In this document: piece after piece, positions 1 through 64,000 of the stretch | How the letters are laid out: every line of letters begins with the position of its first letter | How positions within the stretch are numbered: position 1 is the stretch's first letter | DNA from: an uncultured candidate division Zixibacteria bacterium | GTDB lineage: Bacteria; Zixibacteria; MSB-5A5; UBA10806; 4484-95 | NCBI GenBank assembly: GCA_963668625.2 | Contig: CAXXKA010000006.1 | Location: 96,001-160,000 of the forward strand | Reading direction: 5' to 3' | DNA length: 64,000 bases | Notes under the pieces: model-generated | What the model saw: only the letters and a program-made list of their open reading frames with translations | Databases searched by the model: none | Told to the model about the DNA's origin: nothing | Translations under genes and position numbers: made by a program

Positions 1-3000
1 TCGTTCGATAACAGTTCTACCGAACCTATTGCCGTGGTAGCGCCGGTTAAAGCATTAATAGAGCCGACGATTACCTCGGACTCCCTCGAAAAATACAGCC
101 TTAATATAAAAAAGGGCGAACAATTCGAACATGATAATCTGATCCATCTGCTGGCAAAGTTAAATTATAAACGCACGCCGGTTACCGAGATGCTGGGTGA
201 GTATTCGGTACGAGGCGGACTCATCGATATTTTTACACCTTTTAATGATGATCCTGTCAGGATAGAGTTTTTCGGTGATGAGGTTGATTCGATCAGGAAC
301 TTCTCGGTACTCTCGCAACGTTCGACCGGCTATTTGCACTCTGCATTTTTACTTCCCCGACGGGAGATGGTTTTCGATCACGACCTGATCGATAGATATG
401 CCGCCAGCCTGGATGAGGCCGGTGCGCAGGCGTTGCATGTCGCCCTCGGTGATAACGGCGATTTTGACGGCCTGGAGTTTATCTGGCCAAAGCTCGGTAT
501 CGAAATGAGTAACCTGTTCGGGCATCTACCGCCGAACACGCTGCTGTTTGCCCAGGATAAAACATCCTGCCTGGCGGAGGTAGAGGATGTTATCGATCTG
601 GCCAACGAGCGATACGAATCGAAAGATGAGACGCCTTTCGCTGATGTCGATGAGGTTTATCTCGGTCCGGAGAAATTCGAAAAGGAGCTATCTCGATTCC
701 AGGTTGTTGATCTTAACGGCACCGAAAGTGGCAATGGTGAGGATATCGTCGATGCCCGTATTAAACCGCAAGAGTTTTTCAGCACCAATCTCGCTTATTT
801 CAAAACCCGCCTGGAGGAGCTTCATAATGAGGGATACGAGTTAAATATCTTATGTGAAAGTCCGGGCCAGAAAGATCGTATAGGTGAGATACTCGAAGAA
901 TCCGAGGTTCCAGTCGAGCTGAATGTCGCTCGCCTGTCCTCGGGGTTCGCCATAACCCAGCTTCGGCGATGGTACCTGGTAGATCATCAGATTTTCACCC
1001 GTCACAAGAAAAGGCGAACGTTCCGCAGGTTCAAAGAGGGGGTCGCCCTATCCTCGTATTCGAATTTGAATCCCGGCGATTTCGTCGTGCATATCGACTA
1101 CGGTATCGGCCGATTCAGTGGCTTGGAAACTCTTGTCATAGACGGTCGCAAACGCGATTGCCTGAGTATATTCTATCTCGGCGAGGATAAACTGTATGTG
1201 CCGATCGAGGAGTTCAATCGGGTACAGAAATACGCCGGTAAGGATGGCGCTCCCCGACTTTCCAAACTGGGATCGGGTACCTGGGAGAGAACCAAGGCTA
1301 AAACCAAGAAAGCTCTCATGGAGATGGCCGGAGAGCTGGTTCAGCTATATGCCGAACGGCAGGCGTTCCCGGGATTCGCGTTTAATCCCGACTCCACCTG
1401 GATGCGTCAATTGGAGGCCTCATTCGAATACGAGGAGACGCCCGATCAGCTTAAAGTCATGGATGAGATAAAAGCGGATATGGAGAAATCCATTCCGATG
1501 GACAGGTTGGTTTGCGGTGATGTCGGCTATGGTAAAACCGAACTTGCCATCAGGGCGGCTTTGAAAGCTGTCGACTCCGATATGCAGGTGGCGGTACTTG
1601 CGCCCACGACTATTCTTGCGGCCCAGCATTTCGAGACATTTACGAAAAGACTGGCGGAATTCCCGATACAGGTGGAGATGCTTTCCCGATTCCGCACTCC
1701 CAAGGATGTAAAGCGAGTTAAAACAGGCATTAATAATGGCAATGTTGATATCGTTATAGGAACTCATATGCTTTTGGGAAAAACTATCGAGTTTAAAAAT
1801 CTCGGTTTGCTTATCGTGGATGAAGAACAGCGTTTCGGCGTCGGCCAAAAAGAGAAGATTAAGAAAATTAAAAGCCAGGTGGATGTTTTAACGCTTACCG
1901 CTACGCCAATACCGCGTACGCTACAGCTTTCACTGGCCTCGGCTCGCGACATGTCGATTATCACCACGCCGCCTAAAGCCAGGCTGCCGATTGTCACCGA
2001 GGTCTCGCGCTTTTCGGATAGCGGCATAACGGAGGCGGTGATGCGTGAACTCGATAGGGGAGGGCAGGTGTTTATTGTCCATAACCGGGTCCAGTCGATT
2101 TACGCTTTCCATCGCTATTTGAAAAACCTGATGCCGCTCATTAAAATAGGGGTGGGGCATGGCCAGATGTCCGAACGCGAGCTGGAGATGGTCATGAAAA
2201 ATTTCATCGACCGCCGTTTTGATGTGCTTCTGGCGACAACTATCATCGAGTCGGGGCTGGATATACCCTCCGTGAACACGATAGTTATAAACCGAGCTGA
2301 CAGGTTGGGTTTGGCACAATTATACCAACTCAGGGGAAGAGTCGGTCGCTCGAAATACCGGGCCTATGCCAAATTACTGATCCCGCCGCTGAAAATGCTG
2401 ACCAAGGAGGCCAGGAAGCGCCTGAAAGCTATCGAGGAGTTTACCGAATTGGGCTCGGGATTCCATCTTGCCATGCGCGATCTGGAGATACGCGGCGCCG
2501 GGAATCTTCTGGGGGCACAACAGCATGGATTTATCGAGGAGGTAGGATTCGATCTGTATATCAAGCTTCTGGAGGAGGCGGTAGCCCAATTTAAAGGGAA
2601 GACGGCCGAGGAGCATTTTAAAGATATTAAAACCACTACAGATCTCGATTTATTCATCCCGGAGAACTATATATCGGAAAGCAATCAACGTGTCGATATT
2701 TACCGCCGTATCAGCGGTTGCCAGAATAGCGATCAATTGGAAGAAATGCTGAAAGAAGTTGCCGATAGATATGGCCCCGTTCCCGAGGCGGTAACCAACC
2801 TGGCTAACTTATCATCTGCTAAGCTGTTAGGGAGTAATCTCAAGCTGGATGCCATTAATTTACATCGCGATAAACTAATTTTGGAATTCGGTGACAGCGG
2901 TGATATTGGCCGAAAGAGAATCGAAAAATGGGTGAGTACGATTCGCGAAAAGCTGGAGTTCAAGTACGGCAAAAACTTTATTATCAAAATAACGTTAAAT

Positions 3001-3060
3001 TGTGATGAGGACAAGAGATCCTCAGCGATGAAAAAACTATTGCAGAAAATGCAGGATTAG
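1..3060 (+). CDS. mfd: Transcription-repair coupling factor (5' end outside the window)
   Basis: UvrB-homology region (EYSVRGGLIDIF), CarD-like domain (VVHIDYGIGRF), helicase motifs GDVGYGKT, DEEQRFG, TATPIPRT and QLRGRVGR, C-terminal TRCF domain. The frame is open from base 1. Confidence 0.97.
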   Translation, partial: SFDNSSTEPIAVVAPVKALIEPTITSDSLEKYSLNIKKGEQFEHDNLIHLLAKLNYKRTPVTEMLGEYSVRGGLIDIFTPFNDDPVRIEFFGDEVDSIRNFSVLSQRSTGYLHSAFLLPRREMVFDHDLIDRYAASLDEAGAQALHVALGDNGDFDGLEFIWPKLGIEMSNLFGHLPPNTLLFAQDKTSCLAEVEDVIDLANERYESKDETPFADVDEVYLGPEKFEKELSRFQVVDLNGTESGNGEDIVDARIKPQEFFSTNLAYFKTRLEELHNEGYELNILCESPGQKDRIGEILEESEVPVELNVARLSSGFAITQLRRWYLVDHQIFTRHKKRRTFRRFKEGVALSSYSNLNPGDFVVHIDYGIGRFSGLETLVIDGRKRDCLSIFYLGEDKLYVPIEEFNRVQKYAGKDGAPRLSKLGSGTWERTKAKTKKALMEMAGELVQLYAERQAFPGFAFNPDSTWMRQLEASFEYEETPDQLKVMDEIKADMEKSIPMDRLVCGDVGYGKTELAIRAALKAVDSDMQVAVLAPTTILAAQHFETFTKRLAEFPIQVEMLSRFRTPKDVKRVKTGINNGNVDIVIGTHMLLGKTIEFKNLGLLIVDEEQRFGVGQKEKIKKIKSQVDVLTLTATPIPRTLQLSLASARDMSIITTPPKARLPIVTEVSRFSDSGITEAVMRELDRGGQVFIVHNRVQSIYAFHRYLKNLMPLIKIGVGHGQMSERELEMVMKNFIDRRFDVLLATTIIESGLDIPSVNTIVINRADRLGLAQLYQLRGRVGRSKYRAYAKLLIPPLKMLTKEARKRLKAIEEFTELGSGFHLAMRDLEIRGAGNLLGAQQHGFIEEVGFDLYIKLLEEAVAQFKGKTAEEHFKDIKTTTDLDLFIPENYISESNQRVDIYRRISGCQNSDQLEEMLKEVADRYGPVPEAVTNLANLSSAKLLGSNLKLDAINLHRDKLILEFGDSGDIGRKRIEKWVSTIREKLEFKYGKNFIIKITLNCDEDKRSSAMKKLLQKMQD

Positions 3061-3110
3061 CTATAATTGAAAACTATTGTAAATCTTTGAACAACCGGGA
3101 GGATTTAACT

Positions 3111-4814
3111 GTGCTAAAGAAAACCGTTATTGGCTTGATTTTATTGGCGATCATGATCGGCGGCTGTTCTACCGATGTGTCTGAGGAAATGGATCTGCGG
3201 GTTGTCGCGAAAGCCGGCGATATCGATTTTACTATGTATGATCTCGATTGCTATACCATGAGAATGAACTACAAAAGCCCAGAGGATGAGCTTTTCAAGA
3301 AAACCGATTTTCTTGATACTTATATGGAAAGGTTAGTTGCGGCCAATGAAGGTTTAAAGCTGGGTTATCTCGATTCTGTCGAGGTGGATTCCGGACAAGT
3401 CAGTAGAATCCTTTATGAGATAGTGTATAAACAAGAGGTTACCGATAAGCTTAATCTTTCGGATAAGGCGGTTAATAAGTATTGGAAGAAATACGAGGGT
3501 ACGGTACATATCGCCCAGATTCTTCTTCAGAGAGTCGATCTGGCCGATAGTCTTTATCGGATATTGAAAAACGATCCCAATCGTTTCGAGGATTTTGCAT
3601 TGCAGTTTTCGCAAGATGAAGCTACCCGCGAAAATAACGGCGACCTCGGTTTCCGTCGAGTGATCGATATACCGATCGAATTGCGCGACCCTATTTTCAG
3701 TCTCAAGGATGGCATGGTTTCGGAACCGATTCATTCGACGATCGGAATACACCTGGTCAAAAGATACGAACGTAAAGTCGAGGATGCCGACCAGGATGAG
3801 AAAACAAGGCGGGAAAGCTATAGAATGGCTTACTCAATGCTTCAACGTCAACAACTCCAGGTTGATTTCTTCGAACGAGCCCAGCGGACGGTTTCCTATG
3901 AGTTATACTGGGATTCATTGCAGATAATTATCGATAAGGCGAAACAATTGCGGGAGGAAAGGTTTGGGCTGGATGAACCCTTGAGTTTCTGTATAGCTCC
4001 CAGCTATTTAACCGATGAGGAAAATAATATTACGATCGTTCAACTGGACGATTTCAAATATACCGCCGAACAATTTTTAACCGAGTTGAAAAACAGGCAT
4101 ATCCGCACAGGCATAAATTTCGATATCAAACCGGTTATCGAGAGAGAGATAATGAGTTTCATGATGCCGAGAATGATGCATTATTACGGAAAAGCTACGA
4201 ATAAAGAGGACACCCCACAATTCGAACATCAATATTACCATACGAAAATCGGTTATGTGTACCAGAAGTATGTTAAAGAACAACTATTGGATACGATTAC
4301 GGTTTCGAAGGATGAGCTTCAAGATTCATATGATCACGCTATCCATAATTTCTTCGTACCCGAGGAGATAAAATGCTCCGAAATACATCTCGAAACCGAA
4401 AAGGAAGCTAAGAAGATATACAATCAACTCGTGAATGGAGCGTCTTTCGAACAACTGGTAAAGAAAACTATCAGACCCGGATTCGCCGAGACGAACGGTA
4501 ATCTCGGGCCGTGTTCCCCGAAAAGATTTTCACCGATTTACGAGGCGGCTCATGGCAAGAAAGTCGGTGAGTATGCCGGGCCGGTCGCGTTCGATGGCAA
4601 ATGGTCGGTGGTACGGATCGATAATATTACGCCCGATCATTATAAACCCTTATCCGAGGTCGAAAGCTCGGTTCGCGGATTGATTATGGGAAGAAAGAAA
4701 TTTAATGTATTCCATAATTGGGTTGATGCCAAGAAGAAGGAAATCGAATTTTTCATAAATGAGGAAATGATAAAAAATAACTTGAAAACCGGGATTATTA
4801 CTGATGAAAGCTAA
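3111..4814 (+). CDS. PpiC-type peptidyl-prolyl isomerase / foldase lipoprotein
   Basis: Lipobox-like IGGC after a hydrophobic leader; two rotamase-like segments (FSQDEATRENNGDLG; GNLGPCSP). GTG start at 3111 after GGAGG; the ORF track starts at 3087. Confidence 0.8.
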   Translation: MLKKTVIGLILLAIMIGGCSTDVSEEMDLRVVAKAGDIDFTMYDLDCYTMRMNYKSPEDELFKKTDFLDTYMERLVAANEGLKLGYLDSVEVDSGQVSRILYEIVYKQEVTDKLNLSDKAVNKYWKKYEGTVHIAQILLQRVDLADSLYRILKNDPNRFEDFALQFSQDEATRENNGDLGFRRVIDIPIELRDPIFSLKDGMVSEPIHSTIGIHLVKRYERKVEDADQDEKTRRESYRMAYSMLQRQQLQVDFFERAQRTVSYELYWDSLQIIIDKAKQLREERFGLDEPLSFCIAPSYLTDEENNITIVQLDDFKYTAEQFLTELKNRHIRTGINFDIKPVIEREIMSFMMPRMMHYYGKATNKEDTPQFEHQYYHTKIGYVYQKYVKEQLLDTITVSKDELQDSYDHAIHNFFVPEEIKCSEIHLETEKEAKKIYNQLVNGASFEQLVKKTIRPGFAETNGNLGPCSPKRFSPIYEAAHGKKVGEYAGPVAFDGKWSVVRIDNITPDHYKPLSEVESSVRGLIMGRKKFNVFHNWVDAKKKEIEFFINEEMIKNNLKTGIITDES

Positions 4815-5643
4815 ACATGTATTTTTAATATTAGCCATTATGCTGGTTGTAGTTAATATATCCAATGCCCAATCGGCAAGCAGTGTACTGGCTGAAGTTA
4901 ACGGTTCCAAACTCACCTATGGTTATTTGATAGACCAGTTCCCAGAGGAATACCGGTCGCAGATTAACCGCGAGCAAGTCACCAGGCTGGTGGAGAACTG
5001 GATAGAGACAGAACTTCTGTACCAGGAGGGGTTAAAACATAACGTGCAAAAAGACCAGCGCATTATCAACATGATAGAGCAGCAGCGCAAGGAGATCATC
5101 GCCGCTCGTTATGCCGACCTGTCGCTCGATATGAATTTCGATTTAACCGACGTCCAGGTCGATTCGTTGTATAACGCCAATAAGGATAAGTACGTAACGC
5201 AGGATAACATGTATCGCCTGAGTCATATAGTTCTTTCCTCGAAAGGCGGCGCCGAGGCGGTTTACAGCCGTCTGCTTAACGGCGATGATTTTAACGCACT
5301 GGTACATGATTATTCCGAGGACGAGCAATCACGTAAAGACGATGGCAATGTCGGCATACTGGTTGAGTCAGGTCTCGAGCCGAATGTCGTTGAGGTTTTG
5401 AGAAATACCGAGAAAGGCAGTTACACCAAGCCGGTAAAATCACAGTCGGGCTATTACCACATATTCTGGGTGAAAGATAAAATGCCGAAGGGAACACTGT
5501 TGAAACTAGAGGATATAAGAGTAGAAATCGAGGAATCTTACAAAGCCGAAAAACAACAGGTAATTTTCGAACAGATGCTCGATAAACTAAAAGGTGCGGC
5601 ATCGATAAAAAGGAATTCTCTGAATGCGATATTTAATGAGTAA
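4804..5643 (+). CDS. PpiC-type peptidyl-prolyl isomerase (PrsA-like)
   Basis: Signal peptide, VLAEVNG, SHIVL...YSEDEQSRKDDGNVG...GYYHIF rotamase pattern. Confidence 0.85.
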   Translation: MKAKHVFLILAIMLVVVNISNAQSASSVLAEVNGSKLTYGYLIDQFPEEYRSQINREQVTRLVENWIETELLYQEGLKHNVQKDQRIINMIEQQRKEIIAARYADLSLDMNFDLTDVQVDSLYNANKDKYVTQDNMYRLSHIVLSSKGGAEAVYSRLLNGDDFNALVHDYSEDEQSRKDDGNVGILVESGLEPNVVEVLRNTEKGSYTKPVKSQSGYYHIFWVKDKMPKGTLLKLEDIRVEIEESYKAEKQQVIFEQMLDKLKGAASIKRNSLNAIFNE

Positions 5644-6925
5644 GGTCTTAATCCCGATTTTCATATTTGCAATTTGTATATCGGGTAATCTCGCCGCCCA
5701 GGAGTTACTGGATGGCATAGCCGCTACGGTCGATGATAGAATCATCCTGATATCCGAGGTTGAATCCCAGCTTCAGATTATCGCCATGCAATCGAAAGCC
5801 GATATCAGTAAGATGAGCGAGGAGAAAGTCGACAGCCTTCGTCATGTTATCCTGAAGCAAATGATCGAGGATAAACTGGTGCTGATCGAGGCCGAGAAAG
5901 ACACCCTGATCGAGGTAAACGCCAGGGAGGTCGAGGAAGCTTTAAATCAGCATGTCGAAAGGATAAAGTCGCAGTTTCCATCGGAGGAGATGTTTTTAGC
6001 TCAACTTTCCAACGAGGGGCTAACTTTAAAAGAGTTGCGAGCCCGTTATAAAGATGAGGTGAAAAACCAGCTTTATAAAGAAAGATTTTTGAATGGGCGT
6101 TTGAACAAAGTTTCGATCTCTTCGGGAGAGGTCAAAGATTTCTATGAGACATACAAAGACAGCCTCCCGCAACGACCGGCTGGCGTTCATCTTGCCCATA
6201 TTTTAATAAGCGCTAATCCCAGTCAGGCTACTAAGGATTCCCTGTACGCTTATGCCCGGTTAATCTTAAAGAAGGTAGAGGCGGGCGAGAGTTTCTCGCT
6301 TCTGGCGAAAAATTTCTCCGATGATATTACCGCCCAGAACGGTGGTGATCTGGGTTGGTTCGGTCGGGGCGATATGGTCGAAGCGTTCGAGAACGAAGCG
6401 TTCAGCCTTCCGATAGGCGAGCATTCCGACATTATAGAAACCCAGTACGGTTTTCATATCATCAAAGTAATCGGCAAAGAGGAAAACCGGGTCAGGGCCA
6501 GTCACATCCTGTTCAAATTCGAGCCGACCGACGAGGATATTCAAAGAAGCAAAGCCGAGGTTGATTCGATCTACACGGTTCTTCAAGCGGGCGGCGATTT
6601 CGACAGTCTCGCTATACTTTATTCCGATGATAAAACATCCTCGGATATAGGCGGCGATCTGGGCTGGTATGCCGCCGAGGATCTTTCGCCGGAATTTTTG
6701 GATGCGGTTTCACGACTGGATAATTTGGAATTCTCCGAACCGGTCGAGAGCCAGTATGGTTATCATATATTGAAAGTACTCGAAAAGAAAGCGGCCAGTA
6801 CGCTCGATTTCATAGAGGACTACAGCGATATCGAGGCGATTGCCAAGCGTAATAAAGCCCAGGATGAACTGGGGGAATGGCTTCAACAGATTATGGAGCA
6901 ATACTATATCGAGGTGAAGATATAA
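5636..6925 (+). CDS. surA: SurA-like periplasmic chaperone/PPIase
   Basis: N-terminal DGIAATVDDRIILISEV and two parvulin domains (GGDLGWF...TQYGFHII; GGDLGWY...SQYGYHIL). Confidence 0.85.
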   Translation: MSKVLIPIFIFAICISGNLAAQELLDGIAATVDDRIILISEVESQLQIIAMQSKADISKMSEEKVDSLRHVILKQMIEDKLVLIEAEKDTLIEVNAREVEEALNQHVERIKSQFPSEEMFLAQLSNEGLTLKELRARYKDEVKNQLYKERFLNGRLNKVSISSGEVKDFYETYKDSLPQRPAGVHLAHILISANPSQATKDSLYAYARLILKKVEAGESFSLLAKNFSDDITAQNGGDLGWFGRGDMVEAFENEAFSLPIGEHSDIIETQYGFHIIKVIGKEENRVRASHILFKFEPTDEDIQRSKAEVDSIYTVLQAGGDFDSLAILYSDDKTSSDIGGDLGWYAAEDLSPEFLDAVSRLDNLEFSEPVESQYGYHILKVLEKKAASTLDFIEDYSDIEAIAKRNKAQDELGEWLQQIMEQYYIEVKI

Positions 6926-6929
6926 CCTC

Positions 6930-7196
6930 ATGCGTCTGGATAAATACCTCTCGATAGTGAAGATCTTAAAAAGTAGATCATTAGTGAAAACCGCCGCCGA
7001 CGAGGGCATGGTTTTCGTTGATGGTTCCCGGGCGAAACCCTCCCTCGATATCAGGCTTGATCATGTAATCGAGGTTGACACGCCCCGTTTCTATAAGAAA
7101 ATAAGAGTAGTCGAATTACCGCCGAAGAATATGAAAAAATCGGAGGCGGTTAACATGTACGAGATACTTGAAGAACGTAAGAAGGAACTTATTTGA
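6930..7196 (+). CDS. S4-domain RNA-binding protein (Hsp15/YabO-RqcP-like)
   Basis: MRLDKYL...KSRSL...G.V.VDG..AKPS signature, 88 aa. Confidence 0.85.
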   Translation: MRLDKYLSIVKILKSRSLVKTAADEGMVFVDGSRAKPSLDIRLDHVIEVDTPRFYKKIRVVELPPKNMKKSEAVNMYEILEERKKELI

Positions 7197-8482
7197 AAAA
7201 AAGCTTTATCGACTCACGAAAGCTTCGTAAAGATCGGGTGATCTTAGCCGGGATAAAACTTCCCCAACACACCAGCGAATCCGTTAAAGAATCTATCGAT
7301 GAACTGGCGACACTTTGCCGCTCGGCGGGTGGTATCGTGGTCGGCGATATGATTCAGGCTCGGGAACGTTACCGTTCCGGCCATGTTTTCGGCGAGGGCA
7401 AACTTCAGGAACTAAAAGAACTATGCGAGGAAACAGAGGCCAGTCTGGTTATCTATGACGGTGAATTGACGCCCTCTCAGCAGGAGAAAATTGAGCAAGT
7501 GCTCGATACCTCGGTGATAGACCGCCCGGCGCTGATCTTGGATATCTTTGCCCGTCATGCTAAAACCCGCGAGGCAAAAACGCAGGTGGAGTTGGCTCAG
7601 ATGGAGTACTTATTGCCCCGACTTGCAGGTCACTGGACACATCTGGAGCGACAGGAGGCGGCGATCGGCACGCGCGGTCCGGGAGAAACTCAGCTCGAAA
7701 CCGACCGTCGAATGGTGCGCAAGAAAATAGCCGACTTGAAAAAAGATCTCGAGAAAATAGAAATGAACCGGGTAAACCAGCGTAAACGTCGTGAGGCCAA
7801 GATTAATTTTTGTTTCGTAGGTTATACCAATGTCGGCAAATCCAGCCTGTTCAACCGTCTAACCAGCGGTGATACGCTGGTGGCCAACCGTCTGTTCGCG
7901 ACACTCGATTCTACCACTCGGCGGGTACCTTTAAAAGGTATCGGCGAGTTCATGTTGACCGATACGGTCGGCTTTATCAAGAAACTACCGGTCAATTTGG
8001 TAGCCTCGTTCAGGTCAACCCTGAAAGAGGCGATCTCGGCCGATATGCTCATACATGTTGTCGATTTTTCGGCTAACGATTTGAACGAGAAGGTACGAGT
8101 CGTCAACAAGGTGTTAAATGAGATAGGCGCCGGAGATATACCGGGCCTGTTGGTTTTTAATAAGATAGATATGGTAGATAATATCGAGCTGCGACAAAAC
8201 ATGGTGGCCGCTTATCCTGACTGCAAGTTCGTCAGCGCTAAAAGTGGCGAGGGTATCGAGTCGTTGATGGAATTCCTGGTCGAAAAGTGTTCTGAAATGT
8301 ATATAGAACTGACTGCCCGGGTAAGCCAATCTAACTCGAAAGCTATCGGTTCCATCTCGAAAGCCATGCATATATATGACAGCGTTTGCGAAAACGGCGA
8401 GATGGTTTTTCAGGGGAAAATTCCCAGGTTTGAAATTCCCCGACTGGAAAACGAGGGGGTAAAACTCGAGTATGCCGTCTGA
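7193..8482 (+). CDS. hflX: GTPase HflX
   Basis: LILDIFARHA, GTRGPGETQLETDRR, GYTNVGKSS, LFATLD, DTVGFI, NKID. Confidence 0.97.
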   Translation: MKKSFIDSRKLRKDRVILAGIKLPQHTSESVKESIDELATLCRSAGGIVVGDMIQARERYRSGHVFGEGKLQELKELCEETEASLVIYDGELTPSQQEKIEQVLDTSVIDRPALILDIFARHAKTREAKTQVELAQMEYLLPRLAGHWTHLERQEAAIGTRGPGETQLETDRRMVRKKIADLKKDLEKIEMNRVNQRKRREAKINFCFVGYTNVGKSSLFNRLTSGDTLVANRLFATLDSTTRRVPLKGIGEFMLTDTVGFIKKLPVNLVASFRSTLKEAISADMLIHVVDFSANDLNEKVRVVNKVLNEIGAGDIPGLLVFNKIDMVDNIELRQNMVAAYPDCKFVSAKSGEGIESLMEFLVEKCSEMYIELTARVSQSNSKAIGSISKAMHIYDSVCENGEMVFQGKIPRFEIPRLENEGVKLEYAV

Positions 8483-9203
8483 TAAGTTGAAAAGCCAGAG
8501 AGCGCTTGTCACCGGAGCGACCGGTGGTATAGGCGCGGCTATAGTTGACAGCCTGATTAATGCCGGCGTGAAAGTTATTGCCCAGGGGCGATCTGCCGAT
8601 CGTCTGAAAGAGCTTACCGATAATTATCCGGGTATAATTTGTGAATCGGCTGATCTCAGCGATGAGAAAGAAACTATCAAGTTGGCGCAATCGGCAATAT
8701 CACATTACGATGGACTTGATATATTGATTAATAATGCGGGTATTGGTTTCATGAAAAGTGTCATTGATCTTGACATTTCCGATTTTAACCGCATTATGAA
8801 TATTAATCTTCGGGCGATTTTTATACTGAGTAAAATTATCGGACAAACCATGATTGACCGGAAGGATGGTTATATAATAAATATCGGTTCCGGCGCCTCT
8901 ACCACGCCGATTAAAAGTATGGCGGCTTATTGCGCCTCCAAACACGCTTTGCTCGGTTTTTCCGAAAGCCTGGCGCTGGAGATGCGTGACTATGGAGTAA
9001 AAGTCTCGATAGTCATGCCCGGTTCAACCGCCACCCGTTTCGGCGGCATGACACCGGAAAGCAGGTTGCAGACCAAACCGGGTATTTTATTGCCGGAGGA
9101 TGTGGCCGAATCGGTGATGTTTTTATTGAGTCAGCCTAAAAGAGCCTGGACATCACAGGTAAATTTAAGACCGTTAGATCCAAAACAATCGTTCAATTCC
9201 TAA
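8472..9203 (+). CDS. Short-chain dehydrogenase/reductase
   Basis: TGATGGIG, NNAG and YCASK motifs. Confidence 0.93.
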   Translation: MPSDKLKSQRALVTGATGGIGAAIVDSLINAGVKVIAQGRSADRLKELTDNYPGIICESADLSDEKETIKLAQSAISHYDGLDILINNAGIGFMKSVIDLDISDFNRIMNINLRAIFILSKIIGQTMIDRKDGYIINIGSGASTTPIKSMAAYCASKHALLGFSESLALEMRDYGVKVSIVMPGSTATRFGGMTPESRLQTKPGILLPEDVAESVMFLLSQPKRAWTSQVNLRPLDPKQSFNS

Positions 9204-9215
9204 CAGGAGGGGAGT

Positions 9216-9671
9216 ATGAAAAAGTATTTAGTAGTATCGTTCCTGGTTGTTATAGCGTTATTTGCCTCACAATTAATAGCCCAGGAGGCCGGGGATAGTC
9301 CGGCAAAGCAAACGATGAAGGAGAAAAAATCCGAACCGATGATGGAGCCGTCCATGAATGTGGAGGGATTCGCCTGCGGTACGGCTATCGAGGACAGGGA
9401 GCTTCAAGGGGAGGCCGAGACTTTCCCGGCTGAAACCGAGAAGGTCTATTGCTGGACCACTATCACCGGTTGCGAGGAACCCACCACTGTCGAGCATGTC
9501 TGGTATTACGGCGGCGAGGAGAAAGCCCGCGTACCTCTGGAGATAAAATATCCGAGAATGCGCACCTGGTCATCCAAGACTATCATACCCGAATGGCAGG
9601 GCGACTGGAAAGTCGAGATGGTTGATGAAACAGGTCATGTCCTGGCGACCGTCGCTTTCACCGTCGAATAA
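9216..9671 (+). CDS. Secreted DUF2914-like protein
   Basis: Signal peptide; VYCWT...HVWYY...RTWSSK...GDWKVE pattern. Confidence 0.75.
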   Translation: MKKYLVVSFLVVIALFASQLIAQEAGDSPAKQTMKEKKSEPMMEPSMNVEGFACGTAIEDRELQGEAETFPAETEKVYCWTTITGCEEPTTVEHVWYYGGEEKARVPLEIKYPRMRTWSSKTIIPEWQGDWKVEMVDETGHVLATVAFTVE

Positions 9672-9692
9672 AAGCGATTGATAGATGTTGTC

Positions 9693-9724
9693 GAAAGCGG
9701 CGTTTCGGCGTCGCTTTTTTTATT
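9693..9724 (+). terminator. Rho-independent terminator
   Basis: AAAGCGGCG-TTTCGG-CGTCGCTTT followed by a T run. Confidence 0.75.
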
Positions 9725-9825
9725 TATTTATATTTTTGGGAATGAAATCATGATTGATACGTACTATAATATAGAGGATGTTAATGTACGATGTATAATT
9801 GCTATCCAGTGCCGATAGGTGTAAT

Positions 9826-10383
9826 ATGACCGAAAACCAATTAAACCACGACAATAAGCCGGGTAATTCTCCGGATAACGATAGAGATATCAATCTGCAA
9901 TTCACCTTAACCAGAAATGATCTTTTCTGGTATAATATATATTTTATTCGCCTTCTGGTTCTGGCCGCGATAGCTTGTTTTCTCGGGGCGATAGGTGTTT
10001 TCATATATTCGCTACAAATCCCTACCGGCGATTATAAAACCACCCTGATTTGGATCATTATGGCGCTCAGCGCCGGTTTCTCGATTAGCGGCGGTACTAT
10101 CGCAGCCATTGTCTTGCAGGTGTTCGTGCTTAAGAACGAGTCGGTGAACCAGGCGATGACCATGCGTTCGTATATAATTAACTCGGCCGGTATTGCGGTA
10201 TTCAATAAAAGCCGCAAGATAGTGCGAACCTGGAATGATATTCGGCGGGTCATTAAAACGCATCACGGATACTACATTAAAACAGGGGATAGAATCGCCA
10301 TCGTGTTGCCCCGGCATGTTTTCAAGAATGATGAACAGATCGAGTATTTCGAACAGCTCATTCAGCTTGCCAAAACCGGATGA
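9826..10383 (+). CDS. YcxB-like membrane protein
   Basis: Two TM helices, then W..I.....T....YI......IVLPR..F PH-like C-terminus. Confidence 0.65.
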   Translation: MTENQLNHDNKPGNSPDNDRDINLQFTLTRNDLFWYNIYFIRLLVLAAIACFLGAIGVFIYSLQIPTGDYKTTLIWIIMALSAGFSISGGTIAAIVLQVFVLKNESVNQAMTMRSYIINSAGIAVFNKSRKIVRTWNDIRRVIKTHHGYYIKTGDRIAIVLPRHVFKNDEQIEYFEQLIQLAKTG

Positions 10384-10525
10384 ATTTCCGCCCGCTTGAT
10401 TGTTTAGATATAAAGTAAGTTTTTCTATTTTAAATCTATAATTTTAATTCAATTAATATTTAGACTGAACCTTGCCTGAGCTAAGGTTGTTGACTATATT
10501 TCAAGGTTAATTTGCAAAAATCGAA

Positions 10526-10569
10526 TTGACCTGAAAACATCTGTTCATTATAATACTGAACATTTGTTG
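10526..10569 (+). promoter_or_regulatory. uvrA sigma70 promoter with two candidate LexA boxes
   Basis: TTGACC (10526)-17 nt-TATAAT (10549); AAAC-ATCT-GTTC at 10535-10546 in the spacer and GAAC-ATTT-GTTG at 10558-10569. Confidence 0.7.
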
Positions 10570-10587
10570 ATTAAGGAAGTAAGTTAG

Positions 10588-13419
10588 ATGACTAAAGAAG
10601 GTAAAATCATAATTAAGGGAGCTCGCGAGCATAACCTTAAAAATATAAATGTAGAATTACCGCGTAATAAGCTGGTGGTTATCACCGGCCTTTCGGGGTC
10701 GGGCAAATCCTCGCTGGCGTTCGATACGATTTATGCCGAGGGGCAGCGGCGCTACGTGGAATCGCTTTCGGCATATGCCCGCCAGTTTTTAGGCTTGATG
10801 GAGAAACCGGATGTCGATTTCATCGAGGGGCTTTCACCCGCTATATCGATCGAGCAGCGTTCGGCGGCAAAGAATCCGCGTTCTACCGTTGGCACCGTAA
10901 CCGAGATATACGATTATCTCAGGTTGCTGTACGCTCGTATCGGTATACCATATTGTCCGAAATGTAAAAAGCCTATCAGCCAGCAGACCGTGCAACAGAT
11001 CGCCGATACGGTCATGGAGCTACCGACTAACAGCCGGGTACATGTACTTGGGCCGGTTATACGAGGACGGAAAGGGGAGCATCGGGATGTGTTCGACCAG
11101 ATCCGCCGCGAGGGCTATGTGCGTGTGCGAGTGGATGGCGAGGTGCATGAGATAGATGACGATATCAAGCTGGATAAGAAAAAGAAGCACTCGATCGAGG
11201 TAGTGGTCGACAGGCTGGTAATAAAGGACGGTGTAACTAAACGTCTGACAGATTCGCTGGAGACCGCCCTGAAATTAGGCTCGGGTCTGGTCATGATCGA
11301 TGCCCTCGGTAAAGGTGAAACAGCCTATTCGGAACAATACGCTTGCGAAAAATGTGGCATATCCTACGAGGAACCCACGCCGAGAATGTTCTCGTTTAAC
11401 TCGCCCTATGGCGCTTGCCCCGAGTGCTCCGGCCTGGGGACCAGGATGGAGCTTGATCCTGATCTGATAGTTCCCGATCCGACTATTTCCATTAACGAGG
11501 GCGCTGTTGCTCCCTGGGGAGTGCCGAGAGGCGGATATTATTTCGGTTTGATCGATGCCGTTGCCAAACACTATGGCTTTTCTATGAGCAAGCCGTTTAA
11601 GGATTTGCCGGCGAAATTTCAGAAAGTGGTTCTCTTCGGCTCGGGCAGAGAGCAGATCAAGTTCGTCTGGAATCACTCCAATGGCAAGGGGCGATGGGAG
11701 CATATGGATAAATTCGAGGGCGTGGTCAATAACCTCCGCCGACGGTACCGTCAGACCAAATCGGATGGTATCCGTAGCTGGATCGAGCAGTACATGTCGA
11801 TCAAACCCTGTACCGCCTGCGATGGCGCCAGGCTTCGGCCCGAGGCGCTTTCGGTGATGGTAGCCGATTACTCCATAGCCCGGGTTGCCTCCATGTCCGT
11901 TAAGAAAGCGAAGGCTTTTTTCGATAATCTAAAATTGAGCAGACGCGAATCAACTATAGCCCGCCAGATTTTAAAAGAGATCAATCAGCGATTGGGATTT
12001 CTTATCGATGTCGGCTTGGATTATCTGACCCTCGAGCGTTCGGCCATGACATTGTCCGGCGGCGAGGCGCAGCGTATCCGTTTGGCGACACAGATCGGCT
12101 CCCGTCTGGTGGGAGTGCTTTATATCCTGGATGAGCCATCGATAGGACTACACCAGAGAGACAACCGTCGTTTGCTGAATACGCTTACTACTCTTCGTGA
12201 TTTAGGCAATACCGTGGTGGTAGTTGAGCATGATAAGGAAACAATCGAGACAGCCGATTACGTGCTCGATTTAGGCCCGGGAGCGGGTGTTAAAGGCGGC
12301 GAGATAGTGGCTGCCGGTACGCCGGCGAAAATAAAGCGAACTCGAAAGTCGATAACCGGCAAGTATCTTTCCAATAAACTGAGTATCCCCGTACCGGTCA
12401 GTCGCCAGAAAGGAAACGGCGAGAGAATAACGGTGATCGGCGCCGGTGGTAATAATCTCAAAAATATACGGGTGGATTTTCCGCTGGGCCTGTTTATTTG
12501 CGTGACCGGCGTCTCCGGCTCCGGTAAGTCGACACTGGTTAACGAGACCCTGTACCGGGTGATGGCGCAGCATTTTTACAATTCCAAAAAGCCGCCGCTT
12601 AATTACGAGACGATAACCGGTTTGGGTAATATCGATAAAGTGATTGAAATCGATCAATCGCCAATCGGACGTACACCGCGATCTAATCCCGCCACTTATA
12701 CTGGAGTGTTTACCCATATCCGCGATTTGTACTCTCAATTACCCGAATCGAAAGTCAGGGGATATCAACCCGGACGTTTCTCGTTTAACGTCAAAGGCGG
12801 TAGATGCGAGGCATGTCAGGGGGATGGCATTATCAAAATCGAAATGCATTTCCTGCCAGATGTTTACGTGCCTTGTGAAGAGTGCAAAGGCGCCAGGTAC
12901 AATCGCGATACGCTGGAGATTTTATACAAGGGCATGTCAATCGCGGATGTGCTGGATATGACTGTCGATGAGGCTTTGAAGTTTTTCAAAAACATCCCGC
13001 CGATAAAACGCAAGCTCGAAACTCTGGCCGGAGTTGGACTGGGATATATTCATCTCGGGCAGCAGGCCACCACGCTTTCGGGAGGCGAGGCGCAACGCGT
13101 GAAACTTTCCACCGAGTTATCCAAGATAGCGACCGGCAAAACGTTTTATATTCTGGATGAGCCGACGACCGGTCTTCATTTCGATGATATCAGGCAGTTG
13201 TTAGTTGTGCTTAATACACTGGTAGAACGAGGTAACACGGTGCTCGTGATCGAACATAACCTCGATGTTATCAAAACGGCCGATTGGATTATCGATTTGG
13301 GACCCGAGGGCGGCGATGAAGGCGGACAGGTGGTAGTGCAGGGCACACCTGAAACAGTCGCTAAAAATACGAAGAGCTATACCGGTCAGTTCTTGAAACA
13401 GGAATTAGGGTTGGAGTGA
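10588..13419 (+). CDS. uvrA: Excinuclease ABC subunit A
   Basis: GAREHNLKN, two Walker A motifs ([18 protein letters not shown]), zinc fingers, two LSGGEAQR motifs. Confidence 0.98.
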
Positions 13420-13420
13420 T

Positions 13421-13861
13421 TTAATTCCAGATACCCTTGATATAGTCATTCATCAAGCCGCTTTCGATAAAAACATTCAAAGCGCCCGAGGTTGTCTCCT
13501 GATCCATACCCCAGATTGAGATACGTTTCTTTTTTGAATCCGAATCATACTGGATGAAATATTTATTATCCTCGCTGATAAAAACCGGTAAGCTATTGAC
13601 CCATTTTGCCGCAACCGAATTTACTCCCGGGCCGCCAATCGCTATAGTCGGGCAAGCCTGGATAATCTTATCGCCATCGTATAAGGCATCGCTGATAACG
13701 ATCGATTTCCTGAACGGCGTTTTGGCGAAACCGTTCGTTTCGTGCAATTTTTTCTGAAGCCAATAAGCCAGGGGCCGGTCTTTCTCCTCGGGCTTTATAT
13801 CCGAACCGACGACTATCAAAATAGTTTCATTTACATCAAGTTCCTGCATATTATCCACCAA
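13421..13861 (-). CDS. Hypothetical protein
   Basis: 146-aa ORF with AGAGAGGA RBS; IAIGGPGVN motif; convergent with uvrA. Confidence 0.7.
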   Translation of the reverse strand: MVDNMQELDVNETILIVVGSDIKPEEKDRPLAYWLQKKLHETNGFAKTPFRKSIVISDALYDGDKIIQACPTIAIGGPGVNSVAAKWVNSLPVFISEDNKYFIQYDSDSKKKRISIWGMDQETTSGALNVFIESGLMNDYIKGIWN

Positions 13862-14026
13862 TCCTCTCTACTAATTTTAAGCGGATAAAGAGTCGAATTG
13901 TTCCCTTATAGGATATTCGTAAACGTTATGGATATTTAGTGCAATAATAATTCTTGATGAAATATAACTACAGTCGGGACTTTCCTTCTCTTTGCGAGTC
14001 GCTGGGCGAACGAAGTCCCTAGGACA

Positions 14027-14105
14027 TATCAGGATGGAAGCGGTGCGACATCCTGATACGCTGACTATATGATTATATCGAAAAATTGCTTTCGCTAACA
14101 ATTTC
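14027..14105. repeat. Solitary REP-like palindrome of the RAYT-associated family plus conserved flank
   Basis: TATCAGGATGGAAGCGGTGCGACATCCTGATA matches the palindromes at 35995-36787; the flank to 14105 is similar in inverted orientation to 31369-31433. Confidence 0.8.
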
Positions 14106-14206
14106 GAGGAGTAATTAAACAATTAACCAAAAAACACCATACACGAGTGATGAAATATATTCTTTTCTCAAGACACCGATTGCAATCTTTTATATCAGGT
14201 TGAACT

Positions 14207-16816
14207 CTACCTGTTTTGATTGCGAAATATCTTGCTCAATTGTCTAGCGTACATATCGCTTGGATGTTCGGCCAACCAGTGGTTTAACAGGTTCAATCCA
14301 TCTTGAGGCTGCCCGTTGGCTGCGTAAAGGTATATCAACCTGTAAGCGCTTATCTTGGAGCTTGGGTCGAGTTCCCATGCTTGCTGATAAATTTTCAAAG
14401 CATCTTCATTTTTACCTACACGATAATTTATCTCACCCAGATATTGATAGTAGAGTGTCATTTCCGGCCAGACTTCTATGGCTTCTTTCAAGCTCTCGAC
14501 AGCCTTATCGAAAAATACCTGGCTGCTATCGGTATTACCCTCTATCTCGTAATGAGTAATCAGTTCGATATAGGTTTGATAATATAACGGGAAGCGTTTC
14601 AAAGATTCGAACAATATCCTTTTCGAGCTTAAAGTATCTCCGGTTTCGACATAAAAATTAGATAAATTTATGAAACGTTCCGGGTAGGTCGATGTTAACC
14701 CGACATTATTTTCATCCTTGAACACCGATAAATCATCAACCCCGCGATACTTGTATATCTCGAGCAACAGCTCCTCGGTACGTTCGGTATCGACTTTGAA
14801 TTTCGGTTTATCGGGCATTATTCGAAGTACCATACCCTGTCGCAAGGTGTAATCATCCAGGCGAGCCCGGTTGGATTCGGGCACCGAGGTGCTGAAATAG
14901 ATCGGATATTTCCATTTGTTGGCCAACAGGATATGCTCGATCATCTGGTCTTGCACTCGTAGCACCTGACGGGTTTTAGGATCCTGGAACGGCACGAGGT
15001 AGTGATTCTGCTTGCGGTAAGGATCGTAGTATGGCTCGGCCGGACGGTATATCTGTATTTGTCCCTGTCTTTCGAATGGTTCCCAGATTATCTGCTCATC
15101 GGTCAGGTTGATCGGGACGTTCATCTCGTGTTTTAGCTGAAGGATGTACCAGTCGGTATTTAAAAGCGAGAGATTGACAATCCTGATATCTTTACGGAAA
15201 TTCTCGACCTCTTGAATATACCAGAGCGGGAACGTGTCGTTATCGCCGTTGGTGAATAATATCGCGTCCTGGTCGCAGGAGGTTAATATGTTGTAAGCGT
15301 AATCATATGGAGCATAATCTCCCGTTCTATCGTGAGTCCTGTAGTTATGGGTCAACGTATCAACCGGCAGTAGCAGAGTGACTATCAAGGCGGCCACCCA
15401 TATCAGGTAAGTGGGAGCAACGGCCATACGCTTGTTAAGCCAGGCTGGTATGTTCGCCAGCAACGTGGATAGTCCCACACCGATAATAATGGCGAAATAC
15501 ATGAAAGCGGGCGTGAAGAAATAATCACGATCGCGCACCTCCAGGTGATCGACCTTCGTGCCATCGGCGAAATTCAGGTACAGTATCAAACCCAATGAGC
15601 TTATCAGGAAGATGGCGGCTAGCAGGAAGCCGTTTTTGAATGTTTTTCTCAATGAAATATACATTCCGAACAAACCTATCAGGAAAGGAAGATATCGCAA
15701 CATGCCCCAGATATCGTTCGAGTATTGATCTTTAAAGTATCCCCAGAATCCCATATGCGGATAATCACCGAACTGATGTGAGAGTTTGGCGCGACGGGTA
15801 AACATCCTGGTGACCATCGATTCCTGGCCATATTGTTTTCTTTCCAGATATGATTTTAGTTTAGGCCAGTTGCTCGGATCGTTCTCGTTAATGGCCGGTT
15901 TTTGAATCGATCTTATCGGTATATAGATATGCGGCGTAAAGCCGATTATTCCTGCCAGCATGATCGCAAAATATAGACCCCATGCCTGACGGGATTTCCC
16001 GCGAGCGTTGAATGTTTTGTAACCGCTGATTGCGGCAAACGCCAGCATCAGAACGAACCAGGTCTCCAACTGCCAATTCATCAAAGCCGGGAACATGAGT
16101 TGTATGGGAATATAAACCGGCATCGCGAACGAGAATAGAATTCCCCAGCTTACCCAGAATCGCCAGTCCCTGAGTTTGGAATGGTCGACGAAGGCGATAT
16201 AGGCGACTATTGCGGGGATGAGTAAGAAGGTAGTCAGGTGGATGGAAATCGACAGGAAGAGTATATAAGCGATGCCAACAAGGAGCTTATCGTTGCCGGC
16301 TTTGTGTAAATTCTCACTCCAGCACAAAGACATATACGTTATAACCGCCATGATCATCATAGAAAGCCCGTAGACCTCGGTTTCCACGGCGTTAAACCAG
16401 AATGTCGAGGAGAAGGCCATTATCAAGCTGCCGGAAAGCGCGCCGGCGAAAATGCCGTACAGTGGGAAAGTGTTATCCTGAGTTTTATCCGTATCGATGA
16501 TTTTGCGAGATACTTTTACTATTATAAGATAAGCCATCATGGCGGTAAGAGCCGAGCTTAAAACGGAAATGATGTTGGTGTTCAAAGCCGGTGTGGAAAG
16601 AATCCCCAATATCATAAAAAACTTACCTATTAAAATATACATTGGAGTGCCCGGGGGATGTGGTACCCCTAAAGTATACGAACTGGCGACGAACTCACCG
16701 CAATCCCAGAAAGACAGGGTTGGCGCCATCGTTTTGAAAAATATAATGAAGCTTATTATGAATGATAAAAATGCGCCTATATAAAACACTGTTTTTGTCT
16801 GTTTACTTGTATTCAT
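14207..16816 (-). CDS. DUF2723 / TMEM260-like multi-pass glycosyltransferase with C-terminal TPR
   Basis: WDCGEF, HPPGTP, W.NAVETEVY, RDRDYFF, GDNDTFPLWY motifs; TPR-like C-terminus. Confidence 0.85.
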   Translation of the reverse strand: MNTSKQTKTVFYIGAFLSFIISFIIFFKTMAPTLSFWDCGEFVASSYTLGVPHPPGTPMYILIGKFFMILGILSTPALNTNIISVLSSALTAMMAYLIIVKVSRKIIDTDKTQDNTFPLYGIFAGALSGSLIMAFSSTFWFNAVETEVYGLSMMIMAVITYMSLCWSENLHKAGNDKLLVGIAYILFLSISIHLTTFLLIPAIVAYIAFVDHSKLRDWRFWVSWGILFSFAMPVYIPIQLMFPALMNWQLETWFVLMLAFAAISGYKTFNARGKSRQAWGLYFAIMLAGIIGFTPHIYIPIRSIQKPAINENDPSNWPKLKSYLERKQYGQESMVTRMFTRRAKLSHQFGDYPHMGFWGYFKDQYSNDIWGMLRYLPFLIGLFGMYISLRKTFKNGFLLAAIFLISSLGLILYLNFADGTKVDHLEVRDRDYFFTPAFMYFAIIIGVGLSTLLANIPAWLNKRMAVAPTYLIWVAALIVTLLLPVDTLTHNYRTHDRTGDYAPYDYAYNILTSCDQDAILFTNGDNDTFPLWYIQEVENFRKDIRIVNLSLLNTDWYILQLKHEMNVPINLTDEQIIWEPFERQGQIQIYRPAEPYYDPYRKQNHYLVPFQDPKTRQVLRVQDQMIEHILLANKWKYPIYFSTSVPESNRARLDDYTLRQGMVLRIMPDKPKFKVDTERTEELLLEIYKYRGVDDLSVFKDENNVGLTSTYPERFINLSNFYVETGDTLSSKRILFESLKRFPLYYQTYIELITHYEIEGNTDSSQVFFDKAVESLKEAIEVWPEMTLYYQYLGEINYRVGKNEDALKIYQQAWELDPSSKISAYRLIYLYAANGQPQDGLNLLNHWLAEHPSDMYARQLSKIFRNQNR

Positions 16817-16990
16817 GCTGTCTATTTTCCTCCATTCATTAAAGCTCAAGAATAATATCTAATAAACAGGATGTCAACTGTTTACGGAGATACGCTTGAA
16901 TTTAAGGAAACGAATCGAAATAAACATCTTGACAGTGAAACATTTCCCGGCTTATCGTCTGTTTAATATTATACTTATGAAGGAGGTTAG

Positions 16991-18310
16991 ATGATAAAGA
17001 AGATTGGCTATTGTACTCTAATATGCCTGATACTATTGCTGGTAATGCCGGCCTATGCCGGGCCTGCAAAACAGGTTACGCTGGATAACGGGATGGTCGT
17101 GATCCTCAAAGAAAACCATTCCACTCCTATGGTCTCATCGATCGTTTGTGTCAGGGCAGGCAGTAAATTCGAGGATGATACCAATAACGGTTTTACCCAT
17201 TTTTTAGAACATCTGCTGTTTAACGGCACCGAAAATCTCTCCCGGCTGGAGCTCAATGAGGGATTCAAAGATCACGGCGGTTATATAAACGCTTTCACCC
17301 GGAATGATTTGACCGGCTACCTGTTCGTCATACCCTCGATGTATGCCGAATACGCAGTAAAAACACAAGCGGATCAGTTGTTCAATTCGACTTTACCGGC
17401 CGAGGAGTTTCCTAAAGAACGCAAGATCGTCATCGAGGAGATAAAGATGAATTATGACGATCCGGAAACGCAGGCGCAGATGTTTTTCGATTCTCTGATA
17501 TATAAAGACACTCCGTATGCGCGTACGGTGCTCGGTCCCATCGATGTCATTGAGACGATTCCGCGTGAAAAAGTGTTGGAATATTATCAGGAACGGTATG
17601 TTCCGAATAATATGATCGCTTTATTTATCGGTGATTTTAAGGCCGAGGAATTCATCAAGGTTGTAAATAAATATTTCGGCCAAAAGCCATCAGGGAAGCT
17701 TCCTCCGAAAATGGGTTTCGATATATCGCCGGCCTATAGCAACCAGGTATTCTATCACGAGTACGCCTCGGATATCACGAAGGTGCACATGGTATTTCCA
17801 GCTCCCTCATATGGCGCGCCGGGCTATTATTCCATGGATATGCTGGCACAATACCTGGACTCGGGCGTGAGTTCGCCTTTAAACAATGCGCTTACCGATG
17901 GCGATGATCCGCTGGTGACGAGCATGTCGATTTACCTGGAGGCGAATGATGATTTTTCGCTTCTGCATTTCGAGGCGCAAACGGACAGCAAAGAAAAAGT
18001 CGAACGAGTGGTTACCACCACGGCCGGCTATATGAGAAATATTCCCGATTACATTATCAACGATAAATCGCTAAAAAGAATCGTAACGAAAAATAAAACC
18101 GAACAGATTTACCTTCAGGAGAAACTACATTATTATGGTATCATGCAGGCGCCCTTGCTGGTTAATTTCGGATATCAATACATAACCAGCTACGTGGATA
18201 GTCTCAAACAAGTTTCGTTGAAAGATATACAGGGCACTGCCGAGAAATATTTCAGGGATGGCAAATACCTGGCAATGGCGGCTGTTCCGCAGGATATGGA
18301 GGGTAACTGA
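16991..18310 (+). CDS. M16 (pitrilysin) family zinc peptidase, catalytic subunit
   Basis: Signal peptide, LDNGM, HFLEH (HxxEH), NAFT. Confidence 0.92.
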   Translation: MIKKIGYCTLICLILLLVMPAYAGPAKQVTLDNGMVVILKENHSTPMVSSIVCVRAGSKFEDDTNNGFTHFLEHLLFNGTENLSRLELNEGFKDHGGYINAFTRNDLTGYLFVIPSMYAEYAVKTQADQLFNSTLPAEEFPKERKIVIEEIKMNYDDPETQAQMFFDSLIYKDTPYARTVLGPIDVIETIPREKVLEYYQERYVPNNMIALFIGDFKAEEFIKVVNKYFGQKPSGKLPPKMGFDISPAYSNQVFYHEYASDITKVHMVFPAPSYGAPGYYSMDMLAQYLDSGVSSPLNNALTDGDDPLVTSMSIYLEANDDFSLLHFEAQTDSKEKVERVVTTTAGYMRNIPDYIINDKSLKRIVTKNKTEQIYLQEKLHYYGIMQAPLLVNFGYQYITSYVDSLKQVSLKDIQGTAEKYFRDGKYLAMAAVPQDMEGN

Positions 18311-19671
18311 TGATACGGCGAACCGTTTTTTTCGCGTTAATGATGAGCCTGCTTCTGATCCTCGGCGCTAATGCCGGGGAGCAAAAATACCTGGCCGAGG
18401 TATTGGATAACGGCTTGACCGTAATCGTAAAACACAATCCCGACTCCCGAGTTTTTGCCATAGATATACTGGGTAAAAACCGCGCCGCGATGGAGAAACC
18501 GGAACAAATCGGCATTACCGATCTGGTGAACAGGATGCTGGTTAAAGGTTCGGAAGATAAAAACTCGGCCCAGATTCAAGCTGCGCTGGATGATATCGGG
18601 GCTAAACTTCAAACCAACGATAACCCGTATATACCATATGATGACCGTTACACCTGGCGGTCGTACAGCTTTTTGCGTTTCGAGACTATCGATGAATTTG
18701 CCAAGGATGGCGTGAAAATACTATACGAGATAGTTTCGAAACCGACATTCCCCGAGAATGAGCTGGATAGGATGAAAAAGAAAGTAATGGGCATAATGGG
18801 AATGTCCTCGGGCTCGACTTACAAGGTTTGCCGCAATCTCTATTATGAAACCATGTTCGGCGCAAGCCCATTGTCTCACGAGGTGATGGGTTCACGACGC
18901 ACTATTGCCGGTCTTACCTCCAGTGATCTCGCCTACCATCACAAGATATTTTATGATCCTAAAAATCTGATCATGACAGTGGTTTCGAATCTCGAACCCA
19001 AGAAGGCGATGAAGTTGATCAAGAAACGATTCAAAAACCTTTCCCCATATCCGGTTAAAGAGGGAAAATCCAAAATTCCTGTCGCTGAAAAAATCGAAGG
19101 TGTTCGATCCGTATCCGAGCCCATGGAGAAGGAGCAGGTTTATATCTACCTGGGTAATATAACTCCCGGACTGCAATCGGAAAAATCAGCGGCCCTGTCA
19201 TTAGCTATAGAGGTACTGTCGTCTAGGCTCAAGCTGAACCTTCGTGAAAAACAGGGATTGGCCTACTCTGTCGGAGCGGGTGTGCGATATCTCGGAGAGT
19301 TTGGCTGGTATACCTGTAGTATCGGAACCGGATACGAGAATTTCGAGAAAGCCCGGGATGGTATCATAGCTGAAATAGAGCGATTGCAAAACGAACCGCT
19401 TTCCCGGGATGAACTCGATAAGGCCATAAATTCCCTCTGGGGTTCGATGCTCATGCGCAATATGAGTTGTATCAATCAAGCCTACAACATGGCTTATTAC
19501 GAGTATGTCGGGGTGGGTTATGATTTCGACGATAATTTTAGGGAGAGATTAGACAATGTAACCGTCGATGATGTTCAATTGGTAGCCAGAGAGGTGCTCG
19601 ATACCGAAAACTACGTGCTGGCATATGTCGGTAAGGTAGCGAACGAGGAGCAAACCGAACCTGCAGAATAA
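18310..19671 (+). CDS. M16 family peptidase, non-catalytic partner subunit
   Basis: LDNGL, SSRL..NLREKQGLAYSV; HxxEH replaced by DLVNR; overlaps the upstream stop codon. Confidence 0.88.
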   Translation: MIRRTVFFALMMSLLLILGANAGEQKYLAEVLDNGLTVIVKHNPDSRVFAIDILGKNRAAMEKPEQIGITDLVNRMLVKGSEDKNSAQIQAALDDIGAKLQTNDNPYIPYDDRYTWRSYSFLRFETIDEFAKDGVKILYEIVSKPTFPENELDRMKKKVMGIMGMSSGSTYKVCRNLYYETMFGASPLSHEVMGSRRTIAGLTSSDLAYHHKIFYDPKNLIMTVVSNLEPKKAMKLIKKRFKNLSPYPVKEGKSKIPVAEKIEGVRSVSEPMEKEQVYIYLGNITPGLQSEKSAALSLAIEVLSSRLKLNLREKQGLAYSVGAGVRYLGEFGWYTCSIGTGYENFEKARDGIIAEIERLQNEPLSRDELDKAINSLWGSMLMRNMSCINQAYNMAYYEYVGVGYDFDDNFRERLDNVTVDDVQLVAREVLDTENYVLAYVGKVANEEQTEPAE

Positions 19672-19688
19672 AGCCGCACGAATATATA

Positions 19689-19727
19689 AAAAACGAAAGG
19701 GATCGCGGTTGCGATCCCTTTTTCGTT
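19689..19727. terminator. Bidirectional terminator
   Basis: AAAACGAAAGGGATCGC-GGTT-GCGATCCCTTTTTCGTT between convergent genes. Confidence 0.85.
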
Positions 19728-19743
19728 AGATTATGAAGCTGTG

Positions 19744-22700
19744 CTATTTTTCTATATCAACATTCTTTTGAGTTGGTATTATTTGTTTTGTCGTTGGTGG
19801 AGGTATAGCACAATTCGGCCAACCGGCTGGAGCTATAGATGGTACAGGCGGGAAATTCGGTGGATAATTGGGGCAGTATGTAATCGTGGCCAATCCCCTG
19901 AAATAGTTCACGATAAAGGTGACATCACTACCGATAACACTGCAGTCGCCGTTGGCATCCGCGGAGGCGTAGAAATACGGAGAAGTCAACGAGGGATTGT
20001 ACATATAGCATGGAGCCGCTAATCCCCTGAAATAGTTCACCAGGTAGGTAACATCAGCGCCAAGAACCGATGGTGGCCAACTACCGGCAAACATGTTGGC
20101 ATCGCCCGGCAAATAATCGAACGTGTACGAACCCGAGGTAACCTGGAGCACGATTATCGGTTCGAAGAGCGTAGGAGTATCAGGATCATCCGAGATAATG
20201 GTGATAGAGTCGATATACGTGCCCGCGCTCATCCCGGCTGTGTTTATAGTAAGGTCGATAGGATATGAACTCAGCGGAGCCAACACGCCCGGCCCAATGG
20301 GTGATGGTACGGCCCATGACGGATAATTCGTTATCGACCAGGACAGATCGCAACCTCCGCCATTGTTGATAGCAAAAGCGCCGGTATACACTATAGAGGT
20401 ATCGGCTGCCTGGCTATATGCCAGTGAATCGGGCGAGACATTGATATCCTGAGCTATGACATCAACCCTGATAAATGGCTTGTTTACCACCGGCTCATCC
20501 GGGTCATCCGAGTAAACGTGGAAATAGCCGGTATAGCTACCGGTGATAACCGAGTTGGTGTTGATGTTGACATCGATATTAGCGCAAGATGATGGCGCTA
20601 TGGTAGCCGGTATAACACCGGTGGCGGTGACGAAACCCAAATCGCAAGTTATGCTATCGAGTGAGAGAGGTGCGGTCGTCGATACGTTGCAAACCTGGAA
20701 CTGAGCGGTATAGGTGGTATCGGTATCGATACAACGCCTGAAACCAACCGTATCGGGTAGTACGTCAATATCGGGGATATGCTCCTCGGCCGGGCAGATA
20801 ATCAGAGCGAACTCGAGTATGGTATGAATCAGGCCGCCCTGGTATTGCGAGCCGGGAATCATTGGGTCTATCAGGTTCTGGTTGTAGAAAATTCCCATGT
20901 ATAAGGGATTGATCGGATAGTTGAGGAACTCGAAGGGGAAGTAGAATGGGTATATGGGATTCGGCATACAGGTTGTCGGGCCGACATAATATTTATCGTG
21001 ATGCATCGTCCCATGCGGTCCCGATACGTATTGAGCGTCATTGTGTACGGCCGAGCCGTGCGGTGGTATCGGCGGATCGCCCTCATTGTAGTCGAAGAAT
21101 GGATCGGAAACGCAGAATGCCATTGGTTCGAGTTGCGTACAGGTGCCTGCAATCGTTACATAGTGGCCGCCGATTCTCTCGCAGTATTCAAGTCCTGTCT
21201 CCTCCCAGAATCCCAAAAGTAGTATCACGTTCTGGCTTCTCAGTACTTCGTTTTGAATGAACTCGAGATTTTCAACGGGTATGACATTTATGGTATATGC
21301 GGTGTCCAGCGCTCTGGATGCCAGCCAGTTCTGTGCGCCATTAGCGAGATCCCAGATAACCGTTCCCGGACCTGCTATATCGGTCATGCAATACAATGCC
21401 AGCGAATCGACGAACGGCAACACGTTAGCCGGATTATGATCATCAAGGCCCATACCCGTGAAATCAGTCACCAGCGGATAGCCATCGTTAGGCGGTACCA
21501 TACCGAAAGGTCTGGGATCGACCGGGAACGGCTCGAATTTCGAATCGAACCACCAGAAACAATTGGCCAGGGCGGTAGGGCCGCACCAGGTTTGTTCGAT
21601 TATACCATCATTGTTGAAATCCTGTTTCTGGTCGAAATCGGGCACGCCGGCCGGAGCGTAGTCGGGATAGGCGGATTTGTAGTAGTCACAGCTATCGGGA
21701 GGTTCCTCCTCGCAGATATCGGCTATACCGTTGCTGTTAAGATCGGAACAATCGGTTCCCGCTCCCATCCACTGACCGCCAAGAACGTTCGTACATGCAT
21801 CTTGATAAGTTACGATACAGGATAAATCTTGCATACAGCATGCGCCCAAATCATAATAACCTTCGCAGGCATCATCGATATAATTGCTGTTCGAATCACC
21901 GAGGCATACGGTTCCTGCTCCAGCCCATACTCCGCCGCTGCCGATACATGTAAGTGAATCGAGAACGATACAAGAACCATCCGAGTAGCAACAAGCGCCG
22001 TCGGGATATACCTGCTCGCAAATATCAGCAATACCGTTAGGCGGACTTATATCCGAGCAGTCAGTGCCATCTCCCATATATTGAGCGAGAAGCACGGACT
22101 CACAAGCGGTTTGAGTGGTAACCAGACAGGTGCCGTCATCATAACAGCAAGCGCCGGTCTCGACCGGGAAACCGGTAATCACGAACGCCAGATCAAGGGA
22201 TTGACCTAGACGGGTGATCCGGTCGACACATTCATGATAAATGTTGCCGCCGAAAATTTCGAAATTCACGCCTTGAACATCGATCGATACCCACTCCGGA
22301 TTGTACATCTCGAGTACGGTATCGATAAATACCTCCGTCGGGAAATCTGCCAACGGGAGTTCATATACTATGGTTCTGCCTACGAACAGGCTCTCCTCGA
22401 GAGGTGTAAGTGGCGGTAGTGGCGGCGGGCCGTCAGGAGGCCATTCCGGTGTGGAGTAGTTTATGGCAAGCGTCAGAAATCCCTCCATCGACGGATCGAT
22501 TTTGTTAACGACAAAAGATATCTGAACTTCTTTCTCTCGATCGAAACTGAAAGGATTATCATAGAACCAGATATTCCACCAGCCGGTATTTTCGTACCAG
22601 TACCAACCGCCCACTGATGTTCCATTCTCATAGTAGTTGATACCGCCGCCGCCCATGAAAGAACCATCGGGGGCGATAGCGATATTGAATGTTCCCAGTC

Positions 22701-23397
22701 GCGGTGGTTCGAATAATTCCTGCCAATCCAGAAGAGGTTCCGTCCCTACTACCGCATCATCATTGAAATGGTCGGTGGATGATTTCCAGCCCCATTCGGG
22801 TTGAGGATCATCTTGCTCTACCACCGCCGAGATAGCCAACCAGTATATCGTTCCCTCCTCCTGGATGAACGGATCCAGCACGAGGTCCTGAATGCCAACG
22901 AGGTTATACTGGAAATACTGACCGTGATCGTTGTACCAGACATTGAGAGGCGGTGGAATCGTAGGATCGAGCCAGCCTTCGAGATAATTAGGCAGGCCGT
23001 CAATTGGCCTGAAAATGAAGTATTGCGCCTCGAAATACCAGTCTCTCAAAAGGCTGTCGGGTTTGCTGAAACCATCAGGGTTTTCAGCAGCCGGCATATC
23101 GCTGTAAATTTGAATCCTGAAACCGAGAATATTGCCGACATCACCTACCAAATCGCCGTCCAGATCTCGCCACGATCCCCAGAAGTGGATATCATTAACC
23201 AGGCCTGTTTCGGAACACTGCCAGTCATCGGCAAGTATGATCGGATCATAGCAAGCAACATCCCAGCCGACCTCGTCCGGGAGCTGAGGAAAATGCATTT
23301 TATGCTCGTCGCCTTCATACCAGTCTCCGTATGAAGGTATGCCCAGCAGCGCAAATAGAATTACGCCGGTGATAAGTAATTTAATGTTCTTTTGCAT
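19744..23397 (-). CDS. Large secreted multidomain protein: GACC Cys repeats, papain/C39-like domain, Ig-like domains, dockerin-like C-terminus
   Basis: Signal peptide; three GACC...NGIADICE repeats; WCGPTALANC / GGHYVT / VSDP; C-terminal PGDAN...DVTYLVNYF...ADANGDC...DVTFIVNYF. Confidence 0.75.
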   Translation of the reverse strand: MQKNIKLLITGVILFALLGIPSYGDWYEGDEHKMHFPQLPDEVGWDVACYDPIILADDWQCSETGLVNDIHFWGSWRDLDGDLVGDVGNILGFRIQIYSDMPAAENPDGFSKPDSLLRDWYFEAQYFIFRPIDGLPNYLEGWLDPTIPPPLNVWYNDHGQYFQYNLVGIQDLVLDPFIQEEGTIYWLAISAVVEQDDPQPEWGWKSSTDHFNDDAVVGTEPLLDWQELFEPPRLGTFNIAIAPDGSFMGGGGINYYENGTSVGGWYWYENTGWWNIWFYDNPFSFDREKEVQISFVVNKIDPSMEGFLTLAINYSTPEWPPDGPPPLPPLTPLEESLFVGRTIVYELPLADFPTEVFIDTVLEMYNPEWVSIDVQGVNFEIFGGNIYHECVDRITRLGQSLDLAFVITGFPVETGACCYDDGTCLVTTQTACESVLLAQYMGDGTDCSDISPPNGIADICEQVYPDGACCYSDGSCIVLDSLTCIGSGGVWAGAGTVCLGDSNSNYIDDACEGYYDLGACCMQDLSCIVTYQDACTNVLGGQWMGAGTDCSDLNSNGIADICEEEPPDSCDYYKSAYPDYAPAGVPDFDQKQDFNNDGIIEQTWCGPTALANCFWWFDSKFEPFPVDPRPFGMVPPNDGYPLVTDFTGMGLDDHNPANVLPFVDSLALYCMTDIAGPGTVIWDLANGAQNWLASRALDTAYTINVIPVENLEFIQNEVLRSQNVILLLGFWEETGLEYCERIGGHYVTIAGTCTQLEPMAFCVSDPFFDYNEGDPPIPPHGSAVHNDAQYVSGPHGTMHHDKYYVGPTTCMPNPIYPFYFPFEFLNYPINPLYMGIFYNQNLIDPMIPGSQYQGGLIHTILEFALIICPAEEHIPDIDVLPDTVGFRRCIDTDTTYTAQFQVCNVSTTAPLSLDSITCDLGFVTATGVIPATIAPSSCANIDVNINTNSVITGSYTGYFHVYSDDPDEPVVNKPFIRVDVIAQDINVSPDSLAYSQAADTSIVYTGAFAINNGGGCDLSWSITNYPSWAVPSPIGPGVLAPLSSYPIDLTINTAGMSAGTYIDSITIISDDPDTPTLFEPIIVLQVTSGSYTFDYLPGDANMFAGSWPPSVLGADVTYLVNYFRGLAAPCYMYNPSLTSPYFYASADANGDCSVIGSDVTFIVNYFRGLATITYCPNYPPNFPPVPSIAPAGWPNCAIPPPTTKQIIPTQKNVDIEK

Positions 23398-23764
23398 GTG
23401 CCCTCCGTGAATTTGGTGTTATTCAAAATTTAGGTAAAAAGTGACAACCTCCTTTCGCGCCTGAAAAATGATTTATGAATTCGTTTATTTTTAAACTTAT
23501 GTTCTTTGGAGAACTATTGTTTTTCGGTATTTATGTTGATTGAATAAATCAATATACTACCTGATTTAAAGTAAGCTTATGTTTGTTATCTCTCTAAGTG
23601 GCCTGTTGGCCGATGCGGTACTGCTGTTTAAAATGCTCTTGTTACAGCATAATTCGTTATAGTTAGATTGTCAATAATTTTTTGCATTATTGATAGTAAT
23701 TCCGACCTGTTTGTTGTAATTTATCATTTTTGAATTATTATAATAACTGGAATTATTTTAATGC

Positions 23765-24844
23765 ATGATATATATAAACAAGATGAAACAATTAGAGGTA
23801 AAATCTTTAAGTAAAAGTTTCAACGGAGCTGCGGCCGTATTGAATGAAATCGATTTTCAGCTTAACTCCGGAGAATTTTTAGTCATACTCGGGCCCTCCG
23901 GGTGCGGTAAGACCACATTGCTTAGAATTATAGCAGGCCTGGAATCGGCAGATATTGGGCAGGTATTCATCAAAGGCCGGGATGTCACCGAGGTGGAGCC
24001 TAAAAACCGTGATGTTGCCATGGTCTTCCAAAATTACGCTCTATACCCTCACATGACAGTCTTCGATAATCTGTCTTTTGCGCTTAAGGTGAGAAAACTA
24101 TCGAAACCCGAGATAAAAGACAAGGTAACTCGTACCGCGGCGATGCTCGGACTCGAACCGTACCTGGAACGTAAACCGAAACAGCTTTCGGGAGGTCAAC
24201 GCCAGAGAGTTGCCCTGGGCAGAGCTATTGTCCGCAACCCGGCTTTATTCTTATTCGATGAACCGCTGTCCAATCTCGATGCCGAGTTACGTTCGCAGAT
24301 GAGATTCGAGCTTTTATCTCTTCACAGACGGCTTAGAGCCACCTCGGTTTATGTTACCCACGACCAGATCGAAGCAATGAGCCTGGCCGATAAAATTATC
24401 ATTTTGAATAAAGGTAATAAAATAGGACCCAGCGCGCCGCGCGAGCTATACGATAATCCCCCTGATACTTTCGTTGCCGGTTTTTTAGGCAATCCCGGCA
24501 TGAATCTGATCTCCGGCGCTATAGGTGAAAGCTCGAAATCGGTCAAGCTCGATTCCGATGTCATATTACCGATCGAATCCGGTATTCAAGCCGGCAGCCC
24601 GATAGTTTTCGGTTTCAGGCCGGAGCATTGTCGCCCCTCGCCCGAGGGGATTTTACCCGGCGAAGTGGAAGGTATAGAGGATTCCGGCAAAGAATATATC
24701 CTGAAATTAAAAGGCCCGAATAACACCCGCTATTACTGTATGAGTCAGGTCAAAGCGGAAATAGGGGATACCATTTCGCTTTCGATAGATATGTTTTACC
24801 TTTTCGATCAGAGAAATAATAAACTCATTAGCGCTTTCAGATAA
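23765..24844 (+). CDS. Sugar-type ABC transporter ATP-binding protein (MalK/UgpC/MsmX-like)
   Basis: GPSGCGKTT, FQNYALYPH, LSGGQRQR, DEPLSNLD, VTHDQ. Confidence 0.93.
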   Translation: MIYINKMKQLEVKSLSKSFNGAAAVLNEIDFQLNSGEFLVILGPSGCGKTTLLRIIAGLESADIGQVFIKGRDVTEVEPKNRDVAMVFQNYALYPHMTVFDNLSFALKVRKLSKPEIKDKVTRTAAMLGLEPYLERKPKQLSGGQRQRVALGRAIVRNPALFLFDEPLSNLDAELRSQMRFELLSLHRRLRATSVYVTHDQIEAMSLADKIIILNKGNKIGPSAPRELYDNPPDTFVAGFLGNPGMNLISGAIGESSKSVKLDSDVILPIESGIQAGSPIVFGFRPEHCRPSPEGILPGEVEGIEDSGKEYILKLKGPNNTRYYCMSQVKAEIGDTISLSIDMFYLFDQRNNKLISAFR

Positions 24845-24972
24845 GAATTATAAAGAAAATCTTATCATCGACATACGGAATAACGAGGGAGACCATACCG
24901 ATATGGTTTCGATGCTCTTATCGTATGTCATCGATCAAGATCGTGCACTCGATTCTACGCTGAGTAGTATAT

Positions 24973-24999
24973 AAAAAAAGCAGGGTTAAAACCCTGCTT
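24973..24999 (-). terminator. Terminator of the mrp-nifU unit
   Basis: AAGCAGGGT-TAAA-ACCCTGCTT with an A run on the + strand (U run on the - strand). Confidence 0.75.
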
Positions 25000-25029
25000 G
25001 ATCATCGTGTGGTATTTTAAATAAAATTC

Positions 25030-25260
25030 TTATTCGGTGACTTCCTTAACGCCCGGCACCATTTTTTTCAGCGCTTGCTCGATCCCCATCTTCAAAGTCA
25101 TGGTAGACATCGGGCAGCCTTTGCAGGCTCCTTGAAGCTCTAATTTTACTACGCCGTCATCAGAAACATCCACCAACTTACAGTCGCCGCCATCAGCCTG
25201 AAGTGCCGGTCTAATTTGATCCAATGCTTTTTGTACTTCTTCTTTCAATCTCATCTCCAT
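25030..25260 (-). CDS. NifU-C/NfuA-like Fe-S carrier
   Basis: [11 protein letters not shown]...LQGACKGCP...TLK.GIE. Confidence 0.93.
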
Positions 25261-25273
25261 TCTATCGTTAATT

Positions 25274-26332
25274 CTAATTGACTATTTTAGCCAGTTTCTC
25301 GGCGATCTGCTTGAACTCTGTCGAGGCTTCACCTTTACCCGATTGGGCTACCGGCTGCCCCATATCTCCACCCTCGCGCACCGAGGTTTCCAGTGGAATC
25401 TGTCCCAGCAGCGGCAGGTCGAGCTTGGTCGATAAAATCTTACCGCCGCCCTCGCCGAAAATATATTGTTTTTGGCCGTCGGGCGCCTGATAATATGACA
25501 TATTCTCGATGACACCCAGCATCTTGAAATTAGCTTTGGTGGAAAGCTCAGCGACTCTCTGGGCAACTCCGGAGGCTGCCGGTTGTGGCGTAGTTACCAG
25601 TACCAGGTTGGCATTGGGGACAGTTTGCGAAATCGATAAGGTGATATCGCCGGTGCCGGGGGGAAGGTCAATCAGCAGGTAGTCGATTTTATCCCAGTAT
25701 ACCTGGGTTAGAAACTGTACTATGGTTTTGTGAAGCATGGGGCCGCGCCAGAGCACAGCCTGATCTTCATTGATGAAAAAACCCATCGAGATTATCTTGA
25801 TACCATCTTTTAAGACCGGTATCATGGCGTTATCTATGACAGTTGGCAAACCTTCCGCGCCCATCATACGCGGGATCGAAAATCCGTATACATCAGAATC
25901 AATTACGCCGACTTTATAGCCCAGATTTTTCAGAGCAAATGCCAGGTTCGTGGTAACGGTCGATTTACCGACGCCACCTTTGCCGGAGGCCACGGCTATG
26001 ACATTTTTGATATTCATGTCATCGAAAACCGGAGACTCAGCCTGGCCTGTCATTTTCTTGGCTATCGCGTTTCTCTCGGCAGGTTTCATCGAGGTGAAAT
26101 CGAGCTCGACTTTCTCGACACCATCCAAAGGCATCAATGCCGCCGAGACATCCTCCTGGAATTTATGTTTCAACGGGCAGCCAGGGATTGTCAGTTTGAT
26201 CGTGACATGTACCGTACCATTATCCTGACGGATTTTCTCCACCATCTCCAAGTCGATAATCGAGCGTCCCAATTCCGGGTCATTAACTTTTCGCAGCGCC
26301 TCGACTATCTTGTCGTTATCTATCTGAGCCAT
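25274..26332 (-). CDS. mrp: Mrp/ApbC (NBP35) Fe-S cluster carrier ATPase
   Basis: N-terminal DUF59 (DPEL...GCP), [28 protein letters not shown]. Confidence 0.93.
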
Positions 26333-26496
26333 TTAGTTTAATCCTCTCTTAGCAAAATAGACTAGCTATATCTATATAGTTAATGAGGAAAATATGGCAA
26401 AGGTTCCGTATGTCAAGGATAAATTTCTCCAGCCAAAAATAAACCCCGAGACATATATCCCGGGGTCTACCATCAAAGTTTAATTTAGTGCTATAC

Positions 26497-27726
26497 TTAC
26501 TTAGCAGGCATCGGAGCGACATCTAAAGTGACTGTCGGAAGCGAAGTGTTCATCGTGCCGATCTCTGTTACCACACCGGTGGTACCGTTAATAGAACAAA
26601 CATGCCAGTACCAACCCACGCCGGTATCGACAACATTCGGTGGTTCGAATTCCTGGATCGTGCGATCCGGTTTCAGCAGTGTAACCCTCGTACCGGAAAC
26701 CGGTATGGTGCTCTCTCCATTAAAATGATGTACGGAGTAATAATAAATACCTGGAAATGGTTGTTGAATAATGATATGCTCGGGGCCCCAACTCGTAACA
26801 TCGTCAACATCCAGAAACGCATATGGAGCAGTGGCTACCGAACCCTTGTTAACATAATAAACATGATAACTGGAACCTTCTATCTCCGGAGTCCATAGAT
26901 GTGAGTCTAGATCCTCCGGCAACTCGCCCCATGTCAATGTGAATTGGTAGAAGAAACTGCCATCACCAAGTTCGGCATCTCTGATAAAAACTACCGGGAG
27001 AATGCTATCCTCCAGGGCAACGTATGAGAAAGTCAGGCTGTCACTATCAAATATATGGAATTGTAGCCCGAGTAGTACCGAGAAAACCGTATCACTGGTC
27101 ACAACACTGGTATCGAGTACCATCGAGATCGTATTTGCGTCGGAGTTTGTCTGGTTGGCAACGCTTGAGGAGATGTTTACGATGATATTACGCTCCAGGG
27201 CAATCGAATCTACCAGGGCGAATATATCTGCGGTTGTACCCGTGAAAGAGCTAACTGTTGACCAGTCATCGGTTAAAATATCCTCTTGATATTCAGGATC
27301 ATTCGTATAGGTATAAACCTCGCTGGTGATTCTATCCAGCACTATCTCAATTTCGCCGACAACTTCCGTAGGGGTGGTAGGTTTGCCTGCCGACCATGCG
27401 CCAATATCATCATCGCTGAATTCAGAATACGGCACTAGCACATGATTGGAGTAATACGTATCATCGCCGACTGCGAAAATATACACATAATCATTAAACA
27501 GGTAACCTTTCACCCTGATTCCAGAAGCCGCTTGCGGCATAAAATCATGCGCAGTAACCGTAATAAGGTGACTTGAGAAATCCAGTTCTACCTCACCGTT
27601 CGAATCCGTGATGCCCTCGGCAAATGCCGGCTCCTCCGGACGTGTTACTGTGTCATCATCGCTGCATCCAATTATCAGCAAAAAAGTTAGAGCTAATAGT
27701 GTGGTCGCGATTTTGATAATTTTCAT
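26497..27726 (-). CDS. Lipoprotein with C-terminal YfaP/DUF2135-like domain
   Basis: Lipobox IIGC; LTW...DLDSHLWTP...LDVDD...GPEHI...YSVHHF. Confidence 0.7.
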   Translation of the reverse strand: MKIIKIATTLLALTFLLIIGCSDDDTVTRPEEPAFAEGITDSNGEVELDFSSHLITVTAHDFMPQAASGIRVKGYLFNDYVYIFAVGDDTYYSNHVLVPYSEFSDDDIGAWSAGKPTTPTEVVGEIEIVLDRITSEVYTYTNDPEYQEDILTDDWSTVSSFTGTTADIFALVDSIALERNIIVNISSSVANQTNSDANTISMVLDTSVVTSDTVFSVLLGLQFHIFDSDSLTFSYVALEDSILPVVFIRDAELGDGSFFYQFTLTWGELPEDLDSHLWTPEIEGSSYHVYYVNKGSVATAPYAFLDVDDVTSWGPEHIIIQQPFPGIYYYSVHHFNGESTIPVSGTRVTLLKPDRTIQEFEPPNVVDTGVGWYWHVCSINGTTGVVTEIGTMNTSLPTVTLDVAPMPAK

Positions 27727-28153
27727 CTTAACCTCTTTCCTATATGTTTAAAGTATCTACACTCGAACATAGATGCTCCTGACATAGATATATTCGGCTT
27801 TGAATAGTATCACTTTAACTGTTTAGTTGGCAGTTTTCGCATTATTCGTTCGGAAACAATTGTTGCATGATTCTATAGCCTTACAGTTTTCACGGTGCTA
27901 TATCATATTAGATGATTTTTCGGTTTGTTTCATTTGACCGTAATGAATCAGCATTCAGGCGGAGGGAGAAACCAGACAATGTCCGCATTAGAGATAAAGC
28001 CGGGTTTCTGCGTTCAATATATTCATCCCGGAATCCGGCTAATTCACGATTAAAAGGTTGGGCGGTAGTAATATAACCTGTTAATTTTTTTGTATTTATA
28101 GGTTGTCAAGATAATCGATTATGTGTTATAATCAGGCGACAAGGAGAGATAAT

Positions 28154-28543
28154 ATGGCCAGATCGCCTATAGGCTGCTGCGGTCTTCACTGCGGAATGTG
28201 TGAAATCTATATAGCCTCAACCACCTCCGATGAGAAGCGTAAAGCTAAGCTTGCTGACAGATTATCCAAAGAAATGGGCAAGAAAATAAGCCCCGATAAT
28301 GTTCATTGTTGGGGATGTTGGGCGAATAACAGGAATTGCTGGGGCAAGAAATGCAATTTCCGTAAATGCTCCAACGAGAAGGGATTGGATTTTTGCTATA
28401 AATGCTCGGAGTTCCCCTGTGATGAACTGGTAGCGTTTTATGAAAAGAATCCCGATGCCCGAGAGAACCTGACTCATATCAGCAAGCGAGGTTTCGAGTT
28501 TTTCATTTCCGATATTCTTATGCAGGGAACAGAGGACGAGTGA
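28154..28543 (+). CDS. DUF3795 Cys-rich (Fe-S/Zn) protein
   Basis: CCGLHCGMC...CWGC...CNFRKC...GLDFCYKCSEFPC; RBS AAGGAG. Confidence 0.8.
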   Translation: MARSPIGCCGLHCGMCEIYIASTTSDEKRKAKLADRLSKEMGKKISPDNVHCWGCWANNRNCWGKKCNFRKCSNEKGLDFCYKCSEFPCDELVAFYEKNPDARENLTHISKRGFEFFISDILMQGTEDE

Positions 28544-28605
28544 AAGTCAGCGATAAGTCCGCAAGCGATCGGGCTATCTTAACGACATTATAAACAAAGG
28601 CAATA

Positions 28606-28863
28606 ATGAAAAAGAAAGAGACATCCGAGGGCGGGATAAAATTCGATAACAGGCTGGATTCATTCACTTTGGGGCCTGCGTATCTCGACTACTGTGTGAA
28701 AAAAGGCTGGTTAACCAAAGATGGCGAGGGCGATACCGCCCAGTACGAGTTGACAGATGTGGGAAAGAAAAAGCTCGACAACGTATCTTTGAATTTCGAT
28801 TTATCGGCTATCACCGAAAAAGGTGACGGACCGAAAAAGAAACGTAAACGTCATAAAAAATAG
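28606..28863 (+). CDS. Small hypothetical protein, possibly winged-helix
   Basis: 85-aa ORF with KKGWL...YELTDVGKK pattern and a basic tail. Confidence 0.55.
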   Translation: MKKKETSEGGIKFDNRLDSFTLGPAYLDYCVKKGWLTKDGEGDTAQYELTDVGKKKLDNVSLNFDLSAITEKGDGPKKKRKRHKK

Positions 28864-28898
28864 CTCCTCGCAGCATTGAATATTATTAGGAGTAAATC

Positions 28899-29696
28899 TT
28901 GAGTGTATTCACCGACCTTCTGGGGAGTATCACTGCGGGAAAATTTTATCATGATATCCTCACTCGTCCGGCCAAAACCGGCTGGATGCTTTACCTGTTG
29001 CTGATTACCTGTTCGGCAATCGTTCTCACCGTATATTGGGGAGTTAAAGCTAATTCTTATGCTGATGAGGCAGTCGAGTTTTTCGCCGGCCTCGATGCCG
29101 AGATAGTATTCGAGAAGGGGATTATTACCAATATGCCGCTTTCCCACAAGGAATACTATTTTAAAGATCTGACTATTTATGTTGATAGTAAATATGTTGA
29201 TCTCCAAAGTACCGAGGAGGATATGGAAAACGCCGAGAAACCAGTCGTTTTTATCGGTGCGAAAGCAGCCTACCTGACCTCCACGGAAAGGGCTGAGGAG
29301 ATAGCATACCCACCGGCGTTTTCTGAGACAATCGATTTGGATTACCTGAAAAAAACGAAATCGATACTGATAGCCGGCGCATTTTTCGGTGGATTTTTGG
29401 TCTGGCTGTTGATTAAATTTATCGAGAGCATGGCTTATATCGCGCTGATAATTACACCGATACTTTTATTCAAATTCAGGCGGCGTGGTTTGACTTATCC
29501 CGAGGGATTCGGAGTCGGTTTATATCTCGCTACTTTTCAGATAATACTCTCTACGATTTTACTTCTTGTGGGATTCGCATATATTTGGGTTCACCTGATA
29601 TTCATTTTATTATATGTGTTTTTTATAGGCGCATACGTGAATATAGATCTCTCCCATAGCAATCGTCAATTATATAAAGAGAGCGCTTCCCAATGA
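28899..29696 (+). CDS. Membrane protein (DUF1189-like)
   Basis: N-terminal TM, extracytoplasmic loop, several C-terminal TM helices; TTG start after AGGAG. Confidence 0.55.
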   Translation: MSVFTDLLGSITAGKFYHDILTRPAKTGWMLYLLLITCSAIVLTVYWGVKANSYADEAVEFFAGLDAEIVFEKGIITNMPLSHKEYYFKDLTIYVDSKYVDLQSTEEDMENAEKPVVFIGAKAAYLTSTERAEEIAYPPAFSETIDLDYLKKTKSILIAGAFFGGFLVWLLIKFIESMAYIALIITPILLFKFRRRGLTYPEGFGVGLYLATFQIILSTILLLVGFAYIWVHLIFILLYVFFIGAYVNIDLSHSNRQLYKESASQ

Positions 29697-30694
29697 AAAT
29701 AGCTATAACCGGCGCCAGTGGATTTTTAGGTGGAGGATTGGCCGAGACGTACCACGAGCGCGGGGATGAGATAACCGCCCTGGTGCGTAAGAGCTCCGAC
29801 ACCTCGACGCTGGAGCAACTGGGAGCCAAACTGGTCGTCGGTGAACTTAACGAACCCGAATCATTCAGCCGTCTGGTAGAGGGCGCCGATATCGCCATAC
29901 ACTGTGCCGCTATGGCGACGGATTTCGGACCGTGGGAGCAATTTCAATCCATAAATGTCGATGCCGCCAGGTTATTTTTCGAGGCTTGCCTGAAAAGCAA
30001 GGTTAACCGTATTATCTACATTTCCTCGGTAGCAGTCTATGGCAACGGCCGTCACCACCGAGGTACGGATGAGGAAGCGCCGTACGAATCGATAATCACC
30101 GATAATTATACTAAATCGAAAATCATGGCCGAGCGTATAGCCTATAATTTTATCGATCAGCATAGCTTGCCGCTCGTGATTATCCGGCCCGGTTATATCT
30201 GGGGGAACGGTGACAAAGCCGTCATGCCGAAAATGATTTCCTCTATTAAAAAACGCCAGGTCGCGGTTATCAATGAGGGCGTCAATTTGATGAATCTCTC
30301 GCATGTCGAAAACGTAATTCAGGGAATCATGCTAGCCGCCGAAAGCGAGAAGGCGATCGGGAGGGTATATAATCTCACCGATGGTTCGAAGGTTACCACG
30401 AGGAGGTTTTTCGAGGATTTGCTCGAGATGCTGGGTGTGGATATCAAAATAAAATCGTTTCCTTACGCCCCGGCTTATGTCGCCGCCTCCCTGGCGGAGA
30501 TGTATTGTCATATAACCGGCTATCGGAGTTATCCTCCATTTACTCGCTACACTGTCAAGATGGGTAAATACGATCAAGTGTTCGATATCTCACGAGCCAT
30601 ATACGAACTCGGTTATAAGCCGAAAATTCGTTATAAAGAGGGTATGGCCGGGATGATTCGTTACGTACGGCGATTGTATTACGGACAAAAGTAA
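29693..30694 (+). CDS. NAD-dependent epimerase / 3-beta-HSD-like extended SDR
   Basis: TGASGFLG, ISSVAVYG, YTKSK, RPGYIWG. Confidence 0.9.
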   Translation: MKIAITGASGFLGGGLAETYHERGDEITALVRKSSDTSTLEQLGAKLVVGELNEPESFSRLVEGADIAIHCAAMATDFGPWEQFQSINVDAARLFFEACLKSKVNRIIYISSVAVYGNGRHHRGTDEEAPYESIITDNYTKSKIMAERIAYNFIDQHSLPLVIIRPGYIWGNGDKAVMPKMISSIKKRQVAVINEGVNLMNLSHVENVIQGIMLAAESEKAIGRVYNLTDGSKVTTRRFFEDLLEMLGVDIKIKSFPYAPAYVAASLAEMYCHITGYRSYPPFTRYTVKMGKYDQVFDISRAIYELGYKPKIRYKEGMAGMIRYVRRLYYGQK

Positions 30695-30731
30695 ATCTTA
30701 ATTATTTCCCACGATCGATTACTCGGATATT

Positions 30732-30938
30732 CTATTTAGTAACAGCCTTTTTTCTCTGCGTATGTTTCTTCTTTATGAGTTTAGTCTCAATCAACTCGGA
30801 TGAATGCTTTAATGTCACCCGCCCGGGGCGACAATCATCATTCTGTCATTTAGCTTTGGATGATTTATATGCATGCAGATTTATTATAATTACAGTCAAA
30901 CAAAAAGCAGCGACGAGTATAAGCAAAAAGTAAAACAT
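30732..30938 (-). CDS. Candidate small membrane selenoprotein C (68 aa; UGA at codon 31)
   Basis: Manual translation MFYFLLILVAAFCLTVIIINLHAYKSSKAK-U-QNDDCRPGRVTLKHSSELIETKLIKKKHTQRKKAVTK*; TGA at 30846-30848; hairpin at 30813-30833; weak RBS. Confidence 0.5.
30813..30833 (-). promoter_or_regulatory. SECIS-like hairpin of ORF C
   Basis: UGUCGCCC-CGGGC-GGGUGACA; the loop starts 20 nt after the UGA. Confidence 0.55.
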
Positions 30939-30959
30939 AATTGGAAACCCGATTTATTC

Positions 30960-31157
30960 TTATCGATTAACTCCGGTTCTATCTCGTTGCTGCCGGTTAT
31001 TTTTCGTCTCGTTGCCGGAGAATTCTTTCAGTTTAGCCGCACGGGCTTTCTTGCGTCTTTTCGATCAGGGGCCGACCGTGTTGCTCCAAAGCAATACCCC
31101 GGTGATTATAACCGCAATTCCTATACCGATATTATACACCATCGAAAGTGCTGTCAT
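30960..31157 (-). CDS. Candidate small membrane selenoprotein B (65 aa; UGA at codon 31)
   Basis: AAGGAAG RBS; MTALSMVYNIGIGIAVIITGVLLWSNTVGP-U-SKRRKKARAAKLKEFSGNETKNNRQQRDRTGVNR*; TGA at 31065-31067; short AGCC-CGUGC-GGCU hairpin at 31035-31047. Confidence 0.5.
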
Positions 31158-31478
31158 AACTTCCTTTTCCTGTTTTATGATAATATTTTACCGTCTGGCT
31201 TTAGAAATCGGTAGATTGATTATCGGGATTTAGCCTCACCGATTCACTTTGTTGCATTATGGATGGATCTATAAATCGTTTTCAGTTGATAGGTATGTTT
31301 ATTGAATTATGTTAATTAGTAATATCACTAGTGTCCGGTGTTTTTCGGTAAGTTTCAACTTTCACCATGGAATTGTCAGTAAAAGATATTTTCCGATATA
31401 ACTATATATTCAGCGTATCATGCATCCTGATATATTCTGCCGATGTTAGGCTTAGTTCCCTGGTTTCCAAGCGCTGTC

Positions 31479-31572
31479 TGGAAACCTTCTTGAGTCATGT
31501 GAAATGCGCATTCTGCCAGCAAATAAGCCACGTTGCGACGCATCGCTTGGCAACGAGATGGAAAGGCCGGAT
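31479..31572 (+). repeat. ~93-bp direct repeat, copy 1
   Basis: TGGAAACCTTCTTGA.TCATGT..AATGCGCATTCTGC...AAGCCACGTTGCGA.GCA.CGCTT.GCAACGAGATG, shared with 32930-33022. Confidence 0.85.
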
Positions 31573-31638
31573 AGTTGTGTAATATTGTATTGATTAAACA
31601 GTAAACGGTTTAGGTCTTAATCTGTAATCTTATTCGCT

Positions 31639-31782
31639 TTAATTTTTATCTTTTTTATCACTCCGCCCGGGAGGACAACCCTCGGGGCGCATTCACGTTT
31701 TTATTCCCATCTTGGGGAACAGGTATATCTGTAGAACGAGATACACGCCGAGTATTAGTATTAAGGTCAGGATATCATTCAT
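31639..31782 (-). CDS. Candidate small membrane selenoprotein A (47 aa; UGA at codon 30)
   Basis: MNDILTLILILGVYLVLQIYLFPKMGIKT-U-MRPEGCPPGRSDKKDKN*; TGA at 31693-31695; hairpin at 31655-31678; no clear SD. Confidence 0.6.
31655..31678 (-). promoter_or_regulatory. SECIS-like hairpin of ORF A
   Basis: UUGUC-CUCC-CGGGC-GGAG-(U)-GAUAA; the loop starts 23 nt after the UGA. Confidence 0.55.
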
Positions 31783-31852
31783 AGTGCGTATAGTAACTTT
31801 GTTTTGTGATAAATAGTTTCATTGCACGAAATGTAAACTCACAATATCAATG

Positions 31853-32818
31853 TTAATCGATGAGTCTACCGCAGTTGTGGCAGAAAAAGCCGCTTTCTAT
31901 TTTATCGATTTTGAAATGCCTCATATCGGCATGTCCATAGTACTCGCTACCCAAGAAAAACTCACCGAGAAATGCCCCGCACTCAGTACATGTATTAGCA
32001 AGATATTTTGATCTGGCGGTCTTTGAATACTGATATTTGAGAATGACTCCTTCATTACGTGCCTGCTCCATTTGTTTTATAGAGAAACGCGCAGGGCCAT
32101 GCAGTAATGTGCCATCCTGTGATGACAGTACAGCTGCTTTCATGGGAGAGTGGCATTTATAACATTCAGCGGTTATTATATTCAGGTATTTTTTGCTCAA
32201 ACCGCCGCCGCATTTTTCGCATTTCCCGTGAAGGCATATCGATACGGCTGATGGTGTTAATACGGGTTCCCAGAGCATGTTAAGATCAAGATCACTTTTT
32301 AATGTGAATTCGATTACAATGATATTATTGCTGGTATAATAATCACGAGCTTTATCATCTGGGGCATGAGTTACAATTACCTCGACTACGGCAAATATTT
32401 CACTATCTTGATCGAACAATGCGATATCGGGTATGCAATCGCCTGTGTTATACTCCATCTCCGCGCGAGTTACTTTCTTGAGCAGATTGCCCATGTGCTC
32501 ATCGAGGCATTGGTTGCATTGCCATTTAAACGGCAGCTCGGCACTATCATCAATAGCTTTTCGGATTTTATCGAACAGCAGCATTTTAAAACCGAGATGA
32601 ATAGCTGATTCGGGCGAGCATGGTTTATCGGTAGGCAGATGCGAGAAATGCGGACGTTTCAGAAGTCGCCGGCTGCTTTTGAATATCATCGGGCCGCCGC
32701 ATTCCAGGCAATGGTATTCGATACCTTTAACCGCTTTGGCGGCATGCACTAGATTATTTTCGGGATCGTAAGCTACCGGGTATTTTAGCTCTTTCATGGT
32801 ATTATCATATAAAATCAT
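31853..32818 (-). CDS. CoiA-like protein: zinc ribbon, PD-(D/E)XK-like nuclease domain, C-terminal Cys clusters
   Basis: YHCLECGG...RPHFSH...ESAIH..FK; PDIALFD...VVEVIVTH; several CxxC pairs. Confidence 0.7.
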   Translation of the reverse strand: MILYDNTMKELKYPVAYDPENNLVHAAKAVKGIEYHCLECGGPMIFKSSRRLLKRPHFSHLPTDKPCSPESAIHLGFKMLLFDKIRKAIDDSAELPFKWQCNQCLDEHMGNLLKKVTRAEMEYNTGDCIPDIALFDQDSEIFAVVEVIVTHAPDDKARDYYTSNNIIVIEFTLKSDLDLNMLWEPVLTPSAVSICLHGKCEKCGGGLSKKYLNIITAECYKCHSPMKAAVLSSQDGTLLHGPARFSIKQMEQARNEGVILKYQYSKTARSKYLANTCTECGAFLGEFFLGSEYYGHADMRHFKIDKIESGFFCHNCGRLID

Positions 32819-32929
32819 GTGAAATAGTACAAGTTGATTATTGGATTGAATTGGAAGTTAGTATCAGTATATTGCTCCGCTTTTATCCTGCCTAATCTTG
32901 CCGTTGCGATGTCTTGGTCAGGTGCTGCT

Positions 32930-33022
32930 TGGAAACCTTCTTGAATCATGTAGAATGCGCATTCTGCAGGCAAACAAGCCACGTTGCGAAGCAGCGCTTC
33001 GCAACGAGATGAAAAGACCGGA
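32930..33022 (+). repeat. ~93-bp direct repeat, copy 2
   Basis: Matches 31479-31572; contains the palindrome CGTTGCGAAGC-AGC-GCTTCGCAACG. Confidence 0.85.
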
Positions 33023-33275
33023 CACTAGTGATCATTTTATTATCCTGAAAAAATTATTTCTTTAACGTCATTACGAAACTTCTCCTTGGGTTTTGAATAC
33101 AAATAACTTGTAATACGACCCGCTAAATAATGAAGGGATAAACTCAATGATAAAAATACCTAAGTAGCAAAGCTGTTGACTTTAGCTGCTCAAATTCGTA
33201 TTTTATTATCTCTTTATCTGTATGCTTGAAAACAAAATTATCTTTCCAATAACTACCTCAACGAAAGGATACTAA

Positions 33276-34328
33276 ATGGTCGGTATCGTAGGTTATGGAG
33301 CGTATATACCCCTAAACCGTATCAAGGTGGAGGAAATCGCTAAAGTATGGGGTGCCGATGCTCCCAGCTTCAAAAAGGGGTTAATGCTTCAGGAAAAATC
33401 AGTTCCCAGCCCGGATCAGGACACGATCACCATGTCGGTGGAGGCAGCAAGGAGGGCCATCCTTCGCGCCGGAATCGATCCTAAGAATATCGGAGCTGTT
33501 TATATTGGTTCGGAATCACACCCCTATGCGGTGAAACCCTCCGGTGTTACGGTCGCCGAGGCGATAGGGGCGGTACCCGATTGTCATTGCGCCGATTTCG
33601 AGTTCGCCTGTAAAGCAGGTTCAGAGGGAATGTTCGTTGCCATGGGCCTGGTGAAAGCAGGCGAGATCGAATATGGTCTCGGTATCGGCGGCGATACCTC
33701 GCAAGGCGCTCCCGGTGATGCTCTGGAATACAGCGCCTCGGCTGGAGCCGCGGCTTATATATTTGGCAAGGAGAACCTGGTAGCAGAATGCCTGTACACT
33801 CACTCGTACATGACTGACACGCCTGATTTCTGGAGAAGGGAGTACCAGTTCTACCCTCGTCACGCCAGCCGCTTTACCGGTGAACCGGCGTATTTCAAAC
33901 ATACATTCGGCTGTACTCAGGCTATTTTGGAGAAAGCCAACATGAAACCCGAGGATTTCAGGTTCGTGGTGTTCCATCAACCCAATGGGAAATTCCCCAT
34001 GACCGCCGGTTTGAAGCAGGGATTCAAACGCGAGCAAATCGAGCAGGGCTGGCTCTCGCCGCTGCTGGGTAACACCTACTCCGGGGCATCGCCGATGGGC
34101 TTGTCAGCCTGTCTTGATGTCGCCGAGCCGGGAGATAAAATTCTGATGATCTCGTACGGTTCGGGTTCGGGTAGTGATGGTTTCATCTGGGAGGTCAAGG
34201 ATCGTATCAAAGAGGTTCAGAAGATGACCGTGCAAACCCGCGAACAGCTCGAATCAGATAAGAGAATTTACCTAGATTACGGCACCTACGCCAAGTATCG
34301 CGGCAAGATCAGGAAACTCCCCGTTTAA
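33276..34328 (+). CDS. Hydroxymethylglutaryl-CoA synthase, archaeal type
   Basis: GIVGYGAYIP, GSESHPYAVKP, EFACKAG (catalytic Cys), FHQPNGKFP, GNTYSG, SYGSGSGSD. Confidence 0.92.
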   Translation: MVGIVGYGAYIPLNRIKVEEIAKVWGADAPSFKKGLMLQEKSVPSPDQDTITMSVEAARRAILRAGIDPKNIGAVYIGSESHPYAVKPSGVTVAEAIGAVPDCHCADFEFACKAGSEGMFVAMGLVKAGEIEYGLGIGGDTSQGAPGDALEYSASAGAAAYIFGKENLVAECLYTHSYMTDTPDFWRREYQFYPRHASRFTGEPAYFKHTFGCTQAILEKANMKPEDFRFVVFHQPNGKFPMTAGLKQGFKREQIEQGWLSPLLGNTYSGASPMGLSACLDVAEPGDKILMISYGSGSGSDGFIWEVKDRIKEVQKMTVQTREQLESDKRIYLDYGTYAKYRGKIRKLPV

Positions 34329-34354
34329 CTAGAATGCAATAGGAGAATAGATAA

Positions 34355-35521
34355 ATGAGAGAAGTTGCAATAATCGGTATCGGAATGAACAAATGGGGTG
34401 AGTTGTGGGATATCTCTATCCGCAACCTGATAGCTGACTCCGCCCTGTTGGCTTTAGATGATGCCGGTATTGAAAAGGATAAAGTGGAAGCGATGTATAT
34501 CGGCTGCATGTCCTCAGGGTTGTTTACCGACCAGGAGCATCTGGCAGCTATTGGCCCGGATTACTCGGGCATGTTACCGATTCCGTGTACCCGTGTCGAG
34601 TCGGCCTGCGCCTCGGGTGGACTGGCTTTCCGTTCGGCGCTCATGCATGTAGCCTCGGGCATGGCCGATATCGTAATGGCTGTCGGTGTGGAGAAGATGA
34701 CAGATGTCGATGGCGCCGGAGCTACTTTCGGACTGGCCACCGCCGCCGATCAGGAATACGAGGTGTACAACGGCGTGACATTCCCCGGCCTGTATTCCAT
34801 GATGGCAACCCATCACATGCATCACCACGGAACCACCCGCGACCAGATCGCAATGGTGTCGGTGAAAAACCATGAGAACGGTTCGAAAAACCCGCTGGCC
34901 CAATTCCCCATGAAAGTTACTCTGGAACAGGTGAAAAACGCCGTGATGGTTGCCGATCCGCTTTCCATCCTGGATTGCTCGCCTATAACCGATGGCTCGG
35001 CTGCGGTGATACTGTGCTCGATGGATAAAGCTAAAGAGATCTGCAAGAAACGCCTGGTGAAAGTAACCGGCTCGGGTCACGCTACCGATACGATACAGCT
35101 TGCCCAGCGCGAGGATCTATCATATTTAAAATCAACCCGGATAGCCGCTGAAATGGCTTACAAGATGGCCGGTCGTACGATCAAGGATATCGATTTTGCC
35201 GAGGTACACGATTGTTTCACTATTGCCGAGATCATGGTGATGGAGGCTATCGGCCTGGTGGATAAAGGCAAAGGCGGCCCGGCGGTCGAAAGCGGGCTTA
35301 CGCGTATCGATGGCAAGTTCCCGATCAACGCCTCGGGCGGTTTGAAATCGAAAGGTCATCCCGTGGGAGCTACCGGTGTAGCTCAGATAGTCGAGCTTAC
35401 CAAGCAGATTCGCGGTATTGCCGATGAGGGCCGTCAGCTAAAGAAAGCTGATGTTGGATTAGCACAGAACATGGGCGGCTCCGGTGCCAGCTCAGTTGTT
35501 CATATACTGGAGGGAATTTAA
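34355..35521 (+). CDS. Acetyl-CoA acetyltransferase (thiolase), archaeal/SCP2-like type
   Basis: [31 protein letters not shown]. Confidence 0.92.
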
Positions 35522-35522
35522 T

Positions 35523-35915
35523 ATGCCGGCACCCAGATATTGGAGAGAGATACCTCAACGCTATCGCTATGAGGGCGTTAAATGCAAAAAGTGCGGCAAG
35601 GTCTGTTTCCCGACCAGGATAGTTTGCCCACAGTGTCAGCATCGCGAGTTCGATAAGGTGGTGGTTAGCACCGCCGGAACGCTAGAGACATTCACCGTGA
35701 TACGCGTAGCGCCATCACAGTTCGTAGACCAGGCGCCGTACCCGATCGGTATCGTTAACCTTGGTGATGATGTCAAAGTGCTATGCCAGGTGGCGGATGT
35801 TGCTCCCGAGGATTTGAAAGTCGGGATGAAGCTCAAACTCGAGTTCCGTAAAATCCAGCAGGAGCATGAGGATGGCATACTCTGCTACGGCTACAAGGCC
35901 GTACCGGAGGCCTAA
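35523..35915 (+). CDS. DUF35 zinc-ribbon/OB-fold scaffold protein
   Basis: WREIPQRY, CKKCG...CPQC, YGYK C-terminus; follows the thiolase. Confidence 0.9.
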   Translation: MPAPRYWREIPQRYRYEGVKCKKCGKVCFPTRIVCPQCQHREFDKVVVSTAGTLETFTVIRVAPSQFVDQAPYPIGIVNLGDDVKVLCQVADVAPEDLKVGMKLKLEFRKIQQEHEDGILCYGYKAVPEA

Positions 35916-35932
35916 GAAGAATGCAAAAACGA

Positions 35933-35961
35933 GTAGGGGCACAAGCATGCTGTGCCCCTGC
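35933..35961 (+). repeat. GTAG-type REP palindrome
   Basis: GTAGGGGCACA-AGCATGC-TGTGCCCCTGC. Confidence 0.7.
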
Positions 35962-35994
35962 GTTTATGTATCAAAATTGAATAAAATGCCGCAT

Positions 35995-36787
35995 GTGTCA
36001 GGATGGAAGGAACGACATCCTGACACTTGTAGCCCGTTTGTATTAGTAGATCAACGATAAGCTTATATGTCAGGATGGAAGCATAGCGACATCCTGACAT
36101 TGAATTCATTACGCACATGAATAATAACTGGAAGAATCATTATCTGGACAATGCCATACATCACGTAACCGGTACCGTTAATGCGTGGCAGAAAGTTTTA
36201 GTGTATCCTGATATATTATCTATTTTATTTTTAGACTTAAACCGTATGACTGTTAGATGGAATGTTACAGTATGGGGATTTGTAATCATGCCGGAACATT
36301 TTCATATGCTAATACAGAGCTGTAAAGGTGAGAATATTAAAAAGTTTATTCACGGTGGTAGACGTTCGATTTCAGGGAGAGTGAAGAGATTTATTGAATC
36401 GAATAATAGAATTATTGCAGATTATTGTGTTAAAAGCGGAATCAATACATCAATAATCTTTAATGTAAAAACAGCAGGGAAATTATCTTTTAGGTTTTGG
36501 AAAGAAAAACCTGGAGTATTTCCTATTTCTAATGAGATTGATGTCCAAAAGAAACTTGATTATATTCATAATAATCCTGTTAGGCGAGGTTTAGTTAAAT
36601 CACCTGAGGAATGGGAGTATTCGAGTTTTAATTATTATGCTGATGGGAAAATTGTAGGTTTGCCTGTTGGCGGGGGGCGTCAGGATGTCGCTAAGCTTCC
36701 ATCCTGACGGATAAAAGATGCTCTTATAAAAGAGATTGAATAAAATATACTTTATGTGTCAGGATGGAAGGAACGACATCCTGACAC
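35995..36787 (+). mobile_element. REPtron: RAYT gene flanked by four GTCAGGATG...CATCCTGAC palindromes
   Basis: Palindromes at 35995-36026, 36067-36100, 36678-36709 (inverted) and 36756-36787. Confidence 0.85.
36117..36707 (+). CDS. REP-associated tyrosine transposase (RAYT, HUH Y1)
   Basis: FVIMPEHFHM (HUH), FW, DYIHNNPVRRGLV...WEYSS. Confidence 0.9.
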   Translation: MNNNWKNHYLDNAIHHVTGTVNAWQKVLVYPDILSILFLDLNRMTVRWNVTVWGFVIMPEHFHMLIQSCKGENIKKFIHGGRRSISGRVKRFIESNNRIIADYCVKSGINTSIIFNVKTAGKLSFRFWKEKPGVFPISNEIDVQKKLDYIHNNPVRRGLVKSPEEWEYSSFNYYADGKIVGLPVGGGRQDVAKLPS

Positions 36788-36826
36788 TTTGGCAGATAAA
36801 TCGAACTAAACACGAAATGGAGCGAG

Positions 36827-38434
36827 ATGTTTCAAATAGAATCTAAGATCGACACCAAAAGCGCTGAGTTCAAAGCTAACTCAGAACACTGGAGAAAGCA
36901 GGCGGATGAATTCCGTGAACGTCTGGAGAAAGTAAAACAGGGCGGCCCGGAGAGAGCCCGGGATAAGCATCTCAAGAGAGGCAAGCTCTTAACCCGCGAC
37001 AGGGTCAGAGGTCTGTTCGATAAGAACACCCCGTTTCTCGAGCTAAGCTCGCTGGCCGCGTACGACATGTACGATAACGATGCTCCAAGCGCCGGTATTA
37101 TCACCGGTATCGGGGTTGTGCATGGCCGCGAGGTGCTGGTAGTTGCCAATGATGCCACAGTCAAGGGGGGAACATACTACCCCATGACAATCAAGAAACA
37201 TGTCCGGGCGCAGGAGGTGGCCGAGGCTAATAACCTTCCCTGTGTGTACCTCGTAGACTCAGGCGGCGTATTCCTGCCGCATCAGAAAGATGTGTTCCCC
37301 GACAAAGGCCATTTCGGAACGATATTCTACAACCAGGCCAGGTTATCCGCTAAAGGCATTGCTCAAATAGCTGTCGTGATGGGCTCATGCACGGCCGGTG
37401 GCGCGTATGTTCCGGCTATGAGTGATGAGGCTGTCATCGTACGCAAGCAGGGGACGATTTTCATAGGTGGCCCGCCTCTGGTTAAAGCTGCCACCGGTGT
37501 GGATGTCACCGATGAGGATTTAGGCGGCGCAGATGTTCATTGCCGTATCTCAGGCACCGCAGACCATTACGCTTTAAACGATGAGCATGCGCTGCAAATC
37601 ACCCGTAACATAGTCGAATGCCTGGAAGCTCCGAAGAAAACAGATATCGGCAGAAGAGAGCCCGAGGAGCCCAAGTACGATCCTAAAGAGCTGTTCGGCG
37701 TGATGCCCGCCGATATCAGAAAGCCTTTCGATATTAGAGAGATTATAGCCCGCATAGTTGACCGAAGCGAGTTCCAGGAGTTCAAGGAGCTATACGGCCA
37801 GACACTGGTCTGTGGTTTCGCTCGTATCATGGGGTACCCGGTTGGCATACTGGCCAATAACGGCGTGCTGTTTTCCGAAAGCTCGGTTAAAGGCGCGCAT
37901 TTTATTGAGCTATGTACTACGCGTAAAATTCCGCTGTTGTTTCTTCAGAATATTACCGGTTTCATCGTAGGCAAAGACTACGAGCACGGTGGTATCGCCC
38001 GTAACGGCGCCAAGCTGGTGCATGCCGTAGCCAACGCCGATGTCCCCAAGCTGACAGTGATGGTGGGTGGCTCATACGGCGCGGGCAACTACGCCATGTG
38101 CGGACGAGGCTACGAGCCAAGGTTCATCTGGATGTGGCCCAGCTCTAAAATATCCGTGATGGGCGGCGAGCAGGCAGCTAATGTGCTTCTGACCGTGCGC
38201 AAGAAAGGCCTCGAGGCTAAAGGTAAATCGATGACCAAAGAGGAGGAGGATGAGTTCCTCAAACCGATTATCGAACGATACGATTACGAGGGCTCGCCGT
38301 ATTTCTCCACCGCGCGTATCTGGGATGACGGAATAATCGATATGCTCGATACCCGTAACGTAATCGCGCTGGGATTATCGGCGGCGTTGAACGCATCGAT
38401 ACCGGAACAGCGTTACGGCGTGTTCAGGATGTAG
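36827..38434 (+). CDS. 3-methylcrotonyl-CoA carboxylase, carboxyltransferase subunit (LiuB/MccB-like)
   Basis: [52 protein letters not shown]. Confidence 0.92.
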
Positions 38435-38531
38435 AGGTGACTATGGCGGATAACAATACATGCGGCTGGGGTACGGCCTCACGCCCCAACAATTGGTACA
38501 AGTTTACGTATGTCAAAATGAGAAGGCAATT

Positions 38532-39326
38532 ATGACAGATATAAAGCAATACACGACTATCAAACTTGATATAAGAGGCAAAGTAGCCCGGGTGATATTA
38601 AACCGTCCCGAGATAAGAAACGCGTTCAATAACGTGATGATCTCGGAGATGACCGAGGTATTCAAGCATATAAACTCCCGTGATGACCTCCGCGTGGTGG
38701 TAGTTACCGGCGAGGGCAAAGCGTTCTGCGCCGGCGCCGATTTGAAATGGATGAAAGGCGTTCTGGACTACACTTACGAGGAGAACCTTCAGGACAGCCA
38801 GAATCTCTCGGATATGTTCGCCGAGATGGCCAACTGCCCGCTGCCTACTATCGCTCGCGTGGATGGCCCGGCTATCGGAGGCGGCACCGGTATGGTAGCT
38901 GTTAACGATATCGTGATCGCCTCGGAGAACGCGCTTTTCAGCTTGAGCGAGGTCAAGATCGGTCTGGTTCCCGCCTGTATCTCTCCCTATGTCATCCGCA
39001 GAATGGGAGATTCCAACGCTCGCGAGTATTTCCTGACCGGCGAACGTCTGAACGCCGAGAAAGCCAAAGCCGCCGGACTGGTAAACCGTGTGGTTAGTTC
39101 GGATAAATTGGATAAGGAGATAGATGCACTGATTAAGCAGCTTCTATCAAGCGGTCCTAATGCTCTTGCCTGGTGCAAGCAGCTTATCGATAAAGTCCCG
39201 CCGATGGGGCAGAATGAGTACGGCCGTTACACCGCCGAGGTGATAACAAAGCTTCGCATGAGTGATGAGGGGCAGGAGGGCATGAAAGCGTTTTTCGAAA
39301 AGCGCAAACCCAAATGGTGCGAGTAA
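38532..39326 (+). CDS. Enoyl-CoA hydratase, methylglutaconyl-CoA hydratase-like (LiuC-like)
   Basis: LNRPEIRNAF, FCAGADLKWM, GGGTG, SEVKIGLVPACISPYV, EGQEG..AF.EKRKP.W. Confidence 0.88.
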   Translation: MTDIKQYTTIKLDIRGKVARVILNRPEIRNAFNNVMISEMTEVFKHINSRDDLRVVVVTGEGKAFCAGADLKWMKGVLDYTYEENLQDSQNLSDMFAEMANCPLPTIARVDGPAIGGGTGMVAVNDIVIASENALFSLSEVKIGLVPACISPYVIRRMGDSNAREYFLTGERLNAEKAKAAGLVNRVVSSDKLDKEIDALIKQLLSSGPNALAWCKQLIDKVPPMGQNEYGRYTAEVITKLRMSDEGQEGMKAFFEKRKPKWCE

Positions 39327-39331
39327 CTTGA

Positions 39332-39587
39332 TAGAAGAGTAGATCAAAACCCCTGCGGTTTTGATGCTATCGTTAGATGAGATTAAGTATCAATTAAAAT
39401 AAGATGAAGATAATTAGCAACTTAGGAAGCAAATAATGTTTTCAAAAATACTAGATGAGTAGGTCAAAATCCCTGCGGTTTTAACGATTGATAAATCACT
39501 AATCGTAGGTCAAGTCCACTCGGAACTTGGCAAACCGCTTGAATAAGGACAATAAAAATAGTCATGCCCCAAGTAGGCATGACCTAC
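39332..39587. repeat. Cluster of four GTAG(G/A)TCA-type palindromes
   Basis: GTAGATCAAAACCCCTGCGGTTTTGAT (39339), GTAGGTCAAAATCCCTGCGGTTTTAAC (39459), GTAGGTCAAGTCCACTCGGAACTTGGC (~39505) and the inverted GTCATGCCCCAAGTAGGCATGACCTAC (39561-39587). Confidence 0.7.
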
Positions 39588-39599
39588 CAAGGACTGATA

Positions 39600-41102
39600 A
39601 TGTTTTCAAAAATACTAGTAGCTAACAGAGGCGAGATTGCGGTTCGAGTGATGAAAGCCTGTCGCGAGCTGGGAATCAAAACCGTGGCGGTATACTCGAC
39701 TATCGATCGTGATGCTCTTCACGTGCAGGTTGCCGATCAGGCCGTATGTATCGGCGAAGCCCCTCCCGGCGAGAGCTACCTCAATATCGATGCTATCATA
39801 AATGCGATTAAAGAGACCGGCGCCGATGCTGTTCATCCCGGCTATGGCTTTTTATCCGAGAACTATCTTTTCGCCGAGAGATGCGCAAAAGAGGGGATAG
39901 CGTTTATCGGGCCGTCGGCGGAATCGATGAAACTGGTGGGTGATAAGGTCGCCTCGCGCGAGGTGACAGAGAAAGCCGGCATACCGCTAATCCCCGGTAT
40001 GAGAGGCAAGAGCACGGATGTCAATGAATGCCTGGAGGAGGCCGAGCGAATCGGTTACCCGGTACTGCTTAAAGCCTCGGCAGGCGGCGGTGGCAAAGGT
40101 ATGCGCGTAGCTCGTGATAAAGCCGAGCTTAAGGACGCCGTGGAGGCGGGTATGCGCGAGGCCGGTTCGGCGTTCGGCGATCCCTCGGTGTATCTCGAAA
40201 AATATATCGAGCAGCCCCGTCATATAGAGTTCCAGGTGCTAGCTGATAATCACGGCAACGCCATTCACTTGTTCGAAAGGGAATGCTCGATACAACGCCG
40301 TCACCAGAAAATAGTAGAGGAAAGCCCCTCGCCGGTGCTAACCGATGAGCTTCGCAAAAAGATGGGCGAAACTGCCCTGAAAGTAGTCGAGGTCTCCAAT
40401 TATACCAACGCCGGTACGGTTGAGATGCTTCTGGATAAGCACGGCAATTACTATTTCCTGGAGGTCAATGCCCGCCTTCAGGTGGAGCACCCCGTAACCG
40501 AAATGGTAACAGGTGTTGACCTGGTGCACGCCCAGATAAGAATTGCCGCCGGCGAGAAGCTCTGGATAAAACAGGAGGATCTGTCCCAGCGCGGTCATGC
40601 AATCGAATGCCGTATCTATGCTGAGGATCCCGAAAACAATTTCTTACCTTCAGCCGGTAAGATACTTTATATGAAAGAACCAACCGGTCCCGGCATCCGT
40701 CACGATTGCGGCGTGTTCTCCGGCTACGAGGTTTCGGTTTATTATGATCCGATACTTTCCAAACTGATTGCCTGGGCGCCGGATCGTGAAATATGCTGCC
40801 ATCGTATGGCAAGAGCGCTGGAGGATTTTCCGGTTCTGGGAATCAAAACCGGTATCGAGTTTTTGCGGGATGTCGTGATTCATCCTGAATTTATTGCCGG
40901 TAACACTTTCACGGATTTCATCCCGGCCAACATGCCGGATTGGAAACACGAATCCGGGAATGGCGTTTTAAACGAGGCGTTAATTTCGGCGGTATTGTTC
41001 GGTAAATACAATCGCAAAAAGTCGATGGTGTCAGGTAAACAGGAGCTACCCTCGCCCTGGCTGGAGATAGGTGACTGGCAAATCGGCTCGGGCGCGGTTT
41101 AA
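39600..41102 (+). CDS. Biotin carboxylase subunit (MCC alpha / AccC-like)
   Basis: KILVANRGEIA, HPGYGFLSEN, GGGGKGMR, RECSIQRRHQK, RLQVEHPVTE, YYDP. Confidence 0.95.
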   Translation: MFSKILVANRGEIAVRVMKACRELGIKTVAVYSTIDRDALHVQVADQAVCIGEAPPGESYLNIDAIINAIKETGADAVHPGYGFLSENYLFAERCAKEGIAFIGPSAESMKLVGDKVASREVTEKAGIPLIPGMRGKSTDVNECLEEAERIGYPVLLKASAGGGGKGMRVARDKAELKDAVEAGMREAGSAFGDPSVYLEKYIEQPRHIEFQVLADNHGNAIHLFERECSIQRRHQKIVEESPSPVLTDELRKKMGETALKVVEVSNYTNAGTVEMLLDKHGNYYFLEVNARLQVEHPVTEMVTGVDLVHAQIRIAAGEKLWIKQEDLSQRGHAIECRIYAEDPENNFLPSAGKILYMKEPTGPGIRHDCGVFSGYEVSVYYDPILSKLIAWAPDREICCHRMARALEDFPVLGIKTGIEFLRDVVIHPEFIAGNTFTDFIPANMPDWKHESGNGVLNEALISAVLFGKYNRKKSMVSGKQELPSPWLEIGDWQIGSGAV

Positions 41103-41118
41103 AAAAGATGGAGTTATA

Positions 41119-41643
41119 ATGGAACAAGAATTTGTATATCAGGGCGAGACTTATACGGTAAAAGTTGAAAACGCCAACGGGGATAACTCCAAGTCCGAGG
41201 CATTCAAAGCCTCGATAGCCGAGCGAGAATATGCGATTGACCTGGCAAAAGTGTCGGCTAATTGTTTCTCTGTCTCTTTCGATGGCACAAATAAAACCGT
41301 TTATGTTACTGATTCGGATGATTCGGTATTCGTTCACCTGGATGGTCGTGTCGTTAGGTTGGATAAGATTACCGATGACGCGAAGAAATTTTCCTCTGCC
41401 GGATTGGAGTATGGCGCCAAGGATGAGATCAAAGCGCCTATGCCGGGTAAGGTGGTGAAAATACTGGTCGAGCAGGGGCAGACGATCGAGGTCGGCCAAC
41501 CGCTGGTAATAGTTGAGTCGATGAAGATGGAGAACGAAATCAAATCGCCAACAAACGGGACTGTAAAGGCGATTAATTTTGCAGCCGGAGATTTAGTCGA
41601 TCCCAGTCAGGCGATATTAAATCTAGAACCTGATGAGGAGTAA
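41119..41643 (+). CDS. Biotin carboxyl carrier protein with N-terminal BT-like domain
   Basis: APMPGKVV...ESMKMENE biotinylation motif. Confidence 0.93.
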   Translation: MEQEFVYQGETYTVKVENANGDNSKSEAFKASIAEREYAIDLAKVSANCFSVSFDGTNKTVYVTDSDDSVFVHLDGRVVRLDKITDDAKKFSSAGLEYGAKDEIKAPMPGKVVKILVEQGQTIEVGQPLVIVESMKMENEIKSPTNGTVKAINFAAGDLVDPSQAILNLEPDEE

Positions 41644-41841
41644 ATAATATTACATGGTCTTCCAATATTTTGCTATTGAAGTATAAATATGCTTGAAAAA
41701 CTTGATTTATATAACAATTACCTCTATAATAGAATTATATGATATATAATGGGTTAAGCTCAATCGACTCGTATGAGTTAAATATTATTTGACAAAAAGA
41801 TTCCAATACTATTTACTTTCTGTTAAGAAAGGACTTTGCTT

Positions 41842-42279
41842 ATGATATTTTCACAAACAGCTTACTACGCCATGCGGGCTGTATATTATCTATTAACGAC
41901 CAGTGATAACGAATGGCATCTTACAAAAGATGTTGCCGAGTCTACTAAGATACCGGCTCCGTATCTTGCCAGAATCATGTCAACCCTGGCAAAACGCGGT
42001 ATTCTTCGTTCACGCACCGGAATGGGCGGCGGTTTTAGTATCTCGAACGAGGGAATGAACCAAACCCTGTATGATGTCGTTACGCAGTTCGATAATTTCG
42101 ATAATGTACCCGAGTGCATGTTCGGTTTTACAAATTGTAAAGCCGATGATCACAACTATCTTCATGAGAAGTGGACGGATGTGAAAGAGAGGCTGGTCAA
42201 TATGCTCAAGGAAACCAAGCTTGGTGCTTTGAAACATGATCAGGAACTCATCGACTGGCAAAAAGTTGAGTCAGTGTAG
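41842..42279 (+). CDS. Rrf2 family transcriptional regulator
   Basis: YAMRA, IP.PYLARIM..L...G.L.SRTG.GGGF; C..G...C....H metal-ligand region. Confidence 0.9.
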   Translation: MIFSQTAYYAMRAVYYLLTTSDNEWHLTKDVAESTKIPAPYLARIMSTLAKRGILRSRTGMGGGFSISNEGMNQTLYDVVTQFDNFDNVPECMFGFTNCKADDHNYLHEKWTDVKERLVNMLKETKLGALKHDQELIDWQKVESV

Positions 42280-42304
42280 TTATCGAAAATTGATGAATAA
42301 ATTT

Positions 42305-42337
42305 AACCCGGTGATTTGGTATCGCCGGGTTTTTTTG
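42305..42337 (+). terminator. Rho-independent terminator
   Basis: AACCCGGTGAT-TTGGT-ATCGCCGGGTT followed by a T run. Confidence 0.85.
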
Positions 42338-42357
42338 TATTTATCGTAACTGATATA

Positions 42358-42386
42358 TTGACCGGAATTTGATATTAGCCTATAAT
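42358..42386 (+). promoter_or_regulatory. Sigma70-like promoter
   Basis: TTGACC-17 nt-TATAAT, 10 nt upstream of the ATG at 42397 (near-leaderless). Confidence 0.6.
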
Positions 42387-42396
42387 CGATTTCACT

Positions 42397-42798
42397 ATGA
42401 AAGAAGATAAAAAATTCAATTCGGATAAATGCGCCGGATGTTCTGGCAAATGCTGTCGTTATATATTAGTCGACTTACCGACTCCTCGAAGCCGACTGGA
42501 TTATAACAATTATGCCTGGTATCTGGCTCATGAGAAAACAGCTATATATATCGATGAGGGTAAATGGTATCTGGCGGTGTTCAATAAGTGTCGCTATTTG
42601 GGCGAGGACAATCGCTGCAGCGCCTATGATAAACGTTTTCAAGCCTGCAGAGATCACACCGATGAGAACTGCGAATTCGACAGTGATTTCGTTGCTGATA
42701 TCATTATTCGTGATCCGTTCGAGCTTATGGAGTACGGCGAAAAGAAATTCAAGAAAGCCGCCAGAAAACGCAAAATCTCGATGAGGAAGAACAAGTAA
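42397..42798 (+). CDS. YkgJ-family CxxCxxCC cysteine-cluster protein
   Basis: CAGCSGKCC...CRYL...RCSAYDKR..AC. Confidence 0.85.
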   Translation: MKEDKKFNSDKCAGCSGKCCRYILVDLPTPRSRLDYNNYAWYLAHEKTAIYIDEGKWYLAVFNKCRYLGEDNRCSAYDKRFQACRDHTDENCEFDSDFVADIIIRDPFELMEYGEKKFKKAARKRKISMRKNK

Positions 42799-42800
42799 AT

Positions 42801-43249
42801 TCTTTGATTATCTGATGCGAGGTAAATCTGGTGTATTGCTGCTCACCCTGGATCCCGGATCGAGTCCGGGATGACAGTGGGCGGGGATTAGGTGTGTCAT
42901 TCCAAACTTGATTTGGAATCCAGTGAAACGAGTAGCAATCTATTTGATTCTGGAAAGTGACAGCCATCATATATCTTATTCTATACTCTTTGATTATCTG
43001 ATACGAGGCAAATCTGGTGTATTGCTGCTCACCCTGGATCCCGGATCGAGTCCGGGATGACAGTGGGCGGGGATTAGGTGTGTCATTCCAAACTTGATTT
43101 GGAATCCAGTGAAACGAGTAGCAATCTATTTGATTCTGGAAAGTGACAGCCATCATATATCTTATTCTATACTCTTTGATTATCTGATACGAGGCAAATC
43201 TGGTGTATTACTGCTCACCCTGGATCCCGGATCGAGTCCGGGATGACAG
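42801..43249. repeat. Tandem array: 186-bp unit x ~2.4 with alternating inverted TGTCAT...ATCCAG palindromes (BIME-like)
   Basis: Units start at 42801, 42987 and 43173. Full units carry CTGGATCCCGGATCGAGTCCGGGATGACA and TGTCATTCCAAACTTGATTTGGAATCCAG; the partial third carries only the first. Confidence 0.92.
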
Positions 43250-43265
43250 ATCAAATATGACAGTA

Positions 43266-43736
43266 TTAAATCTTTGGCGGTTCTATTCCTAGAATTCTCA
43301 AATAATGATTAATCTGTGAGCGGTGATGTATATCATGCTCCAGCAGATGCATCATTATCCACTTGCCGGTAATCATGTGGATTTCGCCGCGCCATTTATG
43401 CGGAATCTCTTTTTCGGTGATTCCCGGACAGCGTTCGAAAAAATCCTCCAGCCTTAACCAGTGATCATTAAGCAAATTCTCGATTTCCGGCTTTGGATAG
43501 CTCGGGCAAGGAGTTAAATCCTTATAGTCTTTGCCATCTATGATTTTGCTTATCCACCAGTTGCTGGCCTCGGCAATATGCATGAAAATATTACCGAGAG
43601 TAATCATCTGGTCTGCCGGCCCCCAATCAAGTTTATCATCGGGAGTTTTTTTCAATGCCTGCATTATTGGCGGTTTAACCTCATCGAACCAGAATTTTCT
43701 GATTATCTCCAATTCCAGCATACCTTTAGTTTCCAT
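43266..43736 (-). CDS. DinB family protein
   Basis: TLG.IFMHIA...HLLEHDIHHRSQI..YLR.LGIEPP. Confidence 0.88.
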   Translation of the reverse strand: METKGMLELEIIRKFWFDEVKPPIMQALKKTPDDKLDWGPADQMITLGNIFMHIAEASNWWISKIIDGKDYKDLTPCPSYPKPEIENLLNDHWLRLEDFFERCPGITEKEIPHKWRGEIHMITGKWIMMHLLEHDIHHRSQINHYLRILGIEPPKI

Positions 43737-43870
43737 CTTTGCTCCTTATTTTTAGTAATAATACTATATTCCTCGACAGGCTTTTTAGGTCTCCTAAAAG
43801 TATCTTGACTATTGTTACCCAGAATTTTATAAAGCTATATGTAATTTATTAAATTTAAACTGGAGGAGCA

Positions 43871-46234
43871 ATGTCTTTAACCAATATCACCGGCAAAAAG
43901 CTCGAATTCGGCAACAGAAGAGCACTCTATCTGGATATCACCGAGTTTAAAGATCAGCCAGGATCCATCGGCAACGACACTATCGATTCTTTGAATAAAT
44001 TCAATCTCTGGTATCGAACCCTGTGCTCGATACTGTTCAACTTTGCTCAATCCGGCCATCCCGGCGGCAGTGTCTCCTCAGGTCATTTCGTCTCCTCGGC
44101 TATTATCGAGACGATGGATTACGATATCAGCGATCCCGACCGGGCTGACAACGATATGATTAGCTATGCCGCCGGTCATAAGGCGCTGGGTTTGTACGCC
44201 ATGTGGGCCTCCCGTAACGAGATGCTTCGCATTGCCAATCCTGAAATCCTGCCCGAGGAGAGAAAACAGCTCCGGTTGGAGGATATGCTTGGTTTCCGGA
44301 GAAACCCTACTCAGGACACCCCTCTGTTCAAGAAGTTCAATGCCAAACCTCTTGATGGTCACCCGACTCCGATGACTCCTTTTTTGAAGCTCTCGACCGG
44401 CCCCTCCGGCGTGGGCGTACCCGCCTCACTGGGATTAGCGATGGGAGCGCTGGATAGATTCGGTAAGAACCATCCGAAAGTGCATATTATCGAGGGCGAG
44501 GGCGGCATGACTCCCGGACGAGTATCAGAGGCATTGGCAACCGCCAGCTCTGGTCTGCTCAAAAACGTTATCCTTCATGTAGACTGGAACCAGGCCTCGA
44601 TTGATTCCAACAACGTATGCCGTAACGGCGCCACGCCCGGCGACTACGTGCAATGGGATCCGATCGAATTTTTATACCTTCACGATTGGAATGTGATCTA
44701 CGTTCCCGATGGTTTCGATTACGATATGGTCATTCGTGCCCAGCGAATCGCCAAGGAGGGATTAAACGATCAACCCACCGCTATCGTGTATAAAACCGTT
44801 AAGGGTTGGCGTTACGGTATAGAGGGCAAAGCCTCGCACGGGGCAGGACACAAATTCTGCTCGGATGAATATTACAAATCGCTCGAGGAATTCGAAAACG
44901 CTTTCAATTTCAAACTTCCGAGGCTGGAACAACAAAGTACCCCCGAGGAGTTGGAGCAGTTATACTACGACACCCTTTTGGCGCTTCGCAATGTGGCCGA
45001 ATCGGAAACCGAGATGCATGGCTATATCGCCAGAAGAGTAGCCGGCAGCAAAGACAGGCTCGATAAACTTAATCGTAAGCCGCGACCGGATGCTCCCGAT
45101 TTGAGCAAGTTGTACAGCGATAGCAGCATCGATTCCCAGAAGATACCCGAAAGCCTTCAGCTGGCTCCCGGCGCCAAATCGACTCTTCGCGGCGAACTGG
45201 GCAAGTGCCTGGGCTATCTCAACAATCATACCAGTGGCGCATTTATAGGCGGGGCGGCCGATCTTCTGGGCTCGACCTCGGTAAATAAATTGAATGGTGA
45301 TTACCCCGGCGGATTTTATAATTTCGTCAATAACTCCAAGGCTCGTTTGATCGCGGTCGGTGGTATTTGCGAGGATGCCCTGGGCGCATTCATGACAGGC
45401 GTATCATCGTTTGGTTTCAATATAGGGGTGAGCGCCTCGTACGCGGCTTTCATCGCGGCCCTGGAGCATATCGCGGCTCGTGTGCATTGTATAAGCCAGC
45501 AGGCCCGTCACGATTTCAACGGCGAGCCGTTCAAGACCTTCATCATGATATGTGGTCATGCCGGATTGAAAACCGGTGAGGATGGCCCCACGCACGCCGA
45601 TCCGCAGGCGCTTCAACTTCTACAGGAAAATTTCCCGCATGGAAAAGCCATTACGTTAGTACCCTGGGACCCGCAGGAACTCTGGCCGCTTCTGGTCGAG
45701 GGCTTGAAAAAACAGCCCGCGTTGTTAGCACCGTACGTTACCCGCCCCAGCGAGGCGATAATAGATCGCGCCAAGTTTTATCTTCCCCCGGCAACCGAGG
45801 CTGTCAAGGGTGTGTACCAGTTCCGCAAAGCCGATCCGAACAAAGCTCCGTATCACGGCACTGTCGTGTTGCAGGGCAGCGCTGTTACCAACGATTTTGT
45901 CACTTACGTGCTGCCTAAGCTGGATGAGGGCGGTTACAATATGAATATTTACTATGCCGCAAGCGCCGAGCTGTTCTCGCTTCTGCCTGAGGATGAGCAA
46001 GAGGCTATTTTCCCGGAGGCAAGGCGGGCTGAGGCGATGGGTATCACCGGTTTCACCTTTCCGACTATCTATCGCTGGGTGACCTCTGATTACGGTCGTA
46101 AGCACTCGATTCACTCTTTCAGCAAGGGGATTTATCCCGGCTCCGGCAAAGCTGATAAAGTGATGCAGGAGGTTGGCCTGGATGGCGTGGCACAATGGGC
46201 AAAGATTCAGGAATATATAAAAGGCAGAGCTTAG
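43871..46234 (+). CDS. Transketolase-like ThDP enzyme (long divergent form)
   Basis: SGHPGG, AAGH, LDGHP, STGPSGVG, GEG...VDWN, GICE, GEDGPTH. Confidence 0.85.
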   Translation: MSLTNITGKKLEFGNRRALYLDITEFKDQPGSIGNDTIDSLNKFNLWYRTLCSILFNFAQSGHPGGSVSSGHFVSSAIIETMDYDISDPDRADNDMISYAAGHKALGLYAMWASRNEMLRIANPEILPEERKQLRLEDMLGFRRNPTQDTPLFKKFNAKPLDGHPTPMTPFLKLSTGPSGVGVPASLGLAMGALDRFGKNHPKVHIIEGEGGMTPGRVSEALATASSGLLKNVILHVDWNQASIDSNNVCRNGATPGDYVQWDPIEFLYLHDWNVIYVPDGFDYDMVIRAQRIAKEGLNDQPTAIVYKTVKGWRYGIEGKASHGAGHKFCSDEYYKSLEEFENAFNFKLPRLEQQSTPEELEQLYYDTLLALRNVAESETEMHGYIARRVAGSKDRLDKLNRKPRPDAPDLSKLYSDSSIDSQKIPESLQLAPGAKSTLRGELGKCLGYLNNHTSGAFIGGAADLLGSTSVNKLNGDYPGGFYNFVNNSKARLIAVGGICEDALGAFMTGVSSFGFNIGVSASYAAFIAALEHIAARVHCISQQARHDFNGEPFKTFIMICGHAGLKTGEDGPTHADPQALQLLQENFPHGKAITLVPWDPQELWPLLVEGLKKQPALLAPYVTRPSEAIIDRAKFYLPPATEAVKGVYQFRKADPNKAPYHGTVVLQGSAVTNDFVTYVLPKLDEGGYNMNIYYAASAELFSLLPEDEQEAIFPEARRAEAMGITGFTFPTIYRWVTSDYGRKHSIHSFSKGIYPGSGKADKVMQEVGLDGVAQWAKIQEYIKGRA

Positions 46235-46250
46235 ATATCTCTATTCAAAT

Positions 46251-46284
46251 CAAAGCCGCTCGATGAATGTCGGGCGGCTTTTTT
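46251..46284 (+). terminator. Rho-independent terminator
   Basis: AAAGCCGCTCGA-TGAATG-TCGGGCGGCTTT followed by T residues. Confidence 0.85.
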
Positions 46285-46605
46285 GTTGATCCTAAAAAAC
46301 ACCGGTATATCCGATGTGTACGTTTGAGGCGAAGCGTTGTTATTTTTTTCTTGTTTCAAAACTCCGATTTGGAAACGGTTGTATTCGAGAAACCTAGTTT
46401 CGATTTTTATTTGATTATCGATAGAATGTCCAAGCGAAGATTATAAAATACGGTTGAATGCAGAAGACGAGAGCATCTGCCAGCCACGGAAATTTAACCT
46501 GAATATATCCGTATGCAGAGTATATTTATAGTAAAGGAGATGGTACGATAAAAGCATCTTGCTAATCTATTCTGTTGGTGTTAGAGCTTCGGTAATGAAT
46601 TTCTA

Positions 46606-46752
46606 ACTGGAGCGGATAGGTTATAGGCTGAACTGAATGCTTGAGGCCAGACCTCGTAAAGGAGATTAATCAGACCTGTAACCGAATTGCCACCATAAGG
46701 CAAAGACCTTGAATAGGAGTTTGGTAGGCGCCGACAGAGAGTCTGCTCCAGT
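46606..46752 (+). ncRNA. Putative IS110 bridge/seek RNA region
   Basis: Non-coding segment closed by a long-range stem ACTGGAGCGGA (46606-46616) / TCTGCTCCAGT (46742-46752), directly upstream of the transposase. Confidence 0.55.
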
Positions 46753-46777
46753 GATAACCATAGAATGGAGCAAGAAG

Positions 46778-47791
46778 ATGAGGTACTTAGGAGTAGACCT
46801 TCACACAAACAGTTTGACCGTGTGTTACCTGACAGCCGGTGGTCGGGAGAGGATCAAGGAGTATCGGCTAAAGGATCTAAAGGAATTTAAACGAGGATTA
46901 AAAAAGACGGATTGTGTAGCGGTTGAGGCCACTGGCAACACTCGTTATTTCGTTGATGAGATATCGCATTTGGTCAAGCGAGTTGTTGTCGTCGATCCGA
47001 ACAAATTTGAGATAATCAAATCATCAGTCAGTAAGACGGATGAAAACGATGCCAGGAACTTAGCCTATTTTATGAGCAAAGACATGTTGCCGAAAGCCCG
47101 ATTAAAGACGAAAGATAAAGCGCAGATCAGTTCACTTGTTGGGACACGGGACAAGCTGGTCAAGTTACGTACAGCTTTGAAGAATAAAATACACAACATA
47201 CTCAATCATCATGGTATCAAGAGTAAAAAGGAGGCCTACTCCAGCAACAAGAGTTTGGAGCGGGTTCTAAAGATGAATTTTGATGAGGTTGTTTCTGTTG
47301 AGCTTGAGGTATTGGTTGATCAGATTCGCAGTTTGAATGAGGGGATAAAAAAGCTGGACAAACAGATAGAGGATCAGGGTCGCAAGTTGAACGGGCATAA
47401 GAACCTGACCAGCATCAAAGGAATCGGCAGCAAATCAGCTACAGTGTTGCTTTCGGTAATTGGTGATGTTGCTGATTTTTCGGACAAAGATAAATTGGCC
47501 TCATATTTTGGCGTAGTGCCGCGAGTTTCCAATTCAAACGAGATTCAGCATCATGGTCGGATTACCAAGCGTGGTTCTAAGATTGGTCGGACTACACTGG
47601 TGCAGTGTACGCTTGTTGCCATACGATATAACCATTACTTGAGTAAATATTACAATCGTATAAAAAACCGTCGTGGCAGCGGTAAGGCTATCATTGCCAC
47701 AGCCAGAAAATTACTGGGAATAATCTATGACACCTTGAAAAATAATTGGGTGTTTGAAGATTTCCCTAACTTTGTGTTAGCAAACAGATAA
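46778..47791 (+). CDS. IS110 family transposase/recombinase
   Basis: YLGVDLH, AVEATG, KTDENDA (DEDD); SIKGIG, SYFGVVP..SNS, ITKRGS, AIIATARKL. Confidence 0.95.
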   Translation: MRYLGVDLHTNSLTVCYLTAGGRERIKEYRLKDLKEFKRGLKKTDCVAVEATGNTRYFVDEISHLVKRVVVVDPNKFEIIKSSVSKTDENDARNLAYFMSKDMLPKARLKTKDKAQISSLVGTRDKLVKLRTALKNKIHNILNHHGIKSKKEAYSSNKSLERVLKMNFDEVVSVELEVLVDQIRSLNEGIKKLDKQIEDQGRKLNGHKNLTSIKGIGSKSATVLLSVIGDVADFSDKDKLASYFGVVPRVSNSNEIQHHGRITKRGSKIGRTTLVQCTLVAIRYNHYLSKYYNRIKNRRGSGKAIIATARKLLGIIYDTLKNNWVFEDFPNFVLANR

Positions 47792-48018
47792 CTGAAATTT
47801 GGAGTAGACTTTTATCATAGGAGTATGTATGTCGGGACTTGCAATGCTTGCTAAAATCATTTCCCTGATTGCTCTACTTCGAGTATTAGTGATTACTGAA
47901 TCACCGTTTCTTTGTGCTGGCATGTTTATATTTCTGGATATTAGATAGGTTTGTTGGCAGGTGGGTAATATTCGGTATAGTATCGGTTTTAGGAGTTGCG
48001 ATAGGGTTGGTATAGTAA

Positions 48019-48750
48019 TTATAAACTTAGTTGTGATGGCGAAATTTCAGGGTAATTATCCCAGATTTGGCCCTCTAATAACCGCCCCGTTTTCTTCTTA
48101 TTAACGCCGCCCCATTGTTTGAAGAAAAACGGTATGCCGTGCTTGACACATCTATTTCTGATTTGGATTACCCAGCATCCATCAATAGGTCGCGAACGAG
48201 GGCCCGACTCGCCGCCGACTATAACCCAATCTATCTTTTTCGTTGGGAAATCAGGTATGGCGGAAAGCAAAGGTTCCATCGAAACGAATCTTATAAAAGC
48301 CGGCACTTTGCCGAGATCATCCATCCTGTAAACGTAATCGGAATTTTCAACACTGACTCCCATCCAGATATTTTTCGGCCATGGTAATTTCGGCGCGATC
48401 TCGACTAAGCGTTTCGACCTTTTGGTGAGTATTTGAAAAGTATGCCAGTGAGCCTTGCTCATCACATCGAACATTTTTATAATGAAGCTATCAGGGATGT
48501 CTTCATGAAACAGATCGCTCATCGAGTTAACGAAAATAACCTGAGGCTTTTTCCATTTGAGAGGCTGTTCTATTTCATGCGGGTGAAGAGTAACATTGAA
48601 ACCATCTTTATACTTAGGCTGTCCCATTTTCATCAGACGGTGAGCCATACGCTCGGCATAGCAGTTGCGACAACCCGGGCTGGCTTTTGTACATCCGGTC
48701 ACCGGGTTCCAGCTTGTGCCTGTCCATTCTATTTTAGTTGGTTGTGGCAT
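48019..48750 (-). CDS. DUF5131 / phage Gp37Gp68 family protein
   Basis: TKIEWT..SWNPVTGCTKASPGCRNCYA, FVNSMSDLFH, LTKR, RFVSMEPLL, WVIVGGESG, FFFKQWGG. Confidence 0.93.
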   Translation of the reverse strand: MPQPTKIEWTGTSWNPVTGCTKASPGCRNCYAERMAHRLMKMGQPKYKDGFNVTLHPHEIEQPLKWKKPQVIFVNSMSDLFHEDIPDSFIIKMFDVMSKAHWHTFQILTKRSKRLVEIAPKLPWPKNIWMGVSVENSDYVYRMDDLGKVPAFIRFVSMEPLLSAIPDFPTKKIDWVIVGGESGPRSRPIDGCWVIQIRNRCVKHGIPFFFKQWGGVNKKKTGRLLEGQIWDNYPEISPSQLSL

Positions 48751-48759
48751 AAGTATAAT

Positions 48760-49647
48760 TTATAATAACTCTTGTTGTGGGTAAATGTATTTTCTTATTT
48801 TCTCACAGAATTCATAACCTTTTTTGTTTTTACTAGCAAATATCATATAATATAGTACTACATTTTTTTCCATCTTTACTGGGAAAACGTATTTATTCGT
48901 ATATTTATCCGGCGGTTTTTTGTAACCATTTTTATACAATTCATCCAGATACAAATTAATCAACTTTTCCCCCCAGAATCTTATATCACCGTTTTTGTAC
49001 TGTTTATTGATTATTTGCCATTTATCAGAATTAAAGAAACGGTTATATTTATCTAAAGTATGTGAAGATCCTCTCTTAAAGTCCATTCCAATGGGAAGAT
49101 TAATTAATAGATCTACTAATTTATTGCTTGTCAGCTTAATTATTGTTTTAAAATCAAGTTCACTCATATTACTAGGATCGAGCATACAAAAACTGAGTGA
49201 TTTTCTTGATAATTGTTTATTAATTTTTTCAGCAATGTCATTAGCATCTTCATTGTAAATTTGAATATTTTGAGTTGCATTTTTTGTTCGGTATTCTATT
49301 GCCCGGTAACAGTCATTATTAAGATCATTAAGAAATATATTGGAATAATTATATTTAAGAGCCATAAAAACTGGGCTTCTTTTTTCATCGCCGGTTTTAC
49401 GATCAAAATAATAACCAGGTCCACAATATAAATCTATATAATTGATTTCATTGAACCTATGTTTCATTCCTTTTGTTAAAATCCCGCTATAGTCATCTAC
49501 TATTTTTACTTTTTCCTCTGCCCAAAAAGAAGCGCATCTTGCTGGATGTTCATCTGAAGCGTTACTAATAGTACACAGATTGTTTTGGCGGTAGTGGTAT
49601 TTGTTTTTTTGACATTCGTTACAGTGTGGATTAATAAATCCTTCCAT
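48760..49647 (-). CDS. tcmP: Three-Cys-motif partner protein TcmP (methyltransferase-like fold)
   Basis: WAEEK, YIDLYCGPG, DAN, FCMLDP, DLLINLP, LYYMIFASKN; adjacent to DUF5131; visibly AT-rich. Confidence 0.8.
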   Translation of the reverse strand: MEGFINPHCNECQKNKYHYRQNNLCTISNASDEHPARCASFWAEEKVKIVDDYSGILTKGMKHRFNEINYIDLYCGPGYYFDRKTGDEKRSPVFMALKYNYSNIFLNDLNNDCYRAIEYRTKNATQNIQIYNEDANDIAEKINKQLSRKSLSFCMLDPSNMSELDFKTIIKLTSNKLVDLLINLPIGMDFKRGSSHTLDKYNRFFNSDKWQIINKQYKNGDIRFWGEKLINLYLDELYKNGYKKPPDKYTNKYVFPVKMEKNVVLYYMIFASKNKKGYEFCEKIRKYIYPQQELL

Positions 49648-49701
49648 AGATAACCCCTTTCATTTGATAGGATATAGTAGGAATAATCAATCTTAGACAA
49701 T

Positions 49702-49734
49702 AAAAAACTCCCAATTACCATAATTGGGAGTTTT
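49702..49734. terminator. Terminator hairpin
   Basis: AAAACTCCCAATTA-CCA-TAATTGGGAGTTTT. Confidence 0.8.
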
Positions 49735-49763
49735 CAAGCTCATATCAGCTTTTATGCAGAATC

Positions 49764-50582
49764 TTAGAATCCCCAGGTCAGGCGAGCGCCGAGATTAAAT
49801 GACTGGGCAGAGTTCTTGCCCATGACATTGTACAGGCCGGAAAGTTTCAAGCCAATCTGCGGATTGACCTGATACTCGGCGTACGGACCGACACGGAACC
49901 ACTGAGTGCCACTGTCGGAAACATCAAGATCATTCCAGGTGGCATCCTGGCCGAAACCGGTCTGCATCTCGATACCGGGCATGACCTGCGGGCTGACCCA
50001 ATAACCCCAATCGGCATTGGCCCAAACCTCGCTACCGGGTTTGTAATTGTAGTCGGAATTTTCCATGCGCAGGTTGTAATACACGGAGGCCTGTCCGCGC
50101 CACTGCTCGGTCTCTTTGGCGAAAGCTACGCCGGGACGAATATTGAGCTGGCCCGTGCCCAGACTTTTCTCGTCGTCGCCGGTCGGCAGATCGGCCCACA
50201 ACCAGGCGGAGAGATACATTCCCTCTTTATGATTGTCGATCAGCCAATAAGCAGCCGAAAGCTGAATGTCACCGATACCGGCCTCGGAATCAACGTTAGG
50301 CTGATTGTCGGAAACGAACGGCAGGAACGCGCTCACCATCCAACGATTTTCACCGAACATGCCGTAGTAGGACGGCCTGGCGGCGAAACCCATCTGGCTC
50401 CAGGACTCGCTGTAGTCATAGGAGTCACCATCCGAGTTATAGGCTTTGCTGGCGGTCGAAAAACCGGGGTAAGCCTGAAGATAGAAACCGGGAGAATAAG
50501 GCACGTTGTCGAAATCGGCAAATTCACCGAACGCGCTGGCGGTCAGCATCAAGCCGACCATAACTGTTAATACGATTCTCAT
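49764..50582 (-). CDS. Outer-membrane beta-barrel (MetA-pathway/phenol-degradation transporter-like)
   Basis: Signal peptide, GIGDI, LPTG...LGTG, amphipathic strands, terminal WGF. Confidence 0.75.
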   Translation of the reverse strand: MRIVLTVMVGLMLTASAFGEFADFDNVPYSPGFYLQAYPGFSTASKAYNSDGDSYDYSESWSQMGFAARPSYYGMFGENRWMVSAFLPFVSDNQPNVDSEAGIGDIQLSAAYWLIDNHKEGMYLSAWLWADLPTGDDEKSLGTGQLNIRPGVAFAKETEQWRGQASVYYNLRMENSDYNYKPGSEVWANADWGYWVSPQVMPGIEMQTGFGQDATWNDLDVSDSGTQWFRVGPYAEYQVNPQIGLKLSGLYNVMGKNSAQSFNLGARLTWGF

Positions 50583-51041
50583 TTTTTCCCTCCATCAATG
50601 ATTAGGTTTATATCAAGTTCAATTAATTGCTTTGGTTAAAAATTTCTCTTACCTCGTATGCTCCGGTTCACCTCCTTGTATATATTTAGGGTAATGTATA
50701 TTTAACGCTATCTGGAATCTATTATCGATTGTTTGCCAACTATGTTTAGCCGGAATTTTCATTTTTAGTATATTTTTATGATTTTTTTGGGGGCCTATCT
50801 CATATTATTGGAATGAGTTATGTGGTGTTGGAATGACATATATCATAAAAAAAACAACCCGATAATGCTGTTCGGTATCATTTAACCCGGCTAAACGGAG
50901 CTTCTGTTCGGCTATATTAAGCTGCCGGGCGATTGATATAATTTGTTGATTATAGGTAAACTCTATGATATGATTTTAGCCGGAGTTGCGGATTAGCAAC
51001 GTTTAATTATGCAACGGTTTTAGAGAAAGTGATGGTATTAT

Positions 51042-52367
51042 ATGAGCAATGATATCAGTTCCTTATGGAAAAGTGAGGATTGGTGGGCAGTCTGGATTGG
51101 CTTTATTATCTTCGCGGGCTCTTTTTTAAGTTGGGTGCCCAAAATCCCCAAAGTTGGTGGTTGGTCGGATTCGCCGCTTGATGCTTTCATGATTATCAAG
51201 GACGGTGTGGTCAGCGGCAGCCTTATAGTTCCTTTACTGCTGCTGATGGCCGGCATCGGTATATTAACCGCTATTGCCGTTGCTTTCATGAAAACCGAAA
51301 ACGTAGGCCAATACCTGATCGGTTTTGTTGTTGTATTTATCCTGGCCTGCCTCTCTTATTGGATTGCTCATCAAACTAATATAAAATACTGGGGACTAAG
51401 CTACGCCATGTGGGCGCTGATAGTAGGCCTGTTGATATCGAATACTATCGGAACGCCATCATGGCTAAAAGCGGCGGCGAAAACCGAGCTGTTCATTAAA
51501 ATCGGTCTGGTGCTTTTAGGCGCGGAGATTTTGTTCAAGAAGATACTATCGCTCGGGCCTCCTGGTTTGATGGTTGCCTGGATAGTCACCCCGGTTGTAG
51601 TAATTTTCATGTACAAGTTCGGCAGGGATTTTCTGAAAATGAAAAACCTTCACCTGGTGATAATTATTGCGGCCGCCACCTCGGTTTGCGGTGTCTCGGC
51701 GGCCATTGCTACCGCTGCCGCCTGCTGCGCCAAGAAAGAGGATTTGACCCTGGCTGTCGGTATGACACTCATATTCACCGTGCTGATGATGTTTTTCATG
51801 CCGCTGGGGATAAAAGCGATGGGTATGGATCCCATACTCGGCGCCGCCTGGATGGGGGGGACTATCGATTCCACCGGGGCAGTCGTTGCGGCAGGCTCCA
51901 TGCTGGGCGCGGATGCCGAGAAAGTTGCTGCTGTAGTCAAGATGATCCAGAACGTGCTTATCGGTTTGGTGGCTTTCGTGGTGGCAATTTATTGGGTGAC
52001 AGTAGTCGAGCGCGATCCCGAATGCAAGCCCAATGTCATGGAGATCTGGTATCGTTTCCCGAAATTCGTCATCGGGTTCGTAGCGGCCTCGATATTGTTC
52101 TCGTTCGTACTGGTACCTATGCACGGCGGTGATTTTACCATCGTAGAGGCGAAATATATCAAACCCATAACCAAAACTCTTCGGGGATGGTTTTTCTGCC
52201 TGGCGTTCGTAGCTATAGGTCTCGAATCCAATTTTAAAGACCTGGTGAGCCGTATGGAGCGGGGTAAACCGATGCTGCTGTACGTGGTTGGTCAATCGTT
52301 TAATTTGATTTTAACGCTGGCTGTTGCTTTCCTGGCTTTCATGGTGTTGTTTAAAGATTCAATCTAG
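51042..52367 (+). CDS. YeiH/UPF0324 putative sulfate exporter family transporter
   Basis: EDWWAVW, IKIGLVLLG, SVCGVSAAIA, GGTIDSTGAV, VKMIQN, FPKFV. Confidence 0.88.
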   Translation: MSNDISSLWKSEDWWAVWIGFIIFAGSFLSWVPKIPKVGGWSDSPLDAFMIIKDGVVSGSLIVPLLLLMAGIGILTAIAVAFMKTENVGQYLIGFVVVFILACLSYWIAHQTNIKYWGLSYAMWALIVGLLISNTIGTPSWLKAAAKTELFIKIGLVLLGAEILFKKILSLGPPGLMVAWIVTPVVVIFMYKFGRDFLKMKNLHLVIIIAAATSVCGVSAAIATAAACCAKKEDLTLAVGMTLIFTVLMMFFMPLGIKAMGMDPILGAAWMGGTIDSTGAVVAAGSMLGADAEKVAAVVKMIQNVLIGLVAFVVAIYWVTVVERDPECKPNVMEIWYRFPKFVIGFVAASILFSFVLVPMHGGDFTIVEAKYIKPITKTLRGWFFCLAFVAIGLESNFKDLVSRMERGKPMLLYVVGQSFNLILTLAVAFLAFMVLFKDSI

Positions 52368-52378
52368 ATGAGGAGACG

Positions 52379-52621
52379 ATGCAGGAACGATTGAAAGACT
52401 GGTTGAAATTTCTCGGTGGACTTATTGCCCTGGCGTTGATCGTAGCATTTTTCAGCTCGGGATACTCGCCTCCGGGGATTTGCGGCGAGGTGCTCCGCCA
52501 TAACCAGCAAAATAACATAGATGCTTCACCGCTCCTTTATTCGGAGGTAGAGCATATGAGTGAATTGGAAAAAGGCGTGAAAGAGCTGAGGGAAAAAGCC
52601 GCCGCAGCGAAAATCCCTTAG
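52379..52621 (+). CDS. Small membrane-anchored hypothetical protein
   Basis: GAGGAG RBS, one TM helix, IDASPLLYSE motif; follows the transporter gene. Confidence 0.65.
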   Translation: MQERLKDWLKFLGGLIALALIVAFFSSGYSPPGICGEVLRHNQQNNIDASPLLYSEVEHMSELEKGVKELREKAAAAKIP

Positions 52622-52935
52622 TTGAATTTGATAATCTTTTTCTCGAAATTTACCACTTTTGGCGGTTTCTTACCTTTGCCGGGCGCTAATACATGACCCT
52701 CGAGTTCGAGCCTTTTAGCCTGGTAATCTATTCCCCCAGGATATTTATCGTTCAAGCTGCCATCTGTTTTAAGCGTGCGCCAGAAAGGTGTCGCCCGCAC
52801 TTTGCCTTTGGGAACTATCTTTAATAAAGTGACAAGATCAACAGGGCGGGGGTAAGTATTCTACCTTTTGAGGTATCTGCGTATTTAACCTCTTTCTCCT
52901 TTGAATCTTTATGCGCCAGGGTGTTTTAATTTTAT
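52618..52935 (-). pseudogene. Degraded MGMT/alkyltransferase-like gene
   Basis: Fragments in three frames, KTPWRIK / KGRILT / PRPVDL...VPKGKV, joined directly to TPFWRTLK.DGSLNDKYPGG...RLELEGH; the central part appears missing. Confidence 0.6.
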
Positions 52936-52979
52936 GTCTGTTTTCCGGAGGTGGAATCATCTCTTTCTTTGAACCCACT

Positions 52980-53519
52980 TTACTCGAACTTCTCGTAGCT
53001 GGTTATACCTTCAGCAAAAGCTTTGTACCCCGTTTCATCGAACAAAACGAAAACAACCGATTGTAGTTTCTTCGAATTCCGTAAAAACGCGTAAACTTGT
53101 TCAATCATCACGCCGGCACATTTCTCGATAGGAAATCCACCTACGCCAGTTCCCAGCGCGGGGAAACTAATCGATTCGATTTTATTTTTCTCCGCCAATT
53201 CGAGCGTTGCGATTGTAGTTGTTCTAATCAGCTCTTCGCTCGTAATGAGGTCCTGTCCCATTGCCGCGGCGTGTATTACGTATTTAGCTTTAAGCTCACC
53301 GGCATGAGTGATCACCGCTTCGCCGGCATTGATCGGCCCCTGCTTGATAGCCGCCTCCTCGATAGAAGCACCGCCTTTTCGTTTGATCGCTCCGGCAACT
53401 CCGGCGCCCATCCAGAGATGGTTGTTGGCGGCGTTAACTATCGCCCCGGTACCGGCCTCGGTGATATCGCCTTGACGGATGATAATCGTTTTGCCGTCAA
53501 ACTCTAATTTCGCCTCCAT
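52980..53519 (-). CDS. Macro domain ADP-ribose-binding/hydrolase protein
   Basis: GDIT, AIVNAAN...GAGVAGAI, VIHA, FPALGTGVGGF. Confidence 0.93.
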   Translation of the reverse strand: MEAKLEFDGKTIIIRQGDITEAGTGAIVNAANNHLWMGAGVAGAIKRKGGASIEEAAIKQGPINAGEAVITHAGELKAKYVIHAAAMGQDLITSEELIRTTTIATLELAEKNKIESISFPALGTGVGGFPIEKCAGVMIEQVYAFLRNSKKLQSVVFVLFDETGYKAFAEGITSYEKFE

Positions 53520-54100
53520 GTGAAAGCTCCTTTAAAGTGATTATCGAGCATCCTGAAAAACCTGTTGCTCTTTAATTTCAATACTATTACGGAAAGTAAA
53601 TAGATAATGATAGCCGCCAGAACCACCCCGACTATCGCCCCCGCTAAAACATCCGCCGGGTAGTGACGGCCCAGGTATATTCGCGATATACCTATAAGAG
53701 CGGCAATCGTGGCAAATAACCAGATGTATTTTCTGACGAAGAAAGATAACGCGGTCATGGCGGCGAAAATGTTTACCGCATGGTTGGAGGGAAAACCGAA
53801 TTTGCCACCGCAGCCCACTAAGAGCCTGATATCACCCAGGGTATGGCATGGTCGAGGACGACCGAAAAAGGGCTTGAGCAGGTAATGGGTGAGCGGATCG
53901 AGCAAGGCGACGCAAACGGCAGCCACGACAAGAGCGATACGTACTTTCGCCGAACCACGCCAGACGATAGCAGCCGCTACAATAAGCATTAACGCGAGAA
54001 ATATTTTAGATTCGGCCACGGTTACGAAAAACGTATCGAGCACCGGATTGGCCAGATCGCGATTAAAGAAATACAAAATCGCTTTGTCTATCGCCTCCAT
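53504..54100 (-). CDS. PAP2 family membrane phosphatase
   Basis: K....RPRP, FPSNH, SRIYLGRHYP.DV. Confidence 0.92.
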   Translation of the reverse strand: MEAIDKAILYFFNRDLANPVLDTFFVTVAESKIFLALMLIVAAAIVWRGSAKVRIALVVAAVCVALLDPLTHYLLKPFFGRPRPCHTLGDIRLLVGCGGKFGFPSNHAVNIFAAMTALSFFVRKYIWLFATIAALIGISRIYLGRHYPADVLAGAIVGVVLAAIIIYLLSVIVLKLKSNRFFRMLDNHFKGAFTWRRN

Positions 54101-54166
54101 AAAAAAATCCTCCTCGTAAGAGGAGGATAATGATTGATGATCTAAAACTCAACAAGTTTCGGAACG

Positions 54167-56254
54167 TTATTTGATCATTATACATTTCCGCGTCTGGCTG
54201 AAATCACCGGCCTGGATTTTATAAAGATAAATACCGGATGGTTTATCCGAGGCGTGCCAGGTCACGTTGTGCCGTCCCGCCTGATGGTAGCTATCGACCA
54301 GCGTTTCGACTTTCCTGCCGAGTATATCGTAGATATCGATACGAACATCCGTAGCGGAGGGTATATCATAGGAGATATTCGTAGAGGCGTTAAACGGATT
54401 GGGGTAATTCCCTGCCAGGTGGTATGATGATGGAACGATCGGCTCGGTATCATCGATACCCGTCGGGCTGAACCGGCAGGTTATGAGCGAGTTGCGATCG
54501 GAAATATAAACATACTCTCCATCAACAGCGACATCGGTAGCCCAGCCGGGAGTGTTGTACCTGGCAACCGAGTAAATATTCGGCAGATCGCTTATATCGC
54601 AAATCCAGATATCATTTTCCGCCAGGTAAGCGTAGTGACCATCAGTCCACATATTTTGTGCCTGTCCTTGCGCTCCCCAGGCAACCACCTGGGATGGGTT
54701 ATACGGATCGCCGACATCGATAATATGATAACTCAGGCAGGTAACCAGGTATGCCCGGCTATCGACGATATCTACGCTTTTACAATAGTGGGGCACGTAG
54801 AATTCACTGATATATTCCGGTTCGAGCGAGTTAGATATATCAAGGATTAACAATCCCAGGTAATCATCACTGATATAAAGGTAATCTCCATTTTTAGTCA
54901 TGCTGGTTGGCTGAGTTGCTGAGATATCATATTCGGCAACCAGGGAGGGGAATTCGAGATAGTCCAAATCGATTATTTGCATATCAGCCTGGTATAACAG
55001 CAGATATGCCAGGTTGTCTTTAACCGCGATTCCCCTGATCGAAGAGGGGGCGGTGTAGGTACCGACAATATCCGGCGTGAACGGATTGGTGATTTCGATT
55101 ATATAAAGCGTATTGTCACCCGCCGCAACGAATGCATGAGTATCGGTGATATAATAATCCGTTACCCATTCGGGTAGTATCAACCTGCCCAGCACCTCAG
55201 GCAGGGATGGATTCGAGTTGTCGACTATATGAAAACCACCCGCGTAAAGAAGGCCATCATGTTTTTCCGAGGTGAATATCCGCCTGGAGGTGGTGTAGTG
55301 GTTAACCAACTCGGGCGTATCCTGAGTCGAGATATCGTATGAGTATATCCCCCTGTTGCTGAATGCAGCATACAGCATCCCATTGCCGTAAGCCAGTGTG
55401 GTACCCAAGCCGGAGACGGCTATGCGATTGACGACGACAGGCGCGGACGGATCGGAGATATCGACAACAATCAGGTCGTCATCCCAGGTTAAAATATAGG
55501 CGTAATCGTTTCGTATATGAATATCAATATATCCCTCATTGAGCTGGCTTAAAAGCTGCGGAGTGTATGGATCGGTAATATCAAAAATCAGCAGCCCCGA
55601 TCCCCAATTGTTGAAAGCGTACAATATATCGCCATCGATAAAGGCTTTATTACAGCCTGCCGGGATCGGTATGGTAGTAATCAGCTCGGGCAGTTCCGGG
55701 TTCGCGATATCGTACACTATTACGCCGTCGATATCCGAGGATATATAAAGCATATTATTGTATCCGGTGATATCCATAACCAATGAGTATGACTGGTAAT
55801 AGACCTGTTCAAGATGTTCAGGGTCGGAGAAGTCGATCGCGTAAATACCTTTGTCGTTATCGGCGAGGAATGCGTAATCGCCGGTAATTTCCAGATCGAT
55901 AATCTCGCCACCGGTATGGAATGTCGAGATCAGTTGCGGAGATTCGATATCGCTAATATCGATCACCTGCAGACCGGCGGTGCCGCTTGCCAATAATGCG
56001 AGATCGCTTTCGATTGCTACGGCGAAAGTCTCACCCTCGGTATACAATCTCGAAATCTCCACCGGATACTCGGCATCGGTGTAATCGAGGATCACTAGGC
56101 CGTTCACGAAACCGCAGTAGGCGTAGTTGTCGACGATTTCAATGTCATTGACACCGTTCCATAATGTGCTGTTTACATATTCCATTTGCTGAGCTGAAAC
56201 TGGAAAGGCACAAATGAAAATAACAAACACTACGATAAGTTTTGTTTTAAGCAT
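54167..56254 (-). CDS. Secreted LVIVD-repeat beta-propeller protein with T9SS-like C-terminal domain
   Basis: Repeated GL.(V/I)(I/F)DISD...P units; NYPNPFN...IYDILGRKV...SGIYLY...K C-terminus. Confidence 0.88.
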   Translation of the reverse strand: MLKTKLIVVFVIFICAFPVSAQQMEYVNSTLWNGVNDIEIVDNYAYCGFVNGLVILDYTDAEYPVEISRLYTEGETFAVAIESDLALLASGTAGLQVIDISDIESPQLISTFHTGGEIIDLEITGDYAFLADNDKGIYAIDFSDPEHLEQVYYQSYSLVMDITGYNNMLYISSDIDGVIVYDIANPELPELITTIPIPAGCNKAFIDGDILYAFNNWGSGLLIFDITDPYTPQLLSQLNEGYIDIHIRNDYAYILTWDDDLIVVDISDPSAPVVVNRIAVSGLGTTLAYGNGMLYAAFSNRGIYSYDISTQDTPELVNHYTTSRRIFTSEKHDGLLYAGGFHIVDNSNPSLPEVLGRLILPEWVTDYYITDTHAFVAAGDNTLYIIEITNPFTPDIVGTYTAPSSIRGIAVKDNLAYLLLYQADMQIIDLDYLEFPSLVAEYDISATQPTSMTKNGDYLYISDDYLGLLILDISNSLEPEYISEFYVPHYCKSVDIVDSRAYLVTCLSYHIIDVGDPYNPSQVVAWGAQGQAQNMWTDGHYAYLAENDIWICDISDLPNIYSVARYNTPGWATDVAVDGEYVYISDRNSLITCRFSPTGIDDTEPIVPSSYHLAGNYPNPFNASTNISYDIPSATDVRIDIYDILGRKVETLVDSYHQAGRHNVTWHASDKPSGIYLYKIQAGDFSQTRKCIMIK

Positions 56255-56387
56255 AATTCCTCCCGGTACATAATAAGTTATATAAAAATTTATTCAGAAC
56301 TGTCTAGATCATAGATAAATGAATATTTATTGTCAAGGAGAATATGATTTTCTGGATAAAGCCTCTGTTTTATTGTATTAATACTTT

Positions 56388-57134
56388 ATGGCATTGATGT
56401 TCGAGAAATACGCCGCCGACTATGCCGAGTATCGTCCGGCGTACCCCGAGGATATGATCGAGTCATTAGTGAAACGTTTTCATATAAGCGATAGAACCAG
56501 AATACTCGATTTGGCTTGCGGAACGGGAAAATTCGGGGAGTCGTTGACAAAGCAGGTAAAACCCGTAATAACGGGCGTAGATAAGTCGCTGGTGCTTCTT
56601 GGCTACAATCAATACTCGGATAAGCTGAATTGTGTCTCGGAGTCACTGCCTTTTGCTGATTCCGCTTTCGATATCGTTACCATCGGGCAAGCGTTTCACT
56701 GGTTCGATTTCGAGCTGGCGTTTGCTGAAATCTCTCGTGTTTTAAAGCCAGGCGGTGGTTTGATCATTGCCTGGTACAGGCGAGCACGGGCATCAGGCGG
56801 CTACCGGAAGAAAATGGATGAGTTGGTAAAAAGCCTGAATCCGGGTTACGAACCCGAGTTTATGGATTATGATTGGCAATCCATAATAGCAAAGCAAGGC
56901 CGATTCGAGGATATTGATTATTTTAAAACTAAAGTTGTTTTGAAATTAACCGTTGATGATTATATCAAACTTCAGCGATCCAAATCGTATGTAGGTGACT
57001 CCATGTCAGGAAAAGATATCGATATCTGGACTGAAAAAGCGCTGGAGATTGTACATGATGAATTTCCTGATGGGATTGTTAGCGAGGATTTACAATATTT
57101 CTATGTTTCAGCATCTCGGATTAAAGATCAATAA
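56388..57134 (+). CDS. Class I SAM-dependent methyltransferase
   Basis: Y...RPAYP, LDLACGTG, QAFHWFD, RVLKPGG. Confidence 0.9.
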   Translation: MALMFEKYAADYAEYRPAYPEDMIESLVKRFHISDRTRILDLACGTGKFGESLTKQVKPVITGVDKSLVLLGYNQYSDKLNCVSESLPFADSAFDIVTIGQAFHWFDFELAFAEISRVLKPGGGLIIAWYRRARASGGYRKKMDELVKSLNPGYEPEFMDYDWQSIIAKQGRFEDIDYFKTKVVLKLTVDDYIKLQRSKSYVGDSMSGKDIDIWTEKALEIVHDEFPDGIVSEDLQYFYVSASRIKDQ

Positions 57135-57288
57135 CGGGAACATTCTAGTATCATTTTCATCTTATTATATATTTGTAAAGACTGTTGTACCCGTGTGTCC
57201 TTTTGAAACAAATAGATACGATTATGTCAATAATAATTAGAAAAGTGTTAAAACATGAACCTGAAGAGTACATAGGTCTTTAATCCGC

Positions 57289-57317
57289 TTGCCTTTAACC
57301 GATAAAGGTAGTATAGT
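57289..57317 (+). promoter_or_regulatory. Sigma70-like promoter of ppdK
   Basis: TTGCCT-17 nt-TATAGT. Confidence 0.5.
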
Positions 57318-57364
57318 ATAAGCTAATTTTTTTGAATAATTGAATTCTACATAAAGGAGTGGAG

Positions 57365-60256
57365 ATGGTAGCAAAAAAGAAAGCAAAGGCAAAAAAAACA
57401 ACAAAGAAGAAAGCAGCGAAGAAGGTAGCCAAGAAAAAAGTTGCCAAGAAAGTCGCTAAGAAAGTAGCGAAGGAAACAGCAAAGAAAGTAGCAAAGAAAG
57501 CAGTAAAAAAAGTGACTAAAACAGCAGCTAAGAAAAAAGTTGCAGCTAAGAAAAGTGTGAAAAAAGCAGCAACTTCAACATCTAAAAAAGGTAAATTAGT
57601 CTATTTATTTGGCGGTAATAAAGCCGAAGGCGCCGGAGATATGAAAGATCTTCTGGGCGGAAAAGGAGCCGGATTGGCCGAGATGACCAATATCGGAATT
57701 CCTGTTCCTCCGGGATTTACGATCACCACCGATGTCTGTGCGCTTTTCTATGAAAATAACATGGAAGCTCCGAAAGAGCTGGAAAAACAGATGCAGGATG
57801 GAATCAAGCATGTCGAGAAACTCACCGGCAAGAAATTCGGTGATAACTCCGATCCTCTTCTGATTTCCGTGCGTTCGGGCGCCAAATTTTCAATGCCAGG
57901 TATGATGGATACAGTTCTGAACCTTGGTTTAAATGAAGAGACCATTCAGGGCTTGATTGCCAAGACCGAAAACGATCGTTTCGCGTATGACAGCTATCGT
58001 CGTTTTATCCAGATGTTCGGCAATGTCGTTCTGGGAATCGATAAGGCCGAATTCGAGGATATTCTCGAGGCTCGTAAGCACAAGCAGAAAATCAAACTCG
58101 ATGTTGAAATGACTGTCGATGATCTCAAGTATATTATCAAAAAATACAAAGAGAAAGTTAGAGAGAAAACCGGTGATGATTTCCCGCAGGATCCGCAGGT
58201 GCAATTGCAGATGTCCAGGGATGCGGTATTTCGCTCCTGGAACAACCCTCGCGCCATCACTTACCGTAAGTTGAACGATATCCCGGGTGACCTGGGAACG
58301 GCTGTCAACGTGCAGGCTATGGTTTACGGTAATATGGGCGAAAGCTCCGCCACCGGCGTAGGTTTCACCCGCGACCCCTCAACCGGCGCCAAGAAATTCT
58401 ACGGTGAATACCTGACCAACGCCCAGGGCGAGGATGTCGTGGCCGGTATCAGGACACCCAAGCACATCAATGAGCTTTCTAAAGAGATGCCGAAGGTTTA
58501 CAAGCAGCTCAAGGATATCACTGACAGGCTGGAGAAACATTATCGCGATATACAGGATTTCGAGTTCACCATCCAGGAGGGTATCCTGTACATGCTCCAG
58601 ACCAGGACCGGCAAGCGCACCACCGCCTCCGCGGTTAAGATTGCCGTCGATATGGTTAAAGAGAAACTGATCAATAAAGAGGAGGCCCTTCTACGCGTGG
58701 AGCCCCATACACTCGATCAGTTATTACATAAGCAAATTGACCCGAACGCCTCGGTTAACGTAATCGCGACGGGTCTGGCCGCTTCGCCCGGAGCAGCCTC
58801 CGGTATGGCGGTATTTTCCTCGGATGACGCGGTGCGTTTTTCCGAAGCCGGTAAGAAAGTAATCCTGGTAAGGCAGGAAACCAATCCGGATGATATTCAC
58901 GGCATGAACGTGGCCGAGGGTATCCTTACCTCCCGTGGCGGTATGACCTCCCACGCGGCGGTAGTCGCTCGCGGTATGGGAAAATGCTGTGTCGCCGGTG
59001 TCGAGGATATCAAGGTGTATGAGGTCGATCGCAAGTTCATCGTTGGCAAGAGTGTTATCTCCGAAGGTGATATTATCACCTTAAATGGCAGTACCGGTGA
59101 GGTTATGTCAGGTGAAGTGTCGACTATCGATCCCGAGCTTTCCGGTGAATTCGGCACGTTCATGAAATGGGCCGATGATGTTCGTAAGCTTCGCATAAGA
59201 ACCAACGCCGACACGCCGCAGGATGCCAAAGTCGCTCGTTCGTTCGGCGCTGAGGGTATCGGGCTATGCCGAACCGAGCACATGTTTTTCGCCCCGGATC
59301 GCATTCCGATCGTCCAGAAGATGATTTTAGCAGATAACGAACTTGACCGTCGAGAGGCATTGGATAAACTGCTGCCTTATCAGAAAGATGATTTCAAGGG
59401 TATTTTCGAAGCCATGCAGGGATTGCCTGTCACGATCAGGACAATCGACCCACCGCTTCACGAGTTCTTACCTGATAAGGAAGAGGTAGTCAAAGAAATC
59501 GAGAAGATGAAAGGCGAGGGCGCCTGGGATGACGATATCAAGGCCAAGGAAAAAATCCTGTCTCGTATCGATGACCTTACGGAGTTCAACCCCATGATGG
59601 GGCATCGCGGTTGCCGTCTGGGTATCACCTACCCGGAGATTACCGAGATGCAGAGTCGGGCGATATTCTTAGCCGCCTGTGATATGGCAAGGAAAGCCAG
59701 TAAAACTCCGCCGATTCCGGAGATAATGATCCCGCTGGTCGGTACCGTTGCTGAGCTTCGTCACCAGTCCGCCATTGTGCATCGCGTTGCCAAAGAGGTC
59801 ATGACTCAAACCAAGCAGACTATCAAGTACCTGGTTGGCACGATGATCGAGATTCCGCGCGGCGCCGTTACTGCCGACGAGATTGCCGAAGTAGCAGAGT
59901 TCTTCTCGTTCGGCACCAACGATCTCACACAGATGGCGTTCGGTTACTCTCGTGATGATGCCGGCAAATTCATCAAGATTTACCTTGAAAAAGGCATACT
60001 CGAGAAAGACCCGTTTGTCACGCTCGACCAGACCGGTGTTGGCAAACTGATGGAGATCGCGGTAGAGAAGGGTCGCAAGGCCAAACCCGATATCAAGCTG
60101 GGTATCTGTGGCGAACATGGCGGTGATCCTGCCTCGGTTCAGTTCTGCCATAAGCTGGGCTTGGACTACGTTAGTTGTTCACCGTATCGTGTGCCGATTG
60201 CCAGGCTTGCCGCCGCGCATGCCGCATTAGGTACCACCGATTATACGATGAAATAA
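57365..60256 (+). CDS. ppdK: Pyruvate, phosphate dikinase with Lys/Ala-rich N-terminal extension
   Basis: LLGGKGA, SVRSGA, GGMTSHAAVVARG (phospho-His), GLCRTEHMF, FGTNDLTQ, GICGEHGG. Confidence 0.97.
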   Translation: MVAKKKAKAKKTTKKKAAKKVAKKKVAKKVAKKVAKETAKKVAKKAVKKVTKTAAKKKVAAKKSVKKAATSTSKKGKLVYLFGGNKAEGAGDMKDLLGGKGAGLAEMTNIGIPVPPGFTITTDVCALFYENNMEAPKELEKQMQDGIKHVEKLTGKKFGDNSDPLLISVRSGAKFSMPGMMDTVLNLGLNEETIQGLIAKTENDRFAYDSYRRFIQMFGNVVLGIDKAEFEDILEARKHKQKIKLDVEMTVDDLKYIIKKYKEKVREKTGDDFPQDPQVQLQMSRDAVFRSWNNPRAITYRKLNDIPGDLGTAVNVQAMVYGNMGESSATGVGFTRDPSTGAKKFYGEYLTNAQGEDVVAGIRTPKHINELSKEMPKVYKQLKDITDRLEKHYRDIQDFEFTIQEGILYMLQTRTGKRTTASAVKIAVDMVKEKLINKEEALLRVEPHTLDQLLHKQIDPNASVNVIATGLAASPGAASGMAVFSSDDAVRFSEAGKKVILVRQETNPDDIHGMNVAEGILTSRGGMTSHAAVVARGMGKCCVAGVEDIKVYEVDRKFIVGKSVISEGDIITLNGSTGEVMSGEVSTIDPELSGEFGTFMKWADDVRKLRIRTNADTPQDAKVARSFGAEGIGLCRTEHMFFAPDRIPIVQKMILADNELDRREALDKLLPYQKDDFKGIFEAMQGLPVTIRTIDPPLHEFLPDKEEVVKEIEKMKGEGAWDDDIKAKEKILSRIDDLTEFNPMMGHRGCRLGITYPEITEMQSRAIFLAACDMARKASKTPPIPEIMIPLVGTVAELRHQSAIVHRVAKEVMTQTKQTIKYLVGTMIEIPRGAVTADEIAEVAEFFSFGTNDLTQMAFGYSRDDAGKFIKIYLEKGILEKDPFVTLDQTGVGKLMEIAVEKGRKAKPDIKLGICGEHGGDPASVQFCHKLGLDYVSCSPYRVPIARLAAAHAALGTTDYTMK

Positions 60257-60276
60257 ATTCGGATTAACCGATATTT

Positions 60277-60307
60277 AAAAGCCGCTCTTGATGGGCGGCT
60301 TTTTTTT
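60277..60307 (+). terminator. Rho-independent terminator
   Basis: AAAAGCCGCTC-TTGAT-GGGCGGCTTTT followed by a T run. Confidence 0.85.
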
Positions 60308-60439
60308 GATCGATGGATTGATATTCTGTTTGCTTAAAAAACCATCTCACCTCACAGCAGCTGAGATGGGGTACCTTTTAACATCAAACCAATAACATTA
60401 ATTTAAAATACTATAGTAATTTTCTGTTGATGATTACTT

Positions 60440-61594
60440 CTAGATGCCGGATATTTTTTTCATGGCGCGATGAGCATCCATGATAGTGATGAAATTCTGC
60501 AAACGGGAAATCGTAAAATTATCCCGACCCGAGAGCGGGAAAGCATATGACTGAATCAGGTAATCCTCATTCTCGAAACCCTCAACAGCGTCGTCATCGA
60601 AATTGGTTAGCGATACCTTGAAACCGTCCTTCTCCAGAGAATTCCTGTCTATCGTAACCGTATGAGTTTTGAAAGTCGGGATCGTTCGCGTTTCGCCGTT
60701 GCTAAGCCTGACACTGATATGTTCTCGGAAATGAGGCTTTTTCGTGATTTTGATTTTCGCTCCGATAGAAATCGCGAGTAATATATGCCCCAGCCCGGTA
60801 GCCAGTATTGGCCTCAGACCGATCAATCGTGATATGTTGGATATAGCGTAACCCATCTCCTGGGGATGGCCTGGACCGCCTGACAGTAGAATGCCATCCG
60901 GTTTTAAGGCTATCACCTTTTCGGGCGAATAATCGGCGGGCACAACTCTGATATCACAGCCTAATGATTTTAGATTGCGCAGGATAGAGTAGCTTATACC
61001 GAAATCGTAAGCGACTAAATTGAAATTTCTTTCCCGGCCGGTCGCGAATTCCTCATCACGCAAATCCCAGATGAATTCCAGGCGGGTGGAAAGCTCCCGG
61101 GCAGGATCGAAGGTCTTATCCGCTTCAGGTATATCGGGACTATTACCACTGCCGATATCGAGATGGTCGAGGAACATGGTGTTTAATTCCCCCCGGCTGT
61201 GACCTATCATGGCCTGCACGCGGCCAACTTTCTGTAATATCGATTTCAAACCGTCCGAATCGAAAGGTTTAAATAAGCTGATACCGTTCGTTTGAAGGTA
61301 GTTAACCAGGTTATAATAGACATCCCCAATAGGAGAATCGTTGATGTCTCCGAGTACGACAAGGGCTTTTAAGTGAGGCGTGTAGGATTCGATTTCGGAA
61401 TTGAACGGCCAGCGATTATCTATAGCCTCGGAATCGGAAACGACTATGCGGTCATAATTAACCGGGTCAGTTAGAACCTCATAATGAAAATTTTCCGAAT
61501 GATATAATACGATTTCACCGGGAGTGAACTCGCCCGTGCATACCAATTCACCGGCAAAAATATCACCGGTGTCTAATCCCAGAAACGCCTTCAT
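60440..61594 (-). CDS. Carbamoyl-phosphate synthase small-chain (CarA) homolog lacking glutaminase catalytic residues
   Basis: EVLTDP.Y, AYDFGI..SILR.L, PDGILLSGGPG.P. GICLGHQ is ATGLGHI and Q(F/Y)HPE is YAFPL. Confidence 0.8.
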   Translation of the reverse strand: MKAFLGLDTGDIFAGELVCTGEFTPGEIVLYHSENFHYEVLTDPVNYDRIVVSDSEAIDNRWPFNSEIESYTPHLKALVVLGDINDSPIGDVYYNLVNYLQTNGISLFKPFDSDGLKSILQKVGRVQAMIGHSRGELNTMFLDHLDIGSGNSPDIPEADKTFDPARELSTRLEFIWDLRDEEFATGRERNFNLVAYDFGISYSILRNLKSLGCDIRVVPADYSPEKVIALKPDGILLSGGPGHPQEMGYAISNISRLIGLRPILATGLGHILLAISIGAKIKITKKPHFREHISVRLSNGETRTIPTFKTHTVTIDRNSLEKDGFKVSLTNFDDDAVEGFENEDYLIQSYAFPLSGRDNFTISRLQNFITIMDAHRAMKKISGI

Positions 61595-61729
61595 TCTGGG
61601 AGTAATATTTTATAGTGAAAAGACCCGTTTGTCAAGTAATAAGTTGAATTGTTAACTTTTAGACTTATATAGGGTTGATAAATACTAATAATGTTGTCAT
61701 ATTTATTATAATGGTTAAAGAGATGTATT

Positions 61730-62318
61730 ATGAATAAATAGTTACTATTTTGGTTTTATCATGAGTCTCTATTGTTTTTGCCCAGGAAAATTGGGGGTCA
61801 GCCGAATTGTTAGTCATACATTCATCAGGTGATATAGGAACCGCCAACCCGACATTTTATCATGAGGATAGCGTTTATTATGAAAATATTACTTTTGAGG
61901 ATAGTTACTACCGTCTGTATGGGATATCCAGCTACTATGGTTCCGAGGCGGGGGAGATTCCCGGTGATTGGGTGAATATCCCCGAGGTTCACAATATCTC
62001 GCCGTTTGTTTCGTACGATAATAACCAGCTCTATTTCCCCTCTGACAGGCCGGGCGGATACGGCGGATTTGATATCTGGCAAACCGCGCAGGCGTTACCC
62101 GAATCGATTTTTGCCTTACGTTGGCCTCCACTTCAGATGTAAATCTATCGATATATGATATATGCGGACGCAAAGTGGATGAGATATGCGCCGGAAATAT
62201 GCCTGCCGGAGCTAACGATCCTCAGTGGAAACCTGCTAATTTAGGCTCGGGAATTTATTTAAGCCGTCTTTCATTTGATGGCTATACCAGTACTAAAAAG
62301 CTTGTTTATTTGAAGTAA
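61730..62318 (+). pseudogene. Degraded secreted protein with PD40-like repeat and T9SS-like C-terminal domain
   Basis: ATG AAT AAA TAG early stop; SP.VS.D...LYF.SDRPGGYGGFDIW; frameshifted YPNRF and SIYDICGRKV...SGIYLSRL...KKLVYLK. Confidence 0.65.
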
Positions 62319-62525
62319 AGACAATGCAAGTTAACATCAGGCTTTCACTTGCCGGATACCCTTATAAAACGCTTATATAATATTAACGATTAATTTTGTT
62401 GACATCCGGTCGATAAAAGTTATATTTGTCGACTGTATGTTGAGCGGGGTAATACCCGCTTTTAATAACTAAACTGTTAGATAATAACCGGATATGAACC
62501 CGAGGCAGTATTCTGGAGTGGTTGG

Positions 62526-64000
62526 ATGAGACAATCTCAAAAAATAAGCCTAGTTATCGTAGCGCTGCTAATCGTGCTTGCGCTATACGGCCTGTATCCA
62601 TCGTTTGTATTTCATTCGATGAGTCATACAGAGCAAGAAACTCTCAAAGCAGAAAATCCTACTGAGTATTATTCATTAAAAAACAAGGCTATTCGCCTTG
62701 GGCTGGATTTGAAGGGCGGTATGCATATTGTCCTCGAGATCGAAAAGCCCGAGGGCGGCGAGATAGCGGATGTTCAGGATCGTGTCCTGGAGATCATCCG
62801 TAACCGTGTTGACAAAATCGGTGTCACCGAGCCGCAGATTCAGACCTCCGGCCCCGATCGTATAGTGGTTGATCTTCCCGGGTTTACCGATATCGAGCAG
62901 GCCAAAAAATTAATCGGCGAAACTGCCCAGTTGCAGTTTAAACTTCTCCCTGAAGCTGCCGTGATTACCGCAATGCTGAATCAGATAGATTCCGTGCTGG
63001 CGATAAGCTATGCCGATACGGCCGGCACCGATGCGGACGCCGAGGAAAAAGCCGAGGGTGAAGCGGCCGCCGATAGCACAACCAATGATATTCTCGAGAT
63101 GCTGGACGAGCAAGCGCCTGACCAGCCGATTACGCCGGCCGAGGAGGAAGATTATTTCGGGGAGCATCTTTTTACCTCGCTGATATATCAACAGGACGGT
63201 TACGGTTTCACCATCCCCATGGATGATTACTACGAAGCCGAGAAACTGCTGGCCTCGCCAGAGGTTCAGGCGCTTATTCCTCCGGATATTCAGGTAGTTT
63301 GGTCTACCCGTAAAATGTACATGGCCGAACGCGCTTATCAGAAATTATATTTCCTAAAAACACGGGTTGAGATGAGCGGTGAACATCTGGTGAACGCCGT
63401 TCCCGGTTTCGACCAGTTCCGTCAGCCGATAGTATCATTCGAGCTTGATGGCGAAGGCGCTCGTCGCTTTTCGGCATTGACCGGCGCCAATACCGGTAAG
63501 CCGCTGGCGATCGTTCTTGATGATCGCGTCGAATCCACGCCCGAGATCAGGACGAGGATTCGTGACCGCGGACAGATTGAACTTGGTGGTAACGCCGATT
63601 GGGAAGATGCCAGACTTCTGGCCGTAGTGCTGAAAGCCGGTGCTTTACCTGCGAAAGTTAATATTATACAGAATTCGGTAGTTGGACCTTCTTTAGGTCA
63701 GGACTCTATCAATAAAGGCAAATTGGCCTCCCTGATCGGGCTGGCCGCGGTGGTTCTGTTCATGTTCATCTATTATAGGATGTCGGGTCTTATCGCCGAT
63801 TTCGCGTTGTTCCTGAACTTCCTGTTCATATTCGGGTTTATGATTATCCCGGGTATCGGAGCTACCCTGACCTTGCCGGGTATAGCGGGAATTATCCTGA
63901 CTATGGGTATCTCGGTCGACTCGAATGTGCTGATATTCGAGCGAATACGAGAGGAGCTGCGAACCGGCAAAACTGTCCGGGCGGCAATTGATGCCGGCTA
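62526..64000 (+). CDS. secD: Protein translocase subunit SecD (3' end outside the window; not in the ORF track)
   Basis: Manual translation MRQSQKISLV...IRLGLDLKGGMHIVLE...RNRVDKIGVTEPQIQ...LKAGALPA...VGPSLGQDSI...TLTLPGIAGIILTMGISVDSNVLIFERIREE. Confidence 0.96.
   Translation, partial: MRQSQKISLVIVALLIVLALYGLYPSFVFHSMSHTEQETLKAENPTEYYSLKNKAIRLGLDLKGGMHIVLEIEKPEGGEIADVQDRVLEIIRNRVDKIGVTEPQIQTSGPDRIVVDLPGFTDIEQAKKLIGETAQLQFKLLPEAAVITAMLNQIDSVLAISYADTAGTDADAEEKAEGEAAADSTTNDILEMLDEQAPDQPITPAEEEDYFGEHLFTSLIYQQDGYGFTIPMDDYYEAEKLLASPEVQALIPPDIQVVWSTRKMYMAERAYQKLYFLKTRVEMSGEHLVNAVPGFDQFRQPIVSFELDGEGARRFSALTGANTGKPLAIVLDDRVESTPEIRTRIRDRGQIELGGNADWEDARLLAVVLKAGALPAKVNIIQNSVVGPSLGQDSINKGKLASLIGLAAVVLFMFIYYRMSGLIADFALFLNFLFIFGFMIIPGIGATLTLPGIAGIILTMGISVDSNVLIFERIREELRTGKTVRAAIDAG

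Follow-up and report, generated by a model that had tools for sequence, protein, structure and literature searches.

SELENOK and SELENOS are eukaryotic single-pass selenoproteins in which one N-terminal transmembrane (TM) helix is followed by a short, disordered cytosolic tail that carries the selenocysteine (Sec, U). Catalogues of bacterial selenoproteins are compiled with pipelines that require Cys homologues of reasonable length. DUF2892/YgaP-type domains, which end in ...LGI[SN]TC, resemble the Gly-Ile-x-Thr-Cys found at the end of the membrane helix in the family described here. The BSepDB pipeline uses a minimum ORF length of 200 nt (PMC13326102), which is above the size of the gene considered below as ORF A, and a gene of 140 nt is therefore invisible to such a pipeline. 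None of the 119 prokaryotic selenoprotein families in the 2026 Table 1 of PMC13188914 fits ORF A. In Pfam/NCBIfam 20.0, no family was found at E <= 10 for A, for ORF C or for the G002 orthologue, by which membership of A's family in DUF2892 was ruled out, and ORF B gave only sub-threshold matches to Vpu and CrgA (Pfam-A/NCBIfam). Ten relatives of A (nine Cys forms and the database protein P0062) gave nothing above curated cut-offs except the thioredoxin domain of P0062.

The locus, its hairpins and the Sec machinery of the genome

The window (the whole 64-kb stretch of DNA that was analysed) contains three small minus-strand ORFs, A, B and C, which an earlier note had described as a trio of single-pass membrane proteins, each with an in-frame UGA and a SECIS-like hairpin. 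The ORFs and the repeat that lies among them are as follows.

31639..31782, minus strand: ORF A including its TAA, by translation a 47-codon predicted single-pass membrane protein with the proposed Sec at codon 30
31693..31695, minus strand: in-frame TGA of ORF A, the proposed Sec codon
30960..31157, minus strand: ORF B, by translation 30 hydrophobic codons, TGA, 34 basic codons and TAA
31065-31067, minus strand: in-frame TGA of ORF B
30732..30938, minus strand: ORF C, by translation 30 hydrophobic codons, TGA, a U-x4-C arrangement, 37 codons and TAG
30846-30848, minus strand: in-frame TGA of ORF C
31322..31579, no strand: interspersed MITE-like repeat of ~258 nt with ~14-bp terminal inverted repeats, located between A and B and not part of the genes

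Translation of the three ORFs agreed with the earlier description: the TGA is codon 30 in A and codon 31 in both B and C, it is followed by 17 (A), 34 (B) and 37 (C) open codons before TAA, TAA and TAG, respectively, and C starts 21 nt past the read-through stop of B. The ribosome-binding site attributed to B was also found (AGGAA-type). None was found for C, and A, unlike its relatives, has no Shine-Dalgarno-like sequence upstream. No Cys follows the UGA of B. In A and its same-genus orthologue, in which both the TGA and the tail are conserved, U and Cys are separated by x5 rather than x4.

The gene next to the trio lies on the opposite strand, and the nearest thioredoxin gene to A on its contig is ~87 kb off, that is, not adjacent in this genome. 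The neighbours of the trio include HMG-CoA synthase-like and thiolase genes; an archaeal origin of the DNA, considered on account of these genes, was rejected because selA and selB are of bacterial type. The MITE-like repeat returned 118 HSPs in its own genome, and its consensus and ends were drawn from 77 copies of 240-320 nt. Within the 64-kb window, no match to Rfam was obtained at gathering score. A promoter/terminator consensus scan of the region gave nothing above shuffled sequence (6 promoter-like sites, compared with 4.7 +/- 2.6 in shuffles).

The machinery for Sec insertion that the earlier proposal presupposes is present in the genome, comprising selD, selA, selB and tRNA-Sec. The three protein genes lie side by side on one contig (C1:154251-158454), with match scores of 353.8 bits for selD (which holds one TGA inside), 467.8 bits for selA and 347.9 bits for selB, and the tRNA-Sec, located on a second contig (C2), scores 68 bits and was called by ARAGORN as SeC(tca). 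Formate dehydrogenase alpha gave no match in the genome at E <= 1e-10, and FlpD gave four matches, none of which contains a TGA. The known selenoprotein genes of this genome usable for SECIS comparison were selD and one peroxiredoxin (Prx) only. selD has the hairpin GCC/CGA/GGC and Prx a GGUC loop, both loops starting at position 21 from U.

Hairpins with loops that start 20-23 nt past the UGA, as had been described from the letters of the sequence, were present in all three ORFs and are listed here together with an alternative fold of A.

31645..31695, minus strand: SECIS-like element of A, with a family-type hairpin CUCC/CGGGC/GGAG at 31661-31673
31664-31689, minus strand: alternative, larger two-part stem-loop of A
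31035..31047, minus strand: 4-bp hairpin of B, AGCC/CGUGC/GGCU, with the loop starting 21 nt past the UGA
30813..30833, minus strand: 8-bp hairpin of C, UGUCGCCC/CGGGC/GGGUGACA, with the loop starting 20 nt past the UGA

Taken one by one, the folds of A, B and C are not significant, and the single hairpins are short. The minimum-free-energy fold of A is the larger two-part stem (-15.6 kcal/mol, z -1.06), C folds at -19.8 kcal/mol (z -1.74), and the 76-nt stretch of B, taken in full, is less stable than its shuffles (z +1.73), with its 4-bp hairpin as the inner hairpin of the fold. The hairpins of the trio are trailed by an A-rich run rather than a T-run, and intrinsic terminators were ruled out on this ground. 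With a covariance model trained on 10 sequences from f2, a sister family in the same order, the element of A scores 17.5 bits (E 1.5e-4).

The family of ORF A

Sequence comparison places A in a widespread, so far unnamed family of ~50-residue membrane-anchored proteins that most likely contain Sec. Members share the motif TM helix-[FL]P[KR]xG[IV]x[ST]-U/C-x4(5)-C, with strong conservation in the TM helix and in P..G..[ST] and only loose conservation in the tail sequence. When searched with the family protein profile, the genome that carries the trio gave A as its sole match (E 5e-21). A profile of A's relatives matched 148 of the 285 genomes of the phylum, with one site each, and 926 cluster representatives were recovered at E <= 0.001 from a library of 1.8 billion proteins. 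Members are annotated as hypothetical proteins of 29-31 residues or the gene is skipped altogether; in the ESM Atlas the family was found only in 'hypothetical protein' clusters without Pfam families, and a PDB sequence search returned no match at E <= 1.

The UGA of A is conserved in all relatives that are aligned as far as its column. One in-frame TGA is present in 142 of the 148 profile matches, never replaced by TAA or TAG, and the remaining six alignments break off no later than profile position 31, short of the Sec column. In a set of 30 loci, the TGA stands at the same column throughout (motif, TGA, then 12-43 open codons), and it was kept in 39 of 40 further loci, the fortieth being cut by a contig end. 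Of 234 database relatives, 130 stop at the residue just ahead of the UGA, 66 carry Cys at its position and 32 carry W or G, which presumably reflects TGA read by another code table. The next Cys follows at x4 spacing in 54 of the 66 Cys forms and in 24 of 28 W forms. Of the two things that the earlier note proposed to look for, Cys aligned to the UGA and conservation beyond it, both were obtained for A, the Cys forms coming from other lineages, and neither for B or C, for which the searches described below gave no homologues.

Cys forms were also sought at the level of loci, using a narrow alignment in which only Cys or Trp codons were admitted at the Sec column, and 10 named Cys-form loci were identified. 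Four of five Cys-form genomes lack selA, compared with 266 selA-positive genomes among the 285 of the Sec-form phylum, a frequency at which selA is not discriminating within the phylum itself.

The stretch behind the UGA of A evolves in the manner of coding sequence, as had been proposed. Across 25 within-group pairs, substitutions at the three codon positions numbered 95/92/174 after the UGA and 188/84/335 before it, that is, with an excess at third positions in the tail as well. No in-frame stop occurs within 12 codons past the UGA in any of the 30 loci, compared with 7/30 and 22/30 in the other frames; frame +1 is likewise mostly open.

The hairpin was assessed by stem score, by covariance model and by covariation. 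The mean stem score was 7.55, against 4.83 in dinucleotide shuffles and 5.87 in the best of 200 shuffle sets; by the same score some of the Cys-form loci have hairpins too (mean 5.8, n=10). The family hairpin lies ~21 nt behind the UGA, with loops that begin ~24-29 from it, mostly with G or CG. RNAalifold predicted no pairs on a plain MAFFT alignment of the 30 post-UGA stretches because the hairpins stand in shifted registers, and a covariance model was used instead. Applied to 59 other loci, the f2 model (10 sequences) gave 17 matches at E <= 0.1, of which 16 fell on the expected post-UGA site. In an alignment that was fitted to the covariance model and consists of sequences related to each other, 90.8% of cells were paired (74.1% when shuffled), compensatory changes were seen in 7/7 pairs, and the covariation score was 0.36, compared with 0.139 in shuffles and <=0.088 with slid partners. 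The SECIS-like hairpin proposed for A covaries in the family, and its distance from the UGA is similar to that seen for the selD and Prx SECIS elements of the same genome.

The gene neighbourhood of the family was examined in 40 loci, in 22 of which a thioredoxin gene lies upstream on the same strand (16/30 Sec, 6/10 Cys). A DsbD_TM-thioredoxin fusion is encoded downstream in five Cys-form loci, and P0062 is itself a read-through fusion with thioredoxin. Downstream genes vary between lineages; in 12 loci a rhomboid protease and a response regulator directly follow the small gene on the same strand. A predicted complex of a Cys-form member and the adjacent thioredoxin scored 0.00 and carries no weight either way. 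Average counts are 0.46 K+R and 1.46 D+E over the first 6 residues, and 5.46 K+R over the region that begins at the conserved Pro, a charge distribution that fits the cytoplasmic-side location of Sec guessed earlier for A.

Relation of ORFs B and C to ORF A

The earlier idea of a conserved three-gene system was not borne out: B and C are without homologues in the genomes and proteins searched and are recognised by neither the protein profile nor the RNA model of the family. Homologues of B and C were sought in 24 genomes of the order and 285 of the phylum, and nothing beyond chance-level matches was obtained; these held other stop codons inside and on inspection showed no TM-U architecture. 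Read-through queries of B and C compared with the 30-36-residue proteins of a large protein collection also gave no homologue. Neither ORF is among the best 30 family-profile matches listed (E up to ~9) and both lack the invariant W, P and G, and for these reasons both fall outside A's family. The family RNA model does not recognise the UGA sites of B and C (1.8 bits for the B hairpin alone), and at 29 other loci the family gene has no extra copies next to it.

A link between B, C and A is indicated at the nucleotide level. The core CCCG[GT]GCGG occurs 18-21 nt past the TGA in all three (spacings 18, 19 and 21). It has 82 occurrences in the genome, counting both strands, and the combination TGA-N15-24-motif has 17, of which only those of A, B and C are preceded by an ORF of the kind defined in the next paragraph. 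The codon phase of the 9-nt core is not the same in B and C, and hence it is the nucleotides that are conserved, and the stems of the trio differ outside the core yet still pair. In addition, B shares CCCGTGCGG at the same offset, a repeat (D2) is common to the C hairpin and A, and comparison of C with A DNA at the same offset from the ATG gave a score of 16, compared with 9.8 +/- 1.4 in codon shuffles and reached by 1/1000 of them.

The rarity of such ORFs was estimated with criteria that were set after the trio had been seen (ATG, 24-40 codons, an uncharged hydrophobic stretch, TGA and >=17 open codons), under which 32 ORFs were counted in the 4.3-Mb genome. All but six of the 32 fall within long ORFs, and three of these six are A, B and C, within 1.05 kb of each other. 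The trio is clustered more than expected by chance. The common hairpin core makes a relationship of B and C to A probable, and their sequences are best described as those of probable fast-diverged tandem copies of A, confined to its own genome. The odds that B and C are still translated through the UGA we put at about even.

Interpretation and comparison with described systems

We assign a probability of roughly 0.75 to the reading that A is a genuine membrane selenoprotein of ~47 residues, belonging to an unnamed family and carrying a redox pair, with B and C as its tandem duplicates. The reading draws on the conservation of the UGA, the coding-type tail, the covarying hairpin, the Sec/Cys pairing, the Sec machinery and the thioredoxin neighbourhood. 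Decoding of the UGA of A as Sec would be aided by the small hairpin ~21 nt downstream and would follow the usual bacterial route through SelB and tRNA-Sec. From its charges, the family would be laid out with a short acidic N-terminus outside, one TM helix, U or C, four residues (five in A), Cys and, on the inside, a short charged tail. Together with this Cys, Sec would most likely constitute a redox-active selenylsulfide/selenol-thiol pair at the cytoplasmic membrane face, and thioredoxin, encoded by the adjacent gene in many genomes, would probably keep this pair reduced. Members of A's own order often lack the nearby Cys, which weakens the notion of a universal U...C redox pair. B and C would most likely be tandem duplicates whose peptides have diverged beyond recognition, with the UGA position and the hairpin core kept.

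A rival view is that A and its relatives are membrane peptides of ~30 residues terminated by the UGA, the conserved stretch downstream being an RNA hairpin with a regulatory or stabilising function. In 130 of the 234 database entries the annotated protein does stop there, and this view would accord with the shortness of the hairpins, the largely open frame +1 downstream and the missing ribosome-binding site of A. We nevertheless regard termination as improbable: the stop is always TGA in the 142 profile matches that reach it, homologues with Cys continue across the position and have a further Cys four residues on, third positions are in excess in the tail, no T-run stands behind the hairpin, and the Sec machinery is present. 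Still less probable is that these small ORFs are selenium-sensing leader peptides by which the UGA and hairpin tune downstream genes and in which the peptide itself is unimportant. The rhomboid protease and response regulator genes of the 12 loci and the loose conservation of the tail could be explained in this way; the strong conservation of the TM helix and the P..G..[ST] motif speaks against it, Cys forms without a UGA keep the architecture in genomes that lack selA, the downstream genes differ by lineage, and at the present locus the adjacent gene has the opposite orientation. Type I toxin-antitoxin-like modules encode small hydrophobic toxins of similar size, hydrophobicity and intergenic position, and A, B and C might be such toxins ending at the UGA; we hold this to be very improbable, given that A's family is single-copy and phylum-wide, has full-length Cys homologues and lies adjacent to thioredoxin, and that promoter-like sites, being no more frequent than in shuffles, offer no promoter for an antisense RNA.

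For B and C the balance is closer. Almost as credible as not is the alternative that both are non-functional, either as decaying relics of duplications of A or as peptides that stop at the UGA, within an intergenic stretch invaded by repeats, and that only A matters. It is favoured by the failed searches for homologues (24 order and 285 phylum genomes, and the 30-36-residue proteins), by the silence of the family profile and RNA model together with the missing W, P and G, by the lack of a ribosome-binding site in C, by the MITE-like repeat between A and B, and by the 29 other loci without extra copies. Against this, both ORFs still begin with an intact ATG and encode a hydrophobic helix, their TGA occupies the same codon, the basic tail behind it is long and free of stops, the core of the hairpin stands at the right distance with flanks that differ yet pair, C retains U-x4-C, and ORFs of this kind are very rare in the genome. 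A more ambitious version, rather doubtful to us, is that A, B and C are all translated selenopeptides: a cassette of any membrane helix, UGA, minimal SECIS hairpin and charged tail would have duplicated and diverged in place with the RNA signal as its sole constant, and the parent family, a phylum-wide thioredoxin-coupled selenol at the inner membrane face, would have been missed by annotation pipelines because of its small size. Should all three be translated, the trio would illustrate a route by which new membrane-anchored micro-selenoproteins arise.

The preferred reading, a membrane selenoprotein A with two tandem duplicates, would if confirmed add a common member to the selenoproteomes of a Sec-using phylum, in about half the genomes of which the family is single-copy. 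It would provide, to our knowledge and within the present searches, the first bacterial single-pass membrane selenoprotein and a thioredoxin-linked redox site right at the membrane surface, and the trio would serve as a natural experiment on the minimal sequence for a working SECIS context.

Compared with ordinary bacterial selenoprotein genes, such as selD and Prx in this genome, ORF A is alike in its UGA, its close hairpin, its Cys homologues and the SelA/SelB/SelD/tRNA-Sec machinery; it differs in that its predicted product has only ~50 residues, is membrane-anchored and is without a thioredoxin fold or known domain. SELENOK and SELENOS share with A one N-terminal TM helix and Sec in a cytosolic tail, but are eukaryotic and at least about double its length, have their Sec almost at the C-terminus and their SECIS in the 3' UTR, and have no sequence relation to A, the Pfam scan of A and its relatives having given no family. 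DUF2892/YgaP has two helices and the first Cys-Pro of its motif, whereas A's family has one helix and is without that Cys-Pro. To the thioredoxin and DsbD-CcdA relay the likeness consists of the gene neighbourhood and a juxtamembrane pair of redox-capable residues; the small protein differs from DsbD and CcdA in its single helix and is not homologous to either, and the partnership is suggested by neighbourhood. The dual CXXC motif small protein, UXX-star, KCU-star and selenobacteriocin, as catalogued in PMC13188914, are like A in being short and usually truncated at the UGA in databases; their NCBIfam/Pfam models match neither A nor its Sec or Cys relatives at any E up to 10, and A's family is set apart from them by [ST]-U-x4-C placed directly after a TM helix.

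Three reading frames with an in-frame TGA and their surroundings

An earlier note had picked out three small reading frames in the window as candidate membrane micro-selenoproteins with SECIS-like hairpins. All three were recovered as ATG-started minus-strand ORFs (window 30732-31782) with the translations given there, one hydrophobic stretch each. A MITE-like repeat lies among and beside them:

31782-31639, minus strand: ORF A, TGA at codon 30, then 17 open codons
31157-30960, minus strand: ORF B, TGA at codon 31, then 34 open codons
30938-30732, minus strand: ORF C, TGA at codon 31, then 37 open codons
31322-31579 (full copy) and 32919-33030 (partial copy): MITE-like interspersed repeat, ~258 nt

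None of the three lies inside a long ORF, and 30695-31852 is without any gene-size ORF. A hairpin whose loop starts 20-23 nt past the UGA is present in A, B and C; single-fold z-scores (A -1.06, B +1.73, C -1.74) are individually unimpressive, and the hairpin of B is a 4-bp inner hairpin only. The note's observation holds, and so does its reading of A.

ORF A is neighbored by a 321-residue protein without assigned function, an NAD-dependent epimerase and an HMG-CoA-synthase-like gene. The last (weak PF01154 and PF08541 matches) is followed, within 33276-35521 on the plus strand, by another ORF that from its sequence we take to be thiolase-like; the pairing of HMG-CoA synthase-like and thiolase genes is typical of archaea and is here found in a bacterial genome. 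The full copy of the MITE-like repeat sits between ORFs A and B, and the partial copy beyond the 321-residue gene that lies upstream of A. The repeat ends in ~14-bp terminal inverted repeats (TCACTAGTGTCCGG... / ...CCGGACAGTAGTGA) with AT-rich flanks, had no Rfam match in the window, and gave 118 HSPs in its own genome, where 77 copies measure 240-320 nt and share 72-91% identity with the window copy (most 84-91%).

Probable selenocysteine in ORF A and its relatives

That the UGA of ORF A encodes selenocysteine (Sec) is given a probability of about 0.85. The window's genome (bacterial, 4.3 Mb, 45% G+C, 10 contigs) holds the Sec machinery that the earlier note had named as a check: selD, selA and selB adjoin on contig 1, all above curated cut-offs, and tRNA-Sec (anticodon tca) was found on contig 2. 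The Sec insertion mechanism is ordinary. Because selA is near-general in the phylum (266/285 genomes; 194/198 of those of good quality), its presence is useless there for correlation.

A same-genus genome holds an orthologue of A whose TGA falls on the same codon; its tail is again 17 codons long, with M-R-P, the Cys and a Lys/Asp-rich end retained. At E <= 0.1 the read-through A peptide found matches in 101 of 285 genomes, and almost every alignment contains a single TGA. At all 30 loci returned, [FL]P[KR]xG[IV]x[ST] is followed by TGA at codon 30-33 and then by 12-38 open codons, and the same pattern was seen in 39 of 40 further fetched places, the fortieth ending at a contig edge. A family profile of 28 members (P, G and U invariant, W near-invariant) found one match per genome in 148/285 genomes at E <= 0.001; 142 of these rows carry one in-frame TGA, and the remaining 6 alignments stop short of the Sec column, at profile position 31 or earlier. 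ORF A is the sole profile match in its own genome (E 5e-21). The family was found in 6 of 20 sampled taxonomic families and, with this query, in none of the other 14.

Twelve of the 30 tails end in TGA. Four loci of f2, a sister family in A's order (L031, L034, L038 and L041), are without the Cys four residues past Sec and have one 16-20 residues further on instead, with a second TGA right after this late Cys or one residue on (...KKCG-TGA, ...KKCN-TGA, ...KKCD-TGA, ...NNC-TGA).

Conservation past the UGA is of the coding type. Across 25 pairs from ten close-relative groups, which are not independent but agree in direction across groups, differences at codon positions 1/2/3 numbered 95/92/174 after the UGA and 188/84/335 over the preceding 28 codons. 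An in-frame stop within 12 codons after the UGA occurred at 0/30 loci, and in frames +1 and +2 at 7/30 and 22/30, a test that is weak alone because frame +1 is often open too in A-rich tails.

Cys homologues were sought by a profile search over 1.84 billion cluster representatives, which returned 926 proteins at E <= 0.001, and by a word-indexed search. Among 234 relatives examined from the two, 66 have Cys at the UGA column, a replacement the earlier note had proposed looking for, and 130 stop exactly ahead of that column; 6 fall outside the pattern. Trp (28) and Gly (4) at the same column presumably go back to source pipelines that translated TGA with other code tables. The next Cys follows at x4 spacing in 54/66 Cys forms and 24/28 Trp forms, so [ST]-[U/C]-x4-C can be taken as the family motif; A and its genus-mate have x5, and several members of A's order are without a nearby Cys or have one near the C-terminus instead. 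Named Cys-form loci lie in MAGs labelled Deltaproteobacteria, Polyangia, Myxococcales, Chloroflexota, Bacteroidota and Desulfobacteraceae, and no selA match was found in 4/5 Cys-form genomes (metagenome-assembled, of unstated completeness).

The family has a conserved hairpin after the UGA. Over 30 loci, the top-scoring stem whose loop opens 21-32 nt from the U averaged 7.55 vs 4.83 for dinucleotide shuffles (top of 200 shuffle sets, 5.87); on the same measure Cys-form loci scored 5.8 (n = 10), without a common position or loop. Stems vary by lineage with pairing kept (UCCC/GGGA, CUCC/GGAG, GUUCC/GGAAC, GGUCC/GGAUC), and loops are mostly GUG, GUC, GGC, GGU or CGGGN. Plain RNAalifold on the 30 post-UGA stretches gave no usable structure, since hairpin registers shift between loci. 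A covariance model was therefore built from ten f2 sequences. Among 59 other loci, searched on both strands (80.6 kb), it made 17 matches at E <= 0.1, of which 16 fall at the expected post-UGA site; ORF A itself scored 17.5 bits (E 1.5e-4 in 1.3 kb). On the model alignment, which is fitted to the model and includes a few off-target rows, paired cells made up 90.8% vs 74.1% shuffled (0/500 shuffles as high), compensatory changes occurred at 7/7 pairs, and the covariation score was 0.36 vs 0.139 shuffled and <= 0.088 with slid partners; the model also carries sequence signal. Two accepted selenoprotein genes of the same genome, outside the window, served as SECIS comparators:

C1:154251-155174, plus strand: selD with one in-frame TGA, hairpin behind it, loop CGA
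C6:586403-586801, minus strand: peroxiredoxin-family gene with one in-frame TGA, hairpin behind it, loop GGUC

Both loops start at position 21 from the U; these hairpins are similar in size to those of the family and lie slightly nearer the UGA.

Origin of ORFs B and C

A conserved three-gene system was not supported: B and C have no credible homologue in the order, the phylum or a large protein collection. Best E values for B and C in the order (24 genomes) were only 0.024 and 0.147; across 285 genomes the two ORFs gave 2 and 3 hits (2e-4 to 8e-3 per genome), of which most contain other stops and, when inspected, none had the architecture. The 30-36-residue proteins of the collection yielded no hit. 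Both sites were missed by the protein profile of the family as well as by the RNA model, and both ORFs are without the family's (near-)invariant W, P and G.

Still, B and C are not random. A filter describing the trio, set after the trio had been seen, selected just 32 ORFs genome-wide; all but 6 lie within long ORFs, and half of these 6 are A, B and C. One of the other three (contig C8 near 474821, minus strand) is signal-peptide-like, with ...TPLGI before the TGA and then KSKK....

At the DNA level, A and C aligned at equal offset from the ATG with a score of 16 vs 9.8 +/- 1.4, reached by 1/1000 codon shuffles; the B-C alignment was weaker (18/1000). CCCG[GT]GCGG lies 21, 19 and 18 nt past the TGA in A, B and C; of 82 copies genome-wide, 17 are behind a TGA at that distance, with a hydrophobic ORF ahead only in these three. 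B and C hold the 9-nt core in different codon phases, and around it the stems are made of different bases that still pair (A CUCC/GGAG, B AGCC/GGCU, C GUCGCCC/GGGUGAC), which argues that the common feature is RNA or DNA, not peptide. C retains U-x4-C, then Pro-Gly. Extra ORFs of this kind beside the family gene were found at none of 29 other loci. The simplest reading is that A was tandemly duplicated in place and the copies then diverged rapidly, and B and C are probably diverged copies of A; that they are working selenoproteins is rather doubtful.

Topology, possible role and known families

Family members have a short, acidic N-terminus and are Lys/Arg-rich past the helix, with mean K+R of 0.46 in the first 6 residues vs 5.46 in the stretch that begins at the conserved Pro (n = 28). 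Such a charge pattern, read by the positive-inside rule, would place Sec and the tail in the cytoplasm, in agreement with the side guessed in the earlier note. A thioredoxin of 108-132 residues is encoded upstream on the same strand at 22/40 loci (16/30 Sec forms, 6/10 Cys forms), with a CoA-binding protein in between at 11 of the 40; a DsbD_TM-thioredoxin fusion lies downstream at five Cys loci, and in one database entry the small protein is read through into a thioredoxin domain. No thioredoxin was found near A in its own genome. Ten loci of A's order have an acyl-CoA dehydrogenase upstream. The family protein may be a membrane-anchored selenol/thiol pair at the inner membrane face, coupled to thioredoxin; we put such a redox role at even odds.

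A rhomboid protease and a response regulator lie downstream at 12 of the 40 loci. The order small gene, rhomboid protease (PF01694), response regulator, all on the same strand, is seen in L035, L042-L045, L048, L049, L053-L055, L057 and L058, and the small membrane protein could be a substrate of the adjacent intramembrane protease.

Pfam-A and NCBIfam 20.0 have no family for A or its Sec and Cys relatives, which their sources label hypothetical proteins; ESM Atlas neighbors are unnamed clusters, and no solved structure matched. Table 1 of a 2026 review (PMC13188914; main-text table) lists 119 prokaryotic selenoprotein families and subfamilies, among them no single-pass membrane peptide and none with A's motif. 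A term search of the main text of this review and of the deep-Sep and BSepDB papers gave no occurrence of 'transmembrane' or 'membrane'. The BSepDB paper gives a minimum ORF length of 200 nt (PMC13326102), which would exclude a gene of ~144 nt. Full-text searching found no literature on such a family, and the protein family appears new. Single-pass selenoproteins are represented in eukaryotes by selenoproteins K and S, and these are its closest functional analogues, with sequences unrelated to the family.

Follow-up and report, generated by a model that had tools for sequence, protein, structure and literature searches.

Three small modules of the same layout lie within 870 nt on the minus strand of the window, by which we mean the whole 64,000-nucleotide stretch of DNA that was analyzed. 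In each of them (A, B, and C), an in-frame TGA closes an ORF of 29–30 codons that encodes a hydrophobic helix, and a hairpin begins 12–19 nt past the UGA, with its loop at a distance of 23 nt (A), 21 nt (B), or 20 nt (C) from that codon. The features are as follows:

31642..31782, minus strand: ORF A, 47 codons—29 residues including one helix, the putative selenocysteine (Sec) codon 30, and a 17-residue lysine-rich tail
31693..31695, minus strand: UGA codon 30 of ORF A, probably read as selenocysteine (invariant column, Sec/Cys pairing, and the Sec machinery)
31655–31678, minus strand: hairpin A, 9 pairs with one bulged U, loop CGGGC, −7.9 kcal/mol
31661–31673, minus strand: core of hairpin A, CUCC-CGGGC-GGAG, with the lower stem beyond the bulged U
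31639–31641, minus strand: stop codon TAA of ORF A, which ends the read-through frame
30963..31157, minus strand: ORF B, an orphan with a 65-codon read-through; 30 hydrophobic codons and a basic tail without Cys
31065–31067, minus strand: TGA of ORF B, the in-frame end of the hydrophobic ORF
31035–31047, minus strand: hairpin B, 4 pairs (AGCC/GGCU), loop CGUGC, −3.7 kcal/mol
30735..30938, minus strand: ORF C, an orphan with a 68-codon read-through; 30 hydrophobic codons, a Cys at U+5, and a lysine-rich tail
30846–30848, minus strand: TGA of ORF C, the in-frame end of the hydrophobic ORF
30813–30833, minus strand: hairpin C, 8 pairs, loop CGGGC, −12.1 kcal/mol

A sequence-only reading of this DNA had drawn attention to the three hairpins, and all of them were recovered where it placed them, on the minus strand, with B indeed the weakest (4 bp and −3.7 kcal/mol). 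Its view that they are not intrinsic terminators was borne out, as a check of both strands at the three hairpins revealed no terminator-like site. The reading had also described stems that differ and still pair around a shared loop. That covariation stands for A against C (U-A to C-G, and C-G to G-U), but B has only the loop in common with them. Hairpins A and C form a 21-nt direct repeat with 81% identity; their 3′ arms differ by a 1-nt indel, so the two reading frames diverge there. The local alignment of the two genes spans only 29 nt and scores 26, compared with 19.3 ± 2.8 (maximum 31) in 200 shuffles, so it gives no sign that the gene as a whole was duplicated. No second copy of the B/C region occurs in the genome, and a repeat of 255–260 bp adjoins at 31322–31580, with the hairpins outside it. 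At gathering scores, no Rfam family was matched anywhere in the 64-kb window. The two sequence sets listed as containing the locus are contigs of one study, with no RNA run among them.

Do the hairpins form? In a free 61-nt RNA, the pair probability is about 1.0 for C, 0.35–0.38 for B, and 0.0 for A, where another fold wins. Removal of the first 9–15 nt after the UGA—which mimics the bases covered by a ribosome stalled at that codon—gives 0.96–0.99 for A, 0.68–0.98 for B, and 0.75–1.0 for C. Genome-wide, 81 CG[GT]GC hairpins have a TGA 16–37 nt upstream, and the occurrence of three such modules within 870 nt on one strand is more than chance, although the pattern was defined post hoc from A, B, and C themselves.

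How widespread is ORF A? A gene of this family (family A) with one TGA at the same codon is found in 14 of the 24 genomes of the order. A start codon lies exactly 29 codons upstream of the UGA in 11 of these 14 orthologues, the UGA column is invariant in their alignment (A1), and the read-through stop is retained between the source genome (G000) and a second genome (G002). A degenerate DNA pattern that requires FPKLGIPT and then a TGA, TGC, or TGT codon—and so samples only family members with exactly these residues—gave 39 loci: 30 further ones with TGA, from several phyla, 4 with Cys, and 5 chance matches. Records carrying family A have titles that include Zixibacteria, Nitrospirota, Desulfobacterota, SAR324, Acidobacteria, and Coatesbacteria, among others; Thermodesulfovibrio- and Desulfonauticus-titled records are among those matched by the pattern. 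All 22 full-length database relatives that were inspected have Cys at the U position, and L096 is a putative Sec form of the C-MSGAC clade. All 40 family genes keep the read-through frame open for 12 codons or more, and in 32 of them this frame encodes a Cys (at U+6 in the tail of ORF A), compared with 9/40 and 6/40 for the other two frames; these family counts are not independent, because related genomes are kin. Compared with open intergenic segments, ORF A has a hexamer coding score among the highest 0.2% for the part ahead of the UGA and among the highest 3.8% for the part behind it.

Databases hold family A mostly as 29-residue fragments cut at the UGA and named "hypothetical protein" (88 of the 120 entries listed are 29-residue proteins, according to the gene callers). 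Searches of Pfam-A and NCBIfam 20.0 gave no match above cut-off for A, B, or C, and none of the family members compared with Pfam (6 members) or NCBIfam (12 members) reached a cut-off, the best score being 14.8 bits against 45 and 70. For one Cys form, the best Protein Atlas cluster (0.88) is likewise named "hypothetical protein" and has no Pfam assignment. In the literature searched, which covered PMC12013277 and the BSepDB paper (PMC13326102) in part, we found no description of family A. Gene neighborhoods differ between lineages and give no consistent hint of function. In 10 of 14 loci of the order, the gene is immediately preceded by an ORF of 308–416 codons, an acyl-CoA dehydrogenase in 8 of the 8 that were scanned; in the source genome, the gene upstream codes for a CxxC protein of 321 residues that matched no family. 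Elsewhere, rpoA-rplQ lies upstream in four Nitrospirota-type loci and a methyltransferase in two SAR324-type loci (one titled Deltaproteobacteria), while Cys forms are flanked by a thioredoxin and a DsbD-thioredoxin fusion.

Is the hairpin itself a conserved part of family A? A hairpin of at least 4 bp, with a loop beginning (N)G[G/U] and located 16–24 nt after the UGA, is present in 35 of 40 family genes, compared with 4.0 on average and never more than 9 in dinucleotide shuffles; the UGA-to-loop distance has its family-wide mode at 19–23 nt, and the remaining 5 members have no hairpin under this simple criterion. Hairpin A aligns with the conserved hairpin of the 14 orthologues, in which 80.6% of cells pair, a level reached by 0 of 500 shuffles; shuffled alignments give 70.8%, and sliding the partner gives 59.2% or less. 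Cells changed on both sides number 8, against 2.9 expected, and four pairs have changes on both sides, a number that 51 of 500 shuffles also reach. The encoded residues at the hairpin vary (e.g., RSVRT, RPVGK, TPPGG, and APGGS) while pairing is kept. Other measures are weaker: RNAalifold on the orthologues yields only 4 consensus pairs (−2.96 kcal/mol), and the folding-energy z-score for the 45 nt after the UGA averages −0.2 over 40 genes, such that overall stability is not above that of dinucleotide shuffles; the position- and loop-specific hairpin count replaced this z-score approach. Of the four Cys forms, one likewise carries a strong hairpin, closer to the codon. A covariance model (R1) built from the 14 orthologous UGA-hairpin stretches matches A at 30.6 bits, by construction, and two members from other phyla at 18.8 and 16.9 bits. 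Within the genome, it matches an FmdB-like U-G-stop gene (18.9 bits) and leaves B, C, and the SECIS elements of known-family genes unmatched; it is thus too sequence-specific to define a consensus for the lineage.

The genome has the machinery to read UGA as Sec. A tRNA-Sec was found at 68 bits (cut-off 47) and called tRNA-SeC(tca) by ARAGORN, and selB (347.9 bits), selA (467.8 bits), and two selD genes (405.1 and 353.8 bits) all score above their cut-offs, the second selD with one in-frame TGA. Across the order, selA was matched in 24 of 24 genomes. Which hairpins do the other selenoprotein genes use? Among genes of known families, the apical loops are GGUC in two HdrA-like genes and a peroxiredoxin, GUU in selD, and AGUU in a DUF1573 gene; those of four further CxxU candidates are GGUC, GUU, AGUUG, and GUG. 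The loop of the fdhF SECIS is GGUC. The suggestion that CG(G/U)GC is the SECIS consensus of this lineage is not supported by these genes: all five of the known families have GGUC, GUU, or AGUU, and a genome-wide scan for UGA followed by a CG[GU]GC hairpin recovered none of them and none of the CxxU candidates. The sequence-only reading had held that a different hairpin in known selenoprotein genes would count against its proposal; because five known-family genes do carry other loops, the objection applies in part, but A keeps the support of its orthologues. The CG(G/U)GC loop is a variant within the small-protein family A, where it occurs in 6 of 35 hairpins (including those of Nitrospirota- and SAR324-titled records), and not the general SECIS consensus of the genome. 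It is no REP-type repeat either. Of 12,132 CG[GT]GC loops, 257 have at least four pairs, against about 240 expected (our own expectation, from (6/16)^4), so the motif is at chance level and not a repeat family.

How do the three modules compare with published criteria? PMC13188914 describes a bacterial SECIS consensus with an apical loop of 3–9 nt, an upper stem of 4–16 bp, a G in loop position 1 or 2 that is usually followed by G or U, a spacing of 16–37 nt, and an energy of −7.5 kcal/mol or lower. All three hairpins have loops (5 nt) and stems (4 bp plus 5 past the bulge in A, 4 bp in B, and 8 bp in C) within these sizes, and their G at loop position 2 and their spacing agree with that consensus, as the sequence-only reading had proposed on general grounds. 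The energy limit is passed by A (−7.9 kcal/mol) and C (−12.1 kcal/mol) and failed by B (−3.7 kcal/mol). Points of difference are the upper stem of hairpin A, which has only 4 bp, and the preference of its free RNA for an upstream fold. The CGGGC loop of A has no U and has unpaired first and last bases, unlike most loops there, and in all three hairpins the flanking C…C of the loop cannot pair, unlike the commonest SECIS pattern (PMC13188914). For selenoprotein genes, PMC12013277 names as criteria the presence of Sec machinery, TGA homologues with an open frame, and aligned Cys homologues. ORF A has all three, while ORFs B and C lack a TGA or Cys homologue in the collections searched. On these sequence comparisons we consider it likely, with considerable confidence, that ORF A encodes a 47-residue single-pass membrane protein in which UGA codon 30 is Sec and hairpin A the SECIS; hairpin A is very probably a genuine bacterial SECIS.

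Two other readings of module A have to be weighed against this one. In the first, no hairpin acts as a SECIS; each UGA simply terminates a micro-protein of 29–30 residues, and the structure downstream of it is either incidental or helps to stabilize or terminate the transcript. TGA does end 692 of the 2,816 long ORFs of this genome, gene callers give 29 residues in 88 of the 120 entries listed, and the folding energy after the UGA is within that of shuffles; for B and C, an ordinary stop is also the simplest reading. For A, however, full-length relatives have Cys exactly at the UGA position, the frame beyond it is open in 40 of 40 genes and enriched in Cys, with its stop retained between G000 and G002, and the hairpin is position-specific, lies inside the read-through frame, and has no U-tract or terminator-like site, which together make the reading of all three UGAs as plain stops very improbable. 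It is just as hard to sustain that conservation after the UGA reflects a Pro-x-Gly peptide, and not the RNA, with Sec inserted through some other or weaker signal. For most members within the order, the core CCC-GNN-GGG does translate to P-(V/G)-G, and the RNAalifold consensus is short and weak. Yet the residues vary (RSVRT, SSVGT, TPPVR, and CSPVR), members from other phyla encode unrelated residues with the hairpin still at the same distance, and two-sided pair changes preserve pairing. In addition, PPG(S/T)VG stands directly after the UGA in two unrelated CxxU candidates from this genome, a sign that the peptide is set by the RNA.

Are B and C selenoprotein genes as well? That A, B, and C might be selenoprotein minigenes in tandem, all three with a functional CG(G/U)GC-loop SECIS, is suggested by their hydrophobic TGA-ended ORFs of 29–30 codons on one strand with the loop 20–23 nt downstream, and by the presence of 3 of the 81 genomic TGA-plus-CG[GT]GC hairpins within 870 nt; that loop pattern, however, was drawn from these same three sequences. 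The frames of B and C stay open for 34 and 37 codons past the TGA, and scores are coding-like on both sides of the TGA in B (top 2.7% before, top 4.1% after) and after it in C (top 2.1%), but the score of C before its TGA is ordinary (top 26%). Hairpin C is as strong as the proven-type SECIS elements of this genome, and a strength of −11 kcal/mol or better in this position occurs in only 2 of the 692 long TGA-ended ORFs. Hairpin B reaches a pair probability of 0.91–0.98 after removal of 12 nt, and CGUGC loops are found in true family A members; against this stand its energy, above the −7.5 kcal/mol limit, and a tail without Cys. Nor does B appear when its 61-nt context, which has a z-score of +2.0, is folded to minimum energy. 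Neither ORF has relatives in the 24 genomes of the order or the 285 of the phylum (best per-genome E-values of 2e-4 for B and 1e-3 for C; the four best hits, on inspection, look like noise), and comparison with the family A profile gave a probability of 0.3% for each. An exhaustive HMMER protein search with ORF C returned nothing, as did a word-indexed collection for both ORFs; that collection holds proteins of 35–119 residues, so 30-residue fragments could not appear. Additional C-like and A-like hits in the sister genome G001 (L050, L060, and L062) were noise on reading. We therefore regard three working minigenes in tandem as improbable. For hairpin B, the likeliest account is chance pairing of 4 bp behind a UGA that is an ordinary stop, and a real SECIS is unlikely; ORF B, if it is a gene at all, probably ends at its UGA. 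Hairpin C is an A-like module in an orphan ORF that does not look like a gene; it is roughly as likely as not to be a working Sec site, and would otherwise be a copy or relic. That B and C are very young, lineage-specific selenoprotein genes, in which an A-like UGA-plus-SECIS module was copied behind new hydrophobic micro-ORFs, seems to us a rather slim prospect.

How would the UGA of family A be decoded? Recoding by SelB plus an in-frame hairpin is the textbook mechanism. A ribosome at the UGA would hold the first dozen or so downstream bases in its mRNA channel, and the competing fold would melt once these bases enter it. SelB with its bound Sec-tRNA(Sec) could then dock on the G-rich apical loop of the hairpin, about 20 nt downstream, and would deliver Sec at the UGA in place of release factor 2. 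The predicted product has a short N-terminus, one helix, and the motif FPK(L/M)GI(P/K)T-U at the membrane surface, followed by a lysine-rich tail that is probably cytoplasmic and usually has a Cys able to form a selenenylsulfide with Sec. SelB binding and the insertion of Sec itself are inferred for family A, as are its topology and a redox function.

Known systems offer several points of likeness. SelB-decoded SECIS elements, with E. coli fdhF as the prototype (PMC13188914), share the in-frame hairpin just past the UGA and the spacing of 16–37 nt, and the genome here also carries selA, selB, selC, and selD. The small or uncharacterized selenoproteins in Table 1 of that paper (the dual CXXC motif small protein, KCU-star/DUF466, the UXX-star families, and the hypothetical proteins GOS_B/GOS_C/DG/DW/DF) are likewise short, of unknown function, and predicted from Sec/Cys pairing plus a SECIS. 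Table 1 covers 119 prokaryotic selenoprotein families in this 2026 list, and no description there fits a protein with one helix, about 47 residues, and FPKLGIPT-U (PMC13188914). Eukaryotic selenoprotein S (Sec188 and Cys174; PMC3628699), a single-pass membrane protein, resembles family A in having one helix, a hydrophilic tail with a Sec and a partner Cys, and a possible selenenylsulfide, although its SECIS is in the 3′ UTR, and family A has its putative Sec at the end of the helix and not near the C-terminus and is four times smaller; a relation in sequence is not expected.

What is new is the gene served by a known recoding: a single-helix protein of about 47 residues. Micro-proteins escape selenoproteome censuses, as family A shows, and family A would count among the smallest bacterial selenoproteins and also among the most widely distributed. 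Its very small, tractable Sec/Cys pair lends itself to the question of what makes Sec the favored residue at a membrane surface, and its UGA and SECIS together form a compact natural cassette. The B and C modules, if real, bear on the origin of new selenoprotein genes; were they young genes, they would give a direct view of selenoprotein gene birth. Family A itself might, in the boldest reading, act as a membrane-surface Sec…Cys redox or metal site with partners of the thioredoxin/DsbD type.

How are the three UGA-plus-hairpin sites arranged, and are their hairpins real? Three small minus-strand ORFs (A, B and C) lie between an epimerase gene and a 321-codon CxxC gene, and in each a TGA follows 29 to 30 mainly hydrophobic codons.

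Features of the locus (window positions; energies in kcal/mol; spacing from UGA to loop)
29693-30694, plus strand: epimerase gene
30938..30735, minus strand: ORF C, TGA at 30846-30848, 37 codons open in frame after the TGA
30813-30833, minus strand: hairpin C, 8 pairs, loop CGGGC, -12.1, spacing 20 nt
31157..30963, minus strand: ORF B, TGA at 31065-31067, 34 codons open in frame after the TGA
31035-31047, minus strand: hairpin B, 4 pairs, loop CGUGC, -3.7, spacing 21 nt
31170-31189, minus strand: A/T-rich stretch upstream of B
about 31322-31580: dispersed repeat of 255-260 bp
31782..31642, minus strand: ORF A, TGA at 31693-31695, 17 codons open in frame after the TGA
31655-31678, minus strand: hairpin A, 9 pairs with a bulged U, loop CGGGC, -7.9, spacing 23 nt
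about 31789-31819, minus strand: A/T-rich stretch upstream of A
31853-32818, minus strand: 321-codon CxxC gene

All three hairpins lie exactly where the sequence-only reading had placed them. Its statement that they are not intrinsic terminators also stands: none has a U-tract and none scores as terminator-like. The A and B upstream regions share an A/T-rich stretch of 20 nt at equal distance from the start codons, with an alignment score (23) inside the shuffle range.

Is the CG[GT]GC hairpin simply a repeat? In the 4.3-Mb genome, 257 of 12,132 such pentamers are loops closed by at least four pairs, against about 240 expected from (6/16)^4; thus, the motif is not a REP-like family, the alternative that the earlier reading had set against a SECIS. 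A TGA precedes just 81 of these hairpins at a distance of 16-37 nt; A, B and C are among them and lie within 870 nt on one strand. This clustering is unlikely to be due to chance, though A, B and C themselves served to define the pattern. A true dispersed repeat (255-260 bp) does lie between A and B, with the hairpins outside it. It has 119 blastn matches in the genome (E <= 1e-5; 82-91% identity, both orientations) and no matching Rfam family, and its 71-codon plus-strand ORF scores negative for coding.

Judged by its gene complement, the host organism decodes selenocysteine (Sec, or U at an in-frame TGA). The genome holding the window (10 contigs, 95.9% complete) encodes a tRNA-Sec (68 bits against a cut-off of 47; ARAGORN tRNA-SeC, anticodon tca), selB (347.9 against 242.25 bits), selA (467.8 against 267.9 bits) and two selD genes, one with an in-frame TGA. 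selA was matched in all 24 genomes of the order, above cut-off in 23. In the remaining genome, G020, it appears as two consecutive pieces of 238 and 203 bits, both under the cut-off (C102:4460-5867), pointing to a frameshift or an error in the assembly; despite the split match, G020 carries the TGA form of the ORF A gene.

How widely is ORF A conserved? When its read-through product was searched in six frames against the order's 24 genomes, 14 proved to carry the gene, always with a single TGA in an identical position, and 10 gave no match or weak, TGA-less matches only. Of the 14 genes, 11 start exactly 29 codons before the TGA and one starts 28 codons before it; another lacks a start codon, and the last is truncated at the end of its contig. 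The order's protein alignment has the consensus M..LEI.LIIG.WL.L..YLFPKLGIPT-U, with U, P23 and G26 invariant. In the sister genome G002 the TGA, U-MRP...C and the stop position are all retained, and the tail Cys codon is TGC instead of TGT. Beyond the order, a profile of this family (family A, single-helix membrane proteins of about 47 residues with a lysine-rich tail) matched 201 proteins. Among the best 120 of these, 88 have exactly 29 residues, four longer entries that we examined are N-terminally extended and also end just before the UGA, and all 22 full-length entries examined (44-69 residues) carry Cys at the U position (e.g., ...FPKLGIPT-C-MSGAC...).

At the DNA level, a scan of one genome per species for FPKLGIPT followed by TGA, TGC or TGT returned 39 loci: 30 TGA forms, 4 Cys forms and 5 helix-less chance matches. 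Record titles of the TGA forms include Nitrospirota/Thermodesulfovibrionales, SAR324, Acidobacteria, Coatesbacteria, Zixiibacteriota and Deltaproteobacteria/Desulfobacterales/Thermodesulfobacteriota, and one Sec form, L096 (U-MSGAC), belongs to the Cys clade (C-MSGAC). After two genes cut by contig ends and two duplicating order genomes were dropped, 40 distinct Sec-form genes remained (14 in the order, 26 contributed by the scan). In 40/40 the read-through frame runs on for at least 12 codons after the UGA, with stops in 13/40 and 34/40 in the other two frames, and the tail contains Cys in 32/40, compared with 9/40 and 6/40 in those frames. The conserved TGA, the Cys homologues and the open, Cys-rich tail together are what a genuine selenoprotein family classically shows, and ORF A is very probably a conserved selenoprotein gene. 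In many members (L035, L037, L038, L041, L043, L082, L083, L089, L090, L093, L101 and L108) it is a second TGA, often immediately behind ..KKC(x), that closes the read-through frame; a single transcript would then use UGA both for Sec and for termination within some 20 codons.

Does hairpin A serve this UGA? A small hairpin lies about 20 nt past the UGA in all 14 orthologues, with a YCCC-G(U/G)N-GGGR core and longer stems that vary by genome (CCGUUCC/GGAACGG, GCUCCC/GGGAGC, CUCCG/CGGAG), and hairpin A aligns with it. In the 7-pair structure 80.6% of cells pair, against 70.8 +/- 2.3% in shuffles (0/500 reach the observed value) and at most 59.2% when the partner is slid by 1-3 columns. Cells changed on both sides number 8, against 2.9 expected, and the covariation score is 0.243, against 0.134 (0/500 shuffles for each). 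Counted by pair rather than by cell, two-sided changes affect 4 pairs, which is unexceptional (51/500 shuffles reach this number), and RNAalifold retains the inner 4 pairs only (-2.96 kcal/mol). Because the hairpin-encoded peptide varies while pairing is kept, the constraint appears to act on the RNA. Across the 40 genes, plain folding energy is no better than in dinucleotide shuffles (mean z -0.2). A position-specific SECIS-type hairpin (perfect stem of at least 4 bp; 3-7-nt loop starting (N)G[G/U], 16-24 nt after the UGA; -2 kcal/mol or better) is found in 35/40, against a shuffle mean of 4.0 and maximum of 9, with loop starts peaking at 19-23 nt. Among the 4 Cys forms, such a hairpin is missing from two and weak in a third; the fourth carries a strong one with shorter spacing. 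Hairpin A is thus very probably the SECIS of family A.

Is its loop shared by other selenoprotein genes in the genome? We scanned for TGA codons with coding-like sequence on either side and checked the candidates against Pfam.

Best hairpins of known-family genes (loop; kcal/mol)
HdrA-like, first copy (C-S-I-U): GGUC; -10.3
HdrA-like, second copy (C-S-I-U): GGUC; -11.5
Peroxiredoxin (AhpC-TSA domain spans U): GGUC; -9.6
DUF1573 protein (U-G-C; domain spans U): AGUU; -7.9
selD: GUU; -11.6

Four more candidate selenoproteins (L119-L122) are two pairs of secreted CxxU paralogues with a Por_Secre_tail sorting domain, an in-frame TGA and SECIS-type hairpins (loops GGUC, GUU, AGUUG and GUG): CLDU/CDEU (C4:261547-262503 and C1:92026-93030) and CRSU/CVGU (C8:761682-763970 and C8:764194-766473). 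An FmdB-like zinc-ribbon ORF (L123, C8:55614-55656) terminates in ...CGSGGFS-U-G-stop; its hairpin, GUCCG-GUU-CGGAC, lies past the real stop, some 20 nt downstream of the UGA. A putative radical-SAM ORF (L125, C8:835227-837029) has an in-frame TGA at codon 92, coding-like on both sides, with its Radical_SAM domain well downstream. CG(G/U)GC is absent from all known-family, CxxU and FmdB-like hairpins of the genome, and a genome-wide scan for it after TGA recovers none of those genes. The proposal that it is the SECIS consensus of this lineage therefore fails, as known-family genes here use GGUC, GUU and AGUU loops. It does recur within family A, as CGGGC in 4/35 hairpins (hairpin A and three Nitrospirota-type records) and CGUGC in 2/35 (G020 and L080, titled Deltaproteobacteria), alongside CGGGA and CGGGUA variants.

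Are B and C also Sec sites? Neither has relatives in the 24 order genomes (all E-values > 0.02). In 285 phylum genomes the best per-genome E-values were 1e-3 (C) and 2e-4 (B), and the four best matches examined are unrelated frames with mixed stops. Neither matched a word-indexed protein collection (proteins of 35-119 residues, 30-residue fragments excluded) or the family A profile (hhalign probability 0.3% each), and ORF C had 0 matches in an exhaustive HMMER search of 1.84 billion representatives. A covariance model built from the 14 orthologous stretches (R1), of the kind the sequence-only reading had suggested, matched the FmdB-like gene (18.9 bits) and did not find hairpins B and C. Several features favor C. 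Its hairpin matches proven-type SECIS hairpins in strength, and just 2 of 692 long TGA-ending ORFs reach -11 kcal/mol or better with a hairpin in SECIS position. Its architecture resembles that of A (30 residues, U, Cys at U+5, lysine-rich tail), a 21-nt stretch including the Cys codon and loop is 81% identical to A, and its tail ranks in the top 2.1% by hexamer score among 5,357 open intergenic segments. Against it, the similarity to A ends at 29 nt with an alignment score inside the shuffle range, and the hexamer score before the TGA is ordinary (top 26%). ORF B has the matching loop, an open 34-codon frame and coding-like hexamer scores on both TGA sides (top 2.7% and 4.1%); its 4-bp stem (-3.7 kcal/mol) fails the SECIS energy criterion and its tail has no Cys. 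The functional SECIS reading holds for A, is about evenly balanced for C and is weak for B. Hairpin C may be a working Sec site, at just under an even chance; hairpin B is unlikely to be one, and that both work is less probable still.

How might hairpin A act? Its pair probability in the free 61-nt RNA is 0.0 because a competing fold beginning 4 nt after the UGA wins (B, 0.35-0.38; C, about 1.0). Removing the first 9-15 nt after the UGA, which mimics the bases covered by a ribosome paused there, gives 0.96-0.99 for A, 0.68-0.98 for B and 0.75-1.0 for C. The ribosome would melt the competing upstream fold and expose the apical loop; SelB carrying Sec-tRNA(Sec) would then bind it, and Sec would be inserted at codon 30. 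The acidic N terminus, single helix and lysine-rich tail would, by the positive-inside rule, place Sec at the cytoplasmic face.

Gene neighborhoods are inconsistent across lineages. Three of the four Cys-form loci (L109, L111 and L114) offer the one suggestive setting, with thioredoxin on one side of the small gene and a DsbD_TM-thioredoxin fusion on the other (in L111 the putative thioredoxin-side ORF is on the opposite strand). The Sec-form locus L108 has Thioredoxin_2 and DsbC_N genes upstream. In 10/14 order loci (L035-L038 and L040-L045, from the order's second family) an ORF of 308-416 codons directly precedes the small gene, often overlapping or a few bases away; all 8 that were scanned are acyl-CoA dehydrogenases, a linkage absent in the genus of the window's genome.

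Is the family known? Neither A nor any other member scanned reaches the cut-off of a Pfam or NCBIfam model, and Protein Atlas holds an unnamed cluster only (score 0.88). Nothing like it is among the 119 families in Table 1 of a 2026 review (PMC13188914), and we found no description of it in full-text literature searches. While the mechanism serving ORF A is of a known kind, the gene itself appears, from these comparisons, to be an uncatalogued, widespread micro-selenoprotein. Most members carry a Cys 4-10 residues past Sec or near the C terminus (..KKC), and the natural guess from this placement is that Sec and the tail Cys may form a selenenylsulfide redox or metal-binding site.
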